Shown here: piece after piece, positions 1-64,000 of the stretch
Numbering within the stretch: the first letter of the stretch is position 1
How the letters are laid out: every line of letters begins with the position of its first letter
Assembly (NCBI GenBank): GCA_043812955.1
Contig: JBDRLN010000040.1
Location: 685-64,684 of the forward strand
Direction: 5' to 3'
Length of the DNA: 64,000 bases
From: Candidatus Omnitrophota bacterium
GTDB lineage: Bacteria; Omnitrophota; Gorgyraeia; Gygaellales; Profunditerraquicolaceae
Notes under the pieces: generated by a model
The model's input: the letters and a program-made list of their open reading frames with translations, nothing else
Database searches by the model: none
What the model was told of the DNA's origin: nothing
Translations under genes and position numbers: made by a program

Positions 1-159
1 AAGATGCAAAAGTTGTGTTTTGTTCTTAAGCATCAAAATAGTTTAAGTAATGCCGAGATCTCCCGGACTTTAAATTGCAGCCTGGCTACGGTAAAGGTAC
101 ATCTTTTCCGGGCAGTTCATAGTCTTCAAGATAAGCTCTGCGCCTATCTTGAAAAATAG
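1..159 (+). CDS. ECF-type RNA polymerase sigma factor, C-terminal fragment (region 4 HTH), truncated by the window edge
   Basis: Frame-1 translation ...LSNAEISRTLNCSLATVKVHLFRAVHSLQDKLCAYLEK*, matching the sigma-70 region-4 HTH. Stop TAG at 157-159. It lies directly upstream of a zf-HC2 anti-sigma gene. Confidence 0.6.
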   Translation, partial: KMQKLCFVLKHQNSLSNAEISRTLNCSLATVKVHLFRAVHSLQDKLCAYLEK

Positions 160-169
160 GAGGCCTAAG

Positions 170-664
170 ATGTTTAAGTGTATGCTTATAAAAAGAAAAT
201 TATACGATTATTTGGAAGGTGACCTTCGGGAAAAGCAGAGATGCCAGGTTAAGCAGCACTTGGATGTCTGTAGCTCTTGCCGCGCGAGATTTAATCAGGC
301 AGCCGAATTAATAAAGGCAGCCGCAGATAAAACCATACCCTCTCTATCCCAGCGTTTTTGGGATGATTTTAGGGTTGGGCTTGACGATAAACTTAACCGC
401 CGTTTGGTAGCTCCCTTTAAATTTAAGCCTGTTAGGGCCTGGAATTTAAAGCCGGTAATGGCCCTGGCTTTAATTTTGATGTTTATTTTAGGAGGCGGTA
501 TTTATAAGCATTACTCTAAGAGCTATTTTTATGCCGATGTTGATGCGCAACTTATTGCCGAAGCTGTTCTTTTAGCTGAGCTAGACCCGGGATCAGACTT
601 AAACATCGATGATGACGGTATCCTTAATTATCTAGACCAGCTTTCTAACCCAGGCGCTCTTTAA
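170..664 (+). CDS. Anti-sigma factor, zf-HC2 (HxxxCxxC) type with a C-terminal TM segment
   Basis: Motif HLDVCSSCRARF plus one predicted TM helix. ATG at 170 follows RBS AGGAGG (158-163). The ORF track starts at TTG 149. Confidence 0.6.
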   Translation: MFKCMLIKRKLYDYLEGDLREKQRCQVKQHLDVCSSCRARFNQAAELIKAAADKTIPSLSQRFWDDFRVGLDDKLNRRLVAPFKFKPVRAWNLKPVMALALILMFILGGGIYKHYSKSYFYADVDAQLIAEAVLLAELDPGSDLNIDDDGILNYLDQLSNPGAL

Positions 665-718
665 AAACCAAAAATACGGCACTTCTAATTTGGCTTGGGA
701 CAGATATCAAAATAATAT

Positions 719-746
719 TTGACAAATCTCCAAAGTATGTTAGAAT
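719..746 (+). promoter_or_regulatory. Sigma-70-like promoter for cspA: TTGACA, 16-nt spacer, TAGAAT
   Basis: TTGACA at 719-724 and TAGAAT at 741-746, about 125 nt upstream of the cspA start. Confidence 0.5.
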
Positions 747-781
747 CAATACGTAGTAAATAAGGGATGAAAAGTCAAAGC

Positions 782-821
782 CGTGTAAGGTTTAGATGGA
801 TCTAACCTTTACGGTTTTTTT
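782..821 (+). promoter_or_regulatory. Hairpin plus U-tract in the cspA 5' UTR (candidate transcription attenuator)
   Basis: CCGTGTAAGGTTTAGATGGATCTAACCTTTACGG followed by TTTTTTT, inside a roughly 125-nt leader. Cold-shock genes typically have long structured leaders. Confidence 0.4.
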
Positions 822-871
822 CATTTCTGCGATGTTTACTATAATGCGAGAAGGAAGGAGGTAGTACAAGA

Positions 872-1072
872 ATGGCAAGAGGTAAAGTAAAGTGGTTCTC
901 GAACCAAAAGGGTTATGGATTTATAACTCCTGAGTCAGGAAGTGACGTATTTGTGCATCATAGCGCAATCCAGGGTGATGGTTATAAAACATTAGACGAG
1001 GGTCAGGAAGTCGAATTTGAGATTGAAAAAGGTCCCAAAGGCGAACAAGCCACCAAAGTAGTCAAGTTATAA
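872..1072 (+). CDS. cspA: Cold-shock protein (CspA family)
   Basis: [34 protein letters not shown]..., carrying the canonical RNP1/RNP2 cold-shock domain motifs. 66 aa. Confidence 0.95.
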
Positions 1073-1086
1073 CCCGCAATTAAATA

Positions 1087-1141
1087 CCCCGCCCTTTTGG
1101 TTTAAGCTGTATTAAATTACGCCAAAAGAGCGGGTTTTTTT
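1087..1141 (+). terminator. Rho-independent terminator after cspA; it may also attenuate the second csp gene
   Basis: Stem CCCCGCCCTTTTGG ... CCAAAAGAGCGGG followed by a T7 run. Confidence 0.7.
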
Positions 1142-1159
1142 AAAACAAGGAGAAGATAA

Positions 1160-1366
1160 ATGCATAAAGGCAAAATTAAGAAATTGGTCCGCGAAAGAGG
1201 TTTTGGTTTCATTAGCGATACTGACGGAAACGAAGTATTCTTTCATCAGTCCTCGCTCATTGATGTAAAATTTGAGGCTTTAAGCGAAGAGCAGGCAGTC
1301 GAGTTTGAGGTAGAAAAGTCGCCTAAAGGCCCACGGGCAATTAACGTTAAGGTCATTGCCGCTTAA
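1160..1366 (+). CDS. Cold-shock domain protein (second, divergent Csp)
   Basis: KGKIKKLVRERGFGFISDTDGNEVFFHQSSL. 68 aa with a cold-shock domain. Confidence 0.9.
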   Translation: MHKGKIKKLVRERGFGFISDTDGNEVFFHQSSLIDVKFEALSEEQAVEFEVEKSPKGPRAINVKVIAA

Positions 1367-1381
1367 AAACAGTTTCAAATA

Positions 1382-2677
1382 ATGAAAATAGTATTAATTG
1401 AACCGGCTGCGACAGAGGCGAATGTATATAGTAAATTACGTCTGCCTTTATTAGGCCCGGTATACTTGGGGACTATTCTTAAATGTCGCGGCCACCAGGT
1501 TGAAATTTTTAATGAGGATATTTACCAGCCTGATTATTCCCTTTTGGATGCCGATCTGATTGGTATCTCCGTTCTTACGTCCACATCCCGGCGTGGCTAC
1601 GAGATTGCTAAGAAATTTCCCAAAGAAAAGATAATTATGGGCGGAGTGCATGCCAGCCTTTTACCTGAAGAATCACTTAAGTTTGCTCGCCAGGTAGTGA
1701 TTGGTGAAGCTGAAGATGTGATTATCGACATAGTCGAGGGCAGGCTTAAAGACAAGATTGTCCAGGGCAGGCCGGTTCAGGATTTAGATAAATTACCCTA
1801 CCCGGATTTTTCTTTAATCAAAAACTACAAACCTGGTTCATTTTCTGTCGTTCCGGTTTCTACTTCCCGGGGCTGTCCTTTTGACTGCACATTTTGCGCG
1901 GTAACTAAGGTTTTTGGCCGCGAATACCGTTTCCGCAGCGCGGAAAACGTGATGCGGGAATTGTCATCCCGCGGCGAGAGGCCGCTGTTCTTTTGTGATG
2001 ATAATTTTGCCGCTCATCCTGCGCGGGCCAGGGACTTATTAAAGCTGATGTTAAGAAATAAGACCGGTAAATGGGCTTGCCAGGTGCGCTGTGACGCAGC
2101 TCGCGACAAGGAGTTGTTGGGTTTAATGTCTGAAGCTGGTTGTTCAGTAGTCTGCATTGGATTTGAATCAGTGAATAGTAAAACTCTACAGTTTTATAAG
2201 AAAAAGCAGACCGTCGATGATATTGTGAATGCCATCAGGTCTTTTCATAAAAAAAAGATCAAAGTCCATGGTATGTTTGTTTTAGGCGGCGATGATGATA
2301 CCCGTAAGACAGTTTGGGATACTTTAAAATTCGCCATAAAACAGAAGATAGATACCATACAGATGATGATTCTGACTCCTTTGCCCGGGACAAAAGTTTA
2401 CGATGAATTAAAAGCTCAAAGAAGGATTTTTAATTTTGATTGGTCGCTTTATGATGGCCAGCATGTGGTTTTTAATCCCAAATTGCTTTCCGCCAAACAA
2501 CTCCAGCTGGATGTGATCAAGGCCTATACTAAATTTTATTCCCTATCTAGGCTATTCTCCCTCCTTTTAAAGTTTCGTTTCCGCAATGTTCTATTCCGTT
2601 TTATGGGTTATCGCATCGTAAAAAAATGGAAGCGGAACAATCATAAAATGCCCTGGCTGATCCTAAAATCGGCTTGA
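1382..2677 (+). CDS. B12-binding domain radical SAM protein
   Basis: N-terminal cobalamin-binding-like domain (MKIVLIEP...GISVLTS) and radical SAM motif CPFDCTFCAV. 431 aa. Confidence 0.85.
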   Translation: MKIVLIEPAATEANVYSKLRLPLLGPVYLGTILKCRGHQVEIFNEDIYQPDYSLLDADLIGISVLTSTSRRGYEIAKKFPKEKIIMGGVHASLLPEESLKFARQVVIGEAEDVIIDIVEGRLKDKIVQGRPVQDLDKLPYPDFSLIKNYKPGSFSVVPVSTSRGCPFDCTFCAVTKVFGREYRFRSAENVMRELSSRGERPLFFCDDNFAAHPARARDLLKLMLRNKTGKWACQVRCDAARDKELLGLMSEAGCSVVCIGFESVNSKTLQFYKKKQTVDDIVNAIRSFHKKKIKVHGMFVLGGDDDTRKTVWDTLKFAIKQKIDTIQMMILTPLPGTKVYDELKAQRRIFNFDWSLYDGQHVVFNPKLLSAKQLQLDVIKAYTKFYSLSRLFSLLLKFRFRNVLFRFMGYRIVKKWKRNNHKMPWLILKSA

Positions 2678-2709
2678 ACAAAATCCAGATATAACATATA
2701 ATAAAGCGG

Positions 2710-3813
2710 ATGAAAAACTCTTCAGCTTTAATTTTCGCTATAATCATTCTCTTCGGTTTAATTGGTTTTTCTATTTTGCTGCCGGACATCCTGGCCCAGA
2801 CTCAGCCTAAAGAAGCGCTCTACTATCAAAAATTAGATAAAAAATCAGTACAGTGTCAGTTATGCCCCAGAAACTGTGTTATATCAGCGGGGAAGCGCGG
2901 GTTTTGCGGGATAAGAGAGAACCGGGACGGTAAATTATACGCGCTATCTTACTCTAAGCCGGTAGCTATTCATGTCGACCCCATTGAGAAAAAACCATTA
3001 TTTCACTTTCTGCCTGGTTCCCGGGCATTTTCAGTTGCTACAGCCGGGTGTAATTTAAAGTGTAATTTTTGCCAGAATTGGGAGATCTCCCAAAAAATAC
3101 CCGAAGAGGTTAATTTTGTTTATATGGCTCCGGAAGAGCTGGTACGTCAGGCAGCTGCTTCAGGGGCTAGGAGTATTGCTTATACTTATACGGAGCCGAC
3201 TATATTCTATGAATACATGCTGGATACGGCCAGGCGAGCCAAGTTGCAGGGCCTAAAGCATGTCATGCATTCCAGCGGTTATATTAATGAAGAGCCCTTA
3301 AAGGAATTATGCCTTTATCTTGACGGGGCTAATATAGACTTAAAAGGATTTAGCGAAGAATTCTACGCTAAAATGTGTCAGGGGGCTCTTGAACCGGTTT
3401 TAAAAAGCCTGAAAGTCTTAAAAAACGCCGGCGTGCATCTTGAGATCACTAATTTGGTAATTCCCGGAGCAAATGATGACCCGGAATTAATTAAGAAGAT
3501 GTGTTTATGGATAAAAGATAATTTAGGGGCTGACACGCCCCTGCATTTTTCCCGTTTTTATCCTTTGTATAAATTAAGCAGCCTTAGCCCTACTCCTTTA
3601 GAGGCCTTGGAGAGAGCCAGGCAGATAGCAATAGATGCGGGATTGAAATATGTATATATAGGTAACTTGGCCGGCCATCAGGCGGAGAATACAAATTGCC
3701 CGAAATGTTTGAAGCAAGTTATCGGGCGCCAAGGCTACATTATAACTGAAAATAACCTGGAAAAAGGTAGGTGTAAATTCTGTGGAGAAAAGATTGAAGG
3801 CATATGGGAATAA
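2710..3813 (+). CDS. amrS: AmmeMemoRadiSam system radical SAM enzyme (PFL-activase-like)
   Basis: Radical SAM CNLKCNFCQNW, an N-terminal Cys cluster CQLCPRNC...FCG, and a C-terminal CPKC...CKFCGE. The architecture matches the TIGRFAM AmmeMemoSam_rS family. Confidence 0.85.
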   Translation: MKNSSALIFAIIILFGLIGFSILLPDILAQTQPKEALYYQKLDKKSVQCQLCPRNCVISAGKRGFCGIRENRDGKLYALSYSKPVAIHVDPIEKKPLFHFLPGSRAFSVATAGCNLKCNFCQNWEISQKIPEEVNFVYMAPEELVRQAAASGARSIAYTYTEPTIFYEYMLDTARRAKLQGLKHVMHSSGYINEEPLKELCLYLDGANIDLKGFSEEFYAKMCQGALEPVLKSLKVLKNAGVHLEITNLVIPGANDDPELIKKMCLWIKDNLGADTPLHFSRFYPLYKLSSLSPTPLEALERARQIAIDAGLKYVYIGNLAGHQAENTNCPKCLKQVIGRQGYIITENNLEKGRCKFCGEKIEGIWE

Positions 3814-5368
3814 TGCGGAATTAAATGGCGTAGCAATGGGATTAATCCGGATAATCTTTATTTTTACTCTGTGCTCTGTGCTCTGTGCTCCTAGCTCATG
3901 GGCTGAAGAAATCAAGCAGCCGAATGTTGCCGGTAAATTCTATCCTGATAATTCCCGGGAATTATCAGGCCAAGTAGATAAATACCTCACTGAGGCAGAG
4001 CCTGAAACTATTAACGGAGAAATATTCGCCTTAGTTGTCCCTCATGCTGGTTATGATTTCTCCGGGCCAACCGCGGCTTATGCCTACAAATTAGTCAAAG
4101 ATTTACCTTATAAAACTGTAATTATTATTGCTCCCAGCCATTATTATGGATTCCGGGGAGTTTCAGTATATCCTTCGGGATTTTTCCGGACTCCTTTAGG
4201 CGATATTGAAATCGATAAGGATTTTGCTTCTAAATTGCTTTATCGGGATCCGGAGATATTGTTTGAGCCTCAGCCTTTTGCCCAGGAACATTCCGTAGAG
4301 GTCCAGCTTCCGTTTTTGCAGAGAAGTCTTTCTGACTGGAAAATCGTTCCTATTATTATGGGTGATTGCACTCTGTTAACCTGTAAAAAACTAGCTGGCT
4401 TAATTAAAGAAGCAGTTGGCCTGCGTAAAGATGTTTTGGTGGTAGCTTCCACTGATATGTATCATGGCCATGATTATCAAGAATGCCCGATAGTTGATAA
4501 CCTAACCAGCTCTTTATTAAATAATCTGGATGACGAAGGACTGTATTATGGTTTGCGCGAAGGTAAATTACAACTTTGCGGAGGCCTGCCGGTTGTAACT
4601 ACTTTGATTTTGGCCAAAAGCCTGGGACATATTGAGTCCAAGCTTTTAAAATATACCAATTCAGCTGAAGTAACCGGAAACAAAATTAAAGGGGTTTGGA
4701 CAGTAGGGTATTCCAGTTGGGCTATTGATGCTTCGACAGAGCAGGGCATCGACCCTGAGCAGGGTCGAAGGGTCGATCAGAGTCAAAATAAGGGGGAGGC
4801 AGGGATGTTTAATCTAAAACAAAAGAGGAGATTAATAGAGATTGCCCGTTCTTCAATAGAGGCCTATTTAAAAACCGGCAGAAGGCCGGAGGTTAAAGAG
4901 TCTGATCCGCAGTTGCTTAAATCAATGGGGGCTTTTGTAACTTTAAATGAACACGGCCAGTTACGCGGCTGTATCGGTAACCTTATCGGAAACCAGCCGT
5001 TATATCTTACAATTAGAGATATGGCAGTAGAGGCAGCAGTAAGCGACCCGCGTTTTTTGCCAGTCAAATTAATTGATTTGGCAAATATTGAAATTGAAAT
5101 TTCAGCGCTTTCTCCTATGGAAAGGGTTGATTCTGCGGATAAGATTATTTTAGGTAAGCACGGAGTATTGGTAAGAAAAGGTTTTAAGAGCGGAGTATTT
5201 CTTCCCCAGGTAGCTACTGAAACCGGATGGTCAAAAGAGGAATTTCTGGCTAATTTATGCAGCCATAAAGCAGGGTTAGCGCCAGATGCCTGGAAGGATA
5301 AATTGGTTGAACTTTATATTTTTAATGCCGAGGTTTTTTCCGAGAAAGAATTAAAGGCCGATGAATAA
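3782..5368 (+). CDS. Fusion of Memo-like protein (AmmeMemoRadiSam protein B) and AMMECR1-domain protein (protein A), with a signal-peptide-like N-terminus
   Basis: Memo motif VVPHAGYDFSGPTAAYAY in the N half and AMMECR1 motif GAFVTLNEHGQLRGCIGN in the C half. The N-terminus MGLIRIIFIFTLCSVLCAPSSWA-EE has an alternative start at 3836. Confidence 0.8.
   Translation: MEKRLKAYGNNAELNGVAMGLIRIIFIFTLCSVLCAPSSWAEEIKQPNVAGKFYPDNSRELSGQVDKYLTEAEPETINGEIFALVVPHAGYDFSGPTAAYAYKLVKDLPYKTVIIIAPSHYYGFRGVSVYPSGFFRTPLGDIEIDKDFASKLLYRDPEILFEPQPFAQEHSVEVQLPFLQRSLSDWKIVPIIMGDCTLLTCKKLAGLIKEAVGLRKDVLVVASTDMYHGHDYQECPIVDNLTSSLLNNLDDEGLYYGLREGKLQLCGGLPVVTTLILAKSLGHIESKLLKYTNSAEVTGNKIKGVWTVGYSSWAIDASTEQGIDPEQGRRVDQSQNKGEAGMFNLKQKRRLIEIARSSIEAYLKTGRRPEVKESDPQLLKSMGAFVTLNEHGQLRGCIGNLIGNQPLYLTIRDMAVEAAVSDPRFLPVKLIDLANIEIEISALSPMERVDSADKIILGKHGVLVRKGFKSGVFLPQVATETGWSKEEFLANLCSHKAGLAPDAWKDKLVELYIFNAEVFSEKELKADE
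3867..3890 (+). repeat. Heptanucleotide tandem repeat (CTCTGTG)x3 inside the 5' coding region
   Basis: Three exact direct copies of CTCTGTG encode LCSVLCSVLC of the signal-like segment. The unit length is not a multiple of 3. Confidence 0.8.
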
Positions 5369-6026
5369 ACATTTTATTCTGAATATGTTTTTAACCGGCT
5401 TATTATTCGGCTCAGGCCCTTGCTTAGCCAGCTGCGGCCCCATCCTGGTAACTTATATTGCCGGGACTAAAAAGAATATAGCTAAAGCCGTAATCAGTTA
5501 TGTTTTATTTTCTTTAAGTCGAATATTGGTATATCTGGTTTTAAGCCTGGCAATTTTTTTTATCGGGGCATTAAGCGTTGAGAAGATTAGCCTTAATTAT
5601 TCCGGGCTGGTATATAAAATTGGAGGCGGTTTTATTGTTTTGATCGGATTATTTATGGTTTTAGGGAAAAGAATAGGGTATCCGCATTTTTTAAATAGCC
5701 TGAGCAAAGGGCTCTTAGAAAAAGATAAGAAAAGTGTTTGTTTATTAGGTTTAATAGTCGGGCTGCTTCCTTGCGCGCCGTTATTAGCGGTATTTTCATA
5801 TATTGCCCTGGCAGCTAAGTCTACTCTTGAGAGTTTAGTTTATGGCCTATCTTTTGGAATAGGCACGATTCTTTCTCCTTTGATTTTATTAGTAATAGCC
5901 AGCGGGGCATTATCCGGTTTTATCCGCAAAAAAGAAGAGGTATATCGGCGGGTATTTAGTCTGGCCTGTGGATTAATTATTATTTTCTTAGGTCTACAAT
6001 TGATATTAAGAGGGATTAATGGTTAG
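5361..6026 (+). CDS. Polytopic membrane protein, DsbD_2/UreH-like family (CxxxC in the first TM)
   Basis: About 6 TM helices, GSGPCLASCGPIL and LLPCAPLL motifs. The family call is from memory and unverified. Confidence 0.45.
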   Translation: MNKHFILNMFLTGLLFGSGPCLASCGPILVTYIAGTKKNIAKAVISYVLFSLSRILVYLVLSLAIFFIGALSVEKISLNYSGLVYKIGGGFIVLIGLFMVLGKRIGYPHFLNSLSKGLLEKDKKSVCLLGLIVGLLPCAPLLAVFSYIALAAKSTLESLVYGLSFGIGTILSPLILLVIASGALSGFIRKKEEVYRRVFSLACGLIIIFLGLQLILRGING

Positions 6027-6753
6027 GGTTTTTTGTTTAAGCAAGGATATTTCGGGGAACAGAATTACGCTTACTGATAAGGATCAGATCCATCATTTAA
6101 GAGATGTTCTAAGGCTAAAAAAAGATGAGAAAATTGTTGCCTGCGATGAAAAAGGAGATGAATATATTACTCTGATCGATAGTATTAAACCGGGGGATAT
6201 GGTCTTAAGGATTAAAGAGAGAAAAGTATTGGTTATGGATAATAAGCCGAAGATCACTATTGCCTGCGCTATTCCTAAGAAATCCAATATGGATGATATT
6301 ATTGACAAATTGACTCAAGTGGGAGTGGATAGGATAATTCCTTTACAGACCGAAAGAGTTATTGTCAGGATCGGGCAGGATAAAAAGATATTCCGCCAGG
6401 AGCGCTGGAATAAGATTGCGCTTAATGCCAGCCGGCAAAGCCTGAGAAAGTTCCTGCCGGTAGTGGATCCGATTAAGGATATAAAAAAGGTTTTAACTGA
6501 TTTGGATGAGTTTGATTTAAGATTAATACCCACGCTTGAAGGCAAAAGAATTACCATAAAAGAAACCTTAAAAAATCCAAACTTGAAGAATATTATTGTA
6601 TTTATCGGTCCGGAGGGAGATTTCACGCTTGAGGAAATAGCCTGGGCCAAGAAATCAGGCTGTATCCCGGTTACCTTGGGAGATTTGGTTTTGAGGGTTG
6701 AGACCGCGGCTGTTGCGGTTGCCGGTTTCCTGAGGTTTTATGAAAACCGCTAA
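6019..6753 (+). CDS. rsmE: 16S rRNA (uracil1498-N3)-methyltransferase RsmE
   Basis: PUA-like N-terminus and a C-terminal SPOUT fold with IGPEGDFT...LG motifs. Confidence 0.85.
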   Translation: MVRVFCLSKDISGNRITLTDKDQIHHLRDVLRLKKDEKIVACDEKGDEYITLIDSIKPGDMVLRIKERKVLVMDNKPKITIACAIPKKSNMDDIIDKLTQVGVDRIIPLQTERVIVRIGQDKKIFRQERWNKIALNASRQSLRKFLPVVDPIKDIKKVLTDLDEFDLRLIPTLEGKRITIKETLKNPNLKNIIVFIGPEGDFTLEEIAWAKKSGCIPVTLGDLVLRVETAAVAVAGFLRFYENR

Positions 6754-8101
6754 CCCTTCGACTGGGCTTAAGGGTAATGGAGAGCGTAGTCGAAGAGTTA
6801 GGCTAATCACCCTGGGATGTAAAGTAAATCAATATGAGACCCAGGTAATCCGGGAAAATCTTCTTAAGGCCGGATTCAAAGAATCAGAAAAAAACCTTCC
6901 CGCTGATATCTACGTTATTAATACCTGTACAGTTACTCATAAGGCTGATCAGGAATCGCTTTATTATATTAATCGATCAAGGCGTCTTAACCCCAAAGCG
7001 AAAATTATTGTAACCGGATGCCTGGCTGAATTGGATAAACGGATTATTTCCCGCCAAAAAGGAATAAGCCTCATTGTTAAGAATAAAGATAAATATAGAA
7101 TAGCTAAGTTGCTAAAAGGTTCAGGCTCTAACAATGGCTCAAATATAACCGGTTTTCATAAACATACCCGGGCATTTCTTAAGATCCAGGATGGCTGTGA
7201 TAATTTTTGTACTTATTGCAAGGTTCCGCTGGTCCGGGGCGCTTCCCGCAGCCGGCCATTAAGCGAAATACTGGAAGAAGCCCAGGCTTTAGTGAAAAAT
7301 GGTTTTAAAGAAATAGTCTTGACCGGAATATGCCTAGGGTCGTATGGAAAAGATGTGGGTAGAGGTAAAGGTAGAGGTAAAGGTAGAGGTAAAGGCATAG
7401 ATTTAGTTGGGTTAATTAAAGAGCTGGAAAAAATAAAGGGGTTAATCCGGATTCGCTTGAGTTCTATTGAGGCCAAAGATGTAACGGATGAGCTTATTGG
7501 CAGGATAGCTAAATCTAAAAAATTATGCCGGCACCTGCATATACCTATTCAAAGCGGAGATAACCAGATCTTAAAGGCGATGAACCGTAAATATTCCCGT
7601 CAGGATTACCTGGGCCTGGTCAGAAAGATTAAAAATAATATTGCGGATATTGCTATTACTACCGATTGTTTAGTCGGTTTTCCCGGGGAAAGAGAAGATA
7701 ATTTTCAGAATACCGTGGATTTAGTTAAAGAGATAGTTCCTCTAAAAGTGCATATATTTCCTTATAGTGAAAGAAAAGCCACTTCGGCCTATAATTTAAA
7801 AGATAAGATCCCATCCAATATTGTCAGGGACAGGATGATTTACCTTAAAATAATTGCTAATAAATGCGCTTTAGAGTTCCGGAAGAAATTTCTCGATAAG
7901 AGGATGGATGTTTTAATTGAAGGGATGGTCAAGGGTAGCCAAGGTCTTTGGCAGGGCCATACTGATAATTACCTTAAAGTCATGGTAACATCTGATAAGG
8001 ATATCCGCAATCGCATCCTATTGGTTAAGTTAAAAGATATAAAAAGGGACAGCGACTATTTTCTTGCGTCAAAAAGGAAACGGGGTCAGAATTATTTTTA
8101 G
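6740..8101 (+). CDS. mtaB: MiaB-family methylthiotransferase (MtaB-like), carrying an internal (GRGK)3 insertion
   Basis: N-terminal MTTase domain (ITLGCKVNQYETQ), radical SAM CDNFCTYC and a TRAM-like C-terminus. The 3' end reads into the left REP half. Confidence 0.85.
   Translation: MKTANPSTGLKGNGERSRRVRLITLGCKVNQYETQVIRENLLKAGFKESEKNLPADIYVINTCTVTHKADQESLYYINRSRRLNPKAKIIVTGCLAELDKRIISRQKGISLIVKNKDKYRIAKLLKGSGSNNGSNITGFHKHTRAFLKIQDGCDNFCTYCKVPLVRGASRSRPLSEILEEAQALVKNGFKEIVLTGICLGSYGKDVGRGKGRGKGRGKGIDLVGLIKELEKIKGLIRIRLSSIEAKDVTDELIGRIAKSKKLCRHLHIPIQSGDNQILKAMNRKYSRQDYLGLVRKIKNNIADIAITTDCLVGFPGEREDNFQNTVDLVKEIVPLKVHIFPYSERKATSAYNLKDKIPSNIVRDRMIYLKIIANKCALEFRKKFLDKRMDVLIEGMVKGSQGLWQGHTDNYLKVMVTSDKDIRNRILLVKLKDIKRDSDYFLASKRKRGQNYF
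7358..7393 (+). repeat. In-frame minisatellite (GGTAGAGGTAAA)x3 inside mtaB
   Basis: Three exact 12-nt copies encoding GRGKGRGKGRGK. Related GGTARAGGTA repeats occur in intergenic DNA at 16231-16261 and 58713-58807. Confidence 0.85.
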
Positions 8102-8852
8102 TTAGATTTTCCCTTCTTATACGTCTATTAATATTAGAAGGGAGGATTTTATGGCTAGAAGACCGCGTTTATTTGTATCTGGTATACCCTACCACGTTGT
8201 TCAGCGAGGCAATAATAAAATTCCTATTTTTTTATCTGATCAGGATTACCGTTTCTTTTTAGATGTACTTCAAGAAGCCAAATCTAAACACCCATGTTTT
8301 ATTTATAGTTATTGTCTGATGCCTAACCATTTTCATTTACTTATTGAACCCAAGGAAGAAAATAATGTCAGTCTATTAATAAAGTTATTGGGAGCTAAAT
8401 ATGTGAGATATATCAATAAAAACTATGAACGTTCAGGCACTCTATGGGAAGGCCGCTTCAAATGCTCATTGATTGATAAGGAGTTATATTTTTTAACCGT
8501 TCTTCGTTATATTGAAATGAATCCGGTAAGGGCTGGCATAGTTAATTCTCCGGAGTTGTATCGGTGGTCGAGTTATCGGGTCAGGGCAATTGGTGAAAGA
8601 AGTTTTATTGTAGATATGGATCCTTGGTATGATAACCTAGGTTCTAATACAGAAGAACGTCAAAATAAATATCGGCAATTCTTCCAAAATTTAATACCTG
8701 ATCCCGCTTTGCACCTTCTAAGAGAAATGACAAATAAGAATGGTATCGTAGGCAGTATAAATTTTAAATCACGGATTGAACAATCTATTCATAAAGAAAT
8801 TGTTATAAGGTCAGCTGGTAGGCCAAAGAACGAAAAATAATTCTGACCCCAT
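8082..8852 (+). mobile_element. REP-associated tyrosine transposase (RAYT) flanked by the two halves of a REP palindrome
   Basis: GGGGTCAGAATTATTTTT at 8082-8099 and AAAAATAATTCTGACCCCA at 8834-8852 are reverse complements. The same palindrome occurs uninterrupted at 13897-13938 and 44418-44474. Confidence 0.8.
8151..8840 (+). CDS. rayT: IS200/IS605-like Y1 transposase of the RAYT type (Transposase_17)
   Basis: HUH motif NHFHLLIEP and catalytic Tyr region YVRYINKNYERSGTLWEGRF. 229 aa. The stop codon lies inside the right REP half. Confidence 0.85.
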   Translation: MARRPRLFVSGIPYHVVQRGNNKIPIFLSDQDYRFFLDVLQEAKSKHPCFIYSYCLMPNHFHLLIEPKEENNVSLLIKLLGAKYVRYINKNYERSGTLWEGRFKCSLIDKELYFLTVLRYIEMNPVRAGIVNSPELYRWSSYRVRAIGERSFIVDMDPWYDNLGSNTEERQNKYRQFFQNLIPDPALHLLREMTNKNGIVGSINFKSRIEQSIHKEIVIRSAGRPKNEK

Positions 8853-8857
8853 TAAGG

Positions 8858-9028
8858 ATGGGTGTTTTGATTGAAGGCATGATTAAGGGTAGCCTTAAGT
8901 TTTGGCAGGGCTATACCGATAATTACCTTAAGGTCAGGATTGAGTCTAATAAGGATATCCACAATTGTATTTTAGCGGTTAAGTTAAAAGATATAGAGCG
9001 GGATTATTTCATAGGTCAGAGGAAATAG
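8858..9028 (+). pseudogene. Diverged duplicate of the mtaB 3' end (C-terminal TRAM-region fragment)
   Basis: Translates MGVLIEGMIKGSLKFWQGYTDNYLKVRIESNKDIHNCILAVKLKDIERDYFIGQRK, about 65% identical to MtaB residues MDVLIEGMVKGSQGLWQGHTDNYLKV...LVKLKDIKRD. About 70% nt identity to 7908-8060. Confidence 0.6.
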
Positions 9029-9083
9029 GGGACGTCTCTATTTTCCTTAAATCCGAGGGGGCGAGAAAATAGAAACGTCCCCT
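9028..9083. repeat. Palindromic element GGGGACGTCTCTATTTTCC ... GAAAATAGAAACGTCCCC (family copy 1)
   Basis: Perfect 19-bp arms. The same family occurs at 13788-13842. Confidence 0.6.
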
Positions 9084-9090
9084 ATTAATA

Positions 9091-9127
9091 AAAAAACCCT
9101 GATGTATTTCGCATCAGGGTTTTTTTA
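9091..9127. terminator. Bidirectional rho-independent terminator shared by the convergent genes
   Basis: An A-run, then the stem CCCTGATG..CATCAGGG, then a T-run. It sits between the + strand unit and the - strand SBP gene. Confidence 0.75.
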
Positions 9128-9143
9128 TTAGAAAATACTTTGA

Positions 9144-10106
9144 TTATTCGATGATCTCCTTGGCAATTGACAGGACTGGTCCGGGAATTTTTATTCCCGC
9201 TGCTATAGCTGATTTTTTATTAATGGTTATATCGTATGACTTTAATAGCTCAATCGGAATATCCGATGGGCTCTTGCCGTTTAAGATCTGGATTGCTTTT
9301 TTAGCGGCTAATTGTCCGAGCATATAGGAGCTAGAGGATACGCATAACAGGACTCCTTTTTTTGCCCGATCAGCCATGTGCGCGGCAGTCAAAAGCTTAT
9401 TATTATTTGCTACAGTTGTGATATCTGTAAGCGCCTTGGAAACTGTTGTGCCGCCGGTTACAAATATAGCATCAACTTTTCCGACCAGGGAATTAGTTAC
9501 GGAAACAGTATCTTCTACTTTAGCCAGATTTACCGGCACAACGGTGATTTTGCTGGTTTCCTGGATTTTCTTGAATGCCTCTAATTGTTGCACTGTATTA
9601 TCTTCTGTTTCAGTGTAGATAACGCCAATCCGGGCAACCTTAACTATTTTTCTCATAGCGTTGACAATTGCAGCCATGTCTACCATGGTAGAGGTGCCGG
9701 TGTTATTATTTCCTGACGATTCCCAACTCTTGGCAATCTTGGAGCTGATCGGGTCAAATACCAGGCTAAACACAATAGGTATATTTTTTTCTGCTTTAGC
9801 CGTAGCTATGGCTGCGACGGTTCCTACCGGAATAATAACATTTACCTTATTAGCCGAGAATTCGTTAACAATTGCCGTAATTTTTTCCTTATCATTCTCG
9901 CCATTTTTAAGGGTGAAGTCTACCTTGTCTTTTCCATATCCGGATTTTTCAAATTGATCAACACTGCCTTTTTGGGCTTCCAGGTAATGCGCGGCATCCG
10001 AAGTGATAACTATTCCGATCTTGATCTTTTCCTGGGCCAGCCCGATAGAACCAAGGCCAAGGCATATTGCTAAGACAATAACTACAACTATTCCTTGCTT
10101 AAACAT
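9144..10106 (-). CDS. Orphan ABC-type substrate-binding protein (ABC_sub_bind / COG2984-like) with a signal peptide
   Basis: Signal peptide MFKQGIVVVIVLAICLGLGSIGLA. The overall periplasmic-binding fold resembles PF04392 proteins. There is no adjacent permease or ATPase. Confidence 0.7.
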   Translation of the reverse strand: MFKQGIVVVIVLAICLGLGSIGLAQEKIKIGIVITSDAAHYLEAQKGSVDQFEKSGYGKDKVDFTLKNGENDKEKITAIVNEFSANKVNVIIPVGTVAAIATAKAEKNIPIVFSLVFDPISSKIAKSWESSGNNNTGTSTMVDMAAIVNAMRKIVKVARIGVIYTETEDNTVQQLEAFKKIQETSKITVVPVNLAKVEDTVSVTNSLVGKVDAIFVTGGTTVSKALTDITTVANNNKLLTAAHMADRAKKGVLLCVSSSSYMLGQLAAKKAIQILNGKSPSDIPIELLKSYDITINKKSAIAAGIKIPGPVLSIAKEIIE

Positions 10107-10201
10107 GTCTACCTCCCTTTTATAATATGGTTTCTTTCAACCTATTGTATTATAGTAAAAATAAAAAAATATGTCAAGGATTTTCGGGAATTTATATTTT
10201 A

Positions 10202-10231
10202 TTGACAATCCCGAGTTTTTAGGAGTAAAAT
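10202..10231 (+). promoter_or_regulatory. Sigma-70-like promoter: TTGACA, 18-nt spacer, TAAAAT
   Basis: Upstream of the first Cache-paralog gene. Confidence 0.5.
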
Positions 10232-10380
10232 AGATACCAATACGAAAAGGATTCTAGATTTAAAAAAAATAAAATCTACGATCAGGTTTTTTGTCAGAAG
10301 ATTTTTTTGTTTAAAACACTATTTTTACCGTTTGCCTGACGGTAAGTCAGGGCAGGTAAGATTAATAAAAAGGTTTAAAA

Positions 10381-10986
10381 ATGAAAAAGTTTATGCCGGT
10401 GAATTTCGCAGTTGCCGGTGTTTTAGTTCTAACCGCAGTTTTAGGCATAAGTTATGCCCAGAAAAATGAATTTATTCCTGCGGAGCAGGTTTTATTTGAG
10501 CAAATAGTAGTTACAGCACAGTCCTGGGGAAAAGACCCTAAAATAGTTTCTTTTGTCAAAGCTAAGAACGCCTCCGGAGAAACCTTAGACCAGGCAAAAG
10601 AGCAAGATAAGGCCTGGATCAGTACCCCCGGAATAGACGTATTTATGAAAAGTATATTGGAGAATGGTTGTTCCAAGTATCTGCGGGAGCTGAGAAAGAC
10701 AGCGCAGGTTATCGGAGAATTTTATGTGATGGATTTAAACGGGGCCTTGGTCGGCGCAACTAATAAAATCGCTGATTATTGGCAGGGAGATGAGGATATG
10801 CATATTAAGACTTGTCAGGTTGGAGGGGCAGGCGCGACCTTTATTGATATAATAAAATTCGATCAAAGTTCTCAAAAATTTCGCCGGCAGATAAGTGTCC
10901 CGGTTATAGACCTTGCCACCGGCAATGCTATCGGCGCGATAACCGTGGGTGTTGACCTGGATAAATTAACCAAACTTTCTAAATAA
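10381..10986 (+). CDS. Secreted single-Cache (PDC-fold) domain protein, paralog 1
   Basis: Signal peptide ending SYA-QK and a Cache-like C-terminus ...RQISVPVIDLATGNAIGAITVGVDLDKL. 201 aa. Confidence 0.6.
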   Translation: MKKFMPVNFAVAGVLVLTAVLGISYAQKNEFIPAEQVLFEQIVVTAQSWGKDPKIVSFVKAKNASGETLDQAKEQDKAWISTPGIDVFMKSILENGCSKYLRELRKTAQVIGEFYVMDLNGALVGATNKIADYWQGDEDMHIKTCQVGGAGATFIDIIKFDQSSQKFRRQISVPVIDLATGNAIGAITVGVDLDKLTKLSK

Positions 10987-11016
10987 ATGTTTGCATAAAA
11001 AAATGTGTGTTTCTTA

Positions 11017-11044
11017 TTGACAAATCAGCGAGCAGTAGTAAAAT
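11017..11044 (+). promoter_or_regulatory. Sigma-70-like promoter: TTGACA, 16-nt spacer, TAAAAT
   Basis: Upstream of the second Cache-paralog gene. Its architecture mirrors the promoter at 10202. Confidence 0.5.
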
Positions 11045-11094
11045 AATAAAACAGTAAGTGGAATGTAGGTCGCGAAAAAAAGGAGACGTAAGAA

Positions 11095-11703
11095 ATGAAT
11101 AAATATAGGGCATTGGGGTTAGTGTTAGGTTGTGTTTTGGTTTTAACCGTGGTGTTAGGCGTAGGTTACGCTCAGCAAAAAAAAGAACTTACTCCTGCAG
11201 AACAAGCATTATTTGATAAAACAGTGGCTATAGTGCAGAACTGGGGAAAAGATCCTAAAATAGTTGCTTTTGTCAAAGCTAAGAATGCCTCCGGAGAGAC
11301 CTTAGGTCAGGTAAAAGAGCAAGATAAAATATGGATCGCTACTCCTGGACTGAGCGCATTCATGAAAAGCATATTAGAAAATGATTGCTCCAAGTATCTA
11401 CTCGAACTAAGAAAGTTGACTCCGGCGGTTGGAGAATTTTTTCTTATGGATTTAAACGGGGCCTTGGTCGGCGAAACTAATAAAACCTCTGATTATTGGC
11501 AGGGCGATGAAGATAAGCATATTAAGACCTGCCAGATTGGCGGGCAAGGTGCAACTTTTATTGATAAAATCAAATATGATGAAAGCTCTCTAAAATTTAG
11601 CCGGCAGGTAAGCGTTCCGGTTATAGACCCTGATACCGGCAACGCTATCGGCGCGATAACCGTGGGTGTTGACCTGGATAAATTAATCAAACTTTCTAAA
11701 TAA
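11095..11703 (+). CDS. Secreted single-Cache (PDC-fold) domain protein, paralog 2 (tandem duplicate)
   Basis: About 65% aa identity to the 10381 product. Signal peptide ending GYA-QQ. 202 aa. Confidence 0.6.
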   Translation: MNKYRALGLVLGCVLVLTVVLGVGYAQQKKELTPAEQALFDKTVAIVQNWGKDPKIVAFVKAKNASGETLGQVKEQDKIWIATPGLSAFMKSILENDCSKYLLELRKLTPAVGEFFLMDLNGALVGETNKTSDYWQGDEDKHIKTCQIGGQGATFIDKIKYDESSLKFSRQVSVPVIDPDTGNAIGAITVGVDLDKLIKLSK

Positions 11704-11726
11704 GGGTTTAATCAATAGACATTAAG

Positions 11727-13784
11727 TTGAGGAGGATGGCAATGGCAGGAGAAACAGCCAAAGTTAAGATGGCAGAGAGTTTGCGTTTTAGGTTGATACT
11801 TTATTTTATTTTAATTACTTTTATCCCTTTAGTTGTTTTGAGCGTCATTGCCTACAATATTACCAAGTCTAGGCTGCAAACTCAGATTGCTGGTTCTCTG
11901 GAAGTTGTGGCTAAGGAAACATTAGACAAGGTGGACCGTTTTGTCTATCAGCAGATATCCGATGTTAAATCTTGGAGTAAAAATCCGATTTTAAAAGGGG
12001 CTCTTTTTTTCGGCACCGCGGATATGGTAGATACATTGTTCAATAATACCCTTGATTCTTTTAGGGAATATGATTCGCTGGCCCTATTTGACCGTAACGG
12101 AGATGAGGTTATATCTAAGGGCGAGAGTGTGTTATATGAAAAAGGCCAGAATCAATCTCGGGCAGACTGGTTTGAGGGCGCTACAAGGGCTAATTTTTAT
12201 ATTACCGAGGTGACTAAAAATGGAAATAAAATTCATGTAGGGATATCTTCTGCAGTTGTGGATAGCGAGACTGGGGAGACCAGCGGAGTGCTGTTTGCAG
12301 AGTTTAATTTTTTGACTATCAATGAAATCATTGCTCCGGTTCAGGTAACGGCAAATATTAAAGACCAGGGTATCAGCATCATTAATAATGAAGGGCTGAT
12401 TATATTTGATTTGGATAAAGGTGCCATATTTAACAAGAATTTGATTAAGGAGGATTATATAAGTGCCAAGCAAGTCCTCTCAACCAAGGGTAGCGGCTAT
12501 GTAGTTGATCTTGATACGGGCCGGCTTACCGGGTATGCTTACAGCAAGGGTTATAAGGATTTCAAAGGTGGGATGTGGAGCCTTTTATTGGGGGTTCAAA
12601 ATAAGACTATCCTGGCCCCGGTATTGCGCTTGCGCCAGTTATTTGTGACGATTATTCTTATAACGCTGGTTATTGTTACTATTATCTCTATATTTATCAG
12701 CCGCAGGATTACTAATCCGATTAGTATTGTTACGAACGCTATTCTGGATATTGCGGAGAGGGAGGCGGATTTAACCCATAAAATTGATTATACTTCTAAA
12801 GATGAAATAGGGATGTTGGTAATGGCCTTTAATAAAATCATAGATTCAATTTATATTTTGATTAAGCAGGTTAAAAATACTGCCAACACGGTAGTTGCTT
12901 CTACTCAAACTATGTCTGCAACCACCCAGGAGATGAATGCCTCTACCCAGGAAGTATCATCGGCGATTTTACAGGTAAGTAAGGGCGCTACTTCCCAGGC
13001 AGATCATTTGTCCAGAACTTTTGATATTATAGAAAAGTCAGCGGCAAGCCTGCGCCAGGTAGTGGATAATGCCCAATTAGCTAACCAGACCTCAGATAAG
13101 ACCAGCTTGGGAGCTGAAGAGGCCTATGTTGCTGCTCAAGAAGCAGTGGAGAAGATTGAGACCTTGAATAGTTCGGTTAAGGTAGCTGCCGATGTTATCC
13201 AGGAATTAGGTGAAACATCTAAACAAATAGGCGTGATTACCGATACAATTACTTCTATTGCTGACCAGATTAATCTGTTGGCTTTAAATGCCGCTATTGA
13301 GGCTGCTCGGGCTGGCGAGGCTGGCCGGGGTTTTGCTGTTGTTGCCGAAGAGGTGCGTAAGTTAGCTGAGGGGTCTGCTGAAGCAGTGCGTAAAATCAGC
13401 GGGTATATCCGCTCGATCCAGAACGGAACCAATAAGGCAGTCAGCGCTATATTGTCAAGCTCGGAGGCAGTTAAGGAAGGCAAGGCCCGGGTAGTTAAGA
13501 TCGCCCTGACCCTGCGCGATATCAATACATCTATTAAAGAGGGCGCTGGTTTAATCAGCCAGATCGCGGCCTCCGGAACTGACCGTGTATTAGAGACCGA
13601 GAAGATAGTTAAGGCAATTAATGAGGTAGCTGATATTGCCAAACAGTCTGCCGCAACTGCCGAACAGGTATCTTCGACCAGCGAAGAGCAAACCGCGTCT
13701 ATGCAGGAAGTGTCTGCCTCTTCTCAGGAGCTTGCCCGTTTGGCAATGGATTTAAGGGAGGTAGTTAATAGGTTTAAGATTTAA
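11727..13784 (+). CDS. Methyl-accepting chemotaxis protein with a periplasmic double Cache-like sensor, HAMP and MCP signalling domain
   Basis: TM1, a roughly 250-aa periplasmic region, TM2, then HAMP. The highly conserved MCP signalling hairpin [32 protein letters not shown] is present. Confidence 0.9.
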
Positions 13785-13787
13785 AAA

Positions 13788-13842
13788 AGGGGACGTTTCT
13801 ATTTTTTCGTTTGGGCAAATCTAAAAAATAGAAACGTCCCCT
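13788..13842. terminator. Palindromic element / bidirectional terminator (GGGGACGTTTCTATTTTTT ... AAAAAATAGAAACGTCCCC)
   Basis: 19-bp arms flanked by an A-run and a T-run. Same family as 9028-9083. Confidence 0.6.
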
Positions 13843-13896
13843 TTTTAGTTTCTGATTGACACCTGCCTAAAACAGTGGTATATTACACAACACTAT

Positions 13897-13938
13897 TGGG
13901 GTCAGAATTATTTTTTCTAAAATATAATTCTGACCCCA
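13897..13938. repeat. Intact REP palindrome of the RAYT-associated family
   Basis: GGGGTCAGAATTATTTTTT, a 9-nt loop, then AATTCTGACCCC. Confidence 0.75.
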
Positions 13939-13966
13939 TTTTAAGACAGGAAAGGAGATGATATTA

Positions 13967-14134
13967 GTGCCGGAGATCGAGATTAAAAAAGGTGAGTCTT
14001 TTGAAGGGGCAATGCGCCGTTTTAAGAGAAAGATCGAAGAGGAGGGGATCTTAAGGGAAGTAAGAGACCGCAAACATTATGAAAAGCCCAGCGAGCGGAA
14101 AAGAAAGAAAGCGAAGCAAAGCAAGAGAAGATAA
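13967..14134 (+). CDS. rpsU: 30S ribosomal protein S21 (GTG start, missed by the ORF track)
   Basis: [67 protein letters not shown] lies 6 nt upstream of GTG. Stop TAA at 14132-14134. Confidence 0.85.
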
Positions 14135-14378
14135 TGGGTTGCGCTCTTTCTACTTCCAGGAACGCCTTTCGGTATTCCCGTGGTTTAAGATTAATTCAGG
14201 AGATAAAATCCTTAGGCCTTGATTGGGTAGAATCTAGTTTTAACCTTACCTGTTCAATGTTTGAGGAGATCGAAGATTTAGTTTAAAAAAAGATTTATAC
14301 AAGCTGCCAGTCTGCACAACTTTTGCCCTATGCTGCGGGGCGTAGAAAGAGAAAAGGCCCTTCCCGATTATTCTTGGT

Positions 14379-15212
14379 TTGACTCGATATATGGAAAAGA
14401 ACAAGATAAGAAAAGCTGTAGTCGCCGGGCAATTTTACCCTTCTTCAAAAGAAAATATTATAAGTCAGATAGAAGGCTGTGTTGGTAAACAGGCGGGTGT
14501 ATCCAATTGTTTGGCCTGTATGCTTCCTCATGCCGGGTATATGTATTCCGGAAGGGTAGCTATGGAAACAATCTCCCGGATAAAAATCAGAAGAAAGATT
14601 ATACTCTTAGGGCCTAATCATAGAGGATATGGCCCGCAGTTCAGCTTGATGGGGGAGGGGATTTGGGAAACCCCATTAGGCGGGATTAAGATTAATACTG
14701 ATTTAGCTAAAGATTTACTTCAGTCTTCAAAATACTTTAAAGATGATTATCTGGCCCATACTTATGAGCATTCTTTAGAAGTAGAGTTGCCGATATTGCA
14801 ATATTATAATCCTGATTTTGAAATTGTCCCGGTTACAATACTATCTCAGGATAAAGCTGCTTTAAAAGAGGCGGGCCGGGAGATCGCAGATGCCGTTAAA
14901 ACTTCTGATAACCGGCAAGAGATAATGTTAATAGCCAGTTCTGATATGACTCATTATGAGCCTCAAAAAGAAGCAGAATATAAAGATAAAGAAGCTATAC
15001 AGGCTATCTTAGATTTAGATGAAGACAGGCTTTACGATTTAGTAAAAAAGATGAATATTACAATGTGCGGCCTTGGTCCGGTGATAACTATGCTTAGCGC
15101 TGTTAAATTGTTAGGGGCGAAATCTGCCAAATTAATCCGGTATGAAACCAGCGGCCAAGCCAGCGGGGACTATGAAAACGTGGTGGGTTACGCCGGGATA
15201 ATAATATTTTAA
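14379..15212 (+). CDS. Memo-like protein (AmmeMemoRadiSam protein B family), second paralog
   Basis: MLPHAGYMYSGRVA motif, and the overall Memo fold is conserved (LGPNHRG...HSLEVELP). Confidence 0.8.
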   Translation: MTRYMEKNKIRKAVVAGQFYPSSKENIISQIEGCVGKQAGVSNCLACMLPHAGYMYSGRVAMETISRIKIRRKIILLGPNHRGYGPQFSLMGEGIWETPLGGIKINTDLAKDLLQSSKYFKDDYLAHTYEHSLEVELPILQYYNPDFEIVPVTILSQDKAALKEAGREIADAVKTSDNRQEIMLIASSDMTHYEPQKEAEYKDKEAIQAILDLDEDRLYDLVKKMNITMCGLGPVITMLSAVKLLGAKSAKLIRYETSGQASGDYENVVGYAGIIIF

Positions 15213-15224
15213 AGGAAGACATAT

Positions 15225-15572
15225 ATGGATGAGAAAGAAAAGAGCATTGATGAGAGTTGGAAAGAGACTGTTGCCAAGGAAAAAAAATCATTAAAGGATG
15301 GCGAGGGTTTTATTCCTCCTGAGCCGGATTTTTCTTTTTTTATCACTACCTTATCCCTGCAAGCATCTATTGCCCTGGGAAAGATACCTAACCCCGGGAC
15401 TAATCAAAAGGAAGATAATCCTGAGCAGGCAAAATTCATTATTGATACCTTGGCTATGTTAAAGGAGAAGACCAAAGGGAATTTAAATAAGGAAGAAGAT
15501 GGGCTATTAGATAACCTGCTTTATGAACTAAGGATGGAGTATGTTTCCTTGTCGAAAGAGAGGCCAAAATGA
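15225..15572 (+). CDS. DUF1844 domain protein
   Basis: FFITTLSLQASIALGKIPNPGTNQKEDNPEQAKFIIDTLAMLKEKTKGNL matches the DUF1844 signature, recalled from memory. Confidence 0.65.
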   Translation: MDEKEKSIDESWKETVAKEKKSLKDGEGFIPPEPDFSFFITTLSLQASIALGKIPNPGTNQKEDNPEQAKFIIDTLAMLKEKTKGNLNKEEDGLLDNLLYELRMEYVSLSKERPK

Positions 15573-15721
15573 TTGATAAAGAGCTTTTGGATATCCTGGC
15601 TTGCCCGGCTTGTAAAGGGGATGTGGAGTTAAAAGAAGAAAAAATAGTTTGTATCAAGTGCGCTAAGAGATACCCTATTAAAGACGGTATCCCGGTAATG
15701 TTGATTGACGAAGCCGAATAG
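15569..15721 (+). CDS. Trm112-like (UPF0434) small zinc-ribbon protein, under 60 aa and absent from the ORF track
   Basis: MIDKELLDILACPACKGDVELKEEKIVCIKCAKRYPIKDGIPVMLIDEAE. The ATG overlaps the previous stop (ATGA). Confidence 0.65.
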   Translation: MIDKELLDILACPACKGDVELKEEKIVCIKCAKRYPIKDGIPVMLIDEAE

Positions 15722-15778
15722 TTTCGGTGTTCGGGTTTCGGCCATAGGCCGCTAACAGCTAACAGCTAACTAAACCAT

Positions 15779-16210
15779 ATGAAAAGAATACTCGTAATAC
15801 ATGGGCCTAATCTAAACCTGCTTGGCCAGAGAGAACCGGCAATCTACGGCCGGGTGACCTTAAAAAGCATAAATCAGGCTCTAAAGAAAATAGCCGGGAA
15901 AAAGAAAGTTAGTTTGATTATTTTCCAGTCTAACCATGAAGGCGAAATAGTCGATAAAATCGCTGAGGCCGAAAATAAATATCAGGGGATATTAATAAAT
16001 CCCGCCGCCTATACCCATACCAGCGTAGCGATCAGGGACGCACTCAGCGCTTGCAGTAAACCGGCTGTTGAGGTCCATCTATCCAATATTTATTCCCGGG
16101 AAGAATTCCGGCAGAAATCATTAGTCAGTCCTGTAGTCAGAGGGACGATTATGGGATTTGGCAAGGATAGCTATCTGTTGGGATTAGAGGCCCTTTTGGA
16201 TATAATATAA
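15779..16210 (+). CDS. aroQ: Type II 3-dehydroquinate dehydratase
   Basis: [24 protein letters not shown] ... HLSNIYSRE. Confidence 0.9.
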
Positions 16211-16230
16211 TTAATCAAAAAACTTAATTA

Positions 16231-16261
16231 GGTATAGGTAAAGGTATAGGTAGAGGTAGAG
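16231..16261. repeat. GGTATAGGTAAAGGTATAGGTAGAGGTAGAG microsatellite-like repeat, intergenic copy
   Basis: Same GGTARAGGTA unit as the mtaB in-frame repeat. Confidence 0.7.
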
Positions 16262-16281
16262 ATTTATTCAATAGGCAGAGT

Positions 16282-17316
16282 ATGAATAGCAAGCTAAAAG
16301 ATATTTATCGGAAATTAGATCAAGAAGGTCTGGACGCCTTGTTGGTTATTTCTGCGGCCAATATCTCTTATCTGGCTGGTTTTCCAGCTCAGGATGCTTA
16401 TCTTTTGATTTCAGTAAAGAAGAATATCTATTTTACTGATAGCCGATATCTTAACTCAGCCGCAAAGAATTTATTGGGTTGCGGCCTTAAAGAGATTAAT
16501 ACCGATGCCTTTGACAGGATTATTAATACTTGCGCTAAGTTGGGATTAAAAAAGGTGGGATTTGAAAAAGATTATTTGACTTTCACGAGATACCAGGAAT
16601 TGAGGGGAGGGCCAGGGATAGAACTGACCCCGGTTTGCGGTTTTGTAGAGGAATTAAGGCAGGTAAAGGATGCGGAAGAGTTAAGGAAAATCCGTATTGC
16701 CGCTGACCTAGCCAGAAAAGCCTTAAAATATATTAAAGATATTATAGTTCCCGGCAAAAGGGAGATCGAAGTGGCCGGGGAATTAGAGCGTATCTTGCGT
16801 TATGCGGGGGCTTCTAAATCCTCTTTTGATATAATAGTAGCTTCAGGCCCTAATTCCAGTTTTCCGCATTATATTACTGGCAAGAGAAAGATCCGGGATA
16901 ATGAGCCGGTGTTAGTGGATGTTGGGGCAGATTATCTGGGGTATAAATCCGACTTGACAAGGGTTTTCATCTCAGGTAAAATAGACACTCTTTACAGGAA
17001 GATACAGGAAATAGTTTTCAAAGCCCGGGATCTGGCTATTCAGCAGATAAGGCCGGGTAAGAAGGCTCAAGATATTGATTCTGCTAGCCGTTCTTATATA
17101 GCTAAAAAAGGGTTTGGGAAGTATTTTGTCCATAGTTTAGGCCATGGCCTAGGTTTAGAGGTTCATGAGGGGCCGCGCTTATCCCCAAAAAATGGGAATG
17201 TTCTGAAGGCCGGAATGGTATTGACGGTTGAGCCGGCTATATATATACCGGGAAAATTCGGGTCAAGAGTAGAAGATATGGTTATAGTTACCAGGAATGG
17301 ATGCGAGGTGCTTTAG
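16282..17316 (+). CDS. pepP: Xaa-Pro aminopeptidase / M24 family metallopeptidase
   Basis: Creatinase-like N-terminus and M24 fold with HSLGHGLGLEVHE metal ligands. Confidence 0.85.
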   Translation: MNSKLKDIYRKLDQEGLDALLVISAANISYLAGFPAQDAYLLISVKKNIYFTDSRYLNSAAKNLLGCGLKEINTDAFDRIINTCAKLGLKKVGFEKDYLTFTRYQELRGGPGIELTPVCGFVEELRQVKDAEELRKIRIAADLARKALKYIKDIIVPGKREIEVAGELERILRYAGASKSSFDIIVASGPNSSFPHYITGKRKIRDNEPVLVDVGADYLGYKSDLTRVFISGKIDTLYRKIQEIVFKARDLAIQQIRPGKKAQDIDSASRSYIAKKGFGKYFVHSLGHGLGLEVHEGPRLSPKNGNVLKAGMVLTVEPAIYIPGKFGSRVEDMVIVTRNGCEVL

Positions 17317-17879
17317 TGGGATTTTCCATCAATGAAATTAAAAATGGCTTGACTTTGTTGATCGATAAAGAAGCTTATGTAGTTATTGATTGTCAACAGG
17401 TCAAGCCGGGAAAAGGCGCTGCCTTTGTCCGGATTAAAATACGTAATCTTAAAACCGGCAATGTCCAGGAAAGGACATTCAGGGGCGATGAAAAGATCGA
17501 GGAGGCTTATATTGAGGAACGCAAACTCCAGTATCTTTATGCCTCGGGAGAGATGTATCATTTTATGGACCAGGAGAATTATGAAGAGCTGGCTATTGCT
17601 AAAGATGTTTTAGGTGATAAGGCTAAATTCCTTAAGGACAATCTGGATATTATCGCCTCTCAATATAAAGAAAAGATTTTAAACGTGAGTCTCCCTAATT
17701 TTGTTGAGTTTAAGATTGTTCATACCGAACCGGGTATTAAGGGTGATACTGCTAAGAGCGGAACTAAACCCGCGGAGATTGAGACCGGGGCAAGTATCCA
17801 GGTCCCGCTTTTTATCAATACCGGGGACAGGATTAAAGTTGATACGCGCTCGGGTAGTTATATTGAAAGAGCGGCCTAA
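17301..17879 (+). CDS. efp: Elongation factor P
   Basis: GLTLLIDKEAYVVIDCQQVKPGKGAAFVRIKIRNLKTGN. The true start may be GTG at 17319. Confidence 0.9.
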   Translation: MRGALVGFSINEIKNGLTLLIDKEAYVVIDCQQVKPGKGAAFVRIKIRNLKTGNVQERTFRGDEKIEEAYIEERKLQYLYASGEMYHFMDQENYEELAIAKDVLGDKAKFLKDNLDIIASQYKEKILNVSLPNFVEFKIVHTEPGIKGDTAKSGTKPAEIETGASIQVPLFINTGDRIKVDTRSGSYIERAA

Positions 17880-17980
17880 TCATAACCAAGGAAGGGCAGG
17901 GGCGAACCCGGCACCTTCTTTAAAATTCAATCATTATAATACAAAAACCTTAGATTCATGAACTAGAAGGAAGGTGCGGG

Positions 17981-18442
17981 ATGAATATCAAAGAAATTAA
18001 AGAGATGATTAATCTCATGAATGAAAATGAATTAGTGGAATTGGAAGTAGAGAAAGATGGTATGCGTATAAGATTAAAGAAGACCATGACTGACTCTGCG
18101 GGTTTTAACGGTCCGGTGGTTATAGACAGGCAAAAGATGCCTGAAAGTACGCATCCCAGAGAAGTCAATGCCCAGGCAATAACTGAGAAGCCTCAAGTAA
18201 GGACGGTAGAGGTAAAGGCCCCGATGGTCGGGACATTTTATCGCGCGCCTTCTCCGGAAGCCCCTCCCTATATTGAAGTAGGCCAGGTTCTCGAATCCGG
18301 CCAGGTAGTCTGTATTATCGAGGCCATGAAATTGATGAATGAGATTAAATCTGAAATCCGAGGTAAGGTTGTGGAGATCTTAGTTGATAATGCCGAGCCG
18401 GTAGAGTTTGGCCAGCCGATGTTTATCATAGAACCTTTCTAA
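17981..18442 (+). CDS. accB: Acetyl-CoA carboxylase biotin carboxyl carrier protein
   Basis: Biotinyl-lysine motif EAMKLMNEI. Confidence 0.9.
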
Positions 18443-18447
18443 AAAAT

Positions 18448-19809
18448 ATGTTTTCCAAAATACTAATAGCTAACCGCGGCGAAATAGCCTTAAGGATAAT
18501 CCGGGCTTGTAAAGAATTAGGCATCCGTACGGTAGCGGTATATTCGGAGGCCGACAGAAATTCATTACATGTGCGTTTTGCCGATGAGGCTATTTGTATC
18601 GGCCAGCCAGCCAGCAATAAAAGTTATCTTAATATTCCCTCTATTATCAGCGCGGCTGAAATTACCGACGTTGAGGCGATCCATCCCGGTTATGGTTTTT
18701 TAGCTGAAAACCCCCATTTTGCCGAAATATGCGAGTCTTGTAATATAAAATTCATCGGCCCGACAGCGGAGAATATCCGTCTTATGGGCGATAAGATGAA
18801 TGCCCGTAATACTATGCAAAGAGCGGGCTTGCCGATTATCCCGGGGAGCATCGGAATTATTAAGAATAAGGATGAGGCGGTCAAGGTCGCTAAAAAAATC
18901 GGTTATCCGGTGATAATAAAAGCCTCCGCAGGCGGCGGCGGCAAGGGGATGCGCATCTGCCATAATGATATAACTTTGGCCTCCAGTTTTATGACCGCCC
19001 AATCAGAGGCCGAGGCGAATTTTGGCAACCCGGCTGTATACATCGAAAAATACCTGGAAAAACCCCGGCATATTGAAATCCAGATTTTAGCTGATAATCA
19101 CGGGCATGTTTTGCATTTAGGGGAAAGAGATTGCAGTATTCAAAGAAGGCATCAAAAATTATTGGAAGAATCTCCGTCCTCGGCAGTGGATTCCAAATTA
19201 CGTAAACGTTTAGGAGAGTTAGCGGTCAAGGCGGCTAAAGTTGTAAATTACACTAATCTGGGGACGATGGAATTTCTCCTGGATAAACATAATAATTTTT
19301 ATTTTATGGAGATGAATACCCGGATCCAAGTCGAGCATCCGGTAACCGAATTAGTAACCGGCCTTGACTTAATCAAAGAACAGATATTCGTAGCTTCCGG
19401 GGGAAAGCTTAAAATCCGGCAGGATGACATCAAGTTCAAGGGGGCGGCTATAGAATGCCGGATCAATGCTGAGGATTATGAGAATAATTTTATGCCTTCA
19501 CCCGGCAAAATTGAAATGCTAAATTTGCCCGGAGGCCCGGGGGTGCGGGTGGATACCCATATTTATCCCGGTTACGAGATACCTCCTTATTATGATTCTT
19601 TAGTGGCAAAATTGATAGTCCATGGCAATAACCGGGAAGAGGCGATCAGGATAATGCGCCGGGCTTTAAATGAGTTTATTATTAGTCCGGTAAAGTCAAC
19701 CGTAAATTTTCATATCCGTCTTCTGGATAATCCCCTGTTTCTTAAGGGCGACATTTCTACTCATTTTGTTCAGGAGATGTTCTCTGATGTTTTGGATAAA
19801 ACAGAATAG
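18448..19809 (+). CDS. accC: Acetyl-CoA carboxylase biotin carboxylase subunit
   Basis: [26 protein letters not shown]... ATP-grasp fold. Confidence 0.95.
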
Positions 19810-19819
19810 GAATTAAATT

Positions 19820-20176
19820 ATGTTAGATAAGCAGGATTCGCGGACTGATCTGGGAATAATCAAAATACATAAAAATGCCATTGCCTCTATTACCTCAATC
19901 GCCGCCGCTGAGATAGAGGGGGTGAGTTCTTTGGGAGATAGTTTTAAATTAAGTTGGAACCTTTTTTTAGGTCAAAAAGAAAGCCGTTCGATCAGAGTCG
20001 AGATCGATAAAAACCAAGAATTAAGGATCACTGTTCCCTTGATTGTAAAATACGGGTATAATATACCGGATATCGCGTCCAGGGTTCAAGAGAATGTGCG
20101 GCAAGCCTTGGAAAAGAGCACTAATTTATCCTTGAAAGATATAAATATCGTGGTCAAGGGAGTCAAGAAAGATTAA
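19820..20176 (+). CDS. Asp23/Gls24 family envelope-stress protein
   Basis: GIIKIHKNAIASITSIAAAEIEGVSSL. Confidence 0.8.
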   Translation: MLDKQDSRTDLGIIKIHKNAIASITSIAAAEIEGVSSLGDSFKLSWNLFLGQKESRSIRVEIDKNQELRITVPLIVKYGYNIPDIASRVQENVRQALEKSTNLSLKDINIVVKGVKKD

Positions 20177-20190
20177 CCCGAGGAGGCGTT

Positions 20191-20799
20191 ATGAGAATAT
20201 TAACGGTTATATTTTATACGGTTATACTTATTTTTATCGGTATCAGCATGGTATTATTTTCTCTGGCGCTTACTTTTAATTTTCTTGATATCGAAGGCGT
20301 CAGTAAGATTATTAGCTATATACATTCTGACATGAATATCCGGCTTATTCTCGGCGGATCTGGATTGGCCCTGATATTAATCAGTATTTCTTTTGCCCAG
20401 GTTATCCTGGGTCGTTTCCAGCGGGAAAAAACCATTGCTTTCTCTACTGCCAGCGGCGAGGTAACTATAGCCCTTTCAGCAATAGAAGACCTGCTCAAAC
20501 ATTTTATTTATATTATGCCCGAAATTAAGGAATTGAAACCGGATGTTATTGCCGGAAAAAAAGGGATTCTGGTAAACTTGAGGATAGTTTTAAAATCCGA
20601 GGCTAATCTGCCGGACCTAACTGCCCGTTTGCAGGAGATGACTAAGTCTAAGATCCAGGAAGTTTTGGGGGTTGAGGAGGAAATAATCACCAGGATACAT
20701 ATAGCAAAAATTATCTCGCATGATGATAAAGATAAAAAAAGAAGAGAACCTGAAAAAGAAGAAACTGCTATTCCCTTTGGGGGGTATGGCAGGGCCTAA
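20191..20799 (+). CDS. Membrane protein, probable Asp23 membrane-anchor partner (AmaP-like)
   Basis: Two N-terminal TM helices and a charged C-terminal tail, immediately downstream of asp23. Confidence 0.45.
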   Translation: MRILTVIFYTVILIFIGISMVLFSLALTFNFLDIEGVSKIISYIHSDMNIRLILGGSGLALILISISFAQVILGRFQREKTIAFSTASGEVTIALSAIEDLLKHFIYIMPEIKELKPDVIAGKKGILVNLRIVLKSEANLPDLTARLQEMTKSKIQEVLGVEEEIITRIHIAKIISHDDKDKKRREPEKEETAIPFGGYGRA

Positions 20800-20816
20800 A
20801 AAGAGGAGAGTCGAGC

Positions 20817-21842
20817 ATGAAGATCGGTATTCTGACAGGCGGCGGGGATTGTCCGGGTTTAAATCCGGTGATCCGGGCAGTTGTGCGCAAGGCTAATTAC
20901 GAAGGCTATGAAATAGTAGGCATAAAGAATGGCTGGAAAGGGTTGATTGAAAACGATACCCTAAAATTAGACCTAAACGCGGTTTCCGGAATCTTACCTA
21001 AGGGCGGCACTATATTAGGAACCAGCCGGACTAACCCGTATAAAAAAGAAGGCGCTGTTGAAAAAGTAAAACAGAATTATATAAAGATGGGGTTAGATGC
21101 CTTAATTGCTGTAGGCGGCGAGGATACCCTGGGAGTAGCCTCAAAATTGGTCAAAGACGGTTTGGCGGTAGTGGGAGTGCCTAAGACAATCGATAATGAC
21201 CTTTCCTGTACTGACTATACTTTTGGTTTTGATACAGCCATTAATACCGCGATGGAATGTATTGACCGGTTGCATACTACTGCTGAAAGCCATCATCGGA
21301 TAATTGTTGCCGAGGTAATGGGCAGGCATGCGGGCTGGATTGCTATAGAAGCCGGCCTGGCTGGAGGAGCGGATGTAATCCTTATTCCGGAAATACCTAT
21401 AGATATGGAAGAGGTTTGTTCTATAATCAAGAAAAGGCATCTTCGAGGAAAGACATTTAGTATTGTGGTAGTCGCTGAGGGGGCCCAGTTTAAAGATAAG
21501 GATTTAATTACTCAGGAAGAAAAACTGGATGAATTTGGCCACATCAGATTGGGCGGTATCGGCGAGCTCTTGGGCAGAGAGATAGAAAAAAGAACCGGTT
21601 TTGAAACCCGGGTAAGCGTGCTCGGACATATTCAAAGAGGCGGAACTCCTACGGCTTTTGACCGGATTTTAGGCACCCGGTTTGGGGTAAAGGCCGTAGA
21701 GTTAGTTAAAAACAAAAAATTCGGCAGGATGGTTGCCTTAATGGGGAATAAGATAGTCGATGTTCCTCTGGAAGAGGCAGTTAAGGCCTTAAAGACCGTG
21801 GACGATGAGCTATATGATATAGCTAAAGTATTTTTCGGGTGA
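20817..21842 (+). CDS. pfkA: 6-phosphofructokinase (ATP- or PPi-dependent PfkA family)
   Basis: MKIGILTGGGDCPGLNPVIRAVV ... GGEDTLG ... PKTIDND. Confidence 0.9.
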   Translation: MKIGILTGGGDCPGLNPVIRAVVRKANYEGYEIVGIKNGWKGLIENDTLKLDLNAVSGILPKGGTILGTSRTNPYKKEGAVEKVKQNYIKMGLDALIAVGGEDTLGVASKLVKDGLAVVGVPKTIDNDLSCTDYTFGFDTAINTAMECIDRLHTTAESHHRIIVAEVMGRHAGWIAIEAGLAGGADVILIPEIPIDMEEVCSIIKKRHLRGKTFSIVVVAEGAQFKDKDLITQEEKLDEFGHIRLGGIGELLGREIEKRTGFETRVSVLGHIQRGGTPTAFDRILGTRFGVKAVELVKNKKFGRMVALMGNKIVDVPLEEAVKALKTVDDELYDIAKVFFG

Positions 21843-21845
21843 AAT

Positions 21846-22412
21846 ATGAGAGAGAGAATAAAAGAGATATTATTAGAGAGTATTCAGATTAAGGAAGATA
21901 CCCTGCATCAGCGTATCGATCAGATTATTGAAATAACTAACCTGGTTATTGATTGCCTGAAAAAAAACGGCAAGGTGATCTTTTTCGGTAATGGCGGCTC
22001 GGCCAGTGATAGCCAGCATTTAGCCGCTGAATTAGTAGGCCGGTTTAAAAAGGAGAGACTGGCCTTGCCGGCGATCTCCCTGACTACTAATACGTCGATC
22101 TTAACCGCTCTGGCCAATGATTATGGGTATGAGATAGTTTTTTCCCGGCAGATCGAGGCCTTAGCAAACAAGAATGATTTAGCCGTTGGCATATCAACCA
22201 GCGGAAAGGCTAAAAATGTGGCCATGGCTATAAAGCAGGCCAAGAAGATGGGGCTTAAGACAGTCGCTTTTACCGGCGGAGATGGCGGAGAATTAGTAAA
22301 GTTGGCTGATGTGGCTTTAGTAGTAAATTCCGTAGTAACCGCCCGGATTCAGGAGGCCCATATCACTGTCGGGCATATTATATGCGAATTAGTGGAAGAG
22401 ACGCTGGGTTAA
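21846..22412 (+). CDS. gmhA: SIS-domain phosphoheptose isomerase
   Basis: SIS domain with GNGGSASDSQHLAAEL. Confidence 0.85.
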   Translation: MRERIKEILLESIQIKEDTLHQRIDQIIEITNLVIDCLKKNGKVIFFGNGGSASDSQHLAAELVGRFKKERLALPAISLTTNTSILTALANDYGYEIVFSRQIEALANKNDLAVGISTSGKAKNVAMAIKQAKKMGLKTVAFTGGDGGELVKLADVALVVNSVVTARIQEAHITVGHIICELVEETLG

Positions 22413-22885
22413 ATAGAAAGATAAAGCCTTTAGTTGAATTAAAGCGGATAATACTCTCGCTTAAGGCCCGAGGTAAAACAATAGTATTTACCAATGGCTG
22501 TTTTGATTTATTGCATTATGGCCATGTTAAGTATTTAGAAGATGCTAGGCAGAAAGGCGACTGTTTGATAGTAGCCCTGAACAGCGATTCTTCGCTAAGA
22601 CGGATAAAGGGGAAGAAAAGGCCTATTGTTAAAGAGCTTGACCGAGCCAGGGTCCTGGCCGGATTAGAGAGTGTTGATTATGTGGTTATTTTTAGCCAGG
22701 ATACTCCTCTTAAAGCTATAAAATATCTCAAGCCTGATATCTTAGTTAAGGGGGCGGATTGGGGCCTTAAAGATATAGTGGGAAGAGAGGTAGTTTTTAA
22801 ATACGGAGGCAGGACCGCGGTAATAAAATTCTTAAAAGGCTATTCTACCACCAATCTTATAGATAAAATTGCCAAGAAATTCTAA
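22382..22885 (+). CDS. D-glycero-beta-D-manno-heptose 1-phosphate adenylyltransferase (HldE domain II / RfaE-like cytidylyltransferase)
   Basis: TNGCFDLLHYGHVKYLEDA nucleotidyltransferase HxGH motif. Confidence 0.8.
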   Translation: MRISGRDAGLNRKIKPLVELKRIILSLKARGKTIVFTNGCFDLLHYGHVKYLEDARQKGDCLIVALNSDSSLRRIKGKKRPIVKELDRARVLAGLESVDYVVIFSQDTPLKAIKYLKPDILVKGADWGLKDIVGREVVFKYGGRTAVIKFLKGYSTTNLIDKIAKKF

Positions 22886-23312
22886 AAGCAAAGGAATAGA
22901 TAGGATTATTGACGCCAACTTAAACCGGATTAAGGAAGGCTTACGGGTCCTGGAGGAGATATCCCGTTTTGTCCTGGTAAACCGCTACCTTACCTCGGAA
23001 TTAAAAAAGTTCAGGCATCGGTTGGATTCAATAATCAAAATTCTTCCCCAAAGGGGAGTTCTGTTGAAAGACAGAAACAGCCTTAAGGATATCGGCAAAA
23101 CCATTTATATGAATGAGCTGCGCCGGAACGATTGCCGGGATATTTTTTCTGCCAATATACAGAGGGTCAAAGAATCTTTAAGGGTATTAGAGGAATTTTC
23201 TAAATTAAAAGATACTCGCGCGGCAATAAGATTTAAAGAGGCCAGGTACTACATCTATGAATTGGAAAAAAAGATCGATCAAAGACTGTCGTCTTTACGC
23301 TATCTTAGATAA
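22869..23312 (+). CDS. Conserved hypothetical protein with an internal two-fold repeat, overlapping the thiE start in a different frame
   Basis: Internal duplication NLNRIKEGLRVLEEISRF / NIQRVKESLRVLEEFSKL. It overlaps thiE by 56 nt in the +1 frame. Confidence 0.4.
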   Translation: MPRNSKSKGIDRIIDANLNRIKEGLRVLEEISRFVLVNRYLTSELKKFRHRLDSIIKILPQRGVLLKDRNSLKDIGKTIYMNELRRNDCRDIFSANIQRVKESLRVLEEFSKLKDTRAAIRFKEARYYIYELEKKIDQRLSSLRYLR

Positions 23313-23895
23313 AGATGTTTTACTAAAAAGTTCCTTGTTTGATGTCGTACGGATGCTCATCCGCAGCGGTGTTGATATCGTTCAATACCGGGATAAGACG
23401 TCAGATAAAAAAACCATCCTCAAAGATTGCCTGTTATTAAAAAGACTATTCTTTAAAACTAAAACCATATTCATTATCAACGATCATGTTGATATTGCCT
23501 CCTTTGTAAATAGCGATGGAGCTCATCTGGGGCAGGCAGACCTTCCGATTAAAGCTGCCCGTAAATTATTAGGCAGCCGTAAGATTATCGGTATATCCTG
23601 CGAGAATTTAAAACAGGGCTTAATTGCCCAGGAAAGCGGAGCTGATTATTTAGGGTTGGGTCCGGTATTTGCCACCCCTATAAAGCAGGACAGTCTTCCG
23701 GTAGGACTAAATTTAATCAAAGAGTTTAACGCGAAGATCCGTATACCTTATTTTGTAATCGGGGGTATTAATTGTCATAATTTAGGCCAAATAAAAGCAG
23801 CCGGAGCTGATCGGGTGGCGATCTGCCGCGATTTATGTTTAGCTAAGAATATACTCAAGCAAGCCCGGAAGATCCGCGAAATTTTAAATAATTGA
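23257..23895 (+). CDS. thiE: Thiamine-phosphate synthase
   Basis: LYAILDKD N-terminus and the IINDHVDIASFVNSDGAHLGQ.DL active-site region. Confidence 0.85.
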   Translation: MNWKKRSIKDCRLYAILDKDVLLKSSLFDVVRMLIRSGVDIVQYRDKTSDKKTILKDCLLLKRLFFKTKTIFIINDHVDIASFVNSDGAHLGQADLPIKAARKLLGSRKIIGISCENLKQGLIAQESGADYLGLGPVFATPIKQDSLPVGLNLIKEFNAKIRIPYFVIGGINCHNLGQIKAAGADRVAICRDLCLAKNILKQARKIREILNN

Positions 23896-25184
23896 TTATA
23901 ATGACCCAATTAGAATACGCCAGGAATAATATTCTTACCCCAATAATGAAGAAGATCGCTTCATTAGAAGGAATGCCTGCAAAAATATTTTTAGATCGCT
24001 TAAGCCTGGGTAAGATCGTCATCCCCTTAAATAAAAATCATAAGTTAAAAAACCCCTGCGCAGTTGGTTTAGGCCTAAAAACTAAAATCAACGCTAATAT
24101 CGGCACTTCTCCGGATAAGGATAAAACCGGCGATGAATTGGAAAAATTAGCTGTAGCTATTAAATACGGCGCGGATACGGTTATGGATCTGAGCGTAGGT
24201 GGTGATATCGTCGATGTCCGGCATAAGATATTAAAGGCTTCAACCGTTCCGGTTGGCACCGTGCCAATTTACGAAATAGCGCTGGAAGCTCAAAAGAAGA
24301 AGAGAGATCTGCTTAAATTCGATATTTTTGGTATTTTAGATTGTTTAGAGAAGCAGGCGAGCGAGGGGGTTGATTTTTTTACTATTCATTGCGGAGTTAC
24401 CCGAAAGAGCCTGGAGGCCCTAAAAGGAAGTAGAAGGCTGATGGGGATTGTCTCCAGGGGCGGGGCGATAATTTCCGCTTGGATAAAGAAGAATAAAAAA
24501 GAAAACCCTTTTTATGAATATTTTGATAAGATCCTGGATATCGCTTATCGTTACGATGTAACCTTAAGCCTGGGCGATGGGTTGCGCCCGGGTTCAATAT
24601 TCGATGCTACTGATAATGCCCAGATCGCCGAGTTGAAGATTTTAGGGGAACTTTGTCTTAGGGCCAGAAAGAGGAATGTCCAGGTGATGGTCGAAGGCCC
24701 GGGGCATGTCCCTTTAAATCAGATCAAAGAAAATATTCTTCTGGAAAAAAAAATTTGCCGAGGCGCGCCCTTTTATGTGCTTGGCCCTTTAGTTACTGAT
24801 GTTGCTTGCGGATACGACCACATTACGTCTTCTATCGGAGGGGCCCTGGCAGCTAGTTATGGGGCGGACTTTTTATGTTATGTGACCCCTGCGGAGCATT
24901 TGCGCCTTCCTACGGTTGAAGATGTTCGGGAAGGGGTGATAGCCTCGCGGATTGCCGGACATGCGGCGGATATTGTCAAAGGTTTGCCTTCGGCTTTAGC
25001 CTGGGATAAAAAAATGTCCTTGGCCCGTAAAAAACGTAATTGGAAAGAGCAGATCAGGTTATCTATTGATCCGGATAAGGCTATGGCTTATCGTTCGTCT
25101 TCCCGTCCGGACTTATCTGATGTTTGCACTATGTGCGGAGAATACTGTTCAATCAAAATAAGTGAGAAGTGTTTTAAAAGATAA
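23892..25184 (+). CDS. thiC: Phosphomethylpyrimidine synthase
   Basis: Highly conserved ThiC core and a C-terminal CTMCGEYCSIK Fe-S motif. Confidence 0.95.
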   Translation: MIIMTQLEYARNNILTPIMKKIASLEGMPAKIFLDRLSLGKIVIPLNKNHKLKNPCAVGLGLKTKINANIGTSPDKDKTGDELEKLAVAIKYGADTVMDLSVGGDIVDVRHKILKASTVPVGTVPIYEIALEAQKKKRDLLKFDIFGILDCLEKQASEGVDFFTIHCGVTRKSLEALKGSRRLMGIVSRGGAIISAWIKKNKKENPFYEYFDKILDIAYRYDVTLSLGDGLRPGSIFDATDNAQIAELKILGELCLRARKRNVQVMVEGPGHVPLNQIKENILLEKKICRGAPFYVLGPLVTDVACGYDHITSSIGGALAASYGADFLCYVTPAEHLRLPTVEDVREGVIASRIAGHAADIVKGLPSALAWDKKMSLARKKRNWKEQIRLSIDPDKAMAYRSSSRPDLSDVCTMCGEYCSIKISEKCFKR

Positions 25185-25189
25185 ATATT

Positions 25190-25471
25190 GCGGGTGTAGT
25201 TTCCCGCCGGGCTATAGAATTGTGGGCGGGATCCCGACTGTTCAAAGTCAAGGTCGGGACATCGGTAGAGCACCAGCTTCCTCCCGGCGCAGACATGAAT
25301 TGGGGTCGGGATCACGACTATCCAGAAATAAGTGTCGTGTCAAGCTGTATGATAATTTGCGGGTGTAGTTCATCGGTAGAACACCAGCTTCCTCCCGACG
25401 CAGACATGAATTGGGGTCGGGATCACGCCTAGGCTCAGGTGGGTGGCGTGTCAAGCTGGTGAATACGATCT
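25190..25471 (+). repeat. Two tandem degenerate copies of the tRNA-Gly 5' half, each interrupted by GC-rich hairpin inserts
   Basis: GCGGGTGTAGTT...CCAGCTTCC recurs at 25190 and 25357, identical to the 5' half of the downstream tRNA. Inserts: TCCCGRCGCAGACATGAATTGGGGTCGGGA, plus a 60-nt double hairpin in copy 1. Confidence 0.65.
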
Positions 25472-25542
25472 GCGGGTGTAGTTCAATGGTAGAATGGCAG
25501 CTTCCCAAGCTGTATATGGCGGTTCGATTCCGCTCACCCGCT
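25472..25542 (+). tRNA. tRNA-Gly (anticodon CCC)
   Basis: Manual fold: acceptor GCGGGTG/CACCCGC, D-arm GTTC..GAAT, anticodon stem GCAGC/GCTGT with loop TTCCCAA, T-arm GGCGG-TTCGATT-CCGCT. No encoded CCA. Confidence 0.85.
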
Positions 25543-25605
25543 AAGAAATACAGTAGGTAGCCTGCCTGCCGGTAGGCAGGTAGGTAGTAGATAGGAAAGA
25601 AAAAG

Positions 25606-26307
25606 ATGCATAAAATAAGGGAATATGTATTAAGAAACAGAAAAAGAATAGCCTACATACTATATGCTACATGCTATATACTGTTCTTCGCAGGCTGTGC
25701 CAGTGTGCCGATGGTTGTGCCTACCCAGCAGATCCCGTTTAAGCCCGGTGGAGTTTATCACCGGGTAGAAAAAGGAGAAACCCTCTGGGCCATCTCCAAG
25801 AAATATTCACTAGGTGTTGATGATTTAGCCAGGGCAAACCATATCTTTGATGCTACCCGCGTGGAAATCGGGCAGTTACTATTTATACCCGAAAACAAGA
25901 GGTTTTTGCCGGTAAGGGTTTCCGCAAACGATGATTTTATCTGGCCTTTAGAAGGAAAAGTCATATCTGGTTTTGGCCAGAGTTTTAATAATATGGTCAA
26001 TAAGGGGTTGAATATTCAGCCTTTTAGCTCTAGGAATGTCCTGGCCTCGCGCAGCGGCAAGGTAGTTTTTTATAGCCATAATTTTCTTTCTTTTGGCAAG
26101 ACCTTGATTATCGATCACCAGGATGGTTTTCTGACGGTTTACGCCGGGGCCTCTGAGATCCTGGTAAAGACCGGAGATAATGTTTTAAAAGGAAATCTTA
26201 TTGCCCGGACTGACGCGGTTAATAACACAGCCGGGGATAAATCGTATTTACATTTTGAGATCAGGAAGGGCCATTTAGCTCAAAATCCTTATTTTTATCT
26301 GCCATGA
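25606..26307 (+). CDS. LysM domain and M23 peptidase domain protein (NlpD-like murein hydrolase or activator), lipoprotein-like
   Basis: Lipobox FFAGCAS. LysM YHRVEKGETLWAISKKYSLGVDDLARAN. C-terminal M23 fold. Confidence 0.85.
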   Translation: MHKIREYVLRNRKRIAYILYATCYILFFAGCASVPMVVPTQQIPFKPGGVYHRVEKGETLWAISKKYSLGVDDLARANHIFDATRVEIGQLLFIPENKRFLPVRVSANDDFIWPLEGKVISGFGQSFNNMVNKGLNIQPFSSRNVLASRSGKVVFYSHNFLSFGKTLIIDHQDGFLTVYAGASEILVKTGDNVLKGNLIARTDAVNNTAGDKSYLHFEIRKGHLAQNPYFYLP

Positions 26308-27896
26308 ACGAGTATAAAATTTTCGGAAGACAGCATTATTTAGATATCCTGGAAAAGCGAATCAATGATTTTAAAGAAGGATACCGTCAGAATATCGCTA
26401 TTATAGGCGATGAATCCATCGGTAAGACTTCCCTGATTTTTGAATTCTTGCGTAAATTCTATGATAATAAGGTCGTTGCGGTATATCTTGAGGTAAGGCC
26501 TGAATCCTTAACTGTTTTCGGTAGAAGGTTTATCGGAGTACTGCTATATAATTTTCTGGTCAATAGCAATATTAATCTCAAGGAAGACCTCGATTTTTTA
26601 ATCAATAAATCCTATTCCTATATCCCTAAGACTTGCGGAAAAATACGTTCTATCCTCAGTGACCTGGAAAAAAGGAAAAAAGAGGATATTTTTTCCGATC
26701 TACTTTCGCTATTCGATCTTATATATCAGGAGACCGGAAAACTAAGCCTGGTGATCATGGATGAATTTCATAATTTTGACAATTCCGGGGCAAAGAAAAT
26801 ATATAGCGAATGGTCTAAGGGCCTGATGGTCGGAAAAAATACAATGTATATAATTTTAAGCTCCGCTGTCTCCCGGGCCAGGGCCTTGCTCTCTAAGGAG
26901 CTTTCGTTATTATTTGGTAATTTTCAGGTAATTGAGCTGGAGCCTTTTGACGCCCGGACAACTGAAGAATACCTCTCCTATAAATTGGAAGGGGTGAATA
27001 TCGAACCGGGGTTAAAGAATTTTCTGGCCCATTTTACGGCGGGTCACCCCTTTTACCTAGCGATCATAGCTGATCTTTTATTGAAATCTCCCGAGGCTAA
27101 TCCGGTGGATCTCTTAGAGGATATTCTTTTTGAATCCCCGGGTATATTAAATCAGCGATTTTATAATTATATTAAACGTTTTGAATCCGTCAAACACGGC
27201 AATGATTATATCTCTATTCTTTATTCAGTCTCCCGCGGACAGAATAAAATCAAAGATTTAATCCATATTACGCATAAGCCTAAAAAAGAACTGGAATCCC
27301 GGATAAATTATTTATTTAGCGTTGATGCCTTAAGCCGCAATGGAGATTTTCTTAGATTAAATGATAGGGTATTTAGTTTCTGGTTGAGGTATGTTTATCA
27401 GGAGAAGATGCGTTCCTTTACTTTTGACGCCCAGAATCAGAAATCGGTATTCCGGAAGAATATAGATGATATGGTTAGGGAATTCTTGGATAGCGCAGCA
27501 AAAAGCGTATCCCAAAGAATAAAAGAGTTGTTGAACCTTTTTGCCGATGATTCAATACAGGTTGAAAAAAAGAGGCTTAAACTTATCCATTTCCGCGAAA
27601 TAAAAAAGGTAGAGTTTAATAATTCCGGGATCAGGGAGGGCTTGATCTGCCGTTCCAGCGACAGTCTCTGGATAGTCGCGTTTAAACCCGGCTCTTTAAA
27701 TGAAATGGATATAAGTGAATTCGCCAGGGAATGTAAAAAGTACCGCTATAAACTCCAGAAAAAGATTATCATTACCTTGCGGGATATGGACGCCAACAGC
27801 CGTTTAAGGGCCTTAGAGGAGAAGATCACGACCTGGGATTTAAATAATTTAAACCAGATACTGGATCTGTATTCCCGGCCAAGGATAGTGGTATAA
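26304..27896 (+). CDS. AAA+ ATPase of the archaeal/Orc-Cdc6-like ATPase_2 type with a C-terminal extension of unknown function
   Basis: Walker A IIGDESIGKTS and Walker B LVIMDEFH, followed by a roughly 130-aa C-terminal domain. Its start overlaps the M23 peptidase stop (ATGA). Confidence 0.55.
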   Translation: MNEYKIFGRQHYLDILEKRINDFKEGYRQNIAIIGDESIGKTSLIFEFLRKFYDNKVVAVYLEVRPESLTVFGRRFIGVLLYNFLVNSNINLKEDLDFLINKSYSYIPKTCGKIRSILSDLEKRKKEDIFSDLLSLFDLIYQETGKLSLVIMDEFHNFDNSGAKKIYSEWSKGLMVGKNTMYIILSSAVSRARALLSKELSLLFGNFQVIELEPFDARTTEEYLSYKLEGVNIEPGLKNFLAHFTAGHPFYLAIIADLLLKSPEANPVDLLEDILFESPGILNQRFYNYIKRFESVKHGNDYISILYSVSRGQNKIKDLIHITHKPKKELESRINYLFSVDALSRNGDFLRLNDRVFSFWLRYVYQEKMRSFTFDAQNQKSVFRKNIDDMVREFLDSAAKSVSQRIKELLNLFADDSIQVEKKRLKLIHFREIKKVEFNNSGIREGLICRSSDSLWIVAFKPGSLNEMDISEFARECKKYRYKLQKKIIITLRDMDANSRLRALEEKITTWDLNNLNQILDLYSRPRIVV

Positions 27897-27908
27897 GGAA
27901 GGTGTGGG

Positions 27909-28403
27909 GTGAGGATCGGAGTAATCGCGGATACACACATACCGGATAGGGCCGCAAAGATACCGGATGATATTTTAAATGCCTTTATAGGCGTGGACAT
28001 AATTATCCATGTTGGCGATCTGACTGTCTTAAGCGTATTAGAAGAACTTAAAAAAATATGCTCTGATGTTAGGGTTGTCTCCGGCAACATGGATTGTATT
28101 CAGGTTTGTAATAAATTTCCGGAAAAAGAATTAATCAAGGTAGGCGAGGTTAAAATTGGAGTTATGCATGGGGCCGGGCCGCCGGACGGTTTAGTGGGTA
28201 TTTTAAGTGAGGCTTTTAAGAAAGATAAACCGGACCTGATCATATTCGGGCATTCGCACGCAGCGTTTAATGAAAAAAAAGGCAATATTATTTTTTTTAA
28301 TCCCGGAAGCCCAACTGACAAAGTATTTTCTTCCTACAATTCTTATGGTATGATAGAGATTAAGGGTAAGAATATTGACGCCAAGATCATTAAGTTAAAT
28401 TGA
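27909..28403 (+). CDS. YfcE-like metallophosphoesterase (calcineurin-like phosphodiesterase), GTG start
   Basis: MRIGVIADTHIP...GD...GHSHAAFN...NPGS metal-ligand pattern. Confidence 0.8.
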   Translation: MRIGVIADTHIPDRAAKIPDDILNAFIGVDIIIHVGDLTVLSVLEELKKICSDVRVVSGNMDCIQVCNKFPEKELIKVGEVKIGVMHGAGPPDGLVGILSEAFKKDKPDLIIFGHSHAAFNEKKGNIIFFNPGSPTDKVFSSYNSYGMIEIKGKNIDAKIIKLN

Positions 28404-28411
28404 ACCTGTGT

Positions 28412-28463
28412 CCACCCCGTAGGTGGAGCCCACCTACGGGGTGGAGCCCACCTACGGGGTGGA
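28412..28463. repeat. Tandem palindromic element CCACCCCGTAGGTGGAGCCCACCTACGGGGTGGAG (about 1.5 copies)
   Basis: GC-rich perfect palindrome. A related copy at 54472-54508 overlaps the panB stop. Confidence 0.65.
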
Positions 28464-28490
28464 AATGGTTCCGTTAACCGAGTTAAATAA

Positions 28491-28973
28491 ATGGATAAAC
28501 TTTGGGCGCCCTGGCGGGTTAATTACGTGCAATCAAAGAAGGGTAGGGGGTGTGTGTTCTGTCAGGGATTAAAAAATCCAGACAAAAATTACGTTGTTTT
28601 TAAAACCGGGTATTCATTTTGTATTTTGAATATATATCCTTATAATAACGGGCATTTAATGGTTGGGCCTCTTAGGCATGTAGCGGATACCTCCCGGTTA
28701 AAGGAAGATGAGGCGTTGGATTTATTCCGGTCGCTAAACCAGGCAAAAAAGATATTGGATAAGATATTAAAGCCCCAGGGGTATAATCTAGGTATTAATT
28801 TAAAGGCTGTGGCTGGCGCCGGGGTTGCCGGGCATCTGCATATCCATATAGTGCCCCGCTGGAAAGGGGATACTAATTTTATGCCGGTGTTGGCAAAAAC
28901 CAAAGTGATATCCCAGTCGCTAAAGGAATTATATAAACAGTTAAAAGATGAGTACAAAAAAACAGGCAGTTGA
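28491..28973 (+). CDS. HIT family protein (histidine triad nucleotide hydrolase/transferase)
   Basis: HLHIHIVPRW histidine triad. Confidence 0.7.
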   Translation: MDKLWAPWRVNYVQSKKGRGCVFCQGLKNPDKNYVVFKTGYSFCILNIYPYNNGHLMVGPLRHVADTSRLKEDEALDLFRSLNQAKKILDKILKPQGYNLGINLKAVAGAGVAGHLHIHIVPRWKGDTNFMPVLAKTKVISQSLKELYKQLKDEYKKTGS

Positions 28974-30102
28974 TTTTGAAGAAAGTTTTTTAGCGCCTTA
29001 CGCGATGAAAAGCGTAAATTCTAAGGGCAGGGTTTATACAGAAGTTGCCCATTCTTACCGTTCTGCTTATCAGAGGGATAGGGATAGGATTATCCATTCT
29101 GCCGCTTTCAGGAGACTGGAGTATAAAACTCAGGTATTTGTCAACCATGAAGGCGACTATTACCGGACCAGGTTAACCCATACTATAGAAGTAGCCCAGA
29201 TAGCCAGGACAATCGCTTATGCCCTGCGTTTGAATTTTGATTTAACCGAGGCTATTGCCCTGGCCCATGATTTAGGGCATACTCCTTTCGGCCATTCCGG
29301 AGAAGACGCCCTTAATGAATTAATGTTAAAATACGGTGGCTTTAATCACAACCTGCAGGGTTTAAGGGTTGTGGATATCCTGGAAGAGCGGTATCCGGAT
29401 TTTCCCGGGCTTAATTTGAGCTGGGAAGTAAGGGAAGGTATAGTCAAGCACTCTACTGCTTTTGATGTTGCCGCGCGAATAAATGATTTAGCGCCCGGTG
29501 AGATGCCTACCCTGGAGACCCAGATTGTTGATATTGCCGATGAAATTGCTTACGATAATCACGATATCGATGACGGCCTTACTTCCGGGCTTTTAAAAGA
29601 GGCGGATTTACAGGGGTTAGCGCTATGGAATAATATATCTAAGGATATTTCCCGAAAATATGCTAAAATAGAACCGGCAATAAAAAAATATCTGATTATC
29701 CGTTCATTGATCAATATACAGGTTACTGATCTTATCGAGCAGACTAAAGCTAATATAGGCCGGTTAAGGCTTAAATCTCATAAAGATGTAAAAAGGGCGG
29801 ATAAAAAAATAGTATCGTTTAGCCAGGGTTTGAATGAATTGCGGTTGCCTTTAAGGGATCTTTTAATTGATAAGCTCTACCGGCATTACCGGGTAGTCAG
29901 GATGAGCGATAAGGCCAAGCGTTTTATCAAGGAATTATTTAAAGTTTACATCTCCCGGCCGCAGGCCCTGCCGACAAATATTCAGAAACGTATCCCCAAG
30001 GATAACACCAGAAGGGCTATCTGCGATTATATCGCGGGGATGACAGACAGGTACGCATTAGATGAATACAAAAAATTATTTGACCCATACGAAAAGGTAT
30101 AA
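28948..30102 (+). CDS. dgt: dGTP triphosphohydrolase-like HD protein
   Basis: RLTHTIEVAQIARTIA...AHDLGHTPFGHSGE HD motif. Confidence 0.85.
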   Translation: MSTKKQAVDFEESFLAPYAMKSVNSKGRVYTEVAHSYRSAYQRDRDRIIHSAAFRRLEYKTQVFVNHEGDYYRTRLTHTIEVAQIARTIAYALRLNFDLTEAIALAHDLGHTPFGHSGEDALNELMLKYGGFNHNLQGLRVVDILEERYPDFPGLNLSWEVREGIVKHSTAFDVAARINDLAPGEMPTLETQIVDIADEIAYDNHDIDDGLTSGLLKEADLQGLALWNNISKDISRKYAKIEPAIKKYLIIRSLINIQVTDLIEQTKANIGRLRLKSHKDVKRADKKIVSFSQGLNELRLPLRDLLIDKLYRHYRVVRMSDKAKRFIKELFKVYISRPQALPTNIQKRIPKDNTRRAICDYIAGMTDRYALDEYKKLFDPYEKV

Positions 30103-31123
30103 GACCTTAATCTCGTCTATACATAGCATATACCGGCTGGTAAATTCTACTTTTGAATTAAAGGATCTGATCATGCGCCTCGCCCGGCTTATCTGTCAGA
30201 TTTTCAATGCCAGGTTTTGCATGATCATGATCCTGGATCCCGGAAAAAAATATTCGGTTTTTAAGTTCACGATCAATAATAAAAAAAAGACCATCGTAGA
30301 TAAAAAACATAAAGTCTCCGGTGGGCTGGAGAAGAGGATCATCGTCAAGCTCTCAGCTGTGCGCAAGGATTATTGTTTAGGCCTGCCACTGATTGGAGAT
30401 GATATCGTTGGCGTACTTGTTCTAAAACGCTCTAAGAATGGAACTGTGTTTGATAACTACGACCAGGAGATATTAATGACTCTCCTGGAACAGGCGATGA
30501 TCGCTATTAAAAATCTGCAATTATACGAAGAACAGCAAAAGACTGTATTTGGCTCTATTAAGAGCTTAGTTACGCTTTTAGATATGCGGGTTCCCCAGGA
30601 GTACACCCACTCTCCTTATTTTAGCCGTTTAGTAGCGGCTATTGCCAGCCAGTTAGACTTGGACTTAAAACAGATAGAATCTCTAAAATACGCCAGCCTC
30701 TTGCATGATGCCGGAAAGATGGATATCCCCGTGGAGATTTTAACCAAAACCTCTAAGCTTACGCCTGAGGAGTATACGATTATTAAACGCCATCCGGTTA
30801 TGGGGGCGCAGATTTTAAGGCCTTTACAAATCTTAAGGCCGGCTATACCGATTATTATGCATCATCATGAAAAATATGACGGCACAGGGTATCCTTCTAA
30901 GCTGAAAAAAGGGCAGATCCCTCTGGGCGCCCGGATTATGGCGGTTGCCGATGCTTTTGAAGCTATGGTTTATGGCAGGCCTTACCGGGAGAGGATGAAT
31001 ATAGACTTGGCTATCCGAGAGATCAGAAAGAAGAGCGGTACTCAGTTTGACCCCAAGATAGTCGAGGCTTTTTTAAAAATATCCAAGAAAATCTCAAAAA
31101 AATACTTGCAATTTAACCGATAA
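30062..31123 (+). CDS. GAF domain HD-GYP phosphodiesterase (c-di-GMP signalling)
   Basis: HD...HHHEKYDGTGYP HD-GYP signature, with a GAF-like N-terminal domain. Confidence 0.8.
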   Translation: MNTKNYLTHTKRYKTLISSIHSIYRLVNSTFELKDLIMRLARLICQIFNARFCMIMILDPGKKYSVFKFTINNKKKTIVDKKHKVSGGLEKRIIVKLSAVRKDYCLGLPLIGDDIVGVLVLKRSKNGTVFDNYDQEILMTLLEQAMIAIKNLQLYEEQQKTVFGSIKSLVTLLDMRVPQEYTHSPYFSRLVAAIASQLDLDLKQIESLKYASLLHDAGKMDIPVEILTKTSKLTPEEYTIIKRHPVMGAQILRPLQILRPAIPIIMHHHEKYDGTGYPSKLKKGQIPLGARIMAVADAFEAMVYGRPYRERMNIDLAIREIRKKSGTQFDPKIVEAFLKISKKISKKYLQFNR

Positions 31124-31146
31124 AGGATATATAATCTAAGTTTAAG

Positions 31147-31812
31147 ATGGAGAAGAATCGATCGTCACAGCTGGAATTATTTTCTCAAGGCAGAGACGCC
31201 TTAACTGATGGTGCCCCGCGCTGCGATGGATTTTTAGCCAGGATACATAATTACGAAAAGGTTATAATCGGAATAATAGCTTTTATTATTTCCGGAGCCA
31301 TTATTTTCTGTATTGGCGTGGAAAAAGGTAAAGCAATAGGCAGGGCTAATAGTTTTAAACGCTGGGATGTAGTTAGTAAGACTGCCGGCTTCACCCTGCC
31401 TGACCGGCAGGCAGTCGGCAAGCAGGCCTCAGCGGCAGTCAGGTCCGCTTTGCCTGTAGGTAGGCAGACCTTGCCGCTTAAGCCGCAAGAAACCTTAATC
31501 AAACCGGCCGCCCTTGAGAACGTAGCCCCTGCGCCGCAGCCAGTGATAAAGAAAGAAGAGTCGGCTGTTGCCTTAGAGTCAAAATCCACTGAATCTTATA
31601 CGGTTCAAGTCGCTTCTTACAAGAATAATATCACGGCTCAAAAAGAGGCTCAGAGGCTGCGTAAATCAGGATTAGAGTCTTTAGTTTTAGCCAAAGGGAA
31701 ATATTCAGTAGTCTGCATCGGCAGTTTTACCGAGAAGAACAAGGCCCAGGAAGTACTGTTAAAATTAAAAACCAAAAAACAATACCAGGATTGCTTATTA
31801 AGGAGGTTGTAA
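31147..31812 (+). CDS. SPOR domain protein (membrane-anchored, peptidoglycan-binding, possibly divisome)
   Basis: N-terminal TM segment and a C-terminal SPOR YTVQVASYKNNITAQKEAQRLRKSGLESLVLAKGKYSVVCIGSF. Confidence 0.7.
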   Translation: MEKNRSSQLELFSQGRDALTDGAPRCDGFLARIHNYEKVIIGIIAFIISGAIIFCIGVEKGKAIGRANSFKRWDVVSKTAGFTLPDRQAVGKQASAAVRSALPVGRQTLPLKPQETLIKPAALENVAPAPQPVIKKEESAVALESKSTESYTVQVASYKNNITAQKEAQRLRKSGLESLVLAKGKYSVVCIGSFTEKNKAQEVLLKLKTKKQYQDCLLRRL

Positions 31813-31816
31813 GCTT

Positions 31817-32092
31817 ATGTCTATTCATCCGTCATTGAAGATTTCGGATCAGGATAATAAACAAAGGTCGGTATTAAAGCGTATTGAGCGGATTAAATTA
31901 ATGAAAGATAAAGGGCAGTGGAAAGAAGGCGATGAAGTTTTCGGTTTACCTAAGATCAAGACCTTAAGGATTAAGATCAAGAAAGAGAAGGTTGAGAAAA
32001 CCGAAACCACTGCCGCTCCCGGAGCAGATCCAGCTGCTGCTCCTATAGCTAAGGAACAGGCCTCATCAAAAGCACCCGCCGCCAAGGCTTAA
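31817..32092 (+). CDS. Hypothetical small protein with a low-complexity Ala/Pro-rich tail
   Basis: The only evidence is an ORF with an RBS-like AGGAGG upstream. I recognise no domain. Confidence 0.3.
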   Translation: MSIHPSLKISDQDNKQRSVLKRIERIKLMKDKGQWKEGDEVFGLPKIKTLRIKIKKEKVEKTETTAAPGADPAAAPIAKEQASSKAPAAKA

Positions 32093-32112
32093 GGAAAAGA
32101 AATAGGTATTCT

Positions 32113-32727
32113 GTGCAGATAGTAGGGTTTTTAATATCTTTCGGGTTATTGATCATTGCTATGGTTGCGCATGAATATGCCCATGGCTGGATGGCCAACC
32201 GACTGGGAGATCCTACTGCTAAATATTCCGGAAGGCTTACCCTTAACCCCTTGGCTCACATCGATATTTTCGGTACCATTATTTTACCTTTAGTGCTTTT
32301 TATTTCTACCAACGGTGCGTTTGTTTTCGGAGCGGCCAAGCCCGTGCCGGTTAATTTCGCGGCCTTAAGAAACCCCAAGCGGGATATGATCTGGATAGGG
32401 GCCAGCGGGCCTTTGGCAAATCTGATTTTTGCTTTTATTCTGGCTTTGGTTTTAAAAATATTACCCGCTCCGGCACTCCTGGTTTTATTGTTAAGGAATC
32501 TGCTTATGATCAATGTGGTATTAGGAGTTTTTAATCTTATACCTTTGCCTCCATTGGATGGTTCGCGTATTTTGATGGGGCTTTTGCCTAAGGATCTGGC
32601 TTATAGTTATTCCCGGATAGAGCCTTACGGATTTATAGTTATTATCCTTTTATTAAGCCTGGGGTTTGTTGATTTTCTAATCTGGCCGCCGATAAATTTC
32701 ATAATCAATTTACTTTTTAGGCTATGA
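32113..32727 (+). CDS. Site-2 protease family (M50) membrane metalloprotease, small form
   Basis: HEYAHG zinc motif in TM1 and 5 to 6 TM helices. Confidence 0.75.
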   Translation: MQIVGFLISFGLLIIAMVAHEYAHGWMANRLGDPTAKYSGRLTLNPLAHIDIFGTIILPLVLFISTNGAFVFGAAKPVPVNFAALRNPKRDMIWIGASGPLANLIFAFILALVLKILPAPALLVLLLRNLLMINVVLGVFNLIPLPPLDGSRILMGLLPKDLAYSYSRIEPYGFIVIILLLSLGFVDFLIWPPINFIINLLFRL

Positions 32728-33809
32728 GAAATATAAGAGTTAATCTTAAGGAGCGTTCCTATAATATCCGCATAGGTAGAGGCATATTATCCTCTCTGGG
32801 TATATATCTTAAGCGCCTGCATATCGGCAGGGACTGTTACATTATTACCAATGCCAGGCTCAAGAAAAAATATTCAAAATCTTTGGATCATCCCCTTACG
32901 CATTCAAGTTTTTCTTTAAGGTATAGGCTGATCCCGGATAGTGAAAAAAGTAAATCTCTGAAGTCAGCCTACGCAATACTTAAAGATCTGGCTGTTTTTG
33001 ATAAGAAGAAAAATATTTTTATCCTTAGCTTTGGGGGAGGGGTGATTGGAGATCTCTCTGGTTTTGTGGCCTCTATTTACCGCAGAGGGATTCCCTATGT
33101 TCAAATACCCACGACCTTACTGGCCCAGGTAGATTCCAGTATCGGAGGAAAGACCGCGGTTGATATGAGCGCGGCTAAGAATTTAGTCGGCGCGATTTAT
33201 CAGCCAAAAGGGGTAATTACCGATACCAGTCTTTTAAAAACTCTCTCCCAGCGCCAGATCAGATCCGGACTGGCTGAAATCATTAAATACGCTGTTATTA
33301 AAGATTCATTATTGTTTGATTATCTGGAAAAAAATAATAATTCCCTGCTCTCCTTAAAGAGCCCGGGCTTAGAATTTGTGATTGGCCGCTGCGTCAAGAT
33401 CAAGGCAGGCATCATTGAGAAGGATGAGTTTGAAAAAAAAGGTATTCGGACTATCCTGAATTTCGGGCATACTATCGGCCATGCTATTGAGACAGCCGGT
33501 GGCTATTCTAGGTATAATCACGGAGAAGCTATATCCTTAGGAATGCTGGTGGCTATGGATATAAGCCAGATGTTAGGCCTTACCTGTAAGTCAACAGTTA
33601 GTAAAATAGAGGCCCTGATTCAGAAAATTGGACTACCTTACCGGATTGAGAAGCTCAAGGCTAACGCTATTATCAATGCCCACTATCATGATAAGAAATT
33701 CCAAGGGAGCAAGAACAGGTTTGTGCTGGTTAAAGATATAGGTAAAGTAATGGTAGTAGAAAATGTGCCCTTGCCTGTAATCAGGAAAGCAATAAAGAAT
33801 AGATTTTAG
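32724..33809 (+). CDS. aroB: 3-dehydroquinate synthase
   Basis: GGGVIGDLSGFVAS...IPTTLLAQVDSSIGGKTAVD. Confidence 0.9.
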   Translation: MRNIRVNLKERSYNIRIGRGILSSLGIYLKRLHIGRDCYIITNARLKKKYSKSLDHPLTHSSFSLRYRLIPDSEKSKSLKSAYAILKDLAVFDKKKNIFILSFGGGVIGDLSGFVASIYRRGIPYVQIPTTLLAQVDSSIGGKTAVDMSAAKNLVGAIYQPKGVITDTSLLKTLSQRQIRSGLAEIIKYAVIKDSLLFDYLEKNNNSLLSLKSPGLEFVIGRCVKIKAGIIEKDEFEKKGIRTILNFGHTIGHAIETAGGYSRYNHGEAISLGMLVAMDISQMLGLTCKSTVSKIEALIQKIGLPYRIEKLKANAIINAHYHDKKFQGSKNRFVLVKDIGKVMVVENVPLPVIRKAIKNRF

Positions 33810-33975
33810 AAGCTTTCCTAGCTTTGCAGCAAGTATTTTCTGCCACTAATTTGTTTGTAATGAATTTGGGTAAATTCCTTTACATTGGTTTAAATTTTAT
33901 AGGGAAAGCTTCTGATTACAGAGATTAAATGCAGATTACACAGATTAATTAGCGACGAAGAATCGCTGGAATCTT

Positions 33976-34046
33976 TTTTCCCGCCATGTTAATTAAAATA
34001 GCTACCGGGATCCCGCCGGCTATAAGATTTGCTTGGCGGGAAAAAT
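33976..34046. repeat. Structured double-hairpin element TTTCCCGCC..CCGGGATCCCGCC..GGCGGGAAA (family copy 2 of 3)
   Basis: Shares the stem sequences TTTCCCGC / GCGGGATCCCG / CGGGAAA with 25199-25260 and 37049-37120, while the loops differ. Confidence 0.5.
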
Positions 34047-34195
34047 CTCCGTAATCAAGTTCTTTCCCTTTTGCTACAAACTTAGGAAAGAACTCTATTT
34101 AAGATTACACAGATTCCTTCGACGCGATTTTAATCTTTTAATCAGAGATTGCTGTATTATTTAGGAATATTTCAAACAATCTCAGATTCAAGGGT

Positions 34196-34224
34196 TGACA
34201 AAAAACAAATATTGTTATAAAATT
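34196..34224 (+). promoter_or_regulatory. Sigma-70-like promoter: TTGACA, 17-nt spacer, TAAAAT
   Basis: About 80 nt upstream of the IMPDH-like gene. Confidence 0.45.
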
Positions 34225-34303
34225 AAACCTTAAATAAACACAGAAAAGGGAATTTAAGTTATAACATATTGATATATAATAGTTTAAGTAAAAAGGAGCG
34301 ATA

Positions 34304-35464
34304 ATGGGTGAATGGATAGGGATGGCCAGAAGGGCTCGCAGGTGTTACGGGTTTGACGAGATTGCTTTAGTTCCGGGTACGCAAACAGTGAATCCGAATG
34401 AAGTTGACACTAGTTTTGAGATTGCCGGGAAGAAATTTAAAGTTCCGATTATGGCCGCAGCTATGGATGGCGTTGTGGATGTCAAATTCGCCGTGGAGAT
34501 GTCCAAACTCGGTGGGATAGCGGTTTTAAACCTGGATGGGATACAGACCAGGTATGTTAATCCGGACCTGGTTCTGGAAAAAATAGCTAAAGCCTCTCCT
34601 CAGGAAGCTACCGAATTAATGCAGGCAGTATATACCAAGCCGATCAAGGATAAATTGATCTCCAAGAGAATCTTAGAAATTAAAAGAAATAAAGGGACAG
34701 CTGTAGTCAGTTGTATACCGGCGCATGCTGAAAAGTTCGCCAAGATTGCTCAAGGCTCCGGAGTAGATATTTTTGTGGTTCAGTCAACAGTTACTACGCC
34801 TAAGCATGTGGCTCGTGAATATAAAAGCCTGGATCTGTTTAAATTCTGTAAATCCTTAAAAGTTCCGGTAATCCTGGGAAACTGTGTTACTTATGAGACT
34901 ACTTTGGATTTGATGGATACCCAGGCCTCCGGCTTATTAATTGGCGTAGGCCCTGGCGCAGCCTGCACTACTCGCGGGGTATTGGGTATTGGTGTGCCTC
35001 AGGTTACCGCTACAGTGGATGCTGCTGCTGCCCGGGATTTCTATTTTAAACGCACCGGCAGGTATGTCGCTATTATTACTGATGGCGGCATGAACCGGGG
35101 AGGAGATATCTGCAAGGGCTTTGCCTGCGGAGCAGACGCAGTAATGATCGGATCTAGTTTTGCTCGGGCAATAGAGGCTCCGGGAAGAGGGTATCACTGG
35201 GGCATGGCTACATCGCATGTAAATCTACCTCGGGGTACCCGGATTTACGTAGGTTCGACCGGCAGGCTTAAAGAGATACTCTTTGGCCCGGCAAAAGTCG
35301 ATGACGGTTCCCAAAATCTCATGGGCGCTTTAAAAACTTCCATGGGTTCTTTAGGGGTTTCTAATATTAAACAGATGCATGATGTGGAGATAATTATCGC
35401 TCCTACTATACAGACTGAAGGCAAGATCTTTCAGGTGGGCCAGAAAGTAGGGATGGGAAAATGA
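34304..35464 (+). CDS. IMP dehydrogenase-family protein lacking the CBS subdomain (GuaB3-like)
   Basis: IMPDH/GMPR TIM barrel with GGIAVLNLDG and the catalytic Cys loop, but only 386 aa with no CBS pair. Confidence 0.75.
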   Translation: MGEWIGMARRARRCYGFDEIALVPGTQTVNPNEVDTSFEIAGKKFKVPIMAAAMDGVVDVKFAVEMSKLGGIAVLNLDGIQTRYVNPDLVLEKIAKASPQEATELMQAVYTKPIKDKLISKRILEIKRNKGTAVVSCIPAHAEKFAKIAQGSGVDIFVVQSTVTTPKHVAREYKSLDLFKFCKSLKVPVILGNCVTYETTLDLMDTQASGLLIGVGPGAACTTRGVLGIGVPQVTATVDAAAARDFYFKRTGRYVAIITDGGMNRGGDICKGFACGADAVMIGSSFARAIEAPGRGYHWGMATSHVNLPRGTRIYVGSTGRLKEILFGPAKVDDGSQNLMGALKTSMGSLGVSNIKQMHDVEIIIAPTIQTEGKIFQVGQKVGMGK

Positions 35465-37002
35465 CCAGGGAAATTGTATTAATACTGGATTTCGGATCGC
35501 AGTATACGCAGTTAATCGCCAGGCGGGTAAGGGAGAACCGGGTTTTCTCTAAGATCGTTCCTTATAATATTTCAGCTAAAGAGATAGCCGCTAGCGCTCC
35601 TAAGGGGTTGATTTTATCGGGTGGGCCGGCATCGGTAGTGGTTAAAAAAAGCCCTCTGCCGGATAAGGGTATTTTTAAACTGGGTATACCGATTTTAGGC
35701 ATATGTTATGGTATGCAGGCTATTTCTCAAATGCTCGGCGGTAAAATCAGGCATACTAAGGATCGGGAATACGGAAAAATCGAATTATTTGTGGATGATA
35801 ACCGGATGCTTTTTGCCGGACTGCCGGGTAATCTTACCTGTTGGGCTAGCCACAGCGATTATGTGATTAAGCCGCCTCCTGGATTTAGAATTAGCGCGCA
35901 CAGCCTGAATTCTCCGGTTATGGCTATCGGCAATAAAGCGAAAAAGATATATGGAGTTCAATTTCACCCGGAAGTAACCCATACTGAGAAAGGCACCCAG
36001 TTATTAAGTAATTTTTTATTTAAAGTCTGTGATTGTACCGGCCGCTGGACTATGCGTTCATTTATTAAGGAGACTGTGGAGGGGATCAAAAAAACAGTTG
36101 GCAAAGATAAGGTAGTTTTAGGCTTAAGCGGCGGCGTAGATTCTTCCGTAGCCGCCGTACTAATGCACAGGGCAATAGGCAGGAATTCCCGCTGTATTTT
36201 TATTGATAATGGCTTAGTCCGCAAAGATGAAGCCCTGCAGATAAAGAATATTTTCCGCCAAGGTTTTCATCTTAACCTGGATTATGTGGACCGCAGCCGC
36301 AGGTTTTTAAACGCCCTTAAAGGAATAACTGATCCCGAAGAGAAAAGAAAAATAATCGGCAGGGAATTCGTTAAGGTTTTTGAGGAAGAGGCCAAAAAGG
36401 TCAGGGGTGTGAAATATTTAGCCCAGGGCACGCTTTATCCTGATGTCATTGAATCGATTTCCGCGACAGGTTCTCCTACCAGTAAGATAAAAAGCCACCA
36501 TAATGTCGGAGGGCTTCCGGAGCATATGCGTTTAAAGTTGATTGAGCCATTGCGGGATTTATTTAAGGATGAGGCCCGCCAGATTGCCAAAGAACTTGGC
36601 CTTCCGGAAAGCATAGTTTATCGTCAACCTTTTCCCGGGCCAGGCTTAGCCATCAGGATAATCGGAGAAGTGACTGATGAACGCCTGAAGATCTTGCGGG
36701 AAGTGGATAACCGGGTAATCGAAGAGATCAGGAAAGAGAATCTTTATAACCAGGTCTGGCAGTCATTCGCCATATTATTGCCGATTAAAACAGTCGGGGT
36801 TATGGGCGATGAGCGGACCTATGACTGTGTCGCGGCTATTCGCTGTGTATCCAGCGTTGACGGCATGACAGCTGACTGGGTTAAACTTCCCCATGAAGTA
36901 TTAGAGAAAATATCCAACCGGATAGTCAATGAAGTAAAGGGTATTAACCGCGTAGTCTACGATATAACCTCCAAGCCTCCGGCGACCATTGAGTGGGAAT
37001 AG
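35461..37002 (+). CDS. guaA: GMP synthase (glutamine-hydrolysing)
   Basis: GATase ILGICYGMQ, ATP-PPase SGGVDSSV, C-terminal dimerisation domain. Confidence 0.95.
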   Translation: MTREIVLILDFGSQYTQLIARRVRENRVFSKIVPYNISAKEIAASAPKGLILSGGPASVVVKKSPLPDKGIFKLGIPILGICYGMQAISQMLGGKIRHTKDREYGKIELFVDDNRMLFAGLPGNLTCWASHSDYVIKPPPGFRISAHSLNSPVMAIGNKAKKIYGVQFHPEVTHTEKGTQLLSNFLFKVCDCTGRWTMRSFIKETVEGIKKTVGKDKVVLGLSGGVDSSVAAVLMHRAIGRNSRCIFIDNGLVRKDEALQIKNIFRQGFHLNLDYVDRSRRFLNALKGITDPEEKRKIIGREFVKVFEEEAKKVRGVKYLAQGTLYPDVIESISATGSPTSKIKSHHNVGGLPEHMRLKLIEPLRDLFKDEARQIAKELGLPESIVYRQPFPGPGLAIRIIGEVTDERLKILREVDNRVIEEIRKENLYNQVWQSFAILLPIKTVGVMGDERTYDCVAAIRCVSSVDGMTADWVKLPHEVLEKISNRIVNEVKGINRVVYDITSKPPATIEWE

Positions 37003-37195
37003 ATAAAGCGAAAAACGAAAAGCGTAAAGCGAAAAGTTGAAGTTAAAAGATTTCCCGCTTGGAATCTGATATTTGTAGGCGGGATCCCGTTTTGTGGCTT
37101 AAGCGTTGGACGGGAAAAACTTTTAGTTTTTCGCTTTCACTTTATTTTTTCGTTTTTCACTTTTAGCTTTGCGCTTTTAACTTTTAACTTTTCAG
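37003..37195. repeat. MITE-like element: roughly 45-70-bp low-complexity inverted arms (AAAGCGAAAA-type) around a double-hairpin core
   Basis: The left arm is purine-rich (AAAGCGAAAAACGAAAAGCG...) and the right arm is its approximate reverse complement. The core at 37049-37120 is family copy 3. It fills the whole guaA-dnaE spacer. Confidence 0.45.
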
Positions 37196-40100
37196 ATGCC
37201 TCACAGCGATTTTATCCACCTGCATTTACATACCCAATATAGCCTGCTGGACGGCGCCTGCCGCTTACCGGATTTATTAAATTTAGCCAAACAGTATAAG
37301 ATGGACTCACTGGCTATTACCGACCATGGTAATATGTTCGGGGCTATAGATTTTTATCTGGAAGCCTTAAAGCAAGGAGTCAAGCCTATAATCGGAGCTG
37401 AGGTTTATGTTGCGCCCAAGAGCCGTTTAGATAAAAGTAGTTCTAGAATTGAAGAGGCCGCTTTTCATTTAATATTATTAGCCAAAGACGAAACAGGTTA
37501 TAAAAATTTGGCTAAGCTTGTTTCTATAGGTTACCTGGAAGGATTTTATTACCGTCCCCGTATAGATAAAGATGTATTAAGCGTTTATCATGAAGGGCTT
37601 ATTGGTCTGACTGCCTGCCTTAAAGGGGAAGTACCGTCGCTATTACAGGAGGGAAGGTTTAATGACGCCTTAAAAACCGCTGATGAATACCTGAATATAT
37701 TAGGTAAGGATAATCTATACCTGGAGATACAGGTTAATAAGATACCTGAACAGGTAACAGTAAATCAAGGCTTGATTAGAATATCCCGCGAACTTAAAAT
37801 TCCCTTAGTAGCTACTAATGACGTGCATTATCTTCAGAAATCTCATGCCCGGGCCCACGAAGCCCTATTGTGTATTCAGACCCAAAATACATTGGATAAT
37901 CCTAATAGGATGCGTTTTCAGACCGATGAATTTTATTTTAAATCGCCGGAGGAGATGAAAGAACTTTTTAAGGAAGTGCCTGAGGCAATCGCCAATACCT
38001 TAGAAATTGCCCGGCGCTGTAATTTAGAATTGGATTTTAATCAGATTCACCTGCCTAAATATGAGCCTCCACTAAATTCAACCAAAGATGGTTTTTTAAG
38101 GCAGCTCTGCGAAAAAGGCTTAACCCAGAAGTATCCTGACGCAGATGCCCAGATAAAAGAAAGACTGGAGCATGAATTAAAAGTTATTAAGGATATGGGT
38201 TTTACCAGCTACTTTCTGATTGTGTGGGATTTTATTCATTATGCCAAGAGTCATCAGATACCTGTCGGCCCGGGCAGGGGCTCAGCTGCCGGAAGCATAG
38301 TCAGTTACTTATTAGGGATAACTGATATCGATCCTTTAAAATATAAGTTATTATTTGAACGCTTTCTTAATCCTGAAAGGACGGGCTTGCCGGATATAGA
38401 TATAGATTTCTGTTATGAGAGGCGGCAGGAGGTTATTGATTATGTAACTAAAAAATACGGACAGGAGAACGTAGCCCAGATTATTACTTTCGGAACCATG
38501 CAGGCCAGGGCAGTAGTCAGGGATGTGGGCAGGGTTATGGGGATAGCCTACGCTGATGTGGACCGGATCGCAAAAATGATACCTCCTGATGCGTCAATTA
38601 ATCTCAAAGATGCTTTAGAGGCAGAGCCGCAATTAAAGAACCTTTATAAAAATGACCCCCAGATAACCAAACTAATCGATATAGCTTTGATATTGGAAGG
38701 GCTTAACCGGCATGCTTCTATTCATGCCGCTGGCGTGGTGATTGCGGATAAACCCCTTAATGAATATATGCCTTTATTTAAAAGTCAGGATGATCAGATC
38801 ACTAGCGGTTATGGGATGAAAGTTCTGGAAAAAATAGGTTTATTAAAAGTTGATTTTCTGGGTTTAAGGACATTAACCGTAATAGACCAAGCTATAAAAA
38901 TAATCAAAGAAACCAAGGGTTTAGATATTGATATCGAGAAGATTTCGCTGGATGATGCCAAGACGTATAATTTGCTTTCAACGGCTCAGACTATCGGAGT
39001 ATTCCAGGTAGAAAGTTCCGGGATGCGGGACTTATTAAAGAAGATGGAGCCGGAGGAATTTGAGGATTTGATTGCTCTTTTAGCTTTATATCGTCCGGGG
39101 CCTATGGGCTCAGGGATGCTTAGCGATTTTATCCAGCGCAAGAGGAATAAAACTCCTATTAGATATGATAATAAAAGGTTAGAGCCGATTCTAAAATCTA
39201 CTTACGGGATTATGGTTTATCAGGAACAGATTATGCAGATTGCTTCGAGCCTGGCAGGTTTTACCCTGGCTCAGGCTGACCTTTTGCGCCGGGCAATGAG
39301 CAAGAAGATTCCTGAAGTTATGGAGCAACAGAGAAAGAGTTTTGTAGTCGGCGCTCTTAAACAGGGGGTAAGCGAGGCTGTGGCTTCTAAAATATTCGAT
39401 CAGATTGAGTTTTTTTCGGGATACGGGTTTAACCGCAGCCATAGCGCAGCCTATGCCTTAATATCTTTTCGTACTGCTTTTCTTAAGGCAAATTATCCGG
39501 TGGAATTTATGTGCGCTCTTTTGACCTCAGAACGCGATAATACCGATAAGATCGTGGAATATATAAATGAATCCGAACGCATGGGCATAGAGATTCTTTC
39601 CCCGGATATTAATGAAAGTGCGGCTTTATTTAAGGTAGTGGATGATAACAAAATAAGGTTTGGGTTGTTAGCTATAAAAAATCTGGGAAGAGGCGCGATA
39701 GATTCTATAATCTCTAACCGGGATAAAGGCGGAAATTTTACTTCTTTAGAAGATTTATGCCAGAGAGTTGATTTAAGGCTGGTTAATCATAAGGTCCTGG
39801 AGAGCCTGATAAAGTGCGGAGCGCTAGATTGTTTTAGGGTGCATCGCGCACAGATGTTTGTTTCTCTGGATAAGATATTGGAATTTTCTTCAAATGCCCA
39901 GAAGGATAAGGCTAAGGGCCAGATTTCATTCTTTGATAATGAACAAAGCGGCAACGGATTCAGCGATAAGTCTGTAGCCTCAACGCTATTGATCAAAGAA
40001 TGGCCTGAACCGCAGTTATTGGCTTTTGAAAAAGAAATGCTGGGTTTTTATATCAGCGGCCACCCGCTAGCCCGCTATGCCAGGCAATTAAAACGTTTTA

Positions 40101-40636
40101 CCGCACTTTCCATTAAAGACCTTAACCAGTGTAAAGATGAAGAGATGATAAAAATAGTCGGGATGATCACCAAGGTTAAGCATACTACTACCAGGCTCAA
40201 ACAGGAGAAGATGGCTATTTTGAAACTGGAGGATTTAGGCGGTATAGTTGAGGTCTTGGTTTTTCCGCAGGCATTTCAGAAGGTCTCTCGCTATATACAG
40301 CCTAATCTGGTGGTATTGGTAAAGGGGAGGCTTAATTTAAAGGAAGATGTACCTAAGATCATAGTTAATGATATGTTTCCTATGGATGAAATCTATAAAT
40401 TGATCACAACAGTTAATATCAATCTTACCAGTATGAGGGAGAATCTATTTGAAAGCCTCAAAGAATTATTAGGAACTTCCTCCGGGCGGATTCCGGTTTA
40501 TTTGCATCTGGATACTCCGGCTAAATCCCGGGTAAAAGTAATCGTAGGCGATAATCTTTTTGTCTCGCCTTCTGAGAAATTGATCGAGGATATTACTAAC
40601 CTTTTGGGAGAGGATAGGTTATCCCTAATCATTTAA
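37196..40636 (+). CDS. dnaE: DNA polymerase III alpha subunit
   Basis: PHP N-terminus HLHLHTQYSLLDG, polymerase core, OB fold. 1146 aa. Confidence 0.95.
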   Translation: MPHSDFIHLHLHTQYSLLDGACRLPDLLNLAKQYKMDSLAITDHGNMFGAIDFYLEALKQGVKPIIGAEVYVAPKSRLDKSSSRIEEAAFHLILLAKDETGYKNLAKLVSIGYLEGFYYRPRIDKDVLSVYHEGLIGLTACLKGEVPSLLQEGRFNDALKTADEYLNILGKDNLYLEIQVNKIPEQVTVNQGLIRISRELKIPLVATNDVHYLQKSHARAHEALLCIQTQNTLDNPNRMRFQTDEFYFKSPEEMKELFKEVPEAIANTLEIARRCNLELDFNQIHLPKYEPPLNSTKDGFLRQLCEKGLTQKYPDADAQIKERLEHELKVIKDMGFTSYFLIVWDFIHYAKSHQIPVGPGRGSAAGSIVSYLLGITDIDPLKYKLLFERFLNPERTGLPDIDIDFCYERRQEVIDYVTKKYGQENVAQIITFGTMQARAVVRDVGRVMGIAYADVDRIAKMIPPDASINLKDALEAEPQLKNLYKNDPQITKLIDIALILEGLNRHASIHAAGVVIADKPLNEYMPLFKSQDDQITSGYGMKVLEKIGLLKVDFLGLRTLTVIDQAIKIIKETKGLDIDIEKISLDDAKTYNLLSTAQTIGVFQVESSGMRDLLKKMEPEEFEDLIALLALYRPGPMGSGMLSDFIQRKRNKTPIRYDNKRLEPILKSTYGIMVYQEQIMQIASSLAGFTLAQADLLRRAMSKKIPEVMEQQRKSFVVGALKQGVSEAVASKIFDQIEFFSGYGFNRSHSAAYALISFRTAFLKANYPVEFMCALLTSERDNTDKIVEYINESERMGIEILSPDINESAALFKVVDDNKIRFGLLAIKNLGRGAIDSIISNRDKGGNFTSLEDLCQRVDLRLVNHKVLESLIKCGALDCFRVHRAQMFVSLDKILEFSSNAQKDKAKGQISFFDNEQSGNGFSDKSVASTLLIKEWPEPQLLAFEKEMLGFYISGHPLARYARQLKRFTALSIKDLNQCKDEEMIKIVGMITKVKHTTTRLKQEKMAILKLEDLGGIVEVLVFPQAFQKVSRYIQPNLVVLVKGRLNLKEDVPKIIVNDMFPMDEIYKLITTVNINLTSMRENLFESLKELLGTSSGRIPVYLHLDTPAKSRVKVIVGDNLFVSPSEKLIEDITNLLGEDRLSLII

Positions 40637-40641
40637 ATGCA

Positions 40642-40716
40642 GGGACGGTTATTAAAGACATAAGCTAAAGTGTCCCCTAAAAGGGGACACTTTAAGATCA
40701 GTTTCAGAACCGTCCC
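40642..40716. repeat. Nested palindrome (outer GGGACGGTT..AACCGTCCC, inner AAAGTGTCCCCT..AGGGGACACTTT), terminator-like
   Basis: Same architecture as the copy at 55867-55943. Lies immediately after the dnaE stop. Confidence 0.6.
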
Positions 40717-40791
40717 GGAGTTATAATAACCTGTTGCTGTATATAAAGTTTTGCTAAAAGTGCCGTAAAATAAAAATAATTCGGTTTTTAT

Positions 40792-40820
40792 TTGACGTTT
40801 GCTGCTTTTTGTGCTATATT
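40792..40820 (+). promoter_or_regulatory. Sigma-70-like promoter: TTGACG, 17-nt spacer, TATATT
   Basis: About 75 nt upstream of the HU-family gene. Confidence 0.45.
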
Positions 40821-40895
40821 AAGTTCATTAATTATACCTGATTATTAATCTAACGTTTTGTTAATATTATAGTTACATATTGGAGGAGGTGAATA

Positions 40896-41168
40896 ATGAC
40901 AAAAAAGGATATTATTCTCAAAATCTCTGACGACACAAGTTTAAAACAGACTGATGTCAAAAGAGTGGTCCAAAAGGCATTTGACTTCATGATTGAGGCT
41001 TTGGTTAGGGGGGAGAAGATAGAGCTGCGTAATTTTGGCGTTTTTAAGATCAAAGAACGTAAAAGCAGGACCGGACGAAATCCCCGGACCGGTGAGGTAG
41101 TGCCAGTCCCTCCGAGAAAGGTAGCAGTTTTTAAACCGGGCCTAGAGATGAAGATGAAGATAAGATAA
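40896..41168 (+). CDS. HU/IHF family nucleoid-associated DNA-binding protein
   Basis: LRNFGVFKIKERKSRTGRNPRTGEVVPVPPRKVAVFKPG arm region. Confidence 0.85.
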   Translation: MTKKDIILKISDDTSLKQTDVKRVVQKAFDFMIEALVRGEKIELRNFGVFKIKERKSRTGRNPRTGEVVPVPPRKVAVFKPGLEMKMKIR

Positions 41169-41169
41169 G

Positions 41170-42429
41170 TTGTGGAATATGTTCAAGAAAGTACCCGGTA
41201 CTAAGGATATCTTGCCAGGTGAAATAGCCTGGTGGTTAAAAATAGAAGAGTCAAGCCGCAGGATTTTCTCGCTGTATAATTATCAAGAGATACGCCCGCC
41301 ATTGATTGAAGATGTTGGTTTATTTAACCGCTCTTTAGGTGAATCCGCTGAGATAGTTCAGAAGCAGATGTTTTTAATCAGGAATAACCAGGATACCTAT
41401 GCCTTAAGGCCCGAAGGTACAGCATCAATAGTCAGGGCCTACCTGGAAAATAACTTAGATAAGACAAATAGTTTTAGCAAATTATATTACACGGGTGCGA
41501 TGTTTCGTTTGGAAAGGCCGCAAAAAGGAAGGTTGCGGCAATTCCATCATTTAGGCTGCGAAGTGATCGGTTCTTATCAGCCGCAGGTTGATGCGGAAGT
41601 AATATCCTTAGGCGATAGGATTTTAAAAGAAAGCGGGATAAAAGGTTATAGAATTAAGATAAATACGTTAGGTTGCAGCCAGGATAAAAAAGAATTATCA
41701 TCTAGTTTGAGAAAGGGCCTTAAAGATAAACTAGGGCAACTGTGCCGGGAGTGCCTGGTTCGTTATGAACGTAATATTCTCAGGGTATTAGATTGTAAAA
41801 ACGAGAGTTGCCGGGAAGTTGTCCGTAGTTTAAACCTTTCCAGTAGTCATATCTGCAAGGAATGCGCTGACCATTTTAAGCAGGTCAGGGAGGTTTTAGA
41901 TTCATTAAAAATTAATTATGAAGTTTCTCCTTACTTAGTCAGGGGATTAGATTATTACACCCGAACGGTTTTTGAATTTGTGCATCCGGATTTAGGGCCT
42001 CAGCAGGATGCCCTGGGCGCCGGCGGGAGATATGATAATTTAGTCAAAAATTTAGGCGGGCCGGAAAAGGGGGCTGTAGGATTTGCTTTTGGCCTGGAAA
42101 GGCTGGCCTTAATTCATCAGACACCAGGACACCAGGACACCGGGACACCGGGTAATTTAGTCTATATCGTAACTATGGGAGAAGCGGCTAAGAAAGAGGG
42201 GACTAAATTGCTGGATTATTTACGCCTGTCCGGGATTTGCGCTGATACTGATTATGAAGGCCGGACTTTAAAGGGGGCGATGCGCCTGGCAAATGATCTA
42301 AAGGCAAAATTTGTTATAATAATCGGCGACGACGAACTCAAGAAGAACGTGGTAACTTTAAAAAATATGTCTTCGGGGGAGCAGAGAGAGGTCAAATCAG
42401 AAGACTTGTTAGGGGAATTAAAATGTTAA
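41170..42429 (+). CDS. hisS: Histidine--tRNA ligase
   Basis: Class II motifs, RVLDCKN region and a C-terminal anticodon-binding domain. It contains Cys clusters CREC / DCKNESC / CKEC and a short QTPGHQDTGTPGN low-complexity repeat. Confidence 0.9.
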   Translation: MWNMFKKVPGTKDILPGEIAWWLKIEESSRRIFSLYNYQEIRPPLIEDVGLFNRSLGESAEIVQKQMFLIRNNQDTYALRPEGTASIVRAYLENNLDKTNSFSKLYYTGAMFRLERPQKGRLRQFHHLGCEVIGSYQPQVDAEVISLGDRILKESGIKGYRIKINTLGCSQDKKELSSSLRKGLKDKLGQLCRECLVRYERNILRVLDCKNESCREVVRSLNLSSSHICKECADHFKQVREVLDSLKINYEVSPYLVRGLDYYTRTVFEFVHPDLGPQQDALGAGGRYDNLVKNLGGPEKGAVGFAFGLERLALIHQTPGHQDTGTPGNLVYIVTMGEAAKKEGTKLLDYLRLSGICADTDYEGRTLKGAMRLANDLKAKFVIIIGDDELKKNVVTLKNMSSGEQREVKSEDLLGELKC

Positions 42430-43808
42430 GGACGCATACTTGTTCAGAATTGAAAGCTATAGATGTGGGAAAAGAGGTTACCCTTTGCGGGTGGGTAGGG
42501 GCCAGGCGGGATCACGGCAAGCTTATATTTATTGATTTAAGGGATCGCAGCGGTATTACTCAAATTGTCTTTATACCCAAAGAATCAGGAGATGCTTATC
42601 AAAAGGCCCAGGAACTAAGAGATGAATTTGTCCTTAAGATAAAAGGGGTTGTTAATAAAAGGCCGGCTAATAACTTAAACCAAAAAATTCCATCCGGAGA
42701 GATAGAGGTTATTGTCCGGGATCTGGAAATTTTAAATCCCAGCCTTACTCCTCCTTTTGAGATCAAGGATGATCTGGAGGTAACTGAAGAGATGCGCCTT
42801 AAATACCGTTATCTTGATCTCCGGCGCAGGAAGGCACTGAATAATTTTGTTTTAAGGCCGAAGATGTATAAAATTATCCGCTCTTTTCTGGATTCCTTAG
42901 GATTTCTGGAATCGGAAACTCCGATTTTGACTAAATCTACTCCTGAAGGGGCCAGGGATTATTTGGTTCCTTCGCGGCTTAATCCCGGTCAGTTCTACGC
43001 CTTGCCCCAGTCGCCGCAGTTGTTTAAGCAGATATTGATGGTTTCCGGAATCGAGAAATATTATCAGATCGCCAAATGTTTCCGAGACGAGGACTTACGC
43101 TCTGACCGCCAACCGGAATTCACCCAGCTGGACCTGGAGATGTCTTTTATCCAGGAAGAGGATATCTTCTCTATTTTTGAGCAGATGATGCAACTGATAT
43201 TTAAAGAGCTAAAAAATATTGATATTAAGATTCCCTTTCCCCGCTTAAATTACAAAGACGTTCAGGAAAAATACTCGAGCGATAAGCCGGATTTGAGAAA
43301 AGAATTAAACCGAGATTTTGCTTTTGTCTGGGTAATAGATTTTCCTCTATTTAAATATAATCCGCAGGAAAAGCGCTGGGAGAGCGAGCACCATCCTTTT
43401 ACCGCCCCGGTTGACGCGGACATTGAAATATTGGAGAAGTCGCCGGATAAGGTAAAATCCCGTTCTTACGATTTAGTCTTAAACGGAATGGAGATAGGTT
43501 CAGGATCGATCAGGATCCATAACCCGAAACTCCAAGAGAGGATTTTCAATATTATAGGCCTAGACCGGGAAGATGCTTATAAACGGTTTGGATTTCTTTT
43601 AGAGGCTTTTCAATACGGGGCCCCGCCTCACGGAGGATTTGCTTTTGGTATTGACAGGTTATTGGCGATTTTAGCGGGTGAAGATAGTATCCGAGAGGTG
43701 ATTGCTTTTCCTAAAACTCAAAAGGCATTTTGCCCGCTTACCAATGCGCCTTCAAACGTTGATAAAAAACAATTAAGAGAATTAGGTATTGATATTAAAA
43801 AAGGTTAA
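42423..43808 (+). CDS. aspS: Aspartate--tRNA ligase, compact form without the GAD insertion domain
   Basis: N-terminal OB fold, LPQSPQLFKQ motif and class II motif 3 GGFAFGIDRL. 461 aa. Confidence 0.85.
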   Translation: MLRTHTCSELKAIDVGKEVTLCGWVGARRDHGKLIFIDLRDRSGITQIVFIPKESGDAYQKAQELRDEFVLKIKGVVNKRPANNLNQKIPSGEIEVIVRDLEILNPSLTPPFEIKDDLEVTEEMRLKYRYLDLRRRKALNNFVLRPKMYKIIRSFLDSLGFLESETPILTKSTPEGARDYLVPSRLNPGQFYALPQSPQLFKQILMVSGIEKYYQIAKCFRDEDLRSDRQPEFTQLDLEMSFIQEEDIFSIFEQMMQLIFKELKNIDIKIPFPRLNYKDVQEKYSSDKPDLRKELNRDFAFVWVIDFPLFKYNPQEKRWESEHHPFTAPVDADIEILEKSPDKVKSRSYDLVLNGMEIGSGSIRIHNPKLQERIFNIIGLDREDAYKRFGFLLEAFQYGAPPHGGFAFGIDRLLAILAGEDSIREVIAFPKTQKAFCPLTNAPSNVDKKQLRELGIDIKKG

Positions 43809-43810
43809 AA

Positions 43811-44404
43811 ATGTTAAGAAGGTTAAAGAGGGAGGAAAGAATGGGTCCTAAAAATGCAATTTCATTAGTTTTTCTATTTTTTGTTTTTATATTGTCGGGA
43901 TGCGCGACCAGAACTTATCAGGTAATCCGGGATAGGGTTGATCAGGATCTTCAGGGTAACCGGGGCTGTTTGCAGGGAAAGTGTGTACAGGAAGAAAAAG
44001 CGAGGGAAAAGACCCGCACTGTTCAGGTAGTGGAAATAGAGATTCCGTATTTATTCGGCAAAAATAAATCAACCTCTAAAATAAAACCCCAGGAGACTTT
44101 GATTAAAGACGCTGCTTCTCAAAAGACGCCTAATGTTGTCGATGTTGGTTTGGTAGAGCCTAAACCAGTTCCGGAAGTGAAGTTTGAGAAATATACGGTT
44201 TTAAAGGATGATACCCTGCAGAAGATTTCGGAAAAATTCTACGGTTCTTCCGGAGGTTGGAATAAAATCTATCAAGCTAATAAAGCTGTTCTTAAGTCTC
44301 CGGACAGGCTTTATCCTGGGCAGTCAATAGATATTCCTATAGAATTGGGAAAACCCGCTAAATCAACTTCAGAAAATAAAGAAGTCAAGGATAATATTAA
44401 ATAG
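43811..44404 (+). CDS. LysM domain lipoprotein
   Basis: Lipobox ILSGCAT and a C-terminal LysM YTVLKDDTLQKISEKFYG...IYQANK. Confidence 0.65.
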   Translation: MLRRLKREERMGPKNAISLVFLFFVFILSGCATRTYQVIRDRVDQDLQGNRGCLQGKCVQEEKAREKTRTVQVVEIEIPYLFGKNKSTSKIKPQETLIKDAASQKTPNVVDVGLVEPKPVPEVKFEKYTVLKDDTLQKISEKFYGSSGGWNKIYQANKAVLKSPDRLYPGQSIDIPIELGKPAKSTSENKEVKDNIK

Positions 44405-44417
44405 CAATGGGAGAAAT

Positions 44418-44474
44418 GGGGTCAGAATTATTTTTTCAAGTATTTAGACTAAAGAAAAAATAATTCTGATCCCA
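44418..44474. repeat. Intact REP palindrome of the RAYT-associated family, with a 17-nt loop
   Basis: GGGGTCAGAATTATTTTTTC ... AAAAAATAATTCTGATCCCA. Confidence 0.75.
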
Positions 44475-44484
44475 TTTACAGAGC

Positions 44485-45450
44485 ATGGAAGATATAATTA
44501 AGCTGGATAATTTATCTGCGGCCCAGGCGCTTTTCGGGCTTCATGATGAGAATATCCGGGCTATTGAGAGGGAATTCAAGGTTAGCCTTCATTTACATGG
44601 GGACCGATTAAAAATCAAGGGCCGGATTAATAATGTCAAAAAGGCGGCTGTCCTAATCAGTAGTATTTTAAATACCATCCGCCTTCAGGGAGACCAGTCA
44701 AAGGCTAAATCAGATATTTATTCCTTGATTAAAGAATCAAGGCAAAATAAGAGCACAGTAGCTTTTAATTCGGGCGCTAAGGCGATAAATAATATCCGCC
44801 CTTCTTCGCTAAGGCCCATAGAGCCTAAAACTAAGGGGCAGAGGGAATACGCAGAGGCAATCAGAAAATATGATATTGTATTCGGTATTGGACCGGCAGG
44901 AACAGGCAAGACTTATCTGGCAATGGCTAGCGCCGTAGAGTCTTTAAAAAATCAGGAGGTCCGCCGGATTATCCTTACCCGTCCGGCAATTGAAGCCGGA
45001 GAATCTCTGGGATTTTTACCCGGAGATATTTACGAAAAGATCTCTCCTTATCTGCGCCCGCTCTATGACGCTTTATATGATATGATGGATGCGGAGCGGA
45101 TTGAAAAATATATTGAAACCGGTATCATAGAAGTTGCGCCCCTGGCTTATATGCGGGGCAGGACCTTAAACGACGCCTTTATTATCCTGGATGAGGCTCA
45201 GAATTCCACAGCTGAACAGATGAAGATGTTTTTAACCCGTTTGGGGTTTGATTCCAAGGTAGTTATTACCGGGGATATAACCCAGAGTGATTTACCGGGC
45301 GGCAGGCCTATAGGCCTACTTCAGGCCCAGCAGATACTTAAGGATATCGAGGGGATAAAAATAGTAAAGTTTAGCAGAACTGACGTTGTCCGGCATGAAC
45401 TTGTGCAAAAGATTATTGAGGCCTATGAAAAAGCCAGTAGCGACAATTAA
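44485..45450 (+). CDS. phoH: PhoH-like ATPase
   Basis: Walker A GPAGTGKTYLA. Conserved phoH-7TMR_HD-ybeY operon context. Confidence 0.9.
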   Translation: MEDIIKLDNLSAAQALFGLHDENIRAIEREFKVSLHLHGDRLKIKGRINNVKKAAVLISSILNTIRLQGDQSKAKSDIYSLIKESRQNKSTVAFNSGAKAINNIRPSSLRPIEPKTKGQREYAEAIRKYDIVFGIGPAGTGKTYLAMASAVESLKNQEVRRIILTRPAIEAGESLGFLPGDIYEKISPYLRPLYDALYDMMDAERIEKYIETGIIEVAPLAYMRGRTLNDAFIILDEAQNSTAEQMKMFLTRLGFDSKVVITGDITQSDLPGGRPIGLLQAQQILKDIEGIKIVKFSRTDVVRHELVQKIIEAYEKASSDN

Positions 45451-46828
45451 ACTTAAATTTATTTTAGGGTTACTGCGTAAGCCAGGGCAAATTATAGCGA
45501 TCATCGGACTAATATTTACAGTCGGATTTCTCTTTTTTATAAGTTACAGTTTAGGGCTTAATCCGGTCATAATATTATTTTTATTTTCTCTGGTTATTTA
45601 TCTGAGGTTCCTTAGGATTACCCATTTTCTAAAAGGTTACCGGATAATTAACTTGATTTTATTATTAGTGATTATTTTTGTCCTGAGTTATTTTATCACT
45701 AACCTGGGCTGGTCGGTATACTGGATTCCGATTGCCGCGATCACCATGCTGGCTACTTTATTATTCGCTGAACCGGTTGTTTCTTTGTTAATCGCGATTG
45801 GAACGGCAGTTAGCGTAGCCTTTATTGAGAAAGGCGACCTTGGTTTAGGGTCTTTATTTTTAATCAGCGGGATGCTTTCTTCAGTGCTTGTTTTTGGCGC
45901 GCGCAGGCGCAGCGTGATTATCCGCAGCGGTTTTATAATAGGCCTAGTCCAGGCAGGTTCTTTATTACTCATCAACCGCTTTAATCTGATCAACTATACT
46001 GATTATGGCATACTTGTGGCTAACGGAATTTTATGTGGCATAGTTACCTTGGGTTCTTTGACTATATTTGAGTATTTGTTTAATACCATAACCAACGTAA
46101 GTTTATTGGAATTAGCTGATTTTAACCATCCGTTATTAAACCGGATGATATTAGAGGCGCCGGGGACTTATCATCACTCGCTTATTGTCGGTAATTTATC
46201 CGAGGCTGCCTGCGCCGCTATAGGGGCAAATTCATTATTAGCCAGGGTAGGGGCTTATTATCATGACTTGGGAAAACTCCAAAAGCCGGAGTATTTTAGC
46301 GAGAATCAGGCCTTGAACGGGAATAAACATGAGAGCCTTTCTGCGACCATGAGTAAACTAATAATTATTAATCATGTCAAGGAAGGCATTGATTTAGCCC
46401 GGGAATACAATATCAACCCCCGTTTAATCGATTTTATTCAGCAGCATCACGGCACCAGCTTAGTTTATTATTTTTATAAGAAGGCGGTGGAGACTTTAGA
46501 GGAGGATCAGGAAGTTAAAGAGGAGGGTTTTCGTTATGCCGGTCCAAAGCCGAATACCAAAGAAACCGCCGTAGTCCTTTTGGCTGATTCTGTAGAGGCC
46601 GCCACCCGGGCCTTAAAAGAACCCAGCGCGGCAAAAATCGAAGAGGTAGTGCATAAAATTATTAATAATAAGTTTATTGACGGCCAGCTTGATAAATGTG
46701 ACCTGACCTTAAAGGATTTGGAAAAAATATCGGGCCTATTCATCCATATATTAAGCGGCATATACCATACGCGGGTCAGTTATCCTGATGAAGAAACCGA
46801 TAGTAGTAATAAAAAATCTCCAAAATAG
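45425..46828 (+). CDS. 7TM receptor with intracellular HD hydrolase (7TMR-HD, YqfF-like)
   Basis: Seven TM helices, then an HD domain HHSLIVGNL...YHDLGK. The start at ATG 45425 overlaps the phoH end. The ORF track begins at 45386. Confidence 0.8.
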   Translation: MKKPVATIKLKFILGLLRKPGQIIAIIGLIFTVGFLFFISYSLGLNPVIILFLFSLVIYLRFLRITHFLKGYRIINLILLLVIIFVLSYFITNLGWSVYWIPIAAITMLATLLFAEPVVSLLIAIGTAVSVAFIEKGDLGLGSLFLISGMLSSVLVFGARRRSVIIRSGFIIGLVQAGSLLLINRFNLINYTDYGILVANGILCGIVTLGSLTIFEYLFNTITNVSLLELADFNHPLLNRMILEAPGTYHHSLIVGNLSEAACAAIGANSLLARVGAYYHDLGKLQKPEYFSENQALNGNKHESLSATMSKLIIINHVKEGIDLAREYNINPRLIDFIQQHHGTSLVYYFYKKAVETLEEDQEVKEEGFRYAGPKPNTKETAVVLLADSVEAATRALKEPSAAKIEEVVHKIINNKFIDGQLDKCDLTLKDLEKISGLFIHILSGIYHTRVSYPDEETDSSNKKSPK

Positions 46829-47234
46829 GATCTCCTTATACCCTCAGAATATAAAAAAAATAGTTTATAAAACACTATTCCTAAAATCTTTAAATAAAAT
46901 AGGCCAGGTGAGTATATGCCTGGTGGACGATAGATTAATTAAAGAGCTTAATCGTAAGTATCTGGGTAAGGATTATCCAACTGATGTCCTGTCTTTTGAT
47001 TTGAGCTTAAGAAAAGGCGATATTTCCTGCGAGATAGTAGTTTCTTGCGACAGGGCTTTTTATAACTCCAGGATTTATAAGACATCTGCCGTTTATGAAA
47101 CCTATCTATACCTGATTCACGGCCTTCTGCATATTCTAGGTTATGATGACCGGACCAAAGTAGAAGGGAGATTAATGCAGGAAAAAGCCGAAAAAATACT
47201 TTTAGAGCTCAAAGTCGGTCATTTTAAATCTTAA
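46788..47234 (+). CDS. ybeY: Endoribonuclease YbeY (rRNA maturation factor)
   Basis: HGLLHILGYDD zinc-binding H..H..H motif. Confidence 0.85.
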   Translation: MKKPIVVIKNLQNRISLYPQNIKKIVYKTLFLKSLNKIGQVSICLVDDRLIKELNRKYLGKDYPTDVLSFDLSLRKGDISCEIVVSCDRAFYNSRIYKTSAVYETYLYLIHGLLHILGYDDRTKVEGRLMQEKAEKILLELKVGHFKS

Positions 47235-47274
47235 CTCTTGAATCTTAATTCTTAACTCTTAACCCTGAAATATT

Positions 47275-48042
47275 ATGCCTATACACAAAGCCGAAGCAAT
47301 AGTCTTAAATAAGCGCGATTTTCGCGAAACTTCATTAATAGTTAATTTCTATACCCGGGAATTCGGGAAATTATCCGGTATATTAAAAGGTATCAGAAAA
47401 GAGCCGAATAAGTTTGCTAGCTCCCTAGAGCTTTTTTCGCTCAATGACATAGTATTTTATAAACATAGCACTACTACTTTACACCTGGTCAGCCAGTGCG
47501 ACCTGAAGAATAATTTTATTCCCCTCCGGCAAAATATGTTTAAGGTGGGCATGGCCAACATAGTCCTGGAGTTGATTGACGCTGTAATGCAGCCAGATGA
47601 CCGGAATGAGGATATATTTAATTTAGGGTTGGATACTCTGTCCGGATTGGTTTCTAGTAATAATCCGGACAAGATTACTACTATCTTTAAAATAAAAATG
47701 CTCTCTCTGTCGGGTTTTAAACCGAATCTGGATTCCTGCGTCATATGCGCGAATAAAATCCTAGGTGAGTCTAAATTCAGCCTTAAATTAGGCGGGTTGC
47801 TTTGTTTAAAATGCGCCCCTAAGGATTTGAATTCCCGGGCGATATTCAGAGGAACGATAGCCACGATATTACATATTGAAAAAAATGATTTTAAGGTTAA
47901 TCTAAACCTAGGGATCAATCCTCAGATTAAGAGAGAGCTGGATCTGGTATTGAATTCCTTTCTTAATTATCATCTGGAGAAAGAGCTCAAGTCTCAGAAG
48001 GTATTGAATAAGATTGAGAATTTTATCCCAGCAATCAGATAA
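47275..48042 (+). CDS. recO: DNA repair protein RecO
   Basis: An N-terminal OB fold and a C-terminal Cys4 zinc motif CVICANK...CLKC. Confidence 0.85.
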   Translation: MPIHKAEAIVLNKRDFRETSLIVNFYTREFGKLSGILKGIRKEPNKFASSLELFSLNDIVFYKHSTTTLHLVSQCDLKNNFIPLRQNMFKVGMANIVLELIDAVMQPDDRNEDIFNLGLDTLSGLVSSNNPDKITTIFKIKMLSLSGFKPNLDSCVICANKILGESKFSLKLGGLLCLKCAPKDLNSRAIFRGTIATILHIEKNDFKVNLNLGINPQIKRELDLVLNSFLNYHLEKELKSQKVLNKIENFIPAIR

Positions 48043-48054
48043 ATTAACAACCAC

Positions 48055-48232
48055 TAGGGGTCAGGTCCCTTTGATATAACCAATTGCAAGATATGTTGTT
48101 ACAAACAGCCACTTTGCACTTTTTTTATATTAGTCATATCTAATAAAAGTGATAATTGACTAGTCAGAACTTATTGTATCATATAGTGTTGGAGTAAGGG
48201 GACCTGGTCCCCAGTTTGGTCCCCAGTTTACT
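48055..48232. repeat. MITE-like element with about 18-bp imperfect terminal inverted repeats (CTAGGGGTCAGGTCCCTT ... AAGGGGACCTGGTCCCCAG)
   Basis: The two ends are reverse complements with 2 to 3 mismatches and flank a roughly 120-bp AT-rich core. A partial inverted relative lies at 61580-61659. Confidence 0.4.
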
Positions 48233-48245
48233 AATGGAGGCGCGG

Positions 48246-49181
48246 ATGAAAATAGGCATAGTCGGGCCCGGGGCAATGGGATGTTTATTCGCCGCCTATT
48301 TATCCAAGGCTGGCGCGGATGCGGATATCTGCTTAATAGATAACGATAAGGAAAGGGCTGCGAAAATCAGCCAGCAGGGTATATTAGTTGAAGGTATCTC
48401 CGGAAATTGGCAGGCTAATGTCAAGGTTACTGCTGATATACAGCAATTGGGTTTTTTAGATTTGATAATCTTTTGCGTAAAATCATATGATACTAAAATA
48501 GTCGCAGCCCATATCAAGCCTTTGGTAGGCGTTAATACCCTGGTGCTTACCCTGCAGAATGGAATCGGAAATATAGAAATTATCAGCGAGATTATCGGCC
48601 AGGATAAAGTGATCGCGGGTGTTACTAATCTCGGCTCAACCTTAATTAGCGATGGCCATATAAGGCATGCGGGCCTGGGAGAGACTTTGATCGGCAGGCT
48701 GGATGGAAAGCTGCCTGCCCAGATGCGCTCTTTAAGGGAGATTTTTAACCGGGTGGGTTTGGATGCCCGGATATCCCGGGATATAAAAAGCTGGTTATGG
48801 TCAAAGCTAGTGATTAATGCCGGCATAAATCCTCTTAGCGCCATAACTCGGTTAAATAATGGGCATTTGGTGGAGATAGAGACTGTGCGCAAGATAATGC
48901 GCGAGGCAGTTACAGAGGCCCTAAAAGTAATCAAGCGAAAAAGGATTAAGCTTATTTTTGATGATCCCTTAGCTAAGGTAGAAGCAGTATGCGAGGCAAC
49001 GGCAAATAATGTATCCTCGATGCTTCAGGATGTCTTAAGGAGCAAGCGCACCGAGATAGATTTTATTAACGGGGTAATTGTGCGCTTGGGCCAAGAGTTA
49101 GGGGTTTTAGTTCCGGTTAATTCACTTTTGGTTGACTTGGTTAAAACCATTGAAACAAGCTACCGCTTGCATTTAAAATGA
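48246..49181 (+). CDS. panE: 2-dehydropantoate 2-reductase (ketopantoate reductase)
   Basis: MKIGIVGPGAMGCLFAAYL Rossmann N-terminus. ApbA C-terminal domain. RBS GGAGG upstream of ATG 48246. Confidence 0.8.
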   Translation: MKIGIVGPGAMGCLFAAYLSKAGADADICLIDNDKERAAKISQQGILVEGISGNWQANVKVTADIQQLGFLDLIIFCVKSYDTKIVAAHIKPLVGVNTLVLTLQNGIGNIEIISEIIGQDKVIAGVTNLGSTLISDGHIRHAGLGETLIGRLDGKLPAQMRSLREIFNRVGLDARISRDIKSWLWSKLVINAGINPLSAITRLNNGHLVEIETVRKIMREAVTEALKVIKRKRIKLIFDDPLAKVEAVCEATANNVSSMLQDVLRSKRTEIDFINGVIVRLGQELGVLVPVNSLLVDLVKTIETSYRLHLK

Positions 49182-49561
49182 ACTTATTGCCCGGGAAAAA
49201 TATTTTAGTTATTGACGATAATATAAATAACAGCGATGTGCTAAAATTGTGTTTAGAAGATGCGGGCTATAGAGTATTTATCGTGGCCAGCGCACTCCAT
49301 GGCCTGGAAAAAATTAAGACTGAGAAAATAGATTTAATTATTTCAGATTTAGCCTTGCCGGGCCTGGATGGATTCGGGTTATTGACTATACTTAAGAGTG
49401 ATCCTCTGACTAAAGAAATACCGGTTTTAATCCTGACTAACAGGGATTCCAGGAGCGAGCTAGAGGAAGCGTTAAAATTAGGGGCAGTTGATTGTGTAGT
49501 AAGATATAGAAATCCCCCGGCAGCACTTTTGAAAATCGTAAACACGATCCTGAACATTTAA
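49178..49561 (+). CDS. Single-domain response regulator (CheY-like receiver)
   Basis: ILVIDDN...DLIISDLALPGLDG...K. Confidence 0.8.
   Translation: MNLLPGKNILVIDDNINNSDVLKLCLEDAGYRVFIVASALHGLEKIKTEKIDLIISDLALPGLDGFGLLTILKSDPLTKEIPVLILTNRDSRSELEEALKLGAVDCVVRYRNPPAALLKIVNTILNI
49512..49553 (+). repeat. 40-bp direct repeat, left copy (3' end of the first response-regulator gene)
   Basis: ATCCCCCGGCAGCACTTTTGAAAATCGTAAACACGATCCTGA, near-identical to 49997-50038. Confidence 0.8.
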
Positions 49562-49577
49562 AAAAAAGGAGGATACG

Positions 49578-49949
49578 ATGGCCAAAATAATTATGATAAT
49601 AGATGATAGTCCTCTCAGTCGGGAGATGAATCGGGTAAATTTGGTAAAGGCGGGTTATCAGGTAATTCTGGCCGAGGATGGCCTGCAGGCCATCGCTAAA
49701 TTAAAGGCAGATAATAATGTCGATCTAATTATTATGGACCTGGTGTTTTCGGGTTTGGATGGGATTAGCGTTCTTTCTGTTATTAGGGATGAGCTGGGGT
49801 TAAATAATATGCCAGTAATAATTTTTACCAACAGTGAAGATGAGGCGGATAAACAGGCGGCATTTAAATTAGGGGTGATAGAGTATATGGTTAAACATAA
49901 AGTATCCACAGATAGCCTGGTAAAATATATTAAGCAGTTGATACATTAG
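49578..49949 (+). CDS. Single-domain response regulator (CheY-like receiver), second copy
   Basis: IIMIIDDS...DLIIMDLVFSGLDG...K. About 30% identical to the first response regulator. Confidence 0.8.
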   Translation: MAKIIMIIDDSPLSREMNRVNLVKAGYQVILAEDGLQAIAKLKADNNVDLIIMDLVFSGLDGISVLSVIRDELGLNNMPVIIFTNSEDEADKQAAFKLGVIEYMVKHKVSTDSLVKYIKQLIH

Positions 49950-49996
49950 ATCTTTATATTTCTCTTATTCATTATCTTCTTCAGTGGTTGTTCCTA

Positions 49997-50038
49997 TTTC
50001 CCCAGGCAGAACTTTTGAAAATCGTAAACACGATTCTG
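49997..50038 (+). repeat. 40-bp direct repeat, right copy
   Basis: TTTCCCCAGGCAGAACTTTTGAAAATCGTAAACACGATTCTGA. Together with the left copy it brackets the second response-regulator gene. Confidence 0.8.
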
Positions 50039-50046
50039 AGCGCCAA

Positions 50047-50988
50047 ATGAAATTTATTAATTTCAAAAAATCCCTGACCCGACCTACTACCTACTATCTA
50101 CTATCTACTGTTTTGTTCTGCGGTTGTTCTTCCCCTCATCTTTATAAAGAGAACAGGATTTTGCTGGGTACTTTTGTTGAAGTAACCTCTCCTTATAAGG
50201 AAGCAGCGAATACTGCTTTTGAGGAAATATCTAGAATTGAAAAGTTATTGAGTAAATATGACCCGGAGAGCGAAATATCCAGGTTAAATAGATCCGGCGA
50301 ATTGGCTGTCAGCGACGATACATTATATATTTTAAAGAAGGCCGAGGAATTTTGGAAGCTTACTGACGGAATTTTTGACGTAACTGTTGGACCGTTAATG
50401 GACCTCTGGGGTTTTAGCGATAAAAAATATATTCTGCCTAATCCTGAGGATATCCAAAAAACACTGGAAGGGGTTGGTTTTGATAAAATAATTTTTAATA
50501 ATCAAAATAATGTGATAAAATACAAAACTTCCGGAGTAAAAATTGACCTGGGCGGGATTGCCAAGGGCTTTGCTATTGAGATGGCCGTAAAGAGGTTAAA
50601 AGAAAAAGGAATAACCAGCTGCCTGATTAATGCCGGCGGTCAGGTTTATTGCCTGGGAGATAATTCCGGGAGGCCCTGGAGAGTGGGCATAAAGAATCCG
50701 CGCAAACCGGGTATTGTTGATTATCTAGAATTAAAAGATAAAGCGGTATCTACCTCCGGGGATTATGAGCAGTATTTTATTGTAAATGGCAGGCGTTTTA
50801 CTCATATAATTAATCCTGAAACAGGCTATCCTGTTGACGCCGGGATTATATCAGTAACCGTAATTGCCGATGATTCTACAATTGCGGATTGCCTATCTAC
50901 ATCTATTTTTGTCTTGGGTAAAGCTAAGGGTTTAGAACTGGCCAAGGCAATAGCGAATGTCCAGGTAAAGGTGGTAAGCGAGAGATGA
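50047..50988 (+). CDS. apbE: FAD:protein FMN transferase (ApbE family lipoprotein)
   Basis: Lipobox VLFCGCSS and the GGIAKGFAIE signature. ATG at 50047; the ORF track starts at 49984 inside the repeat. Confidence 0.8.
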   Translation: MKFINFKKSLTRPTTYYLLSTVLFCGCSSPHLYKENRILLGTFVEVTSPYKEAANTAFEEISRIEKLLSKYDPESEISRLNRSGELAVSDDTLYILKKAEEFWKLTDGIFDVTVGPLMDLWGFSDKKYILPNPEDIQKTLEGVGFDKIIFNNQNNVIKYKTSGVKIDLGGIAKGFAIEMAVKRLKEKGITSCLINAGGQVYCLGDNSGRPWRVGIKNPRKPGIVDYLELKDKAVSTSGDYEQYFIVNGRRFTHIINPETGYPVDAGIISVTVIADDSTIADCLSTSIFVLGKAKGLELAKAIANVQVKVVSER

Positions 50989-52304
50989 GCGTTAATTTTA
51001 ATCCGATGTTTGTTTATTTCTCCCAGCTTTTGGATAAACCGGTCATTGATTCTAGCGGCCAGGAAGTGGGAGCATTGTATGATATAATAGTAAAGGCTAC
51101 GGAGGTTTATCCTCAGTCCTCGCATCTGATAATCCGCAAGGGGTCAATAAATCATCAATACGCGGTAGTGCCTTGGGCTAATGTAGCTGAGAGGGACAAT
51201 AAAGAAATAAGGCTTAATATTGGCGCCAGCGGGATCGTTTTTACTGAACATCACGATAATAAAGAAGAGCTTACATTACGCCGGGATATATTGGATCAGC
51301 AGGTGGTAGATACTTATAACCATAAAGCTATCCGGGTCAATGATATTCATCTTCTAGCAGTAGACCATTCTTTAATGATTGCCCATGTGGATATCAGCCT
51401 AAGAGGGTTATTCCGGCGTTTGGGATTTGAAGGAATCGCTGATTTTCTGGTAGGCCTATTTAATAAAAATGCCGGTTATCTTAAAACCGAGCATTTAATT
51501 TCTTGGAAGCATATCCAGCCCTTATCAGTCAATCCGGTAAGCAAGACTATTAAAGTTAATTTTCCGCAAAAGAAATTAAATTCCATCCCTGCCGCTGACC
51601 TGGGCGAGATTTTCCTGGATTTAAATATTAAGGATCAGATGGTATTATTTAAGTCCCTGGATTTAAATACCCGGGCTAAGATTTTTCTGGGAATCGATTT
51701 TAAATACCAAAGGTCATTGATCGAGGAATTACCGGATAATGATGTAGCTGCTATTTTAAACGCTATCCCTACCGATGAGGCCACAGATTTCCTGGAAAAA
51801 TTACCTAAGGACCAGGTTAACCGTTTCTTAGGGATAATGGAGAACAAACAGGCTAAAAAGCTTTCGCAATTATTAGGTTATTCCAGCGATTCTGCCGGGG
51901 GGCTTATGACCGCTGATTTTTTATCGGTGTTTAGGGATATGCCGGTAGAGGCGGTATTGGCCCAGATCAGGGAGAGGGCATTTAAGGTGGAACCTGCTCA
52001 ATTTGTATATATCGTTGATGAAAATAATAGGTTGGTCGGCGCGACTAATTTCAGGAGACTTATAATAGCCAATCCGGCTGATCCGGTATCTAAAACAACT
52101 TTTGCCAAGACTTATTTTGTGAATCTAAACTCTAGCGTAAAAGAAGTGGCTTATTTAATGGAGAAGTATAAATATTACGCGATCCCCGTAGTTGACGATA
52201 ATAATTCCCTGCAGGGGATTATTACGGTTGATGATATACTCAGTCAGGTTATTTCTATCGCCTGGCGCAGGCTCAAAAAAATAAAAGTTTTACCAAAGCA
52301 ATGA
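50985..52304 (+). CDS. Soluble PRC-barrel, MgtE N-terminal domain and CBS-pair protein with no transmembrane region
   Basis: N-terminal PRC-barrel-like segment, an MgtE_N helical domain (AADLGEIFLDL...EATDFLEKLP) and two CBS motifs (VYIVDENNRLVGATN / YAIPVVDDNNSLQGIITVDD). No TM helices. Confidence 0.7.
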   Translation: MSVNFNPMFVYFSQLLDKPVIDSSGQEVGALYDIIVKATEVYPQSSHLIIRKGSINHQYAVVPWANVAERDNKEIRLNIGASGIVFTEHHDNKEELTLRRDILDQQVVDTYNHKAIRVNDIHLLAVDHSLMIAHVDISLRGLFRRLGFEGIADFLVGLFNKNAGYLKTEHLISWKHIQPLSVNPVSKTIKVNFPQKKLNSIPAADLGEIFLDLNIKDQMVLFKSLDLNTRAKIFLGIDFKYQRSLIEELPDNDVAAILNAIPTDEATDFLEKLPKDQVNRFLGIMENKQAKKLSQLLGYSSDSAGGLMTADFLSVFRDMPVEAVLAQIRERAFKVEPAQFVYIVDENNRLVGATNFRRLIIANPADPVSKTTFAKTYFVNLNSSVKEVAYLMEKYKYYAIPVVDDNNSLQGIITVDDILSQVISIAWRRLKKIKVLPKQ

Positions 52305-52335
52305 TCCGGACAGCAAATATTTTTTCTTAAAAGGA

Positions 52336-52361
52336 GTAGGGGAGGTTTAAACCTCCCCTAC
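52336..52361. repeat. Perfect palindrome GTAGGGGAGGTTTAAACCTCCCCTAC
   Basis: 26-bp hairpin between the MgtE-N/CBS gene and the NRAMP gene, with no trailing T-run. Confidence 0.6.
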
Positions 52362-52396
52362 TATGGTGAATAAAATAGTCCAACCGAAACAATAAT

Positions 52397-53635
52397 ATGA
52401 ATAAGCTAAAGAAATATTGGAGAGAGCTGCTGATCTTTCTGTCCATAATGGGCCCGGGTATTATTACCGCTAATGTGGATAATGATGCCGGAGGCATCAC
52501 TACTTATTCCGTAGCCGGAGCCCATTTTGGGTATTCGCTGATCTGGTCTTTTGTCCCTATTATTATAGCCCTGATTATTATTCAGGAGATGTGCAGCCGC
52601 ATGGCTGTAGTAACCGGAAAAGGCTTGGCCGATTTGATCCGCGAAGAGTTCGGGGTCAGGGTTACCTTTTACGCTATGACTGTTTTGGTATTTTCGAATA
52701 TTTTTAATACTATATCCGAATTTGCCGGCATTGCCGCGGCGTCCGAGCTTTTTGGGATGAGTAAATATGCCTTGGTACCGGCCTGCGCGATATTTGTCTG
52801 GTGGCTAATAGTCAAGGGGACCTACAAAACAGTGGAAAAGGTTTTTTTAGCCGCCTGCCTTTTTTACCTGTCCTACATCTTTTCCGGATTTTTATCTAAT
52901 CCTGACTGGAATGAGGTGGTGGCTAGTTCTCTAAAACCCAGCATAAAATTTGATAAGGCTTATCTATTTATGCTCATGGGGATCATCGGGACCACTATCG
53001 CTCCCTGGATGCAATTTTACCAGCAGTCGTCAGTAGTGGAAAAGGAGATCAAACTAAAAAATTATAAGTATAGCAAAATGGATGTGATCATTGGTTCGTT
53101 TGTGGTGAATATCGTCGCTATTTTTATAGTGGTAGTCTGCGCCAATACCCTTTTTAAACACGGGATAAGGATAGATTCGGCTAAGGACGCGGCTTTGGCC
53201 CTTAAGCCCCTGGCCGGTAAATATTGTTTTTATCTTTTTGCCTTCGGGCTCTTAAACGCCTCAGTATTCTCGGCTTGTATCCTGCCGTTATCTACCGCTT
53301 ATTCGGTTTGCGAGGGCATGGGTTGGGAGGTAGGAGTGAATCGGCGTTTTCGAGAGGCGCCGCAATTTTATACTCTTTATACCGCAGTGATAATTATCGG
53401 GGCGGCGGTAATCCTGCTGCCGAATGTTCCGCTGATTACTGTTATGCTTATCTCCCAGGTGACCAACGGGCTTTTACTTCCTTTTGTTTTGATTTTCATG
53501 CTGCTGCTGGTTAATAATAAGCGCTTGATGGGTAACTATACAAATTCCCGGGTCTACAATATAATAGCCATAACTACAGTTGTTTTAATGATCGTGTTAT
53601 CGATAATGTTGATAGTTAGTTATTTTATCCATTAA
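52397..53635 (+). CDS. mntH: NRAMP family divalent metal (Mn2+/Fe2+) transporter
   Basis: GPGIITANVDNDAGGITTYS N-terminal signature and about 11 TM helices. Confidence 0.9.
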   Translation: MNKLKKYWRELLIFLSIMGPGIITANVDNDAGGITTYSVAGAHFGYSLIWSFVPIIIALIIIQEMCSRMAVVTGKGLADLIREEFGVRVTFYAMTVLVFSNIFNTISEFAGIAAASELFGMSKYALVPACAIFVWWLIVKGTYKTVEKVFLAACLFYLSYIFSGFLSNPDWNEVVASSLKPSIKFDKAYLFMLMGIIGTTIAPWMQFYQQSSVVEKEIKLKNYKYSKMDVIIGSFVVNIVAIFIVVVCANTLFKHGIRIDSAKDAALALKPLAGKYCFYLFAFGLLNASVFSACILPLSTAYSVCEGMGWEVGVNRRFREAPQFYTLYTAVIIIGAAVILLPNVPLITVMLISQVTNGLLLPFVLIFMLLLVNNKRLMGNYTNSRVYNIIAITTVVLMIVLSIMLIVSYFIH

Positions 53636-53637
53636 TA

Positions 53638-54483
53638 ATGAGCAAAATTACTCCTCAGGATATTTTAGGATTAAAGGGTAAGCGTAAAATTACTATGCTT
53701 ACCGCGTATGATTATCCTTTAGCTTTTTTGATTGATAAAGCAGGTATTGATATTATCCTGGTTGGTGATTCTCTGGCTAACGTGGTTTTAGGTTTAGAGT
53801 CTACCAAAGAAGTCGGGATGTCCGAGATGATTTATCATTCTAAGGCTGTTTCCCGGGCAGTTAAACAGGCCTTGCTGGTAGGGGATATGCCTTATGAATC
53901 TTACCAGGTAAATCCCGCAGAATCAGTTAATAATGCCTTAAGGTTTATTAATGAAGCTAAATGCGCTGCTGTAAAGCTGGAATGGTTTGACCAGTGTTTA
54001 GAAGTAACTGAAAAGATTATTAAATCCGGGATACCGGTAATGGGCCATATCGGGCTTACTCCTCAGACCGCGGATAAACTGGGCGGGTTTAAGGTTCAGG
54101 GCAAAGACGCGCAGGCCGCTAAGAAGTTAATCCAGCAGGCTAAAGATCTTCAAGGATTAGGTTGTTTTTCTATAGTCTTAGAATGTGTTCCGGACCGGAT
54201 AGCCCAAATCATTACCAAGGAACTTAAGATTCCTACTATTGGCATCGGGGCAGGTTTATTCTGCGATGGCCAAGTGCTGGTATCTCACGATATGCTCGGG
54301 CTATTTGATAGGTATAAACCGAAATTCGTTAAGCAATATGTGAATTTATCGGAAAGCATTTTGCAGGCGATAGAGGAATATAAGAGCGAGGTTATAAATA
54401 GCAAATTCCCGGATAAAGAACATAGTTTCAGTATTAGCCAGGAAGAGTTGGATAAGTTAAAGACTGATTTGTCCACCCCGTAG
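53638..54483 (+). CDS. panB: 3-methyl-2-oxobutanoate hydroxymethyltransferase
   Basis: ITMLTAYDYPLAFLIDKAGIDIILVGDSLANVVLG. Confidence 0.9.
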   Translation: MSKITPQDILGLKGKRKITMLTAYDYPLAFLIDKAGIDIILVGDSLANVVLGLESTKEVGMSEMIYHSKAVSRAVKQALLVGDMPYESYQVNPAESVNNALRFINEAKCAAVKLEWFDQCLEVTEKIIKSGIPVMGHIGLTPQTADKLGGFKVQGKDAQAAKKLIQQAKDLQGLGCFSIVLECVPDRIAQIITKELKIPTIGIGAGLFCDGQVLVSHDMLGLFDRYKPKFVKQYVNLSESILQAIEEYKSEVINSKFPDKEHSFSISQEELDKLKTDLSTP

Positions 54484-54508
54484 GTGGAGTCCACCTACGG
54501 GGTGGACA
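54472..54508. repeat. Palindromic element CCACCCCGTAGGTGGAGTCCACCTACGGGGTGGA overlapping the panB stop codon
   Basis: Same family as 28412-28463. It supplies the last codons (LSTP*) of panB. Confidence 0.65.
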
Positions 54509-54559
54509 AGGGGATAGGGATTGACAAGCCTGCCAATCTATGTTAAAAATAATAACTCT

Positions 54560-55861
54560 ATGAGCGATTTAATGGAAAAAATTGTTTCTTTGTGTAAGCG
54601 CCGGGGGTTGATTTTTCAGTCTTCTGAGATTTACGGCGGTTTAGCCAATACCTGGGATTACGGCCCTTTCGGCATCGAATTAAAGAATAATATTAAGTTC
54701 GCCTGGTGGAAGGCCAACGTCCATAATAGGTATGATATATTGGGTATGGATGCTTCTATACTTATGCATCCTAAGGTCTGGGAGGCTTCCGGCCATGTCC
54801 AGAATTTTTACGACCTGAAGAGCGACTGCAAGTCCTGTAAAAAACGTTTTAAAACCGCTGATCTGAAAAACAAACTTAAGTGCCCGGAGTGCGGTTCGGA
54901 ATTAACTGAGGGCCGGCAGTTTAATCTGATGTTTGAAACTCATCAGGGAGCTGTTGACGCAGAAGCGGATTTAATTTACCTCAGGCCGGAAACAGCCCAG
55001 GGGATGTTGGTAAATTTTGCCAATATCCTGGACTCCCGTCATCCCAAACTACCGTTTGGCCTGGCCCAGATCGGAAAATCATTTCGCAATGAAATAACCC
55101 CGGGTAATTTTATCTTCCGGACCCGGGAATTTGAACAGATGGAGATAGAATATTTTGTCCGGCCGCAGGATGCGGATAAGTATTATCAATCCTGGGTTGA
55201 AGAGAGGTTTAACTGGTATATCGGTTTAGGAATTAAAAAAGAGAATATCCGCAAGCGCGAACATGGCCAAGATGAGCTGGCGCATTATGCCCTGGCTTGC
55301 ACAGATATTGAATATAATTTTCCGATAGGCTGGTCAGAGCTGGAAGGCATTGCCAACCGCAGTGATTTTGACTTAAAGCAGCATTCCCAATTTAGCGGAA
55401 AAGAATTGAAATATTTTGACGAAACAACCAAAGAGAAATTTTATCCTTTTATCATTGAGCCTTCTGCGGGAGTAGATAGAAGTTTGTTGGCGTTTTTAGT
55501 TGATGCCTATCACGAGGAAAAAGTCAAAGAGGACACCCGGGTAGTTTTAAAATTAAATAAAGGGCTGGCTCCGGTAAAAGCGGCAGTGCTGCCGTTATTA
55601 AAGAACCGCAGCCCAATCGTGGAATTGGCTAAAAAAATAGCCGGGGATCTAAAAAAGGATGTTTACGCGGTTTATGATGATACCGCGGCTATCGGAAAGT
55701 TGTACCGCCGGCAAGATGAAGTAGGCACTCCTTATTGTATTACGGTTGACGTGCAGTCTTTAGAGGACCAGCAGGTAACAGTCCGGGACAGGAATACAAT
55801 GTTGCAGGAACGCATTAGGGTAGACAGAGTCAAAGAATATATTTTAGGTAAATTAAAATAA
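54560..55861 (+). CDS. glyQS: Glycine--tRNA ligase (alpha2 homodimeric type)
   Basis: MSDLMEKIVSLCKRRGLIFQSSEIYGGLANTWDYGPFG. ATG at 54560; the ORF track starts upstream at 54521. Confidence 0.9.
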   Translation: MSDLMEKIVSLCKRRGLIFQSSEIYGGLANTWDYGPFGIELKNNIKFAWWKANVHNRYDILGMDASILMHPKVWEASGHVQNFYDLKSDCKSCKKRFKTADLKNKLKCPECGSELTEGRQFNLMFETHQGAVDAEADLIYLRPETAQGMLVNFANILDSRHPKLPFGLAQIGKSFRNEITPGNFIFRTREFEQMEIEYFVRPQDADKYYQSWVEERFNWYIGLGIKKENIRKREHGQDELAHYALACTDIEYNFPIGWSELEGIANRSDFDLKQHSQFSGKELKYFDETTKEKFYPFIIEPSAGVDRSLLAFLVDAYHEEKVKEDTRVVLKLNKGLAPVKAAVLPLLKNRSPIVELAKKIAGDLKKDVYAVYDDTAAIGKLYRRQDEVGTPYCITVDVQSLEDQQVTVRDRNTMLQERIRVDRVKEYILGKLK

Positions 55862-55866
55862 AACTT

Positions 55867-55943
55867 GGGGACGGTTCTTTAGCGCAATCTTAAAGTGTCC
55901 CCTTTAAGGGGACACTTTAGCTTCAGCTTGAGAACCGTCCCCT
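55867..55943. repeat. Nested palindrome (outer GGGGACGGTTCT..AGAACCGTCCCC, inner AAAGTGTCCCCTTTAAGGGGACACTTT), terminator-like
   Basis: Second copy of the 40642-40716 architecture, immediately after the glyQS stop. Confidence 0.6.
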
Positions 55944-55976
55944 GATTCAAATTAAAAAAGGAGGGTTATAAAAGCA

Positions 55977-58712
55977 ATGGCAAAGAAGTACGTGTTTTCG
56001 TTTGGCGGCGGCAAAGCAGATGGTAATGAGAGCATGAAGAACCTCTTGGGTGGCAAGGGCGCCAACCTGGCGGAGATGGCCGGTCATAAAGATTTAAAAC
56101 TTCCGGTTCCTCCGGGATTTACCCTTACTACAGAGGTCTGTACATCTTATTATCAGAATAAAAAGAAATACCCTAAAGACCTAAAACCAGAAGTAAATAA
56201 GGCTTTAGAAAAGGTTGAGAAATTAATGAACAGGAAATTCGGCGACGCCAATAACCCGCTTTTAGTTTCGGTGCGATCAGGCGCCAGGAAATCTATGCCC
56301 GGAATGATGGAGACGGTTTTAAACGTGGGTTTGAACGAAAAGACTATTCCGGGGTTGGTTAAGCAAAGCAATGGCAATGCCCGTTTTGTTTATGACGCCT
56401 ACCGCCGCCTGATTATGATGTATTCCGACGTAGTCATGGAAAAGGCCGCTGGCATCGAGCCTAAAGATGAAGAGGGTATCCGTAAACAGTTAGAAAAGAT
56501 TATGGCCCAGATGAAAAGAGAAAAAGGCTATAAGGCGGATACGGATTTAAATGTGGAAGATCTAAAGAAACTCTGTTCGTTGTTTAAGAATAAGATCAAG
56601 GAAATTTTGGGTAAGGAATTTCCGGATGAGCCGATGGAACAGCTCTGGGGAGGGATCGGAGCAGTTTTTTCTTCCTGGAACGGCAAGCGGGCGATCAGCT
56701 ACCGCAGGATCGAAGGAATTCCTGATGAATGGGGCACGGCAGTTAATGTGCAGACTATGGTTTTCGGAAATATGGGGGATGATTCAGCTACTGGAGTTGC
56801 TTTTTCGCGTAATCCCGGAACCGGCGAAAATTATTTTTATGGTGAGTATCTGATTAATGCCCAGGGTGAAGATGTGGTTGCTGGTATCCGCACTCCGGCT
56901 CCGATTAATGGAGTATCACAATCTGAACACAATAAAGGCTTGTTGACTTTGGAAAAAGGCATGCCGGTATTATATAAAGAATTAGTCGGCTATCGTAACC
57001 GTTTGGAAAAGCATTATCGGGATATGCAGGATATCGAGTTTACCATTGAAAAAGGTAGGCTTTTTATGCTGCAATGCCGGGTGGGCAAACGTAATGGCCC
57101 GGCTGCTGTGCGCATGGCCATGGATATGATCAAAGAAAAACTCATTAGAAAAGAAGAAGCGGTAATGCGGGTTACTCCGGCTCAGTTAGATGAGTTATTA
57201 CATCCGATAATCAATCCTAAAGTAGAAATGGTGTCTAAACCTTTAGGTAAAGGTTTGCCTGCCGGACCTGGAGGAGCTAACGGCCAGGTAGTATTTTCGG
57301 CTAATGACGCTGTGGAATGGGCAAAGCAGGGTAAGAAAGTAATTTTAGTCCGCGAAGAGACTAATCCTGAAGATGTGGAAGGGATGCGCTCGGCCCAGGC
57401 TATTCTTACTGCCCGGGGTGGGATGACTTCTCATGCCGCATTAGTTGCCCGCGGCTGGGGTAAATGCTGTATTGTCGGATGCCCTGACTTGCATATTGAT
57501 TATGCTAAAAAAGAAGCTGTTTTAGGAAATGAGTCGCTTAAAGAAGGCGATTGGATTACTTTAAACGGCACTAAGGGCAGTGTTTATTCCGGGAAATTAG
57601 AGATGATCGACGCTTCGCAGGAGAATACGATTCTCTACGAATTCTTAAAAATCTGCGGTTCGATTAAGCAATTAGGTATTCGCACTAACGCGGATACTCC
57701 GGAGGATGCCCATAAAGCCAGGCAATTCGGCGCCGAAGGCATCGGCCTTTTCCGGACCGAGCATATGTTTTACGGTAAAGGTTCGGATGAGCCATTATTC
57801 CTCTTGCGCAAAATGATTATTTCTAAAACTCTGGACGAGAGAAATAAAGCTTTAGATGAGTTATTTCCCTATGTAAAAAAAGATATTAAGGCTACTTTAG
57901 AGGCGATGGATGGATATCCTGTAGTTATCCGTTTACTTGATCCTCCTTTGCACGAGTTTGTTCCCCGGGAGCAGGCCAAATTAGAAGAACTTGCTAAAGA
58001 TTTAAATATTGATATGGCTGAGTTGGCCCGCAGGGCAGAAGGCCTGCATGAGTCTAACCCGATGATGGGGCATAGAGGAGTGCGTTTGGGGGTTACTTAT
58101 CCGGAAGTCTCTACTATGCAGATCAAGGCTATTTTGGAAAGCGCTGCTGAATTGATCAAGGAAGGTAAAAAACCCTATCCGGAAATAATGATTCCGGTAG
58201 TCTGCGATGTTAAGGAATTGGATGACCAGCTGGTAATAGCTAAAAAAGTTTACCAGGACGTATTATATAGGTATAACCTTAAGAAAATCAAATATATGTT
58301 TGGCACCATGATTGAGATTCCTAGGGCAGCGTTTATGGCCGGTGAAATTGCCCGGGTAGCCCAGTTTTTTTCATTTGGCACCAATGATCTTACCCAAATG
58401 GGTTTTGGATTCTCTCGGGATGATATCGGCGGCTTTCTACTTGAGTATATTAAGAAAGGCATCTTGCCGGAAGACCCCTTCCAAAGCATTGATCAGAAAG
58501 GTATCGGTGAATTGATTAAGATTGCCATTGAGCGGGGGCGTAAGACTAAAAAAGAATTAGAGGTAGGGATCTGCGGTGAACACGGCGGTGACCCGCGTTC
58601 AGTAGAATTCTGCCATAATGTAGGTATGGATTATGTAAGCTGTTCGCCGTTTAGGGTGCCTATTGCTAAATTAGCGGCAGCCCAGGCAGTTCTTAGGGGG
58701 AAGAAAAAATAG
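55977..58712 (+). CDS. ppdK: Pyruvate, phosphate dikinase
   Basis: MAKKYVFSFGGGKADGNESMKNLLGGKGANLAEM, phospho-His GGMTSHAA, PEP-utilising C-terminus. 911 aa. Confidence 0.95.
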   Translation: MAKKYVFSFGGGKADGNESMKNLLGGKGANLAEMAGHKDLKLPVPPGFTLTTEVCTSYYQNKKKYPKDLKPEVNKALEKVEKLMNRKFGDANNPLLVSVRSGARKSMPGMMETVLNVGLNEKTIPGLVKQSNGNARFVYDAYRRLIMMYSDVVMEKAAGIEPKDEEGIRKQLEKIMAQMKREKGYKADTDLNVEDLKKLCSLFKNKIKEILGKEFPDEPMEQLWGGIGAVFSSWNGKRAISYRRIEGIPDEWGTAVNVQTMVFGNMGDDSATGVAFSRNPGTGENYFYGEYLINAQGEDVVAGIRTPAPINGVSQSEHNKGLLTLEKGMPVLYKELVGYRNRLEKHYRDMQDIEFTIEKGRLFMLQCRVGKRNGPAAVRMAMDMIKEKLIRKEEAVMRVTPAQLDELLHPIINPKVEMVSKPLGKGLPAGPGGANGQVVFSANDAVEWAKQGKKVILVREETNPEDVEGMRSAQAILTARGGMTSHAALVARGWGKCCIVGCPDLHIDYAKKEAVLGNESLKEGDWITLNGTKGSVYSGKLEMIDASQENTILYEFLKICGSIKQLGIRTNADTPEDAHKARQFGAEGIGLFRTEHMFYGKGSDEPLFLLRKMIISKTLDERNKALDELFPYVKKDIKATLEAMDGYPVVIRLLDPPLHEFVPREQAKLEELAKDLNIDMAELARRAEGLHESNPMMGHRGVRLGVTYPEVSTMQIKAILESAAELIKEGKKPYPEIMIPVVCDVKELDDQLVIAKKVYQDVLYRYNLKKIKYMFGTMIEIPRAAFMAGEIARVAQFFSFGTNDLTQMGFGFSRDDIGGFLLEYIKKGILPEDPFQSIDQKGIGELIKIAIERGRKTKKELEVGICGEHGGDPRSVEFCHNVGMDYVSCSPFRVPIAKLAAAQAVLRGKKK

Positions 58713-58807
58713 TAGGTATAGATATAGGTAAAGGTATAGGTATAGGTACAGAAGAGCACGATTTAATTTTTATGTTTTTCTCTACCCCTACCTTTTCCTC
58801 TACCTAG
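58713..58807. terminator. Long imperfect hairpin built from GGTAKAGGTA-type repeats (terminator-like)
   Basis: GTAGGTATAGATATAGGTAAAGGTATAGGTATAGGTACAG pairs with CTCTACCCCTACCTTTTCCTCTACCTAG. Confidence 0.5.
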
Positions 58808-58827
58808 ATCAATTTAGAGGGAAAAAC

Positions 58828-59640
58828 ATGGAAGCATTAAAGACTTACCTTAAAGAGGTTCGGCTTATCCCGCTTCTGACTCCGGCCCAGGAGATTGAAT
58901 TAAGCATAAAGATAAAAAAAGGCGATGAGCACGCCCGTAAGGCGATGATCCGGGCAAATCTGCGCTTAGTTATAAATATAGCCAAAAGGTATTATCATTT
59001 AGGCATACCTCTTCTGGACTTAATCGAAGAAGGTAATTTAGGCTTAATGAAAGCGGTGGATAAATTTAATCACCTTCGGGGATTTCGTTTTTCAACTTAT
59101 GCAGCCTGGTGGATCAGGCAGGGTATTATCCGGGCTATCAGCCAGCAGGGGAAGATGGTTCGCCTACCGGTTTATATGAACGAACGCATGACTAAATGGA
59201 AGAAGATCAGCGAGGTAATGTCCCAGAAGTTAAAACGCCTACCTTCCGATCAGGAGATTGCCAAAAAGATGAATTTATCAGTTGGCCATATGGATGAGGT
59301 AAAATTCTGGCTAACCTCTAAAACCTCGTCTTTGGAAGCTCCTATTGGCGATGAAGATGAGAGCCAGGTTTCCGACCTTCTGGAAGATGAAAAAGCTGTT
59401 GCCCCTGATGCTGGGGTTCTGCGCGTGTTGGATAAAGAGAGGATCGCTGGCCTCCTGGGGTTGATGACCCCAAGAGAAAAAGAGATTCTGGATATGCGTT
59501 TTGGTTTGGTTAAGGGCAGGTCATATACCTTACGGGAAGTTGCTAAAAAAATGGGAGTTTCCCGGGAGAGGATCCGCCAGATCGAAGAAGAGGCCTTAAG
59601 AAAGCTGCGCAGTTTTGTCAAAAAAGAGGAGAGCAAATGA
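58828..59640 (+). CDS. RNA polymerase sigma-70 family factor (RpoD/RpoS-like, regions 1.2-4, compact)
   Basis: Region 2 MIRANLRLVINIAKRY...DLIEEGNLGLMKAVDKFN...FSTYAAWWIRQ and a region 4 HTH. Confidence 0.8.
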   Translation: MEALKTYLKEVRLIPLLTPAQEIELSIKIKKGDEHARKAMIRANLRLVINIAKRYYHLGIPLLDLIEEGNLGLMKAVDKFNHLRGFRFSTYAAWWIRQGIIRAISQQGKMVRLPVYMNERMTKWKKISEVMSQKLKRLPSDQEIAKKMNLSVGHMDEVKFWLTSKTSSLEAPIGDEDESQVSDLLEDEKAVAPDAGVLRVLDKERIAGLLGLMTPREKEILDMRFGLVKGRSYTLREVAKKMGVSRERIRQIEEEALRKLRSFVKKEESK

Positions 59641-59716
59641 ATCTCGTACCTTCTGAAGAATTCAATCAATATAAGACAAAAGGTGTTGGGTTGATAAATG
59701 AGAAAGAAGGTGCGGG

Positions 59717-60247
59717 ATGAAAAAGGTAAATTTAGCTGATAGTATCAGGAGTATTCCCGGTTTTCCGAAAGAAGGGATAATCTTTCGCGACATCACTACT
59801 CTTATTAAGGATAAATCTGCGTTCAAACAATCTATAGACCTACTAGTAAAAAAGTATAAGAACAAAGGGATAGATGCTGTTGTGGGAGTTGAATCCCGGG
59901 GGTTTATTTTTGGCAGCGTTATCGCCTATAAAATTGGTGCGGGTTTTGTACTGGTGCGCAAAAAAGGAAAGCTTCCCGCCAAAACTATATCTGCTACTTA
60001 TCAGTTGGAATACGGCAGTGATACTTTGGAAATTCCTCAGGACGCGATTAAACCTGGTTCTAAAGTTTTAATTGTCGATGATTTATTAGCTACCGGCGGA
60101 ACAGTCAAAGCTGTAACTGGATTAGTTAATCAGCTGGGAGGAAAGATCGCGGGCATTGCTTTTGTGATTGAGCTGGTAGATTTAAAAGGTAAAGAAAAGC
60201 TTAAAGGTTACCCGATTTATTCTTTGATAAAATTTAAGGGCCACTAA
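59717..60247 (+). CDS. apt: Adenine phosphoribosyltransferase
   Basis: IPGFPKEGIIFRDITTL ... VLIVDDLLATGGT PRPP motif. Confidence 0.9.
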   Translation: MKKVNLADSIRSIPGFPKEGIIFRDITTLIKDKSAFKQSIDLLVKKYKNKGIDAVVGVESRGFIFGSVIAYKIGAGFVLVRKKGKLPAKTISATYQLEYGSDTLEIPQDAIKPGSKVLIVDDLLATGGTVKAVTGLVNQLGGKIAGIAFVIELVDLKGKEKLKGYPIYSLIKFKGH

Positions 60248-60252
60248 CCTTA

Positions 60253-60312
60253 TGTCAACCCCAGAGGTTGACATAAATACTGTTTACCGTTGTCAACCTC
60301 TGGGGTTGACAA
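60253..60312. repeat. Compound palindrome (GTCAACCCCAGAGGTTGAC ... GTCAACCTCTGGGGTTGAC)
   Basis: Two mutually reverse-complementary copies, each itself terminally palindromic, between apt and tRNA-Arg. Confidence 0.6.
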
Positions 60313-60329
60313 AGAGGGTTATAATATTT

Positions 60330-60403
60330 GCGCCTGTAGCTCATAAGGATAGAGCAGCAGTTTCCTAAACTGCGTGCGGCAGGTTCGATTCCTGCCAGGC
60401 GCA
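60330..60403 (+). tRNA. tRNA-Arg (anticodon CCU)
   Basis: Manual fold: acceptor GCGCCTG/CAGGCGC, D-stem GCTC/GAGC, anticodon stem GCAGT/ACTGC with loop TTCCTAA, T-arm GCAGG-TTCGATT-CCTGC, discriminator A. Confidence 0.85.
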
Positions 60404-60435
60404 TAAAATTAGAGATAAGGGATAAGAGTTAAGGG

Positions 60436-61098
60436 ATGGATTATATGTATAATTTGCACTGCCACTCATTATTAAGCGACGGAGACCTGCTTCCTTCGGA
60501 AGTAGCGGTCCGTTATATGGCCAAGGGGTATAAGGCGATCGCTATTACTGACCATAGCGATTACGGTAATATTGGGTCTAATATTCAATCGATAGTGGAA
60601 TTTTGCAAACACTGGCCGAAAAATTACGCTATTCGGGTTTTCCCGGGAGTGGAATTAACCCATATTCCCTTGGAACAGTTTGAACCATTAGCTAAATTAG
60701 CCAGGGCTAAAGGCGCAAAGATTATTGTGGCTCACGGCGAGACTTTGGTTGAGCCGATGATCAAAGGGACAAACCGGGCTGCCTTAGAAGCTGATATAGA
60801 TATATTAGCCCATCCGGGAAAAATTACGGATCAGGATGTAAAATTCGCCCGGGATAAAGGTATATTTTTAGAAGTCACTACCCGTAAAGGCCATTCGTTG
60901 TCTAATGCCTATGTGATTAAAAAAGCTATTAAATTCAGAGCGCGTTTAATCATTAACACTGACAGTCATTCGACCGAAGATATTATCAGTCCCAGTAAAG
61001 TTATCGCTCTGGCCAGAAAATCGGGCTTAAGCCTTAAGCAGATAGATAATATTTATAAAGACGTCGCGAGATTTTTAGCCGAAAGGGGGAAGGGATGA
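60436..61098 (+). CDS. PHP domain (polymerase/histidinol-phosphatase-like) metal-dependent phosphoesterase
   Basis: YNLHCHSLLSDGDL ... ITDHSDY ... HGETLVEP metal ligands. Confidence 0.7.
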   Translation: MDYMYNLHCHSLLSDGDLLPSEVAVRYMAKGYKAIAITDHSDYGNIGSNIQSIVEFCKHWPKNYAIRVFPGVELTHIPLEQFEPLAKLARAKGAKIIVAHGETLVEPMIKGTNRAALEADIDILAHPGKITDQDVKFARDKGIFLEVTTRKGHSLSNAYVIKKAIKFRARLIINTDSHSTEDIISPSKVIALARKSGLSLKQIDNIYKDVARFLAERGKG

Positions 61099-61577
61099 GG
61101 AGCATTTTAATTATTTTATTAGTGGGAATTTGTATTACCGGTTTTTTAGGCTGCGCCACTACTACTGATGATAAGCCAGGTATATCAAAAAATGAAGCTA
61201 TGCTGGAGCCATCGGCTCTTCTAAAATTTAATGATATTCCTATACCTACTGGATTTAAAAATTTGCCTCTCGATTCTTATTCTTTTGAAAGCGCGGGGGT
61301 AAGGGTTGGTTTATTAAAATATCAGGGTAAGGCTGATCCTGCCCAGGTGGTAAATTTCTATAAAGAACAGATGACAATGTATAACTGGAATTTGTTGAAT
61401 GCTGTTGAATACGGCGAAAAGATTTTGAATTTTGACCGGGAGAGCGAAAGCTGTATTATTACTATATCCGGCAAAGGTAATAATGTTGGTATTACTATTT
61501 GCTTAGGGCCAAAATCTCAACCGTTATCAACTAAAAGATCTTCCCGCGAAATCAGGGACAGAGACTTAGTTAAATAA
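61095..61577 (+). CDS. Hypothetical lipoprotein
   Basis: Lipobox GFLGCATT. I recognise no domain. Confidence 0.4.
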   Translation: MRSILIILLVGICITGFLGCATTTDDKPGISKNEAMLEPSALLKFNDIPIPTGFKNLPLDSYSFESAGVRVGLLKYQGKADPAQVVNFYKEQMTMYNWNLLNAVEYGEKILNFDRESESCIITISGKGNNVGITICLGPKSQPLSTKRSSREIRDRDLVK

Positions 61578-61915
61578 TGAAAAGTGCAAAGTGCCCTGAT
61601 GTAACTAGTATATACTTTATAGATTTAGGACTAAGGGACCTGACCCCTAGGGTATGGGGAAATTTTACTATTGGCTAATTTTAAAAAAATACTTGACAAA
61701 TATGCAAGTATATGATAAAAAAGAGAAAATACAGTGAAGTTATATACCGCAGGAGCTGATTAACTTAAGGCTAAGGAGGAGGTGAACAGGCTTAAGCGGC
61801 GCAAATCAGCTGAAGACGGTAAAAAGTAAATGTGAAAATCACCTGGAGGCTTAAAAGCCCCAGATACAATAGAAACGGTATATTTCTAATAAAATAAACA
61901 AAGGAGGAAAAAGAA

Positions 61916-63292
61916 ATGAGTAAACGTTTAATCTTAGTGTTAACGTTGGCTTTTGTGGTGGGCATCACAGTTGGTGCTTACGCCGAAGTTCAGAATGTTA
62001 AGGTAGGTGGCGAACTTTTGTTTCAGGCATTGCACCAGAGAAATTTTGGTTTAAGAAGTAGTGGTGATAGTGCTACCCGTGGCGATAAGGAAAATGATAT
62101 AAGCAATCGTTTGTTATCGCACGCGCAGATTAAAGTAAGTGCGGATTTAACTGATAACGTTAGCGTAGTAGTAAACTTATTAAATGAAAGAGCCTGGGGT
62201 TTAGAAAGAATTGCGAGCGACACTAACGGTGATGTTAGCAGCACTTCCGTTGATTTGGATTTAGCTTATGTTACCTTAAAGGAGTTTTTATATTCGCCTT
62301 TAACTTTAAGGATCGGACGTCAGGCAGTCAAGTTTGGTAATGGTTTGGTTATTGGTTCTGGTACATCCGCAACCAATTTAGCTAGTGGTGACACAGCTAG
62401 AGCCACCAACTATGCTAACGGCGTTCCTAGGGATCAGCGCTTAAGAAAAGCCTGGGATGCCATTAGGGCAACCTTAGACTATAATCCTTTGACAGTTGAT
62501 TTATTGTATGGCAAAATGGATGATGGTCCTAATTCTGACCGTGCAGACAACATCGATGTATATGCTGTTAATGCTGCTTATAAATTCAGCAAAAAAACCT
62601 CGGTTGAGGGTTATTTAGCCGCTAAAATTGATGGCAAAACCGCTGAGGCTGGTACTGTCCAAGGAAAAGCAAGCAAGGTCTATACCATTGGTATATTAGG
62701 TAGGACTGAGCCGATCAAAAACCTAAAGACATCATTAGAATTTGCTGGCCAGGTTGGAGAGCGTACGGTTACCAGTACTGATCCTGCTACAACTCGCCGG
62801 GCCTATGCAATTCAGGCTATGGCAGATTATGCGTTTAAGGGTAAAAAGTTCGACCCGATACTGGGAGCAACTTTTACACATTTATCGGGAGATAATCAAC
62901 GCAACGATAAAACTTATCGCAACTGGGATCCAATGCAAGAAGGACAGGCGCCCAACATAGTTACTAACTATTTTACCATGACTAGCACCCAGGTAATGAA
63001 TCTTAGGGGCAGCATGAAACCCGTGGAAGATATTACTTTGAGCGCTAACTATGGATATTATCATTTTACCCAGAAATTAAATGAAACTAGTTTGACTAAC
63101 AATTATAGTGCTGGAACCTTGAGTATGACCGAGAGCAAAGACGGTGGCAGCGCGCTGGATCTGTACGCTAAATACAACTACACCGAAGATGTGTTGATTG
63201 GTTTGGATATCGGCACATTCTTCCCTGGCAAAGCATTTGTAGATGCCAGAAGCGCAGTTTCAGTAATGCCATATCTAAAAGTAACCTTCTAA
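61916..63292 (+). CDS. Outer membrane beta-barrel protein (porin-like) with a signal peptide and C-terminal Phe
   Basis: Signal peptide ending AYA-EV, alternating amphipathic strands and the terminal motif YLKVTF typical of outer membrane proteins. Confidence 0.6.
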   Translation: MSKRLILVLTLAFVVGITVGAYAEVQNVKVGGELLFQALHQRNFGLRSSGDSATRGDKENDISNRLLSHAQIKVSADLTDNVSVVVNLLNERAWGLERIASDTNGDVSSTSVDLDLAYVTLKEFLYSPLTLRIGRQAVKFGNGLVIGSGTSATNLASGDTARATNYANGVPRDQRLRKAWDAIRATLDYNPLTVDLLYGKMDDGPNSDRADNIDVYAVNAAYKFSKKTSVEGYLAAKIDGKTAEAGTVQGKASKVYTIGILGRTEPIKNLKTSLEFAGQVGERTVTSTDPATTRRAYAIQAMADYAFKGKKFDPILGATFTHLSGDNQRNDKTYRNWDPMQEGQAPNIVTNYFTMTSTQVMNLRGSMKPVEDITLSANYGYYHFTQKLNETSLTNNYSAGTLSMTESKDGGSALDLYAKYNYTEDVLIGLDIGTFFPGKAFVDARSAVSVMPYLKVTF

Positions 63293-63310
63293 TAAAGATT
63301 CAATGTAAGC

Positions 63311-63348
63311 AAAAACCCCTGGGGGAGTAATTCCCCAGGGGTTTTTTG
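63311..63348 (+). terminator. Rho-independent terminator
   Basis: AAAAACCCCTGGGGGAGTAATTCCCCAGGGGTTTTTTG. Confidence 0.8.
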
Positions 63349-63364
63349 TTGCCGAAAGCAACCT

Positions 63365-64000
63365 ATGCTAAACCTCGCCTTTATCTTCCACATGCACCAG
63401 CCGTATTACAAAAATCTCCTGACTAAGGTTAGCGAGGTGCCTTGGGTGCGTTTGCACGGCTCCAAGGATTATTTAGATATGGTCTTGATCTTAAAAAATT
63501 ACCCCAAGATCCACCAGACCTTTAATCTGGTTCCTTGTTTAATCGAACAAACCGAAGATTATCTTAGCGGGAATATTAAGGATAAATTCCTGGAGCTGAC
63601 CCGCAAACCGGTTGCGGAATTAACTACTGAAGAAAAGAGCTTTATTATAAACAATTTTTTTAGCATTAATCCGGATAAAGTTATATCGGTTCACCCCCGT
63701 TATTATGAGCTTTATCTAAAAAAACAAACCGGTAAAGTTTTTAGCCCGCAGGATTTTTTAGATCTGCAGGTCTGGTTTAATTTATCCTGGATCGACCCCT
63801 TTTTTCGCAGCACAATAGCAGAATTAAAAAGAATAGAAGGCAAGGGGAGATTTTTTACGGAAGTTGAGAAGGGTATTGTTTTAGACAAACAGCTGGAGAT
63901 ATTAAAGGATATTATACCTACTTACCAGGAATTCATTAAAAATCAGCAGATTGAAGTAACTATGAGCCCTTATTATCATCCCATCCTGCCGTTGTTGGCT
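63365..64000 (+). CDS. Glycoside hydrolase family 57 protein (alpha-glucan branching or 4-alpha-glucanotransferase type), 5' partial to the window end
   Basis: N-terminal FHMHQPYY GH57 signature, with no stop inside the window. Confidence 0.75.
   Translation, partial: MLNLAFIFHMHQPYYKNLLTKVSEVPWVRLHGSKDYLDMVLILKNYPKIHQTFNLVPCLIEQTEDYLSGNIKDKFLELTRKPVAELTTEEKSFIINNFFSINPDKVISVHPRYYELYLKKQTGKVFSPQDFLDLQVWFNLSWIDPFFRSTIAELKRIEGKGRFFTEVEKGIVLDKQLEILKDIIPTYQEFIKNQQIEVTMSPYYHPILPLLA

Follow-up and report, generated by a model that had tools for sequence, protein, structure and literature searches.

In the DNA analysed here, a 64-kb stretch of a public Candidatus Omnitrophota MAG (the window), positions 2710-6026 appear on balance to hold an AmmeMemoRadiSam system that is intact and belongs to an envelope-directed subtype, in which a CcdA-like partner would provide an exported radical SAM enzyme (rSAM) with reducing power. 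The AmmeMemoRadiSam trio is a widespread enzyme set. Export signals and the pairing with a membrane protein, here and in many other bacteria, suggest that it works at the cell envelope and not in the cell interior. The components would be a PFL-activase-like rSAM with a predicted N-terminal signal/anchor, a Memo-AMMECR1 fusion with a predicted signal peptide and a CcdA-like DsbD_2 membrane protein.

Results

All of the reading frames that a preliminary description had reported for this DNA are present at their positions. Its identification of a bona fide AmmeMemoRadiSam locus is borne out by the three core proteins, which exceed the curated TIGR04335, TIGR04336 and TIGR04337 cut-offs, none falling short. 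The features described below all lie on the plus strand. The system rSAM (rS) is encoded at 2710..3813 (TIGR04337 AmmeMemoSam_rS, 391 bits against a cut-off of 220; Pfam Radical_SAM, 79 bits), and an rSAM gene lies directly 5' of the fusion gene in 59 of 71 Omnitrophota loci. Its CX3CX2C radical SAM cluster motif (CNLKCNFC, residues 114-121, 3049..3072) was read from the sequence, and all three of the cysteines are invariant in an alignment of homologues; additional cysteine groups are found at residues 49/52/56/66 and 330/333/355/358.

The following gene (3836..5368) encodes the Memo-AMMECR1 (B-A) fusion, a single polypeptide that passes both TIGR04336 (245 versus 26 bits) and TIGR04335 (180 versus 99 bits; Pfam Memo 189 and AMMECR1 184 bits), as expected if the B and A proteins are joined. 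In the 528-aa form, the Memo domain (3914..4723, profile match to residues 45-314) keeps its predicted metal-site motifs intact (PHAGY, SH, EHS, DMYHG, LCGG) and the AMMECR1 domain (4829..5338, residues 350-519) carries the RGCIG and DPRF motifs, all of these being invariant in alignment A1; RGCIG/DPRF have been proposed as the active site (Balaji and Aravind, 2007). The view that such a protein departs from normally separate B and A proteins did not hold up: the best 120 of ~8000 homologues all have both domains, JGI already labels homologues 'protein B/protein A', and the fusion is already known and not unusual, having been reported in 2007 (AMMECR1-dioxygenase gene fusions; Balaji and Aravind, 2007).

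The reading frame of the fusion opens with a GTG at 3782 and its first ATG, the likely translation start, is at 3836. Since positions 3782-3835 overlap, in a different frame, the coding sequence of the conserved C-terminus of the rSAM, extensions of the 'MENVNFAERKL' type look conserved in homologues. Both possible starts precede the hydrophobic segment MGLIRIIFIFTLCSVLCAPSSWA, so that neither leaves it out; it belongs to the fusion, as previously claimed, and nearly all of the 120 closest homologues have an equivalent. The segment (3836..3904, MGLIRIIFIFTLCSVLCAPSSWA followed by EE) is a predicted cleavable Sec-type signal peptide on the evidence of a conserved site, charge bias and a triple-fusion junction, signal-peptide calls throughout being made with our own heuristics and not a dedicated predictor. 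Of 117 homologues, 113 conserve the h-region and small-x-small site; A, S, G or C occupies position -1 of the cleavage site in 113, the residue at -3 is small in ~101, and the predicted site lies at a fixed distance ahead of IKQPNVAG. Furthermore, a natural rSAM-Memo-AMMECR1 triple fusion was found on six contigs from three samples; in it (P0075) the first hydrophobic segment is retained and the internal signal peptide is deleted exactly at the predicted cleavage junction, placing all three domains in one compartment.

The rSAM has an export/anchor segment of its own, which the preliminary description overlooked. This N-terminal hydrophobic segment (2710..2796, residues 1-29; MKNSSALIFAIIILFGLIGFSILLPDILA followed by Q, the junction reading ILA then Q) precedes the profile match, which begins at residue 38. 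Its conservation is established, 62 of the 64 Omnitrophota orthologs having an equivalent. Positive charge is greater on the N-terminal flank than on the C-terminal one in 53/64 of these orthologs and, for the fusion, in 70/76 homologues, and from this positive-inside bias an N-in/C-out orientation is predicted for both proteins. The very hydrophobic h-region of the window's rSAM looks Sec/SRP-like. In other lineages, rS homologues carry consensus twin-arginine signals, with strict RR motifs in 44/82 and KR/RK variants in 23/82, a frequency that is biased upward because Tat-bearing sequences served as seeds for the metagenome set; the fusion adjoining such Tat-type rSAMs bears a signal of Sec or lipoprotein type in 43/44. 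To treat the system's proteins as cytoplasmic is thus wrong for a large AmmeMemoRadiSam subfamily, across which an export signal is the norm.

The hydrophobic N-termini might instead be uncleaved anchors that hold the enzymes on the inner face of the membrane, with a membrane-embedded or membrane-proximal substrate and the DsbD_2 protein as a membrane partner or transporter. Such an arrangement would need no SAM, electrons or Fe-S clusters outside the cell. We know of no radical SAM enzyme that functions outside the cytoplasm, and a search of full-text literature found no report of an extracytoplasmic one. The periplasm is not known to offer SAM or a low-potential reductant, and the Sec/SRP route, which exports chains unfolded, is not known to allow Fe-S clusters to be inserted. 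The rSAM h-region is also long and very hydrophobic (median uncharged span 22 residues; Kyte-Doolittle 2.5-3.3), and the window's rSAM sequence has no twin-arginine (RR) motif. Against this stand the charge bias, which is N-in/C-out and not N-out, the signal-peptidase-type small-x-small site that the fusion keeps at a fixed position, and the homologues from other phyla, in which the corresponding position is taken by unambiguous export signals of the Tat and lipoprotein types; we therefore regard inner-face anchoring as unlikely.

The proposal of two extra co-located partners, a membrane protein and a B12-binding radical SAM protein (B12-rSAM), stood for the first only in a survey of related genomes. 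The membrane gene (5361..6026) overlaps the fusion gene, as had been described, sharing 8 nt with its 3' end, and encodes a CcdA-like polytopic protein (Pfam DsbD_2, 81 versus 24.9 bits) in which Cys21 and Cys25 (GPCLASCGP) and Cys138 (LPCAPL) are invariant. Scored by gene adjacency alone, such that the rSAM may sit elsewhere in genomes without an adjacent copy, the 71 Omnitrophota loci comprise 52 with rSAM and DsbD_2, seven with rSAM and no DsbD_2, none with DsbD_2 and no rSAM, and 12 with neither; DsbD_2 thus accompanies 52/59 loci with an adjacent rSAM versus 0/12 without. On a quick neighbour-joining tree of the fusion protein, rSAM adjacency was lost at least eight times and DsbD_2 was absent each time. 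The two genes flank the fusion on opposite sides, and therefore cannot be removed by a single deletion. In four of the seven loci with rSAM and no DsbD_2, the spermidine-synthase-like membrane protein of the Tat-type systems of other phyla is found instead.

The closest solved fold to the DsbD_2 protein is CcdA, the top structural match by two methods with a model of moderate confidence (pLDDT 66.5); the classical DsbD_TM Pfam model was missed (24.5 bits against a cut-off of 27.1), and no thioredoxin-like periplasmic partner was seen. The protein could alternatively be a transporter of a small molecule or metal and not an electron conduit, bringing metal to the Memo site or moving substrate or product. 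It is a member of the LysE superfamily, a relative has a weak match to Pfam LysE, the ArsG efflux permease model gives its sole NCBIfam match, which is weak (41 versus 200 bits), NCBI names it 'sulfite exporter TauE/SafE family' and JGI likewise uses TauE/SafE or, in one case, RcnA; Pfam DsbD_2 also takes in UreH-like putative nickel permeases. However, DsbD_2 tracks the rSAM and not the fusion, which the 12 loci lacking both still encode with intact signal peptide and motifs; the invariant cysteines, located in TM1 and TM4, have Pro-Cys contexts like those of CcdA and DsbD, to which the CcdA structural match adds; the Pfam search gave no TauE match; and one locus (L104) encodes a fusion of DsbD_2 with a NapH-like 4Fe-4S domain immediately 5' of an rSAM of the system family. 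A transporter is thus doubtful.

Downstream lie genes for the 16S rRNA methyltransferase RsmE (6019..6753; TIGR00046, 149 versus 41 bits), whose start overlaps the DsbD_2 stop, and the tRNA methylthiotransferase MtaB (6740..8101; TIGR01579, 434 versus 357 bits), a neighbour conserved by synteny. Start and stop codons overlap along fusion, DsbD_2, RsmE and MtaB, and the genes from rSAM through MtaB probably form a single operon, in which RsmE is probably co-transcribed with the system yet outside it. The preliminary description overlooked these near-universal downstream neighbours. It is highly improbable that this position reflects a common role in RNA modification, with the system acting on RNA bases in the cytoplasm. 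In 67/68 Omnitrophota loci RsmE does come after the fusion or DsbD_2, start and stop codons overlapping, and an RNA base modification role has been predicted for AMMECR1 (Balaji and Aravind). However, both system proteins have export-type N-termini, the membrane partners indicate the envelope, and the RsmE-MtaB link is absent from 79 metagenome loci that are not of the Omnitrophota type, a restriction that fits inherited synteny.

Upstream are two csp genes (872-1072 and 1160-1366; CSD domain, 104 and 72 bits), the first followed by a terminator-like hairpin and U7 run, and the gene for the B12-rSAM (1382..2677; Pfam Radical_SAM, 83.7 bits; B12-binding, 32.5 bits, barely over the cut-off of 32.1), which reached no NCBIfam equivalog (best HpnJ, 131 versus 577 bits). 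A six-gene expanded system, in which the three-gene core has the B12-rSAM, and perhaps the csp genes, as functional partners, is largely refuted already and most improbable: the genes share a strand, are closely spaced (15 nt from csp2 to B12-rSAM, 32 nt from there to the rSAM) without a terminator-like structure between them, and recur in the same order in a 79%-identity relative, but that is the only other case of adjacency (1/71 surveyed species), and a common strand says little because nearly all of the 64-kb window is on one strand. Orthologs of the B12-rSAM (70-75% identity) are common in Omnitrophota in unrelated neighbourhoods, again behind csp genes in two of three examined (L172 and L173, with no AmmeMemoRadiSam genes nearby). 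The csp-csp-B12-rSAM set is therefore a separate module that lies beside the system in this lineage only.

The window also contains a second, unfused Memo paralog, correctly reported at 14379-15212 (feature listed as 14391..15212; TIGR04336, 308 bits). It shares 30% identity with the fused Memo domain, and its N-terminus, MEKNKIRKAVVAGQFYP, has no hydrophobic segment, as expected for a canonical cytoplasmic-type B protein without signal peptide. Its neighbourhood (S21...DUF1844-Trm112-DHQase-PepM24-EF-P) recurs as the same block in L005.

Discussion

Returning to an envelope-directed system, we infer that both enzymes most likely reside in the periplasm or at the outer face of the cytoplasmic membrane; there the rSAM and the Memo-AMMECR1 fusion would act jointly on an envelope-located substrate. 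The DsbD_2 protein would pass reducing equivalents through the membrane to the rSAM, either keeping its cluster-binding cysteines reduced or feeding in electrons.

Like canonical AmmeMemoRadiSam systems (TIGR04335 A, TIGR04336 B and TIGR04337 rS), the window passes all three models, has intact CX3CX2C, RGCIG/DPRF and Memo His/Asp/Cys motifs and has an rS gene adjoining the B and A coding sequence. It differs in that B and A form one polypeptide and that both polypeptides have N-terminal export/anchor segments, and Omnitrophota differ in having a conserved fourth component, the DsbD_2 membrane gene. With the Tat-signal loci of other phyla (metagenome L088-L167) the window has in common an N-terminal export signal on rS, a Memo-AMMECR1 fusion with an export signal (Sec/lipoprotein in those loci) and one membrane-protein partner. 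Its rSAM, in contrast, has a very hydrophobic Sec-like segment in place of a twin arginine, and its partner is DsbD_2, whereas theirs is a polytopic protein of ~710-840 aa with a Spermine_synth domain. Omnitrophota loci L045, L076, L081 and L083 retain the spermidine-synthase-like partner, three of them with a 'MTRKEFLK' Tat-like signal.

Compared with CcdA/DsbD thiol-disulfide electron transporters (PDB 5VKV), the window's protein is only ~14-20% identical, falls in Pfam DsbD_2 and below the DsbD_TM cut-off, has an extra invariant cysteine (CxxxC in TM1) and lies near no thioredoxin-like or cytochrome c maturation genes; its presumed client is a radical SAM enzyme. The rSAM shares its cluster motif with the PFL activating enzyme family, scoring sub-threshold to the PFL-AE, NrdG and YjjW activases (53-58 bits), and differs in its extra N- and C-terminal cysteine clusters, its N-terminal signal/anchor and a neighbourhood without a glycyl-radical enzyme. 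Finally, human MEMO1 and AMMECR1 are disease-linked, and in eukaryotes the two are separate, intracellular proteins without a radical SAM partner. They represent the same two domain families as the window's protein, with conserved active-site motifs, whereas in the window the domains are fused and preceded by a predicted signal peptide.

A complete AmmeMemoRadiSam system with a fused Memo-AMMECR1 protein

All of the genes named in the preliminary description were recovered as open reading frames (ORFs) in the window. Two csp genes (csp1, 872-1072; csp2, 1160-1366) precede a gene for a radical SAM protein with a B12-binding domain (B12-rSAM; 1382-2677), which is followed by the PFL-activase-like radical SAM gene of the AmmeMemoRadiSam system (rSAM, or rS; 2710-3813), a gene joining Memo (component B) to AMMECR1 (component A) in a single polypeptide (ORF from GTG 3782, first ATG 3836, end 5368), and a gene for a DsbD_2 polytopic membrane protein (5361-6026). 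When these were compared with curated models, all three system components scored above the AmmeMemoRadiSam cut-offs: rS reached 391.4 bits for TIGR04337 (cut-off 220), the fused Memo domain 244.6 bits for TIGR04336 (cut-off 26) and the AMMECR1 half 179.8 bits for TIGR04335 (cut-off 99), while the membrane protein reached 81.1 bits for Pfam DsbD_2 (PF13386; 24.9). The catalytic motifs are complete in the window and invariant in both homologue alignments (A1 and A2), and include the CX3CX2C motif, the RGChG and DxRa motifs of AMMECR1 (as defined in PMC2034487) and the His/Asp/Cys ligands of Memo. These data confirm what had been observed in the sequence, and partly support its interpretation as an expanded system with a fused, possibly exported B-A protein and additional partners.

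The fusion is 100% identical to a deposited 528-aa protein named ‘AmmeMemoRadiSam system protein B’, and its ATG at 3836 lies only 22 nt beyond the rS stop codon (3813). We surveyed 80 Omnitrophota species, each represented by one locus, and scored the 71 loci that had enough flanking sequence; two were corrected, one for overlapping ORFs (L056) and one in which a masked run of N had bridged two genes (L063). The rS-fusion adjacency was kept in 59 of the 71. Rfam searches of the region found no RNA family, PADLOC returned generic radical SAM similarity with no defence-system assignment, and literature searches did not find a functional study of the AmmeMemoRadiSam system.

The Memo-AMMECR1 fusion as such is not new. 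It matches some 8000 database proteins, the best 120 of which all possess both Pfam domains, and many of its homologues at JGI are named ‘protein B/protein A’. Balaji and Aravind (2007) described the neighbourhood of AMMECR1, radical SAM and ring-opening dioxygenase genes and reported fusions of AMMECR1 with the dioxygenase (PMC2034487), so that the idea of an exceptional fused variant has to be given up.

A second, unfused Memo paralog was also present as proposed, in an ORF at 14379-15212 (also given as 14391-15212) that scores 308 bits for TIGR04336, above the fused domain. It sits in a housekeeping block (13958-17879) with genes for S21, a DUF1844 protein, a Trm112-like protein, type II dehydroquinase, an M24 peptidase and EF-P. 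At another Omnitrophota locus (L005) the same S21-to-EF-P block directly follows MtaB; in the window, insertions separate the two, namely a transposase, a gene for a binding protein, two ORFs of unknown function and a chemoreceptor gene.

The csp and B12-rSAM genes form a module of their own

B12-rSAM combines a B12-binding domain (PF02310, a marginal 32.5 bits against 32.1) with a radical SAM domain (PF04055, 83.7 bits), and reaches the equivalog cut-off of none of the characterised members with which it was compared (HpnJ, BchE, PhpK and others; the best score, for HpnJ, was 131.6 bits against 577.6). In the Omnitrophota survey, the sole ortholog beside the system locus was that of the closest relative (79% identity). 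Orthologs with 70-75% identity are common in Omnitrophota, where they lie in unrelated neighbourhoods, with csp genes directly before them in two of the three examined. The csp and B12-rSAM genes are thus a module of their own, whose recurrence in other Omnitrophota suggests that it is conserved, and they drop out as candidate partners of the system. This arrangement, with csp directly upstream, is seen at 872-2677 in the window, at 5158-7287 in L172 and at 5725-7299 in L173. The stretch ahead of csp1 (719-871) has a strong sigma-70-like promoter match (TTGACA-16-TAGAAT with an upstream TG, 11/12) and then a long leader with a very stable hairpin and U-run (z = -4.5); a terminator-like hairpin with U7 follows csp1 at about 1088-1141.

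Both enzymes carry conserved signal-like N-termini

Many homologues of the fusion appear to share a conserved N-terminal extension of the MENVNFAERKL type. A shift of reading frame turns this peptide into GKCKFCGEKI, the conserved C-terminus of rSAM. The apparent extension is thus an artefact of the gene overlap, and the true N-terminus of the fusion is the hydrophobic segment that follows ATG 3836. As this segment is retained from either start, GTG 3782 or ATG 3836, the hydrophobic N-terminus proposed earlier stands. In the window it reads MGLIR, then IIFIFTLCSVLC, then APSSWA↓EE (the arrow marks the predicted cleavage site), and by heuristic tests it has the features of a Sec-type signal: a positive n-region, a hydrophobic h-region and small residues at -3 and -1. 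Almost all of the 120 closest homologues likewise have a positively charged start, a hydrophobic stretch and then a small-x-small site. The predicted site (consensus CFA↓QD; SWA↓EE in the window) lies at a constant distance before the first Memo motif, IKQPNVAG, and 113 of 117 homologues have A, S, G or C at position -1. Judged from this conservation, the predicted signal peptide suspected in the preliminary description is real and conserved.

Overlooked until now was that rSAM, which in the window starts MKNSSALIFAIIILF, also begins with a hydrophobic segment located before the profile match; 62 of 64 Omnitrophota orthologs share this segment. The window's rSAM has no Tat signal (S/T-R-R-x-F-L-K followed by a moderately hydrophobic h-region) and is without RR, KR or RK. 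The charge of the N-terminal flank is about +2 in both rSAM and the fusion, and that of the C-terminal flank about 0 and -1, respectively. This bias (N above C in 53/64 rSAM and 70/76 fusion proteins) predicts an N-in/C-out orientation for both.

A natural fusion of all three components bears on where they reside. This 854-aa rSAM-Memo-AMMECR1 protein (P0075; L168 5001-7565) was found on six contigs from three samples, followed by DsbD_2-RsmE-MtaB. Its first hydrophobic segment is kept and the internal one is deleted precisely at the predicted cleavage site; with a single hydrophobic segment, its rSAM, Memo and AMMECR1 domains must share one compartment. It is the only real triple fusion, as the apparent one at L063 was an artefact of the masked N run.

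Some loci have two tandem system-rSAM paralogs, each with its own hydrophobic N-terminus (L012, 7107-8297 and 8794-9894; L106, 319-1443 and 1455-2603). In the window, a promoter-like match (TTGAAC-17-TATAAT, 2674-2702) stops 7 nt short of the rSAM ATG. This start codon is without a Shine-Dalgarno sequence, and a leaderless transcript could begin at the rSAM gene. A promoter scan of the region gave 24 matches against 22.6 expected from shuffled sequence, that is, no excess.

DsbD_2 is encoded only beside an adjacent rSAM in the Omnitrophota survey

In the Omnitrophota survey, DsbD_2 was encoded at 52 of the 59 loci with an adjacent rSAM (absent from seven) and at none of the 12 without one, which bears out the suggestion of a membrane partner in this phylum. 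A neighbour-joining tree of fusion proteins implies at least eight losses of rSAM adjacency, each of them with DsbD_2 missing as well, while the fusion retained its signal peptide and motifs. Because the rSAM and DsbD_2 genes lie on either side of the fusion, the two cannot be removed by a single deletion. Four of the seven loci with rSAM and no DsbD_2 (L045, L076, L081 and L083) instead encode a spermidine-synthase-like membrane protein, which seems to alternate with DsbD_2 in Omnitrophota; in three of these four, rSAM starts with a nearly Tat-like MTRKEFLK, the motif TRKEFLK falling just short. From this pattern of co-occurrence and co-loss, DsbD_2 appears to be a membrane partner linked to rSAM, one that in this phylum has mostly taken the place of the spermidine-synthase-like protein.

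Three cysteines, Cys21 and Cys25 (GPCLASCGP) and Cys138 (LPCAPL), are invariant in 56 DsbD_2 orthologs and in two distant relatives that adjoin rSAMs of the system family. One of these relatives passes the classical DsbD_TM model; in the other, at L104 (129-1487), the DsbD_2 domain is joined in one protein to a NapH-like Fer4_5 4Fe-4S domain, directly upstream of an AmmeMemoSam-type rSAM gene whose start it overlaps. Searches of the PDB with DsbD_2, by single sequence and by profile, gave no match, leaving fold comparison as the informative approach. The name TauE/SafE sulfite exporter, given to the membrane protein at NCBI, was set aside as it occurs only in source annotations; a Pfam scan at E<=0.001 gave DsbD_2 and DsbD_TM and no TauE match.

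Beyond DsbD_2, 67 of 68 Omnitrophota loci have RsmE (6019-6753 in the window) after the system genes, with MtaB (6740-8101) next to RsmE in every locus whose contig reaches far enough. Overlapping start and stop codons suggest that both are co-transcribed with the locus. Neither was found at loci of other phyla, and we read the association as inherited synteny rather than shared function. Within the window's mtaB, a short insertion (7340-7400) encodes a (GRGK)n repeat, GRGKGRGKGRGKG, whose opposite strand reads PLPLPLPLPLP. An IS200-type Y1 transposase gene (8151-8840) follows mtaB, and after it comes a 56-aa ORF (8858-9028, + strand) with 64% identity to the MtaB C-terminus; it looks like the remnant of a duplicated mtaB 3' end next to the transposase insertion.

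Tat-type systems in other phyla

An exhaustive search with rSAM yielded 1729 cluster representatives at E<=1e-30. Many possess an N-terminal extension of about 45 residues with a textbook twin-arginine signal (SRRDFIK, TRREFL, SRRRFLG), and others have no N-terminal extension. We assembled 80 metagenome loci seeded with Tat-bearing members, scanning with a 7-sequence Tat-rSAM alignment, as a 24-sequence alignment was too diverse. In this Tat-seeded set, 44 of 82 rSAM ORFs have the strict RR motif and a further 23 have KR or RK variants, and the adjacent Memo-AMMECR1 fusion bears a Sec or lipoprotein-type signal in 43 of 44 cases. A polytopic membrane protein of 710-840 aa with a Spermine_synth domain (‘fused MFS/spermidine synthase’-like) is encoded in 47 of the 80 loci, adjoining the Tat-type rSAM and Memo-AMMECR1 pair (for example, L141 4345-6471, L119 2907-5030 and L162 4519-6942). 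Taken together, these signals and membrane partners indicate that a fused, membrane-partnered form of the system bearing export signals is widespread. The preliminary assumption that the system's proteins are cytoplasmic fails for this subfamily.

Of the 82 metagenome rSAM ORFs, 25 (among them L109, L118, L122, L148 and L157) have a CxxCH motif of the kind found where c-type heme is attached. It comes after the twin-arginine signal and before the radical SAM core, often behind a conserved ARYW motif, and is absent from the window's rSAM. A regular-expression search for TatA in the fetched loci gave nothing usable.

Discussion

Alongside the family memberships, conserved signals and co-loss pattern observed here, we propose that rSAM and the fusion are most likely directed either into the periplasm or onto the outer surface of the cytoplasmic membrane, where they would act jointly on an envelope-located substrate, with DsbD_2 passing reducing equivalents across the membrane to serve rSAM. 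This mechanism faces one main difficulty: radical SAM enzymes are not known to occur outside the cytoplasm, and searches of the literature gave no account of a periplasmic example. In addition, the Omnitrophota signal resembles a Sec signal more than a Tat signal, a feature hard to square with Fe-S cluster insertion. These points leave room for a chief rival, in which the N-terminal segments are a membrane anchor facing the cytoplasm; to be weighed on the other side are the predicted N-in/C-out orientation and the conserved, predicted cleavage site of the fusion. A second chief rival takes DsbD_2 to be a transporter; the invariant cysteines and linkage to rSAM point instead to electron transfer. 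The third, a role in RNA modification, is a published idea (PMC2034487), set against which the export signals narrow the substrate search towards the envelope rather than RNA.

The proposed export of both enzymes may be taken further. It is possible, if on balance doubtful, that this AmmeMemoRadiSam subfamily as a whole operates outside the cytoplasm, in which case rS would be the first radical SAM enzyme of extracytoplasmic location. In most phyla, rS would be exported folded via Tat, often with CxxCH, and paired with the spermidine-synthase-like membrane protein; in Omnitrophota, a Sec-like signal would be combined with a CcdA-like DsbD_2 that supplies reducing power across the membrane. If so, SAM (or a SAM-derived cofactor) and electrons would need a route into the periplasm, and the long-sought substrate of the Memo/AMMECR1 enzymes would be confined to the cell envelope, at least in these bacteria.

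Conservation of MEMO1 and AMMECR1 extends from archaea to humans, both have links to human disease, and the bacterial three-gene system offers the best handle on their chemistry. A large bacterial subfamily in which both enzymes bear export signals and are tied to dedicated membrane proteins (DsbD_2 here, the spermidine-synthase-like protein elsewhere) raises the question of whether a radical SAM enzyme can function outside the cytoplasm. The locus is valuable mainly as a pointer to a membrane-coupled mode of action outside the cytoplasm, with B12-rSAM removed from consideration as a false lead.

In comparison with known CcdA/DsbD transporters, the window's DsbD_2 protein shares a CcdA-like fold, as judged by fold comparison, and has cysteines in transmembrane helices 1 and 4, where those transporters carry their redox cysteines; from motif context, we infer that Cys21, Cys25 and Cys138 are equivalent to the CcdA active-site cysteines. 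It differs in falling short of the Pfam DsbD_TM model (PF02683; 24.5 bits against 27.1), the sister of the DsbD_2 model, and no thioredoxin-like donor or acceptor is evident among its annotated neighbours. It is the combination of Sec-like signals with this CcdA-like partner that is new in a known, uncharacterised system.

Follow-up and report, generated by a model that had tools for sequence, protein, structure and literature searches.

The window analysed here is a 64-kb stretch of DNA from an uncultured member of the Omnitrophota, and all positions refer to it. It contains an mtaB gene, a transposase gene enclosed by terminal inverted repeats (TIRs), a second mtaB 3' end and a transcription terminator. 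The mtaB gene (6740..8101, forward strand), a gene for tRNA modification, encodes a 453-aa protein that matches TIGR01579 with 433.6 bits against a cutoff of 357. It is read here as a hybrid gene, in which codons 1 to ~120 would be native and codons ~121-453 imported. The mtaB frame runs into the left TIR, which supplies its last seven codons and its stop; the last codons are AAA CGG GGT CAG AAT TAT TTT TAG. The TAG falls in an invariant TAGTTAGATTT directly after the repeat.

The mtaB tail is present in two copies. Copy 1 (7901..8076, forward strand) is the TRAM-domain region and the apparent functional tail, xenologous to copy 2. Copy 2 (8855..9028, forward strand) appears to be the displaced native tail. 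It retains an intact 56-codon frame at 8858-9028 and has no usable ribosome-binding-site spacing. The two copies form a direct repeat (7901-8049 and 8855-9003) with 79% identity, and copy 2 is 74-79% identical to 7901-8101. The tails differ by 26%. In a codon comparison they have a dN/dS of 0.16 and a dS of 1.24, and copy 2 has a dN/dS of 0.14 against the sister genome L169; the tails span just 55-58 codons, and these dN/dS values are therefore noisy. The TRAM match is below threshold for copy 1 (E=0.016, start ~7898), and there is none for copy 2. The assignment of both tails to TRAM leans on what we take to be the general architecture of MtaB.

A bidirectional terminator hairpin with a 19-bp perfect stem (9086..9130) serves mtaB and a convergent ABC substrate-binding gene. 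It is orthologous to hairpins in L169, where it follows mtaB at an empty site, and in L171. We read the terminator as ancestral, with copy 2 in the ancestral position upstream of it. Between the copy-2 stop and the terminator there is a palindrome of a second family, GGGGACGTYTCTATTTT (9024..9086), which folds with -17.7 kcal/mol and is absent at this position in L169 and L171.

The 18-mer GGGGTCAGAATTATTTTT is present at 8082-8099 on the forward strand and its exact reverse complement at 8833-8850. A preliminary description of this DNA had recognised that the two bracket one gene, with the right arm displaced by 1-2 nt (8834-8852). At three or fewer mismatches the 18-mer has six matches in the 64-kb window; shuffled sequences are expected to have 0.19, and none of 100 shuffles reaches six. 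The inverted repeat extends to 25 nt with 92% complementarity (8079-8103 and 8829-8853), with the arms 725 nt apart. The left TIR (8077..8103, forward strand, core 8082-8099) reads AAAC GGGGTCAGAATTATTTTT AG. The right TIR (8829..8853, reverse strand) has its core at 8833-8850. Between the arms there is a single open reading frame, of 229 aa (8151-8840), and its TAA stop codon (8838-8840) is inside the right arm. The same overlap of stop codon and right TIR is found in the relatives L002, L087, L088 and L167. That description had both gene ends reshaped by repeat sequence. This holds for the last seven mtaB codons and for the transposase stop, but the change to mtaB is apparently larger, at about 330 codons, and the second 3' end at 8855-9028 had been overlooked.

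The TIR starts with GGGGTCAG and fits GGGGWSAS, that is GGGG[AT][CG]A[CG], the motif of PMC3733652. An alignment of 44 oriented half-sites gives the consensus AAAAY-GGGGTCAGAATTATTTT-TT, with AAAAY as the outer flank and TT as the inner flank, and the half-site core is AAAAYGGGGTCAGAATTATTTTTT. The half-site with its flanks has a fold of 0 kcal/mol, no better than shuffles, and the GTAG tag that had been proposed as a check is absent from the ends of all 44 half-sites, where the conserved outer flank is AAAAY. Only inverted pairs of half-sites make hairpins. Since the half-site is unstructured and carries no GTAG tag, these repeats do not fit the definition of REPs. What had been described as a split REP palindrome does consist of inverted copies flanking the gene; these are a pair of TIRs. 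Elsewhere in the window, true GTAG-tagged REP units are present at 28412-28462 and 54473-54505 and are unrelated to the transposase gene.

Omnitrophota homologues with as little as 63% amino acid identity have the identical TIR core on both sides of the gene. In these homologues, one TIR is about 70 nt upstream of the gene and the downstream one overlaps the stop codon, and the same geometry is found in 10 other Omnitrophota loci. The constancy of the core in this clade, despite proteins at 63% identity, argues for specific, conserved protein-DNA recognition. A wider census used loci from scans of a genome collection and metagenomes with the transposase protein, mostly distant homologues from many phyla with few Omnitrophota. 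Among the matches listed, GGGG[AT][CG]A[CG] is present within 160 nt upstream in 62 of the 120 homologue loci; 55 have it downstream in inverted orientation, and 45 have it on both sides. The background rate is 2.9%. The motif thus recurs in many phyla and flanks about half of the 120 loci listed.

The enclosed gene (8151..8840, forward strand) encodes a class-2 Y1 HUH nuclease of 229 aa by its family, profile and fold matches. As the preliminary description had proposed, it is a Y1 transposase with an HUH motif and a catalytic Tyr: Pfam Y1_Tnp (PF01797) matches residues 9-123, nearly the whole model, with 62.6 bits against a cutoff of 23. The match to NCBIfam NF047646 (REP_Tyr_transpos) is a narrow pass, with 84 bits against a cutoff of 80. 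The HUH motif is H60-F61-H62 and the catalytic Tyr is Y120 in YIEMNP. The Y---NP signature of class 2 TnpA-Y1 proteins is present as Y120-I-E-M-N124-P125, and H60, H62, Y120, N124 and P125 are invariant in alignments of 24 and 32 sequences. S140, S141 and G223-R224-P225 are nearly invariant. A C-terminal helical extension, with confident helices at residues 142-213 outside the core, ends in GRP. In a Pfam scan at E<=0.01, Y1_Tnp is the only match, and general Pfam models give no C-terminal HTH or DnaA_C match.

The best PDB profile match is 4ER8, the E. coli TnpA-REP (E=1.4e-6), whose HMH and YIYINP line up with the HUH and Tyr motifs. A single-sequence search against PDB sequences gives no match, and a profile is needed. 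The AlphaFold2 model has a pLDDT of 90.5, and its best Foldseek match is also 4ER8 (E=3.7e-8, TM 0.76). The solved IS200, IS608 and ISDra2 enzymes match more weakly than 4ER8 in both the profile and the Foldseek comparisons. Profile and predicted fold together support its placement among the Y1 HUH enzymes of the RAYT-like TnpA-REP class. The 64-kb window has one copy of the gene. Most clusters of homologues are found on one to four contigs; L166 has two partial copies. An exact look-up of the window's transposase gives no record, although a protein cluster 100% identical to it exists.

TIRtrons and TIRYT genes with GGGGWSAS TIRs were defined by Di Nocera et al. 2013 (PMC3733652). TnpA-Y1 subclass 2.1 was defined by Quentin et al. 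2018 (PMC6006769), who found TIRYT/subclass-2.1 genes in approximately 15% of the strains surveyed and described class 2 genes as having a low copy number and the Y---NP signature. Taken jointly with the arrival history given below, it is likely that positions 8077-8853 are a TIRtron, with one TIRYT gene bounded by 22-25-bp TIRs containing GGGGWSAS, and that the protein is a TIRYT, a subclass-2.1-like relative of E. coli TnpA-REP. The TIRtron is an already-known element type, and the example here is a further member. Judging from solved relatives, H60 and H62 would hold a metal ion and Y120 would cut and rejoin single-stranded DNA. The same relatives suggest that the substrates are TIRs folded as hairpins, two TIRs head to head, and by this analogy the TIRYT protein would cleave TIR hairpins. 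To our knowledge there is no enzymology on record for any subclass-2.1 protein, which is a caveat to the TIRtron explanation.

The gene is preceded by a conserved 5' leader (8104..8150, forward strand), in which TAGTTAGATTT is followed by a hairpin at 8110-8143. The hairpin pairs the Shine-Dalgarno GGAGG with CCTCC and its loop carries an invariant CGTC in the 11 Omnitrophota loci aligned. The consensus fold has seven pairs, two of them with compensatory changes, and as single-stranded DNA the leader folds with -6.6 kcal/mol (z = -3.6). By burying the ribosome-binding site, the hairpin probably damps TIRYT translation. As far as the searched literature shows, such a Shine-Dalgarno-burying leader hairpin is first described here. 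There is no terminator-like site between mtaB and the TIRYT gene, so transcription of the latter probably reads through from mtaB. A terminator-like site at the junction (8848-8862) is within chance expectation and was set aside.

Two gene-less TIR dimers are present in the 64-kb window, and more are found in the loci of relatives. The first (13893..13942) is part of the rpsU 5' leader and separates the promoter from the Shine-Dalgarno sequence; its arms, 13898-13915 and 13920-13937, fold with -16.2 kcal/mol (z = -8.7). The second (44412..44479) is intergenic, between co-directional genes, with arms at 44418-44435 and 44456-44473, and folds with -20.6 kcal/mol (z = -8.5). Both had been noted as uninterrupted copies of the palindrome, and palindromes are indeed present at 13898-13937 and 44418-44473, but they are TIR dimers. 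The dimers at 13898 and 44418 would be non-autonomous, MITE/REPIN-like partners of the TIRYT gene. One hairpin in L087 keeps the leader sequence TTAGTTAGATTT, which suggests that the dimers derive from the cassette. The rpsU-leader dimer has an orthologous copy in L168, whereas the copy in L169 is degenerate. The dimer is thus sequence-perfect at an orthologous site across a dS of ~1, and degenerate where the cassette is missing from the mtaB locus.

Among related genomes, the mtaB locus is found in three states: an empty site (L169 and L170), a simple intergenic cassette between the mtaB stop and the terminator that lacks a second tail (L171 and L172), and the hybrid of this genome. In the database, MtaB is best matched by proteins of the L169 type (82%) and the L171 type (76%). 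At informative sites the window follows L169 approximately 4:1 up to ~7100 and then switches, with many unique sites. In mtaB, codons 1-120 have a dS of 0.29 to L169. For codons 121-388 it is 0.86, and these codons are equidistant from L169, from L001 and from each other (dS 0.80-0.95). The cassette has a dS of 0.47 to L171 and the adjacent imported part of mtaB a dS of 0.80. This points either to a slow-evolving cassette or to a separate history. The right flank CCCCATTAA is common to the window and the L171-type locus, with just two informative nucleotides. The donor lineage was not found among the database MtaB relatives, and the tails alone do not identify it, as all four tails compared with L001 and L169 are about equally distant (68-74% nt).

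From the three states of the locus and the switch in site pattern near 7100, we infer an import. The ancestral locus would have consisted of mtaB, its stop, the terminator and the ABC gene, as in the sister genome L169. A segment of about 1.75 kb, made up of mtaB from codon ~121 to its end plus the cassette, would then have come from a third lineage of the L171 type and replaced resident DNA. On the left, a homologous crossover would have taken place within mtaB, near 7100. On the right, an illegitimate joint 3-5 nt beyond the right TIR would have connected the segment to the resident mtaB, where the TRAM tail of that gene begins. The outcome would be a working hybrid mtaB, a cassette and an orphaned native tail, and a later loss of ~19 nt with the stop codon would let mtaB read seven codons into the left TIR. 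Jointly with the TIRtron identity, homologous recombination on one side and an illegitimate join on the right are the likely route by which this ~1.75 kb (the 3' two-thirds of mtaB and the cassette) was imported, and the last ~330 codons of mtaB would accordingly be foreign. As far as the searched literature shows, this arrival history at the mtaB locus is first described here.

The copy-2 junction is present in one metagenome assembly. The mtaB gene is beside homologues of the cassette in sister species only, and so mtaB is not a general target. Where flanking direct repeats were examined, no other Omnitrophota locus has a duplicated gene end. A flanking repeat in L012 was rejected as such a duplication and is a tandem array of paralogous genes. 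L124 and L073 have flanking repeats of ~285 bp with 90% identity.

Two other identities of the element were weighed. The preliminary description placed it among canonical REPtrons, in which a RAYT is flanked by true GTAG-type REP stem-loops and spreads REP or REPIN copies. The passed NCBIfam REP_Tyr_transpos model, 4ER8 as the best structural relative and the dispersed extragenic palindromes of the same sequence are all congruent with this. The half-site without self-structure is not, and neither is the outer end, which has AAAAY in place of a GTAG or CGTC tag. The NCBIfam score is 4 bits over its cutoff, and the protein has 229 aa and a C-terminal extension against 165 aa in the E. coli enzyme. 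In the literature a GGGGWSAS TIR distinguishes the TIRYT branch, in which no REPs were found, and the element fits this variant (PMC3733652, PMC6006769); a canonical REPtron is unlikely. An autonomous, active IS200/IS605-type insertion sequence that transposed into the locus, with the hairpins as its MITEs, would explain why empty and filled sites are both found in close relatives and why other cassettes neighbour a ROK gene (L002, L004) or a phage-like region (L166). The high-identity block to L001 begins exactly at the left TIR, the dS of the cassette (0.47) is below a background of 0.95-1.15, and the two L166 pieces are 100% identical over 343 bp. Against recent transposition, there is a single copy in 64 kb, nearly all protein clusters are on one to four contigs, and class-2 genes are low-copy. 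IS200/IS605 ends are subterminal hairpins and not TIRs, whereas the cassette ends are unstructured. The insertion is not a clean cassette: ~1 kb of foreign mtaB comes with it, and its left crossover is homologous. The rpsU-leader dimer, orthologous across species at a dS of ~1, is old and not recently transposed. We give an active insertion sequence little credence.

The two mtaB tails have also to be accounted for. An old in-situ tandem duplication at cassette insertion, with copy 2 decaying since, agrees with the direct repeats that flank the cassette, and recombination between such repeats could in principle produce the empty site of L169. The dN/dS values, both between the copies and for copy 2 against L169, give no sign of relaxed selection, and copy 2 holds 56 stop-free codons in AT-rich DNA. 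The L171 cassette lacks a second tail, and a local duplication leaves ~800 nt more of foreign mtaB upstream of copy 1 unexplained. Such a duplication is extremely improbable. The tails could instead be an assembly artefact, from a chimeric metagenome contig mixing two strains: only one assembly has the junction, the protein collection includes the neighbours of the window's 453-aa MtaB but not this protein itself, and repeat-induced errors affect the locus in other MAGs (the L001 contig breaks there, and the L168 contig folds back on itself). A strain chimera, in contrast, switches at homologous positions and makes no tandem arrangement; the right TIR and mid-mtaB are joined without a shared k-mer, and the adjacency of mtaB and cassette was assembled independently at least eight times in sister species. 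An artefact is very improbable. It is very unlikely that the cassette was more than a passive passenger of recombination and that the Y1 enzyme itself made the right joint, by cutting at the outer edge of the right TIR and joining it to mtaB. If it did, the TIRtrons of this clade would spread with an adjacent gene end, entering a housekeeping gene and supplying a substitute 3' end (here TRAM). Integration that restores a gene end is known for tyrosine-recombinase islands. We know of no such case for HUH elements.

These findings overturn no current view. The locus identifies a conserved leader hairpin as a probable throttle on TIRYT translation and provides an unusually readable arrival history for a known kind of element. 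Its three states suggest that cassettes move between lineages, here on at least one side by homologous recombination and not by transposition. The recombination model predicts a donor with the cassette directly after mtaB and a right flank of ATTAATATTAATAA. The locus also gives concrete oligonucleotide substrates and mutants for first biochemistry on the TIRYT class.

The element most closely resembles the TIRtrons. As in these, a single RAYT-like Y1 gene is inside long GGGGWSAS terminal inverted repeats, one TIR is at a fixed distance upstream and the other overlaps the gene's 3' end. The protein is similarly longer and has the Y---NP signature, a serine motif and an extended C terminus, and the TIR families appear to be moderately abundant and are arranged as dimers. 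The TIRtron/TIRYT surveys (PMC3733652, PMC6006769) did not include the Omnitrophota, the phylum of the host here. TIRYT proteins have a C-terminal resemblance to HTH/Bac_DnaA_C, whereas this one has no such match with general Pfam models. E. coli TnpA-REP (4ER8) has HUH and Tyr residues that align with those of the TIRYT protein, and its gene is likewise bracketed by inverted copies of a dispersed repeat. The two proteins share 19% identity over 159 aligned residues, and the TIRYT protein has ~85 extra C-terminal residues. The E. coli REPs each fold into a stem-loop and have GTAG as a 5' tag, whereas the units here are unstructured and form a hairpin only as inverted pairs.

The Pseudomonas REPIN-RAYT systems (PMC3116915, PMC5581495) also combine a single-copy gene, as the one here appears to be, with extragenic hairpin doublets, and there too doublets are retained at orthologous sites in different species (Bertels and Rainey 2011; Bertels et al. 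2017). REPIN-RAYT systems are reported to be mostly vertically inherited, whereas the gene here is in an apparently imported segment and is half as divergent at synonymous sites from the sister species as the genomic background. The IS200/IS605 enzymes (IS608 and ISDra2 TnpA) agree with the protein here in fold and catalytic chemistry, and presumably also in acting on single-stranded DNA. Their elements have a subterminal hairpin on either side and occur in many identical copies, and the window shows neither feature for the element here. Homology-facilitated illegitimate recombination in natural transformation was reportedly described by de Vries and Wackernagel in 2002. Like the proposed import, it has one homologous anchor (here mtaB) and one illegitimate joint, possibly at 2-5 nt of microhomology. 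The difference is that the joint here would be upstream of the end of homology, so that the gene end was duplicated and not deleted.

In the window, which comes from a Candidatus Omnitrophota MAG, the cassette consists of a TIRYT gene, coding for a Y1 HUH nuclease, between two terminal inverted repeats (TIRs). The 18-mer GGGGTCAGAATTATTTTT is present at 8082-8099 (+) and its exact reverse complement at 8833-8850. Four further copies are paired as hairpins at 13898-13937 and 44418-44473. At three or fewer mismatches there are six matches, where 0.19 are expected, and none of 100 shuffles gave six. In full, the inverted repeat has 25-nt arms with 92% complementarity (8079-8103 and 8829-8853), 725 nt apart, and a single ORF of 229 aa lies between the arms (8151-8840). 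The left arm holds the end of the tRNA-modification gene mtaB (6740-8101; AAA CGG GGT CAG AAT TAT TTT TAG) and the right arm holds the TAA stop codon of the ORF (8838-8840). The preliminary description, made from the sequence alone, was correct in that the bracketing 18-mers are exact reverse complements, that both genes end within the repeat and that uninterrupted palindromes occur elsewhere in the window; its right arm, placed at 8834-8852, is displaced by 1-2 nt.

The ORF product is a Y1 transposase, as had been proposed, and matches the Pfam Y1_Tnp model with 62.6 bits (cutoff 23). Its score for the NCBIfam equivalog "REP-associated tyrosine transposase" is just above the cutoff (84 vs 80 bits). 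Residues H60, H62, Y120, N124 and P125 are invariant across diverse homologues, and S140-S141 and a C-terminal G-R-P are kept in the family. As a single sequence, the protein has no match among PDB sequences. The family profile is closest to E. coli TnpA-REP (4ER8; E=1.4e-6), followed by ISDra2 TnpA, and its HUH and YxxxNP motifs line up with those of 4ER8. The AlphaFold2 model (mean pLDDT 90.5) contains confident helices beyond the catalytic core, at residues 142-213. In a Foldseek search with this model, 4ER8 is the top match (E=3.7e-8, TM 0.76 on target, 159 columns), ahead of the ISDra2, IS608 and IS200 enzymes. By analogy with these solved relatives, the enzyme would be expected to share their mechanism.

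The flanking repeats are not REPs, which contradicts the strict REPtron (a RAYT gene inside a split REP palindrome) of the preliminary description. A lone half-site (one TIR) with its flanks has no structure (0 kcal/mol). The consensus of 44 oriented half-sites from the window and related Omnitrophota loci, AAAAY-GGGGTCAGAATTATTTT-TT, is at least 86% conserved at all core positions and contains no GTAG tag. The two gene-less inverted pairs (dimers) in the window have folding energies of -16.2 and -20.6 kcal/mol (z about -8.6). Within Omnitrophota, the 17-nt TIR core is identical beside genes with products that are only 63-80% identical.

The window also contains other repeats. Five exact copies of CCACCCCGTAGGTGG are present, three at 28412-28462 and two at 54473-54505 (0.04 expected by chance). 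These units are small self-folding stem-loops with GTAG, arranged in head-to-head pairs directly 3' of genes. They look like canonical GTAG-type REPs with no relation to the TIRYT repeats, and no RAYT for them is found within the window. A second palindrome family, with inverted AAAA-GGGGACGTYTCTATTTT arms, occurs at 9024-9086 and 13784-13846 and in the related locus L166 (2720-2773). Its layout resembles that of a TIR dimer with another core, and every copy immediately follows a stop codon. Outside the window, the family is thus present in another Omnitrophota genome, and no gene associated with it was found. Intergenic palindromes with GGGGACGGTTCT-type arms are located at 55867-55942 and 40631-40727, and one with a perfect 21-nt pair, TGTCAACCCCAGAGGTTGACA, at 60253-60311.

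In eleven Omnitrophota loci, the stretch from the left TIR to the start codon contains TAGTTAGATTT, followed by a hairpin in which CCTCC pairs with the GGAGG ribosome-binding site and CGTC in the loop is invariant. Seven pairs are kept in the consensus fold, two with compensatory changes. No terminator-like site was found between mtaB and the TIRYT gene. From these sequence features we infer that the gene may be transcribed by read-through and its translation damped by the leader hairpin.

Three states of the locus are present among related genomes. Loci L169 and L170 (GCA_041643395.1), which are 88-95% identical to the window outside the mtaB-cassette locus, lack the cassette; here mtaB (429 aa) and its stop codon are followed by a terminator hairpin and a convergent ABC substrate-binding gene. 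The L001 species is represented by loci L171 and L172 and by six other assemblies, with about 78% identity to the window. Their order is mtaB with its own stop, 25 nt, left TIR, gene, right TIR, ATT|AATATTAATAA, terminator and ABC gene, and none has a second mtaB tail. The window has the cassette, both tails (copy 1 before and copy 2 after the cassette) and, separating copy 2 from the terminator, the second-family palindrome of 9024-9086; this palindrome is not at the orthologous position in L169 or L171. The window terminator (9086-9130) is the orthologue of that in L169/L170; copy 2 is therefore the tail that occupies the ancestral position. The L001 contig ends at the right TIR, and L168 (GCA_018824565.1, JAHJFM010000037.1) is a fold-back contig, with a perfect inverted self-duplication that turns at the terminator hairpin following the ABC gene (10963-11034). 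Both are assembly effects of repeats.

The two tails form a direct repeat (7901-8049 and 8855-9003; 79% identity), and their homology runs on to the mtaB end and the first bases of the palindrome following each copy. A sub-threshold TRAM-domain match in copy 1 begins at about 7898, so that the duplication corresponds roughly to the TRAM tail of MtaB. Copy 2 has an intact frame of 56 codons (8858-9028). An alignment of 56 codons gives 74% identity between the copies (dS 1.24, dN 0.20). The dN/dS of 0.16 indicates divergence under purifying selection on both and therefore in different genomes. Relative to L171, copy 1 is missing about 19 nt, including the stop codon, and for this reason mtaB reads into the TIR. 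The window's 453-aa MtaB (6740-8101) is absent from a 5.8-billion-protein collection in which the TIRYT and ABC proteins of the same NCBI contig have 100% identity matches; the hybrid mtaB may have been annotated by the depositor as a pseudogene or with another gene call. At MtaB residues ~207-219 (about 7355-7400), a GRGKGRGKGRGKG repeat insert differs in length among three related genomes.

Where L169 and L171 have different bases, the window shares that of L169 about 4:1 between 3700 and ~7100. Between ~7100 and 8100 it shares the two about equally often, and differences unique to the window increase from 2-3 to 12-22 per 200 nt. Codons 1-120 of mtaB are 92.6% identical between the window and L169 (dS 0.29); over codons 121-388 all three genomes are equally distant from one another (about 80.5% identity, dS 0.80-0.95). 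This switch and equidistance indicate that about 1.75 kb, beginning near 7100 and ending at the right TIR, was imported, probably from a third lineage. At the right joint the sequence is CCCCATTAA|GGATGGG in the window and CCCCATTAA|TATTAATAA in L171; other TIR flanks have CCCCATTT. About 2 nt of L171-type flank is thus retained in the window, a weak but consistent sign of a donor with the simple intergenic arrangement. The whole structure would follow from one homologous crossover and one illegitimate joint near the TIR edge.

An active IS, duplication in situ and misassembly were considered alongside the strict REPtron, and each is contradicted by at least one tested feature; for duplication in situ, one such feature is the dN/dS of 0.16 between the tails. 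The import history is reconstructed by comparisons, with its key joint from one assembly and its donor unsampled.

Between the window and L001, dS is 0.95-1.15 in three upstream genes, 0.80 in the imported part of mtaB and 0.47 in the TIRYT gene, and nucleotide identity rises to ~90% from the left TIR onward. Slow evolution of the cassette at synonymous sites or a more recent exchange between lineages could explain this. Some RAYT groups evolve slowly (Bertels et al., PMC5581495). The ABC substrate-binding gene and following spacer (9144-10500) are unusually diverged from L169, with 63-84% identity and a dN of 0.17 where background identity is 88-95%; rapid evolution of the gene or recombination in this stretch as well could be the cause.

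The dimer at 13898 is located between the promoter (TTGACA-17-TATATT) and ribosome-binding site of rpsU (S21; region 13857-13990), and could affect rpsU expression. The dimer is conserved at this position in three species. In L168, of the L001 species, the arms are perfect (about 6880-6921). In L169, where mtaB has no cassette, they are degenerate (GGGGCCAGTATTTTTTTT / AAAAAAATTCTGACCCC; about 6047). This single case suggests that dimer upkeep may depend on the enzyme. One hairpin in L087, another related locus, retains the leader sequence TTAGTTAGATTT in its loop, which fits a derivation of dimers from the cassette by internal deletion.

Homologue loci contain further repeats. L166 has two partial TIRYT copies in direct orientation (5113-5877 and 7051-7400), with 100% identity along a 343-bp stretch that covers the TIR, the leader and the first ~90 codons. 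One copy lacks the 3' end and the other stops near codon 90. Between them lies a Peptidase_S74 gene; RadC, HTH and ORF6N genes occur in the same region, and the neighbour genes upstream and downstream are also paralogous. Distant TIRYT homologues in L124 and L073 (39% and 34% aa identity) are bracketed by direct repeats of about 285 bp with 90% identity (5613-5893 / 6752-7032 and 2747-3036 / 3814-4103), which appear largely non-coding. In L133, GGGGTCAG is repeated around a homologue (973-1593) as a tandem TIR-core array with exact 15-nt spacing, with six copies upstream and three inverted copies downstream.

RAYT-like genes with long terminal inverted repeats on either side have been named TIRtrons and their products TIRYTs; many TIRs share GGGGWSAS, and the families are moderately abundant and organised as dimers (Di Nocera et al., PMC3733652). 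The GGGGTCAG sequence agrees with this motif. Of 120 homologue loci whose flanks are complete (Gammaproteobacteria including Pseudomonas, Desulfobulbia, Planctomycetota, Bacillota, Bipolaricaulota and others), 62 have GGGGWSAS in the 160 nt upstream, 55 have it inverted downstream and 45 have both, against a background of 2.9% per 160-nt window. TIRYTs correspond to TnpA-Y1 subclass 2.1; these long proteins carry a serine motif and the class-2 signature Y---NP, their C-terminal extension is conserved, and their genes have no REPs nearby (Quentin et al., PMC6006769). The arrival history is more original than the identity of the element at mtaB, which is a TIRtron, a known kind that is new for Omnitrophota and well delimited.

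Follow-up and report, generated by a model that had tools for sequence, protein, structure and literature searches.

Binding-protein-dependent chemoreception is exemplified by the pairs MBP-Tar, RBP/GBP-Trg, DppA-Tap and LsrB-Tsr of E. coli and by AibA/AibB-TlpB of H. pylori, and a receptor divided over two polypeptides is known from CetA/CetB, the bipartite energy-taxis receptor of Campylobacter jejuni, in which CetB is cytoplasmic and CetA lacks a sensor domain of its own. Most chemoreceptors have no known ligand, and screens test just the receptor's own sensor domain. Chemoreception through binding proteins has been reviewed, together with the docking of the solute-binding protein (SBP) HptA on the dCache sensor HptS in S. 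aureus (PMC8050422), and CetA/CetB has been mentioned elsewhere (PMC2886117). Two-gene operons that encode a non-SBP periplasmic ligand binder and a transmembrane signalling protein, bound via its periplasmic domain, have been described for PruR-DcpA of Agrobacterium (PMC11194511) and VpbA-CdgA of V. cholerae (PMC12422006). A preprint calls stand-alone Cache domains unusual, stating that over 90% of Cache domains are joined to signalling modules, and describes the Cache-fold sCache_heme/DUF3365/Tll0287 proteins as often being stand-alone exported modules (PMC12889525).

Here we analyse a locus of Candidatus Omnitrophota in which two paralogous genes for stand-alone PDC/Cache proteins precede the gene of a methyl-accepting chemotaxis protein (MCP). 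With PruR-DcpA and VpbA-CdgA this arrangement would share the two-gene operon of a non-SBP periplasmic protein and a transmembrane signalling protein, and it differs in that those systems employ a SUOX/molybdopterin-like pterin-binding fold and c-di-GMP enzymes as output, where an MCP is found here. Unlike the sCache_heme/DUF3365/Tll0287 proteins, which carry a CXXCH c-type heme motif and have assigned redox roles, the paralogs have neither a CXXCH motif nor a match to Pfam DUF3365, and they are tied to MCP genes. Our results suggest that their family is a so far undescribed kind of chemoreceptor helper protein.

Results

An open reading frame (ORF) check of the window, by which we mean the whole 64-kb stretch of DNA that was analysed, found all four genes at the coordinates within 9144-13784, and with the content, that the original prediction had given. 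The SBP gene (9144..10106, minus strand; 320 aa, with a signal peptide) is the sole real minus-strand gene in the window; on the plus strand lie paralog A (10381..10986; 201 aa), the derived copy, and paralog B (11095..11703; 202 aa), the conservative copy, both predicted secreted stand-alone single PDC/Cache proteins, followed 38 nt after the stop codon of paralog B by the MCP gene (11742..13784).

Each paralog had also been credited with its own near-identical TTGACA/TAAAAT promoter, and promoter-like sites do precede both: TTGACA/18/TAAAAT before paralog A (10202..10231, plus strand) and TTGACA/16/TAAAAT before paralog B and the MCP (11017..11044, plus strand), each a sequence match at 11/12 positions whose boxes stand out as conservation islands when orthologous intergenic regions from related genomes are compared. 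The TTGACAA and TA(A/T)AAT of the paralog A site are invariant or nearly so in an alignment of four genomes (A3), and TTATTGACAAATCAGCG..AGTAAAATAA is a conserved island of the A-B spacer in the window and in the related genome L006. Over the region as a whole, promoter-like sites show no excess (16 vs 13.1 in shuffles). The SBP gene is preceded by a third site (TTGACA/17/TATAAT, 12/12; 10149..10177, minus strand), with boxes conserved in four related genomes, which stands back to back with that of paralog A. The putative 5' leader of paralog A contains a small hairpin read from the sequence (CCTGAC-GGTAA-GTCAGG; 10335..10351, plus strand) that is kept in L006, is not conserved in the single-copy genomes and found no match in an Rfam search.

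Paralogs A and B are 71.3% identical over their full length and 75% identical over the mature 175 aa, higher than the 65% first reported. As anticipated, both have signal-peptide-like N-termini, in which by inspection a basic n-region and a hydrophobic stretch of ~19 residues are followed by G-Y-A|Q or S-Y-A|Q, and both carry the C-terminal ..SVPVID..TGNAIGAITVGVDLDKL. The duplication, previously called recent, is real, but it is not very recent, with dS between the paralogs at ~0.6 and the duplication common to a second genome, L006; the single-copy genomes (L007-L009) encode proteins closer to B. Selection on both paralogs is purifying (dN/dS 0.25). Paralog A retains every invariant family residue but deviates at positions that are otherwise nearly invariant (T131I, S132A and K141M), and its L006 ortholog (P0005) deviates there too.

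The HMM search proposed at the outset succeeded in part: the SBP scored far above the cutoff of PF04392 (ABC_sub_bind; E=4.5e-47, 161 bits, gathering score 25.9), whereas the paralogs reached no Pfam gathering threshold, the best curated Cache profile being dCache_3 on paralog B (E=0.08, 12.9 bits), with no Pfam match at all for paralog A and nothing in NCBIfam for either. Structure prediction bore out the proposed PDC/Cache fold. The AF2 model of paralog B (pLDDT 89.2, pTM 0.80) has helices at 34-107 and strands at 112-118, 123-127, 160-162, 167-177 and 184-193, that is, the N-terminal helices and antiparallel sheet with inserted helix or loop of PDC domains, and Foldseek against the PDB matched it to the sensor domains of KinD, Tlp3, DctB, WalK, CitA and DcuS with probability 1.0 and E down to 6.6e-8, at TM-scores of just 0.4-0.5. 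By this model, the paralogs adopt a single PDC/Cache fold.

The large family of the paralogs comprises 4,337 clusters at 50% identity, of which 3,022 have E<=1e-10. Relatives occur in no fewer than 572 species genomes, and neither Pfam nor NCBIfam offers a model dedicated to the family. A search with paralog B returned 759 homolog clusters, mostly of ~187 aa, and family members are nearly always stand-alone proteins of about this length; many homologs have precomputed PF02743/PF22673 matches, which at several examined loci are flagged as weak. The original prediction had also proposed a recent fission of sensor modules. On this reading the stand-alone Cache genes would derive, by splitting or by duplication, from the sensor region of the MCP next to them, and the adjacency of PDC-fold modules might seem to favour it. 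We give it almost no credence, as hhalign aligned the family profile to the MCP sensor region with a probability of only 0.2 (E=0.27), the family is ancient, spread over many phyla and overwhelmingly stand-alone, and most partner MCPs carry a four-helix-bundle (4HB) sensor rather than a Cache domain.

Conservation across the family centres on a core motif, KTSDYWQGDE, which is nearly invariant; an alignment of 42 sequences only ~40-50% identical has 25 invariant columns, among them K130, D133, Y134, Q136, G137, D138 and E139. The predicted secondary structure places the K130-E139 loop behind strand 2, the site of small-ligand binding in PDC domains, and the polar and aromatic residues of this loop suggest that a small ligand may be bound in the PDC pocket. 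Near-invariance of the putative pocket loop in at least 12 phyla would imply one widely relevant ligand. Fusion proteins link the family's PDC domain to periplasmic sensing: it occurs at the N-terminus of BvgS-like hybrid kinases with 3-5 SBP_bac_3 domains, joined to an NMT1_2 SBP, and in a PilJ-PDC arrangement.

The co-occurrence check in related genomes found the PDC-MCP pairing, and found it well beyond the clade, in at least 12 phyla. An MCP gene lies on the same strand, starting -52 to +136 nt from the PDC stop codon (median gap 46 nt), in 55 of 80 species loci; at three further loci the contig ends inside a 4HB-HAMP gene, and with partner genes truncated in this way counted, the pairing holds in ~60 of ~75 evaluable loci. 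Since MCPs make up at most ~1% of genes, the pairing cannot be chance. A directly downstream MCP is found in Vibrio gazogenes, a gammaproteobacterium, a Thermodesulfobacteriota MAG and one metagenome contig, and in the Omnitrophota relatives (L006-L009) the gap is 23-48 nt. Partners other than MCPs are transducers as well, namely histidine kinases at three loci (L051, L055, L064) and a 4HB-HAMP protein at another (L040). It is still conceivable, if very improbable in our judgement, that the neighbours are functionally unrelated, with the SBP belonging to an ABC importer whose other genes lie elsewhere and with a non-signalling role for the PDC proteins: a signalling neighbour is missing at ~10 of the 80 loci, and only 64 kb of this genome is in view, but the MCP adjacency in 55-60 of ~75 evaluable loci and at least 12 phyla, together with the fusions of PDC domains to sensor kinases, speaks against it. 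The conservation of the link in at least 12 phyla makes indirect sensing via a periplasmic partner the leading hypothesis, and our literature search found no published description of a secreted stand-alone Cache protein paired with an MCP.

The MCP of the window occupies an ORF (11727-13784) that opens at a TTG (11727), and translation probably starts at the ATG at 11742, 6 nt after an AGGAGG at 11730-11735. Pfam identified the MCP signalling domain (MCPsignal; E=6.7e-37, 127 bits) and HAMP (E=9e-10, 39 bits) above their cutoffs, and dCache_1 (E=3e-9, 37.2 bits) under its gathering cutoff of 45. Two transmembrane (TM) segments enclose ~264 aa, within the ~250-300 aa of a periplasmic double-PDC domain, and the sensor profile (A5) matches the solved dCache_1 domains of Mlp37, PctB, PctA and Mlp24 as well as KinD (E=6e-11 to 2e-6), which substantiates the earlier description of the region as Cache-like and specifies it as dCache; a single-sequence AF2 model of the MCP in the dCache test had a pLDDT of 42. 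No che genes lie within the 64-kb window, and the downstream pathway of the MCP is thus not visible there.

Sensor domains of the partner MCPs fall into three types, a conserved 4HB (43 of 61), a ~140 aa domain in Alphaproteobacteria (12 of 61) and dCache (6 of 61); the dCache partner in the Omnitrophota window is a minority variant, the usual partner being a four-helix-bundle sensor. At least three unrelated sensor types for one very conserved PDC protein are hard to reconcile with a single docking surface. This would be easier to accommodate if contact were made through membrane-proximal or TM regions, as would be the case were the PDC proteins accessory regulators, that is, inhibitors or stabilisers rather than ligand carriers, which bind the MCP constitutively until a physical or redox cue frees or inactivates them, on the models of YfiR on YfiN, YycH/YycI on WalK and CpxP on CpxA, perhaps with a persisting uncleaved signal anchor. 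The conserved operon pairing fits this explanation equally well, the h-region of the paralogs is rather long (~19 residues), and the Foldseek matches include the WalK-YycH model 9a5d. We nevertheless consider it unlikely, though well worth weighing, because conservation peaks in the loop after strand 2, the inferred location of the PDC small-ligand site, because the alignment shows A-x-A-like cleavage motifs after the hydrophobic segment in most members, and because the best structural matches are small-molecule-binding sensors.

The SBP had been described as lacking a permease or ATPase partner, and this proved correct: no permease or ATPase was found close to its gene, and across the 64-kb window Walker A and the LSGGQ motif of ABC ATPases never occur together in one ORF, unlike the canonical PF04392 operon with its BPD_transp_2 permease and ABC ATPase, represented by the SBP-permease-ATPase operon of Marinospirillum. 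Assignment as a TrpX equivalog was rejected, as NCBIfam NF041285 gives 168 bits against a curated cutoff of 390. Orthologs of the SBP hold the same position in L006-L009, and the SBP was found beside the Cache-MCP pair in 0 of 80 other loci; the association, confined to close Omnitrophota relatives, could be simple inherited synteny. Paralogs of the SBP (45-49% identity) adjoin a dCache MCP or a histidine kinase and no transporters: one locus (L093) has a transporter-less SBP array beside a dCache MCP 33% identical to that of the window over its full length, and another (L090) has SBP paralogs without a transporter beside a HAMP-PAS kinase.

The first of these loci has no PDC gene, and the usual partner of the PDC proteins is a 4HB rather than a dCache MCP; both facts would suit a scheme in which indirect sensing by the dCache MCP in truth runs through the SBP, in the style of LuxP-LuxQ or HptA-HptS, and the PDC proteins act independently of the MCP, for example in ligand buffering or scavenging, being co-expressed through response to the same compound. 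We regard this as doubtful, given that the PDC-MCP adjacency persists in the clade with its short gap, that in Myxococcota, where the SBP is absent, the PDC protein is also paired with a dCache sensor domain that is similar (E down to 5e-15), and that the SBP gene lies on the opposite strand.

Discussion

Taking gene context as our guide to the mechanism as a whole, we lean, by a modest degree, towards the paralogs being periplasmic, soluble single-PDC proteins that serve as accessory sensors for the MCP encoded immediately downstream. The paralogs would be exported and their signal peptides cleaved, a small ligand would be bound in a PDC pocket lined by the near-invariant K-T-S-D-Y-W-Q-G-D-E loop, and ligand-dependent contact of the paralog with the periplasmic domain of the MCP would alter receptor output; given that the residues are acidic and aromatic, a cation or amine would be our guess at the ligand. 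One transcription unit, with a 38-nt gap and its own promoter, would be formed by paralog B and the MCP, and paralog A would be a diverged extra copy under its own promoter, probably with altered specificity. The divergent orphan SBP would then probably feed the same dCache receptor as a second periplasmic input restricted to the clade, comparable to LuxP-LuxQ and HptA-HptS.

More broadly, and with slightly less than even confidence, we propose that periplasmic Cache-type co-receptors form a widespread class that has gone unrecognised and includes the paralogs: soluble, ligand-binding single-PDC proteins dedicated to operon-encoded MCPs and occasionally histidine kinases, an input route distinct from direct and SBP-mediated sensing. 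In this Omnitrophota lineage its duplication and the addition of a transporter-less SBP may bring up to three soluble periplasmic sensors to one dCache receptor. If it is true that thousands of MCPs, mostly with the conserved 4HB, sense via a secreted Cache protein, then screens of the receptor's own sensor domain would miss the ligand, and receptor specificity would need to be looked for in the Cache partner. The family is a second large group of stand-alone Cache proteins, an architecture recently called atypical (PMC12889525). Cultivable carriers, among them Vibrio gazogenes, V. ruber, Thiobaca trueperi, Pyxidicoccus fallax and Myxococcus species, make the PDC-MCP hypothesis directly testable.

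As in binding-protein chemoreception, a soluble periplasmic binder is proposed to present a signal to the periplasmic domain of an MCP, and the usual partner of the PDC family is likewise a Tar-like four-helix-bundle MCP. The known binding proteins have the bilobed SBP fold, are shared with transporters and are encoded with these rather than with the MCP, whereas here the gene for a single PDC/Cache domain of ~18 kDa shares an operon with the MCP gene, and there is no transporter. We therefore do not count the paralogs, as single PDC domains with no transporter nearby, among the bilobed-SBP systems, though they may work in a similar way. LuxP-LuxQ of Vibrio and HptA-HptS are possible models, by analogy, for the PF04392 SBP and the MCP: here too an orphan or dedicated SBP gene lies beside that of a transmembrane sensor with a dCache-type periplasmic domain, but the output is an MCP and not a kinase, and two stand-alone PDC genes intervene between SBP and receptor. 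Like CetA/CetB, finally, the locus places a sensor domain of the PAS superfold and an MCP-type transducer on separate, adjacently encoded polypeptides; unlike CetA/CetB, its sensor-fold protein is predicted to be exported, and its MCP retains a full periplasmic domain.

Gene organization of the locus

The locus, in a Candidatus Omnitrophota metagenome-assembled genome, comprises four open reading frames, found exactly where the original prediction had placed them. A 320-aa solute-binding protein (SBP) of the PF04392 ABC_sub_bind family (E=4.5e-47) is encoded at 9144-10106 on the minus strand, and the plus strand carries paralog A (10381-10986, 201 aa), paralog B (11095-11703, 202 aa; 100% identical to the protein with locus tag ABIH27_02700) and a 685-aa reading frame (11727-13784) with the HAMP and signalling domains of a methyl-accepting chemotaxis protein (MCP). 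Translation of the MCP probably starts at ATG 11742, 6 nt past an AGGAGG, in agreement with gene calls in related genomes. Its periplasmic region scored below threshold against Pfam dCache_1 (37 bits, cutoff 45), yielded zero matches at E<=1e-5 when searched alone for homologues, and gave a single-sequence AlphaFold2 model that we discarded (pLDDT 41.9). A profile built from this 264-aa region and six relatives matched the solved dCache_1 domains of Mlp37, PctB, PctA, Mlp24 and KinD (E=6e-11 to 2e-6), and on these matches we accept the proposed double-Cache assignment.

Promoter-like sites lie upstream of paralog A (TTGACA/18/TAAAAT, 10202-10231, plus strand) and paralog B (TTGACA/16/TAAAAT, 11017-11044, plus strand), and a perfect, divergent site precedes the SBP gene (TTGACA/17/TATAAT, 10177-10149, minus strand). 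Such sites are no more frequent in the region than in shuffled sequence (16 versus 13.1), so the hexamers on their own prove nothing; in alignments with related genomes, the boxes form conserved islands of the orthologous intergenic regions; the predicted hexamers before both paralogs are present and conserved. The leader of paralog A, about 150 nt long, contains a 6-bp hairpin (CCTGAC GGTAA GTCAGG, 10335-10351, plus strand) that is kept in the close relative L006 and not in single-copy genomes, and that has no Rfam match. Across the whole window Rfam returned two tRNAs only, with no riboswitch in this leader.

Seed-protein and motif searches of the window found no che genes and no ABC ATPases, and just two receiver-domain proteins. 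These are encoded by tandem single-domain, CheY-like response-regulator genes (49178-49561 and 49578-49949, plus strand), the sole signalling genes detected in the window besides those of the locus, flanked by a ketopantoate-reductase-like gene on one side and by ApbE and MgtE-like genes on the other. An MCP-CheW-PilZ arrangement adjoins a PDC (Cache-fold) gene at one more distant Omnitrophota locus. Between the SBP gene and a MiaB-like radical-SAM gene (6740-8101, plus strand), whose product carries a low-complexity insert, GRGKGRGKGRGKG, encoded at about 7330-7400, lies an IS200-like Y1 transposase gene (8151-8840, plus strand; PF01797, E=5e-17), present at the same place in the relative L007 and missing from L006. 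Only the SBP gene is a true minus-strand gene within the 64 kb: every other non-shadow reading frame of at least 110 aa in 1-64000 lies on the plus strand, and GC skew is positive throughout.

Paralogs A and B adopt a predicted PDC/Cache fold

The two paralogs are 71.3% identical over their full length and 75% identical in their mature parts; the duplication noted originally stands, with its figure of 65% revised upward. Neither protein exceeded any threshold in Pfam or NCBIfam, and a paralog profile searched against PDB chain sequences recovered only chance matches to ACE2 (E>=0.09). AlphaFold2 with a 42-sequence alignment gave a model (pLDDT 89.2, pTM 0.80) in which a predicted signal-peptide helix and five further helices precede the PDC-module strands with their inserted helix. 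The probability-1.0 Foldseek matches of this model in the PDB were exclusively extracytoplasmic PDC/Cache sensor domains, including those of KinD, Tlp3, DctB, WalK, CitA, DcuS, Mlp24 and PctA; the additional N-terminal helices keep the TM-scores modest, at 0.4-0.5. The anticipated Cache fold is thus borne out by structure prediction and structural comparison, the HMM searches having returned no significant family.

Both N-termini look like cleavable signal peptides, with a basic start, a hydrophobic core and then GYA|Q or SYA|Q, and A-x-A-like motifs occur family-wide. We rejected a lipoprotein assignment: the signal-peptide cysteine of paralog B sits in the middle of the h-region without a proper lipobox, and paralog A has no cysteine. 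Kinship with sCache_heme/DUF3365 was likewise rejected, as both CXXCH and a profile match are absent; the missing CXXCH sets the paralogs apart from the heme-Cache proteins of PMC12889525.

A widespread, largely stand-alone family

A 2026 preprint (PMC12889525) puts over 90% of Cache domains in fusions to signalling modules and regards stand-alone ones as atypical. A first homologue search recovered 759 clusters, nearly all of 180-205 aa. When 1.84 billion representatives were searched exhaustively with a profile, 4,337 clusters passed E<=1e-3, of which 3,022 passed E<=1e-10; these too are overwhelmingly stand-alone. Relatives are encoded in no fewer than 572 species-representative genomes, with carriers in Nitrospirota, Desulfobacterota, Alpha-, Beta- and Gammaproteobacteria, Myxococcota, Spirochaetota, Atribacterota, Acidobacteriota, Verrucomicrobiota, Cloacimonadota, Ignavibacteria-like bacteria, Krumholzibacteriota, SAR324 and Omnitrophota. 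Members are 40-50% identical overall; their 25 invariant columns cluster in two places, the loop that follows strand 2 (K-T-S-D-Y-W-Q-G-D-E-D-K-F) and strands 4-5 (QVSVPV, IGAIT.G).

The fusions that do occur include four hybrid kinases of 1,500-1,760 aa (P0263, P0270, P0282 and P0344) with a BvgS-like architecture, in which an N-terminal family PDC precedes three to five SBP_bac_3 (Venus-flytrap) domains, HisKA, HATPase and a receiver. In P0362 the PDC lies C-terminal to an NMT1_2 SBP, one further fusion places it after two PilJ domains, and several members consist of two PDCs in tandem (400 aa). By Rosetta-stone logic, these fusions tie the module to periplasmic sensing and, in particular, to SBP-fold modules. 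One protein, P0258 (1367 aa), has four PDC copies preceding a 7tm_3 (class C GPCR-type) transmembrane domain and may be a eukaryote-like receptor in which Cache modules replace the Venus-flytrap domain.

PDC genes are paired with chemoreceptor genes

An MCP gene lies directly downstream of the PDC gene in all of the first four unrelated genomic contexts that we examined, from Vibrio gazogenes, a gammaproteobacterium, a Thermodesulfobacteriota MAG and one metagenome contig. Among 80 sampled species loci, 55 have a same-strand MCP gene starting -52 to +136 nt from the PDC stop (median gap 46 nt), in keeping with the proposed link between stand-alone Cache proteins and a chemoreceptor; at six others of the 80 the sequence stops too early for a call. 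Of the loci initially scored as lacking an MCP, three carry 4HB-HAMP (four-helix-bundle) genes truncated by the contig end, one encodes a HAMP protein resembling an MCP with a frameshift, and another has its MCP gene 506 nt downstream. A histidine kinase gene lies downstream of the PDC gene in L051 and upstream in L055 and L064, and L040 has a 4HB-HAMP protein as neighbour. At L025, an Nramp metal transporter gene lies directly 5' of the PDC gene. MCPs make up about 1% of genes or fewer, so the adjacency cannot be chance; that the neighbouring genes are simply unrelated, as the roughly 10 of 80 loci with no signalling neighbour might indicate, is accordingly very improbable.

All 61 partner MCPs contain the signalling domain, with matches to 4HB_MCP_1 in 36, TarH in 31 and dCache_1 in six, and periplasmic length and profile together define three classes. 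Most (43/61) share one conserved four-helix-bundle sensor with the motifs LLEADRDLQQLLVAERSMIF and DTRxGRRLAxDLSL; 12, every one alphaproteobacterial, have another kind of domain, some 140 aa long; and six (one each from the window, its relative L007 and a spirochaete, and three from Myxococcota) are dCache-sized. The window MCP sensor domain shows detectable similarity to the myxobacterial partners (E=5e-15 to 2.5e-10). As this class is small, the window represents a minority version of a widespread module.

That one highly conserved PDC accompanies three sensor folds unrelated to one another suggests a ligand pocket, and not a docking surface, as the role of the invariant residues; it is also compatible with a rival reading in which the PDC-MCP contact lies elsewhere. 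We regard a ligand-independent accessory-regulator role in the style of YfiR or YycHI as unlikely. We moderately favor the reading that the paralogs, once exported, act as soluble Cache-type ligand binders and modulate, from the periplasmic side, the MCP encoded in their operon. Paralog B and the MCP would then form a single transcription unit, paralog A would supply an additional, diverged input, and the SBP could be a further one.

The paralog duplication and divergence of copy A

The relative L006 has the SBP, two PDC genes and MCP of the window, and L007-L009 have the SBP, a single PDC gene and MCP. Between paralogs A and B, dS is 0.61, dN 0.155 and dN/dS 0.25, indicating that the duplication is not very recent and that both copies are maintained; the recent duplication proposed earlier is at odds with this dS and with the two-copy state common to L006. 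Copy B, adjoining the MCP, retains the family consensus. In copy A, as in its L006 ortholog, near-invariant positions beside the core motif have derived residues (T131I, S132A and K141M/I), consistent with shifted specificity. Unrelated lineages have tandem copies too: two each in L078 and L080 and three stand-alone genes in L074 (5-2492), where no MCP lies within 5 kb downstream. The other suggested origin, fission of sensor modules from the MCP, would account for a PDC gene beside a receptor, but the family profile has no specific similarity to the MCP's own sensor region (hhalign probability 0.2), and we reject this origin as extremely improbable.

The solute-binding protein

To the tryptophan SBP TrpX, the window SBP is no more than distantly related (168 bits, cutoff 390). 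No reading frame in the 64-kb window has both a Walker A motif and the LSGGQ signature of ABC ATPases, which upholds the description of an SBP lacking an ATPase partner. Its nearest paralogs (45-49% identity) occur in transporter-less arrays of two PF04392 genes: with a Peripla_BP_6 gene in L093, 5' of a dCache MCP gene whose product can be aligned end to end with the window MCP (33% identity, E=4e-97); with a PBP_like_2 gene in L090, 5' of a HAMP-PAS-GAF histidine kinase; and in L092, amid efflux and cation-transport genes. These arrays suggest a clade of signalling-dedicated SBPs in the Omnitrophota lineage. Whereas a canonical PF04392 gene from Marinospirillum (28% identity) adjoins the expected permease and ATPase genes, two of the arrays lie next to sensors without such genes, making a signalling role for this clade plausible, with LuxP-LuxQ and HptA-HptS (PMC8050422) as models. 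The L093 arrangement would also suit a scheme in which the SBP is the real MCP partner and the PDC proteins act independently, which we hold to be rather improbable. Outside the close Omnitrophota relatives, none of the 80 loci has a PF04392 gene near the PDC gene, so the SBP is not part of the general module.

Relation to known systems

Comparative evidence for the pairing is strong, and from it we infer a mechanism in which the locus would be a variant of indirect chemoreception. The literature we searched, with incomplete coverage, describes no stand-alone PDC protein that pairs with an MCP. CetA/CetB comes closest in gene organization but is cytoplasmic. PruR-DcpA (PMC11194511) and VpbA-CdgA (PMC12422006) come closest as two-gene operons with a non-SBP periplasmic ligand-binding partner, although their fold and output are unlike those of the PDC-MCP pair. 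The closest functional analogues are the SBP-dependent chemoreceptors, from which the present system differs in that the partner is a non-SBP protein without a transporter.
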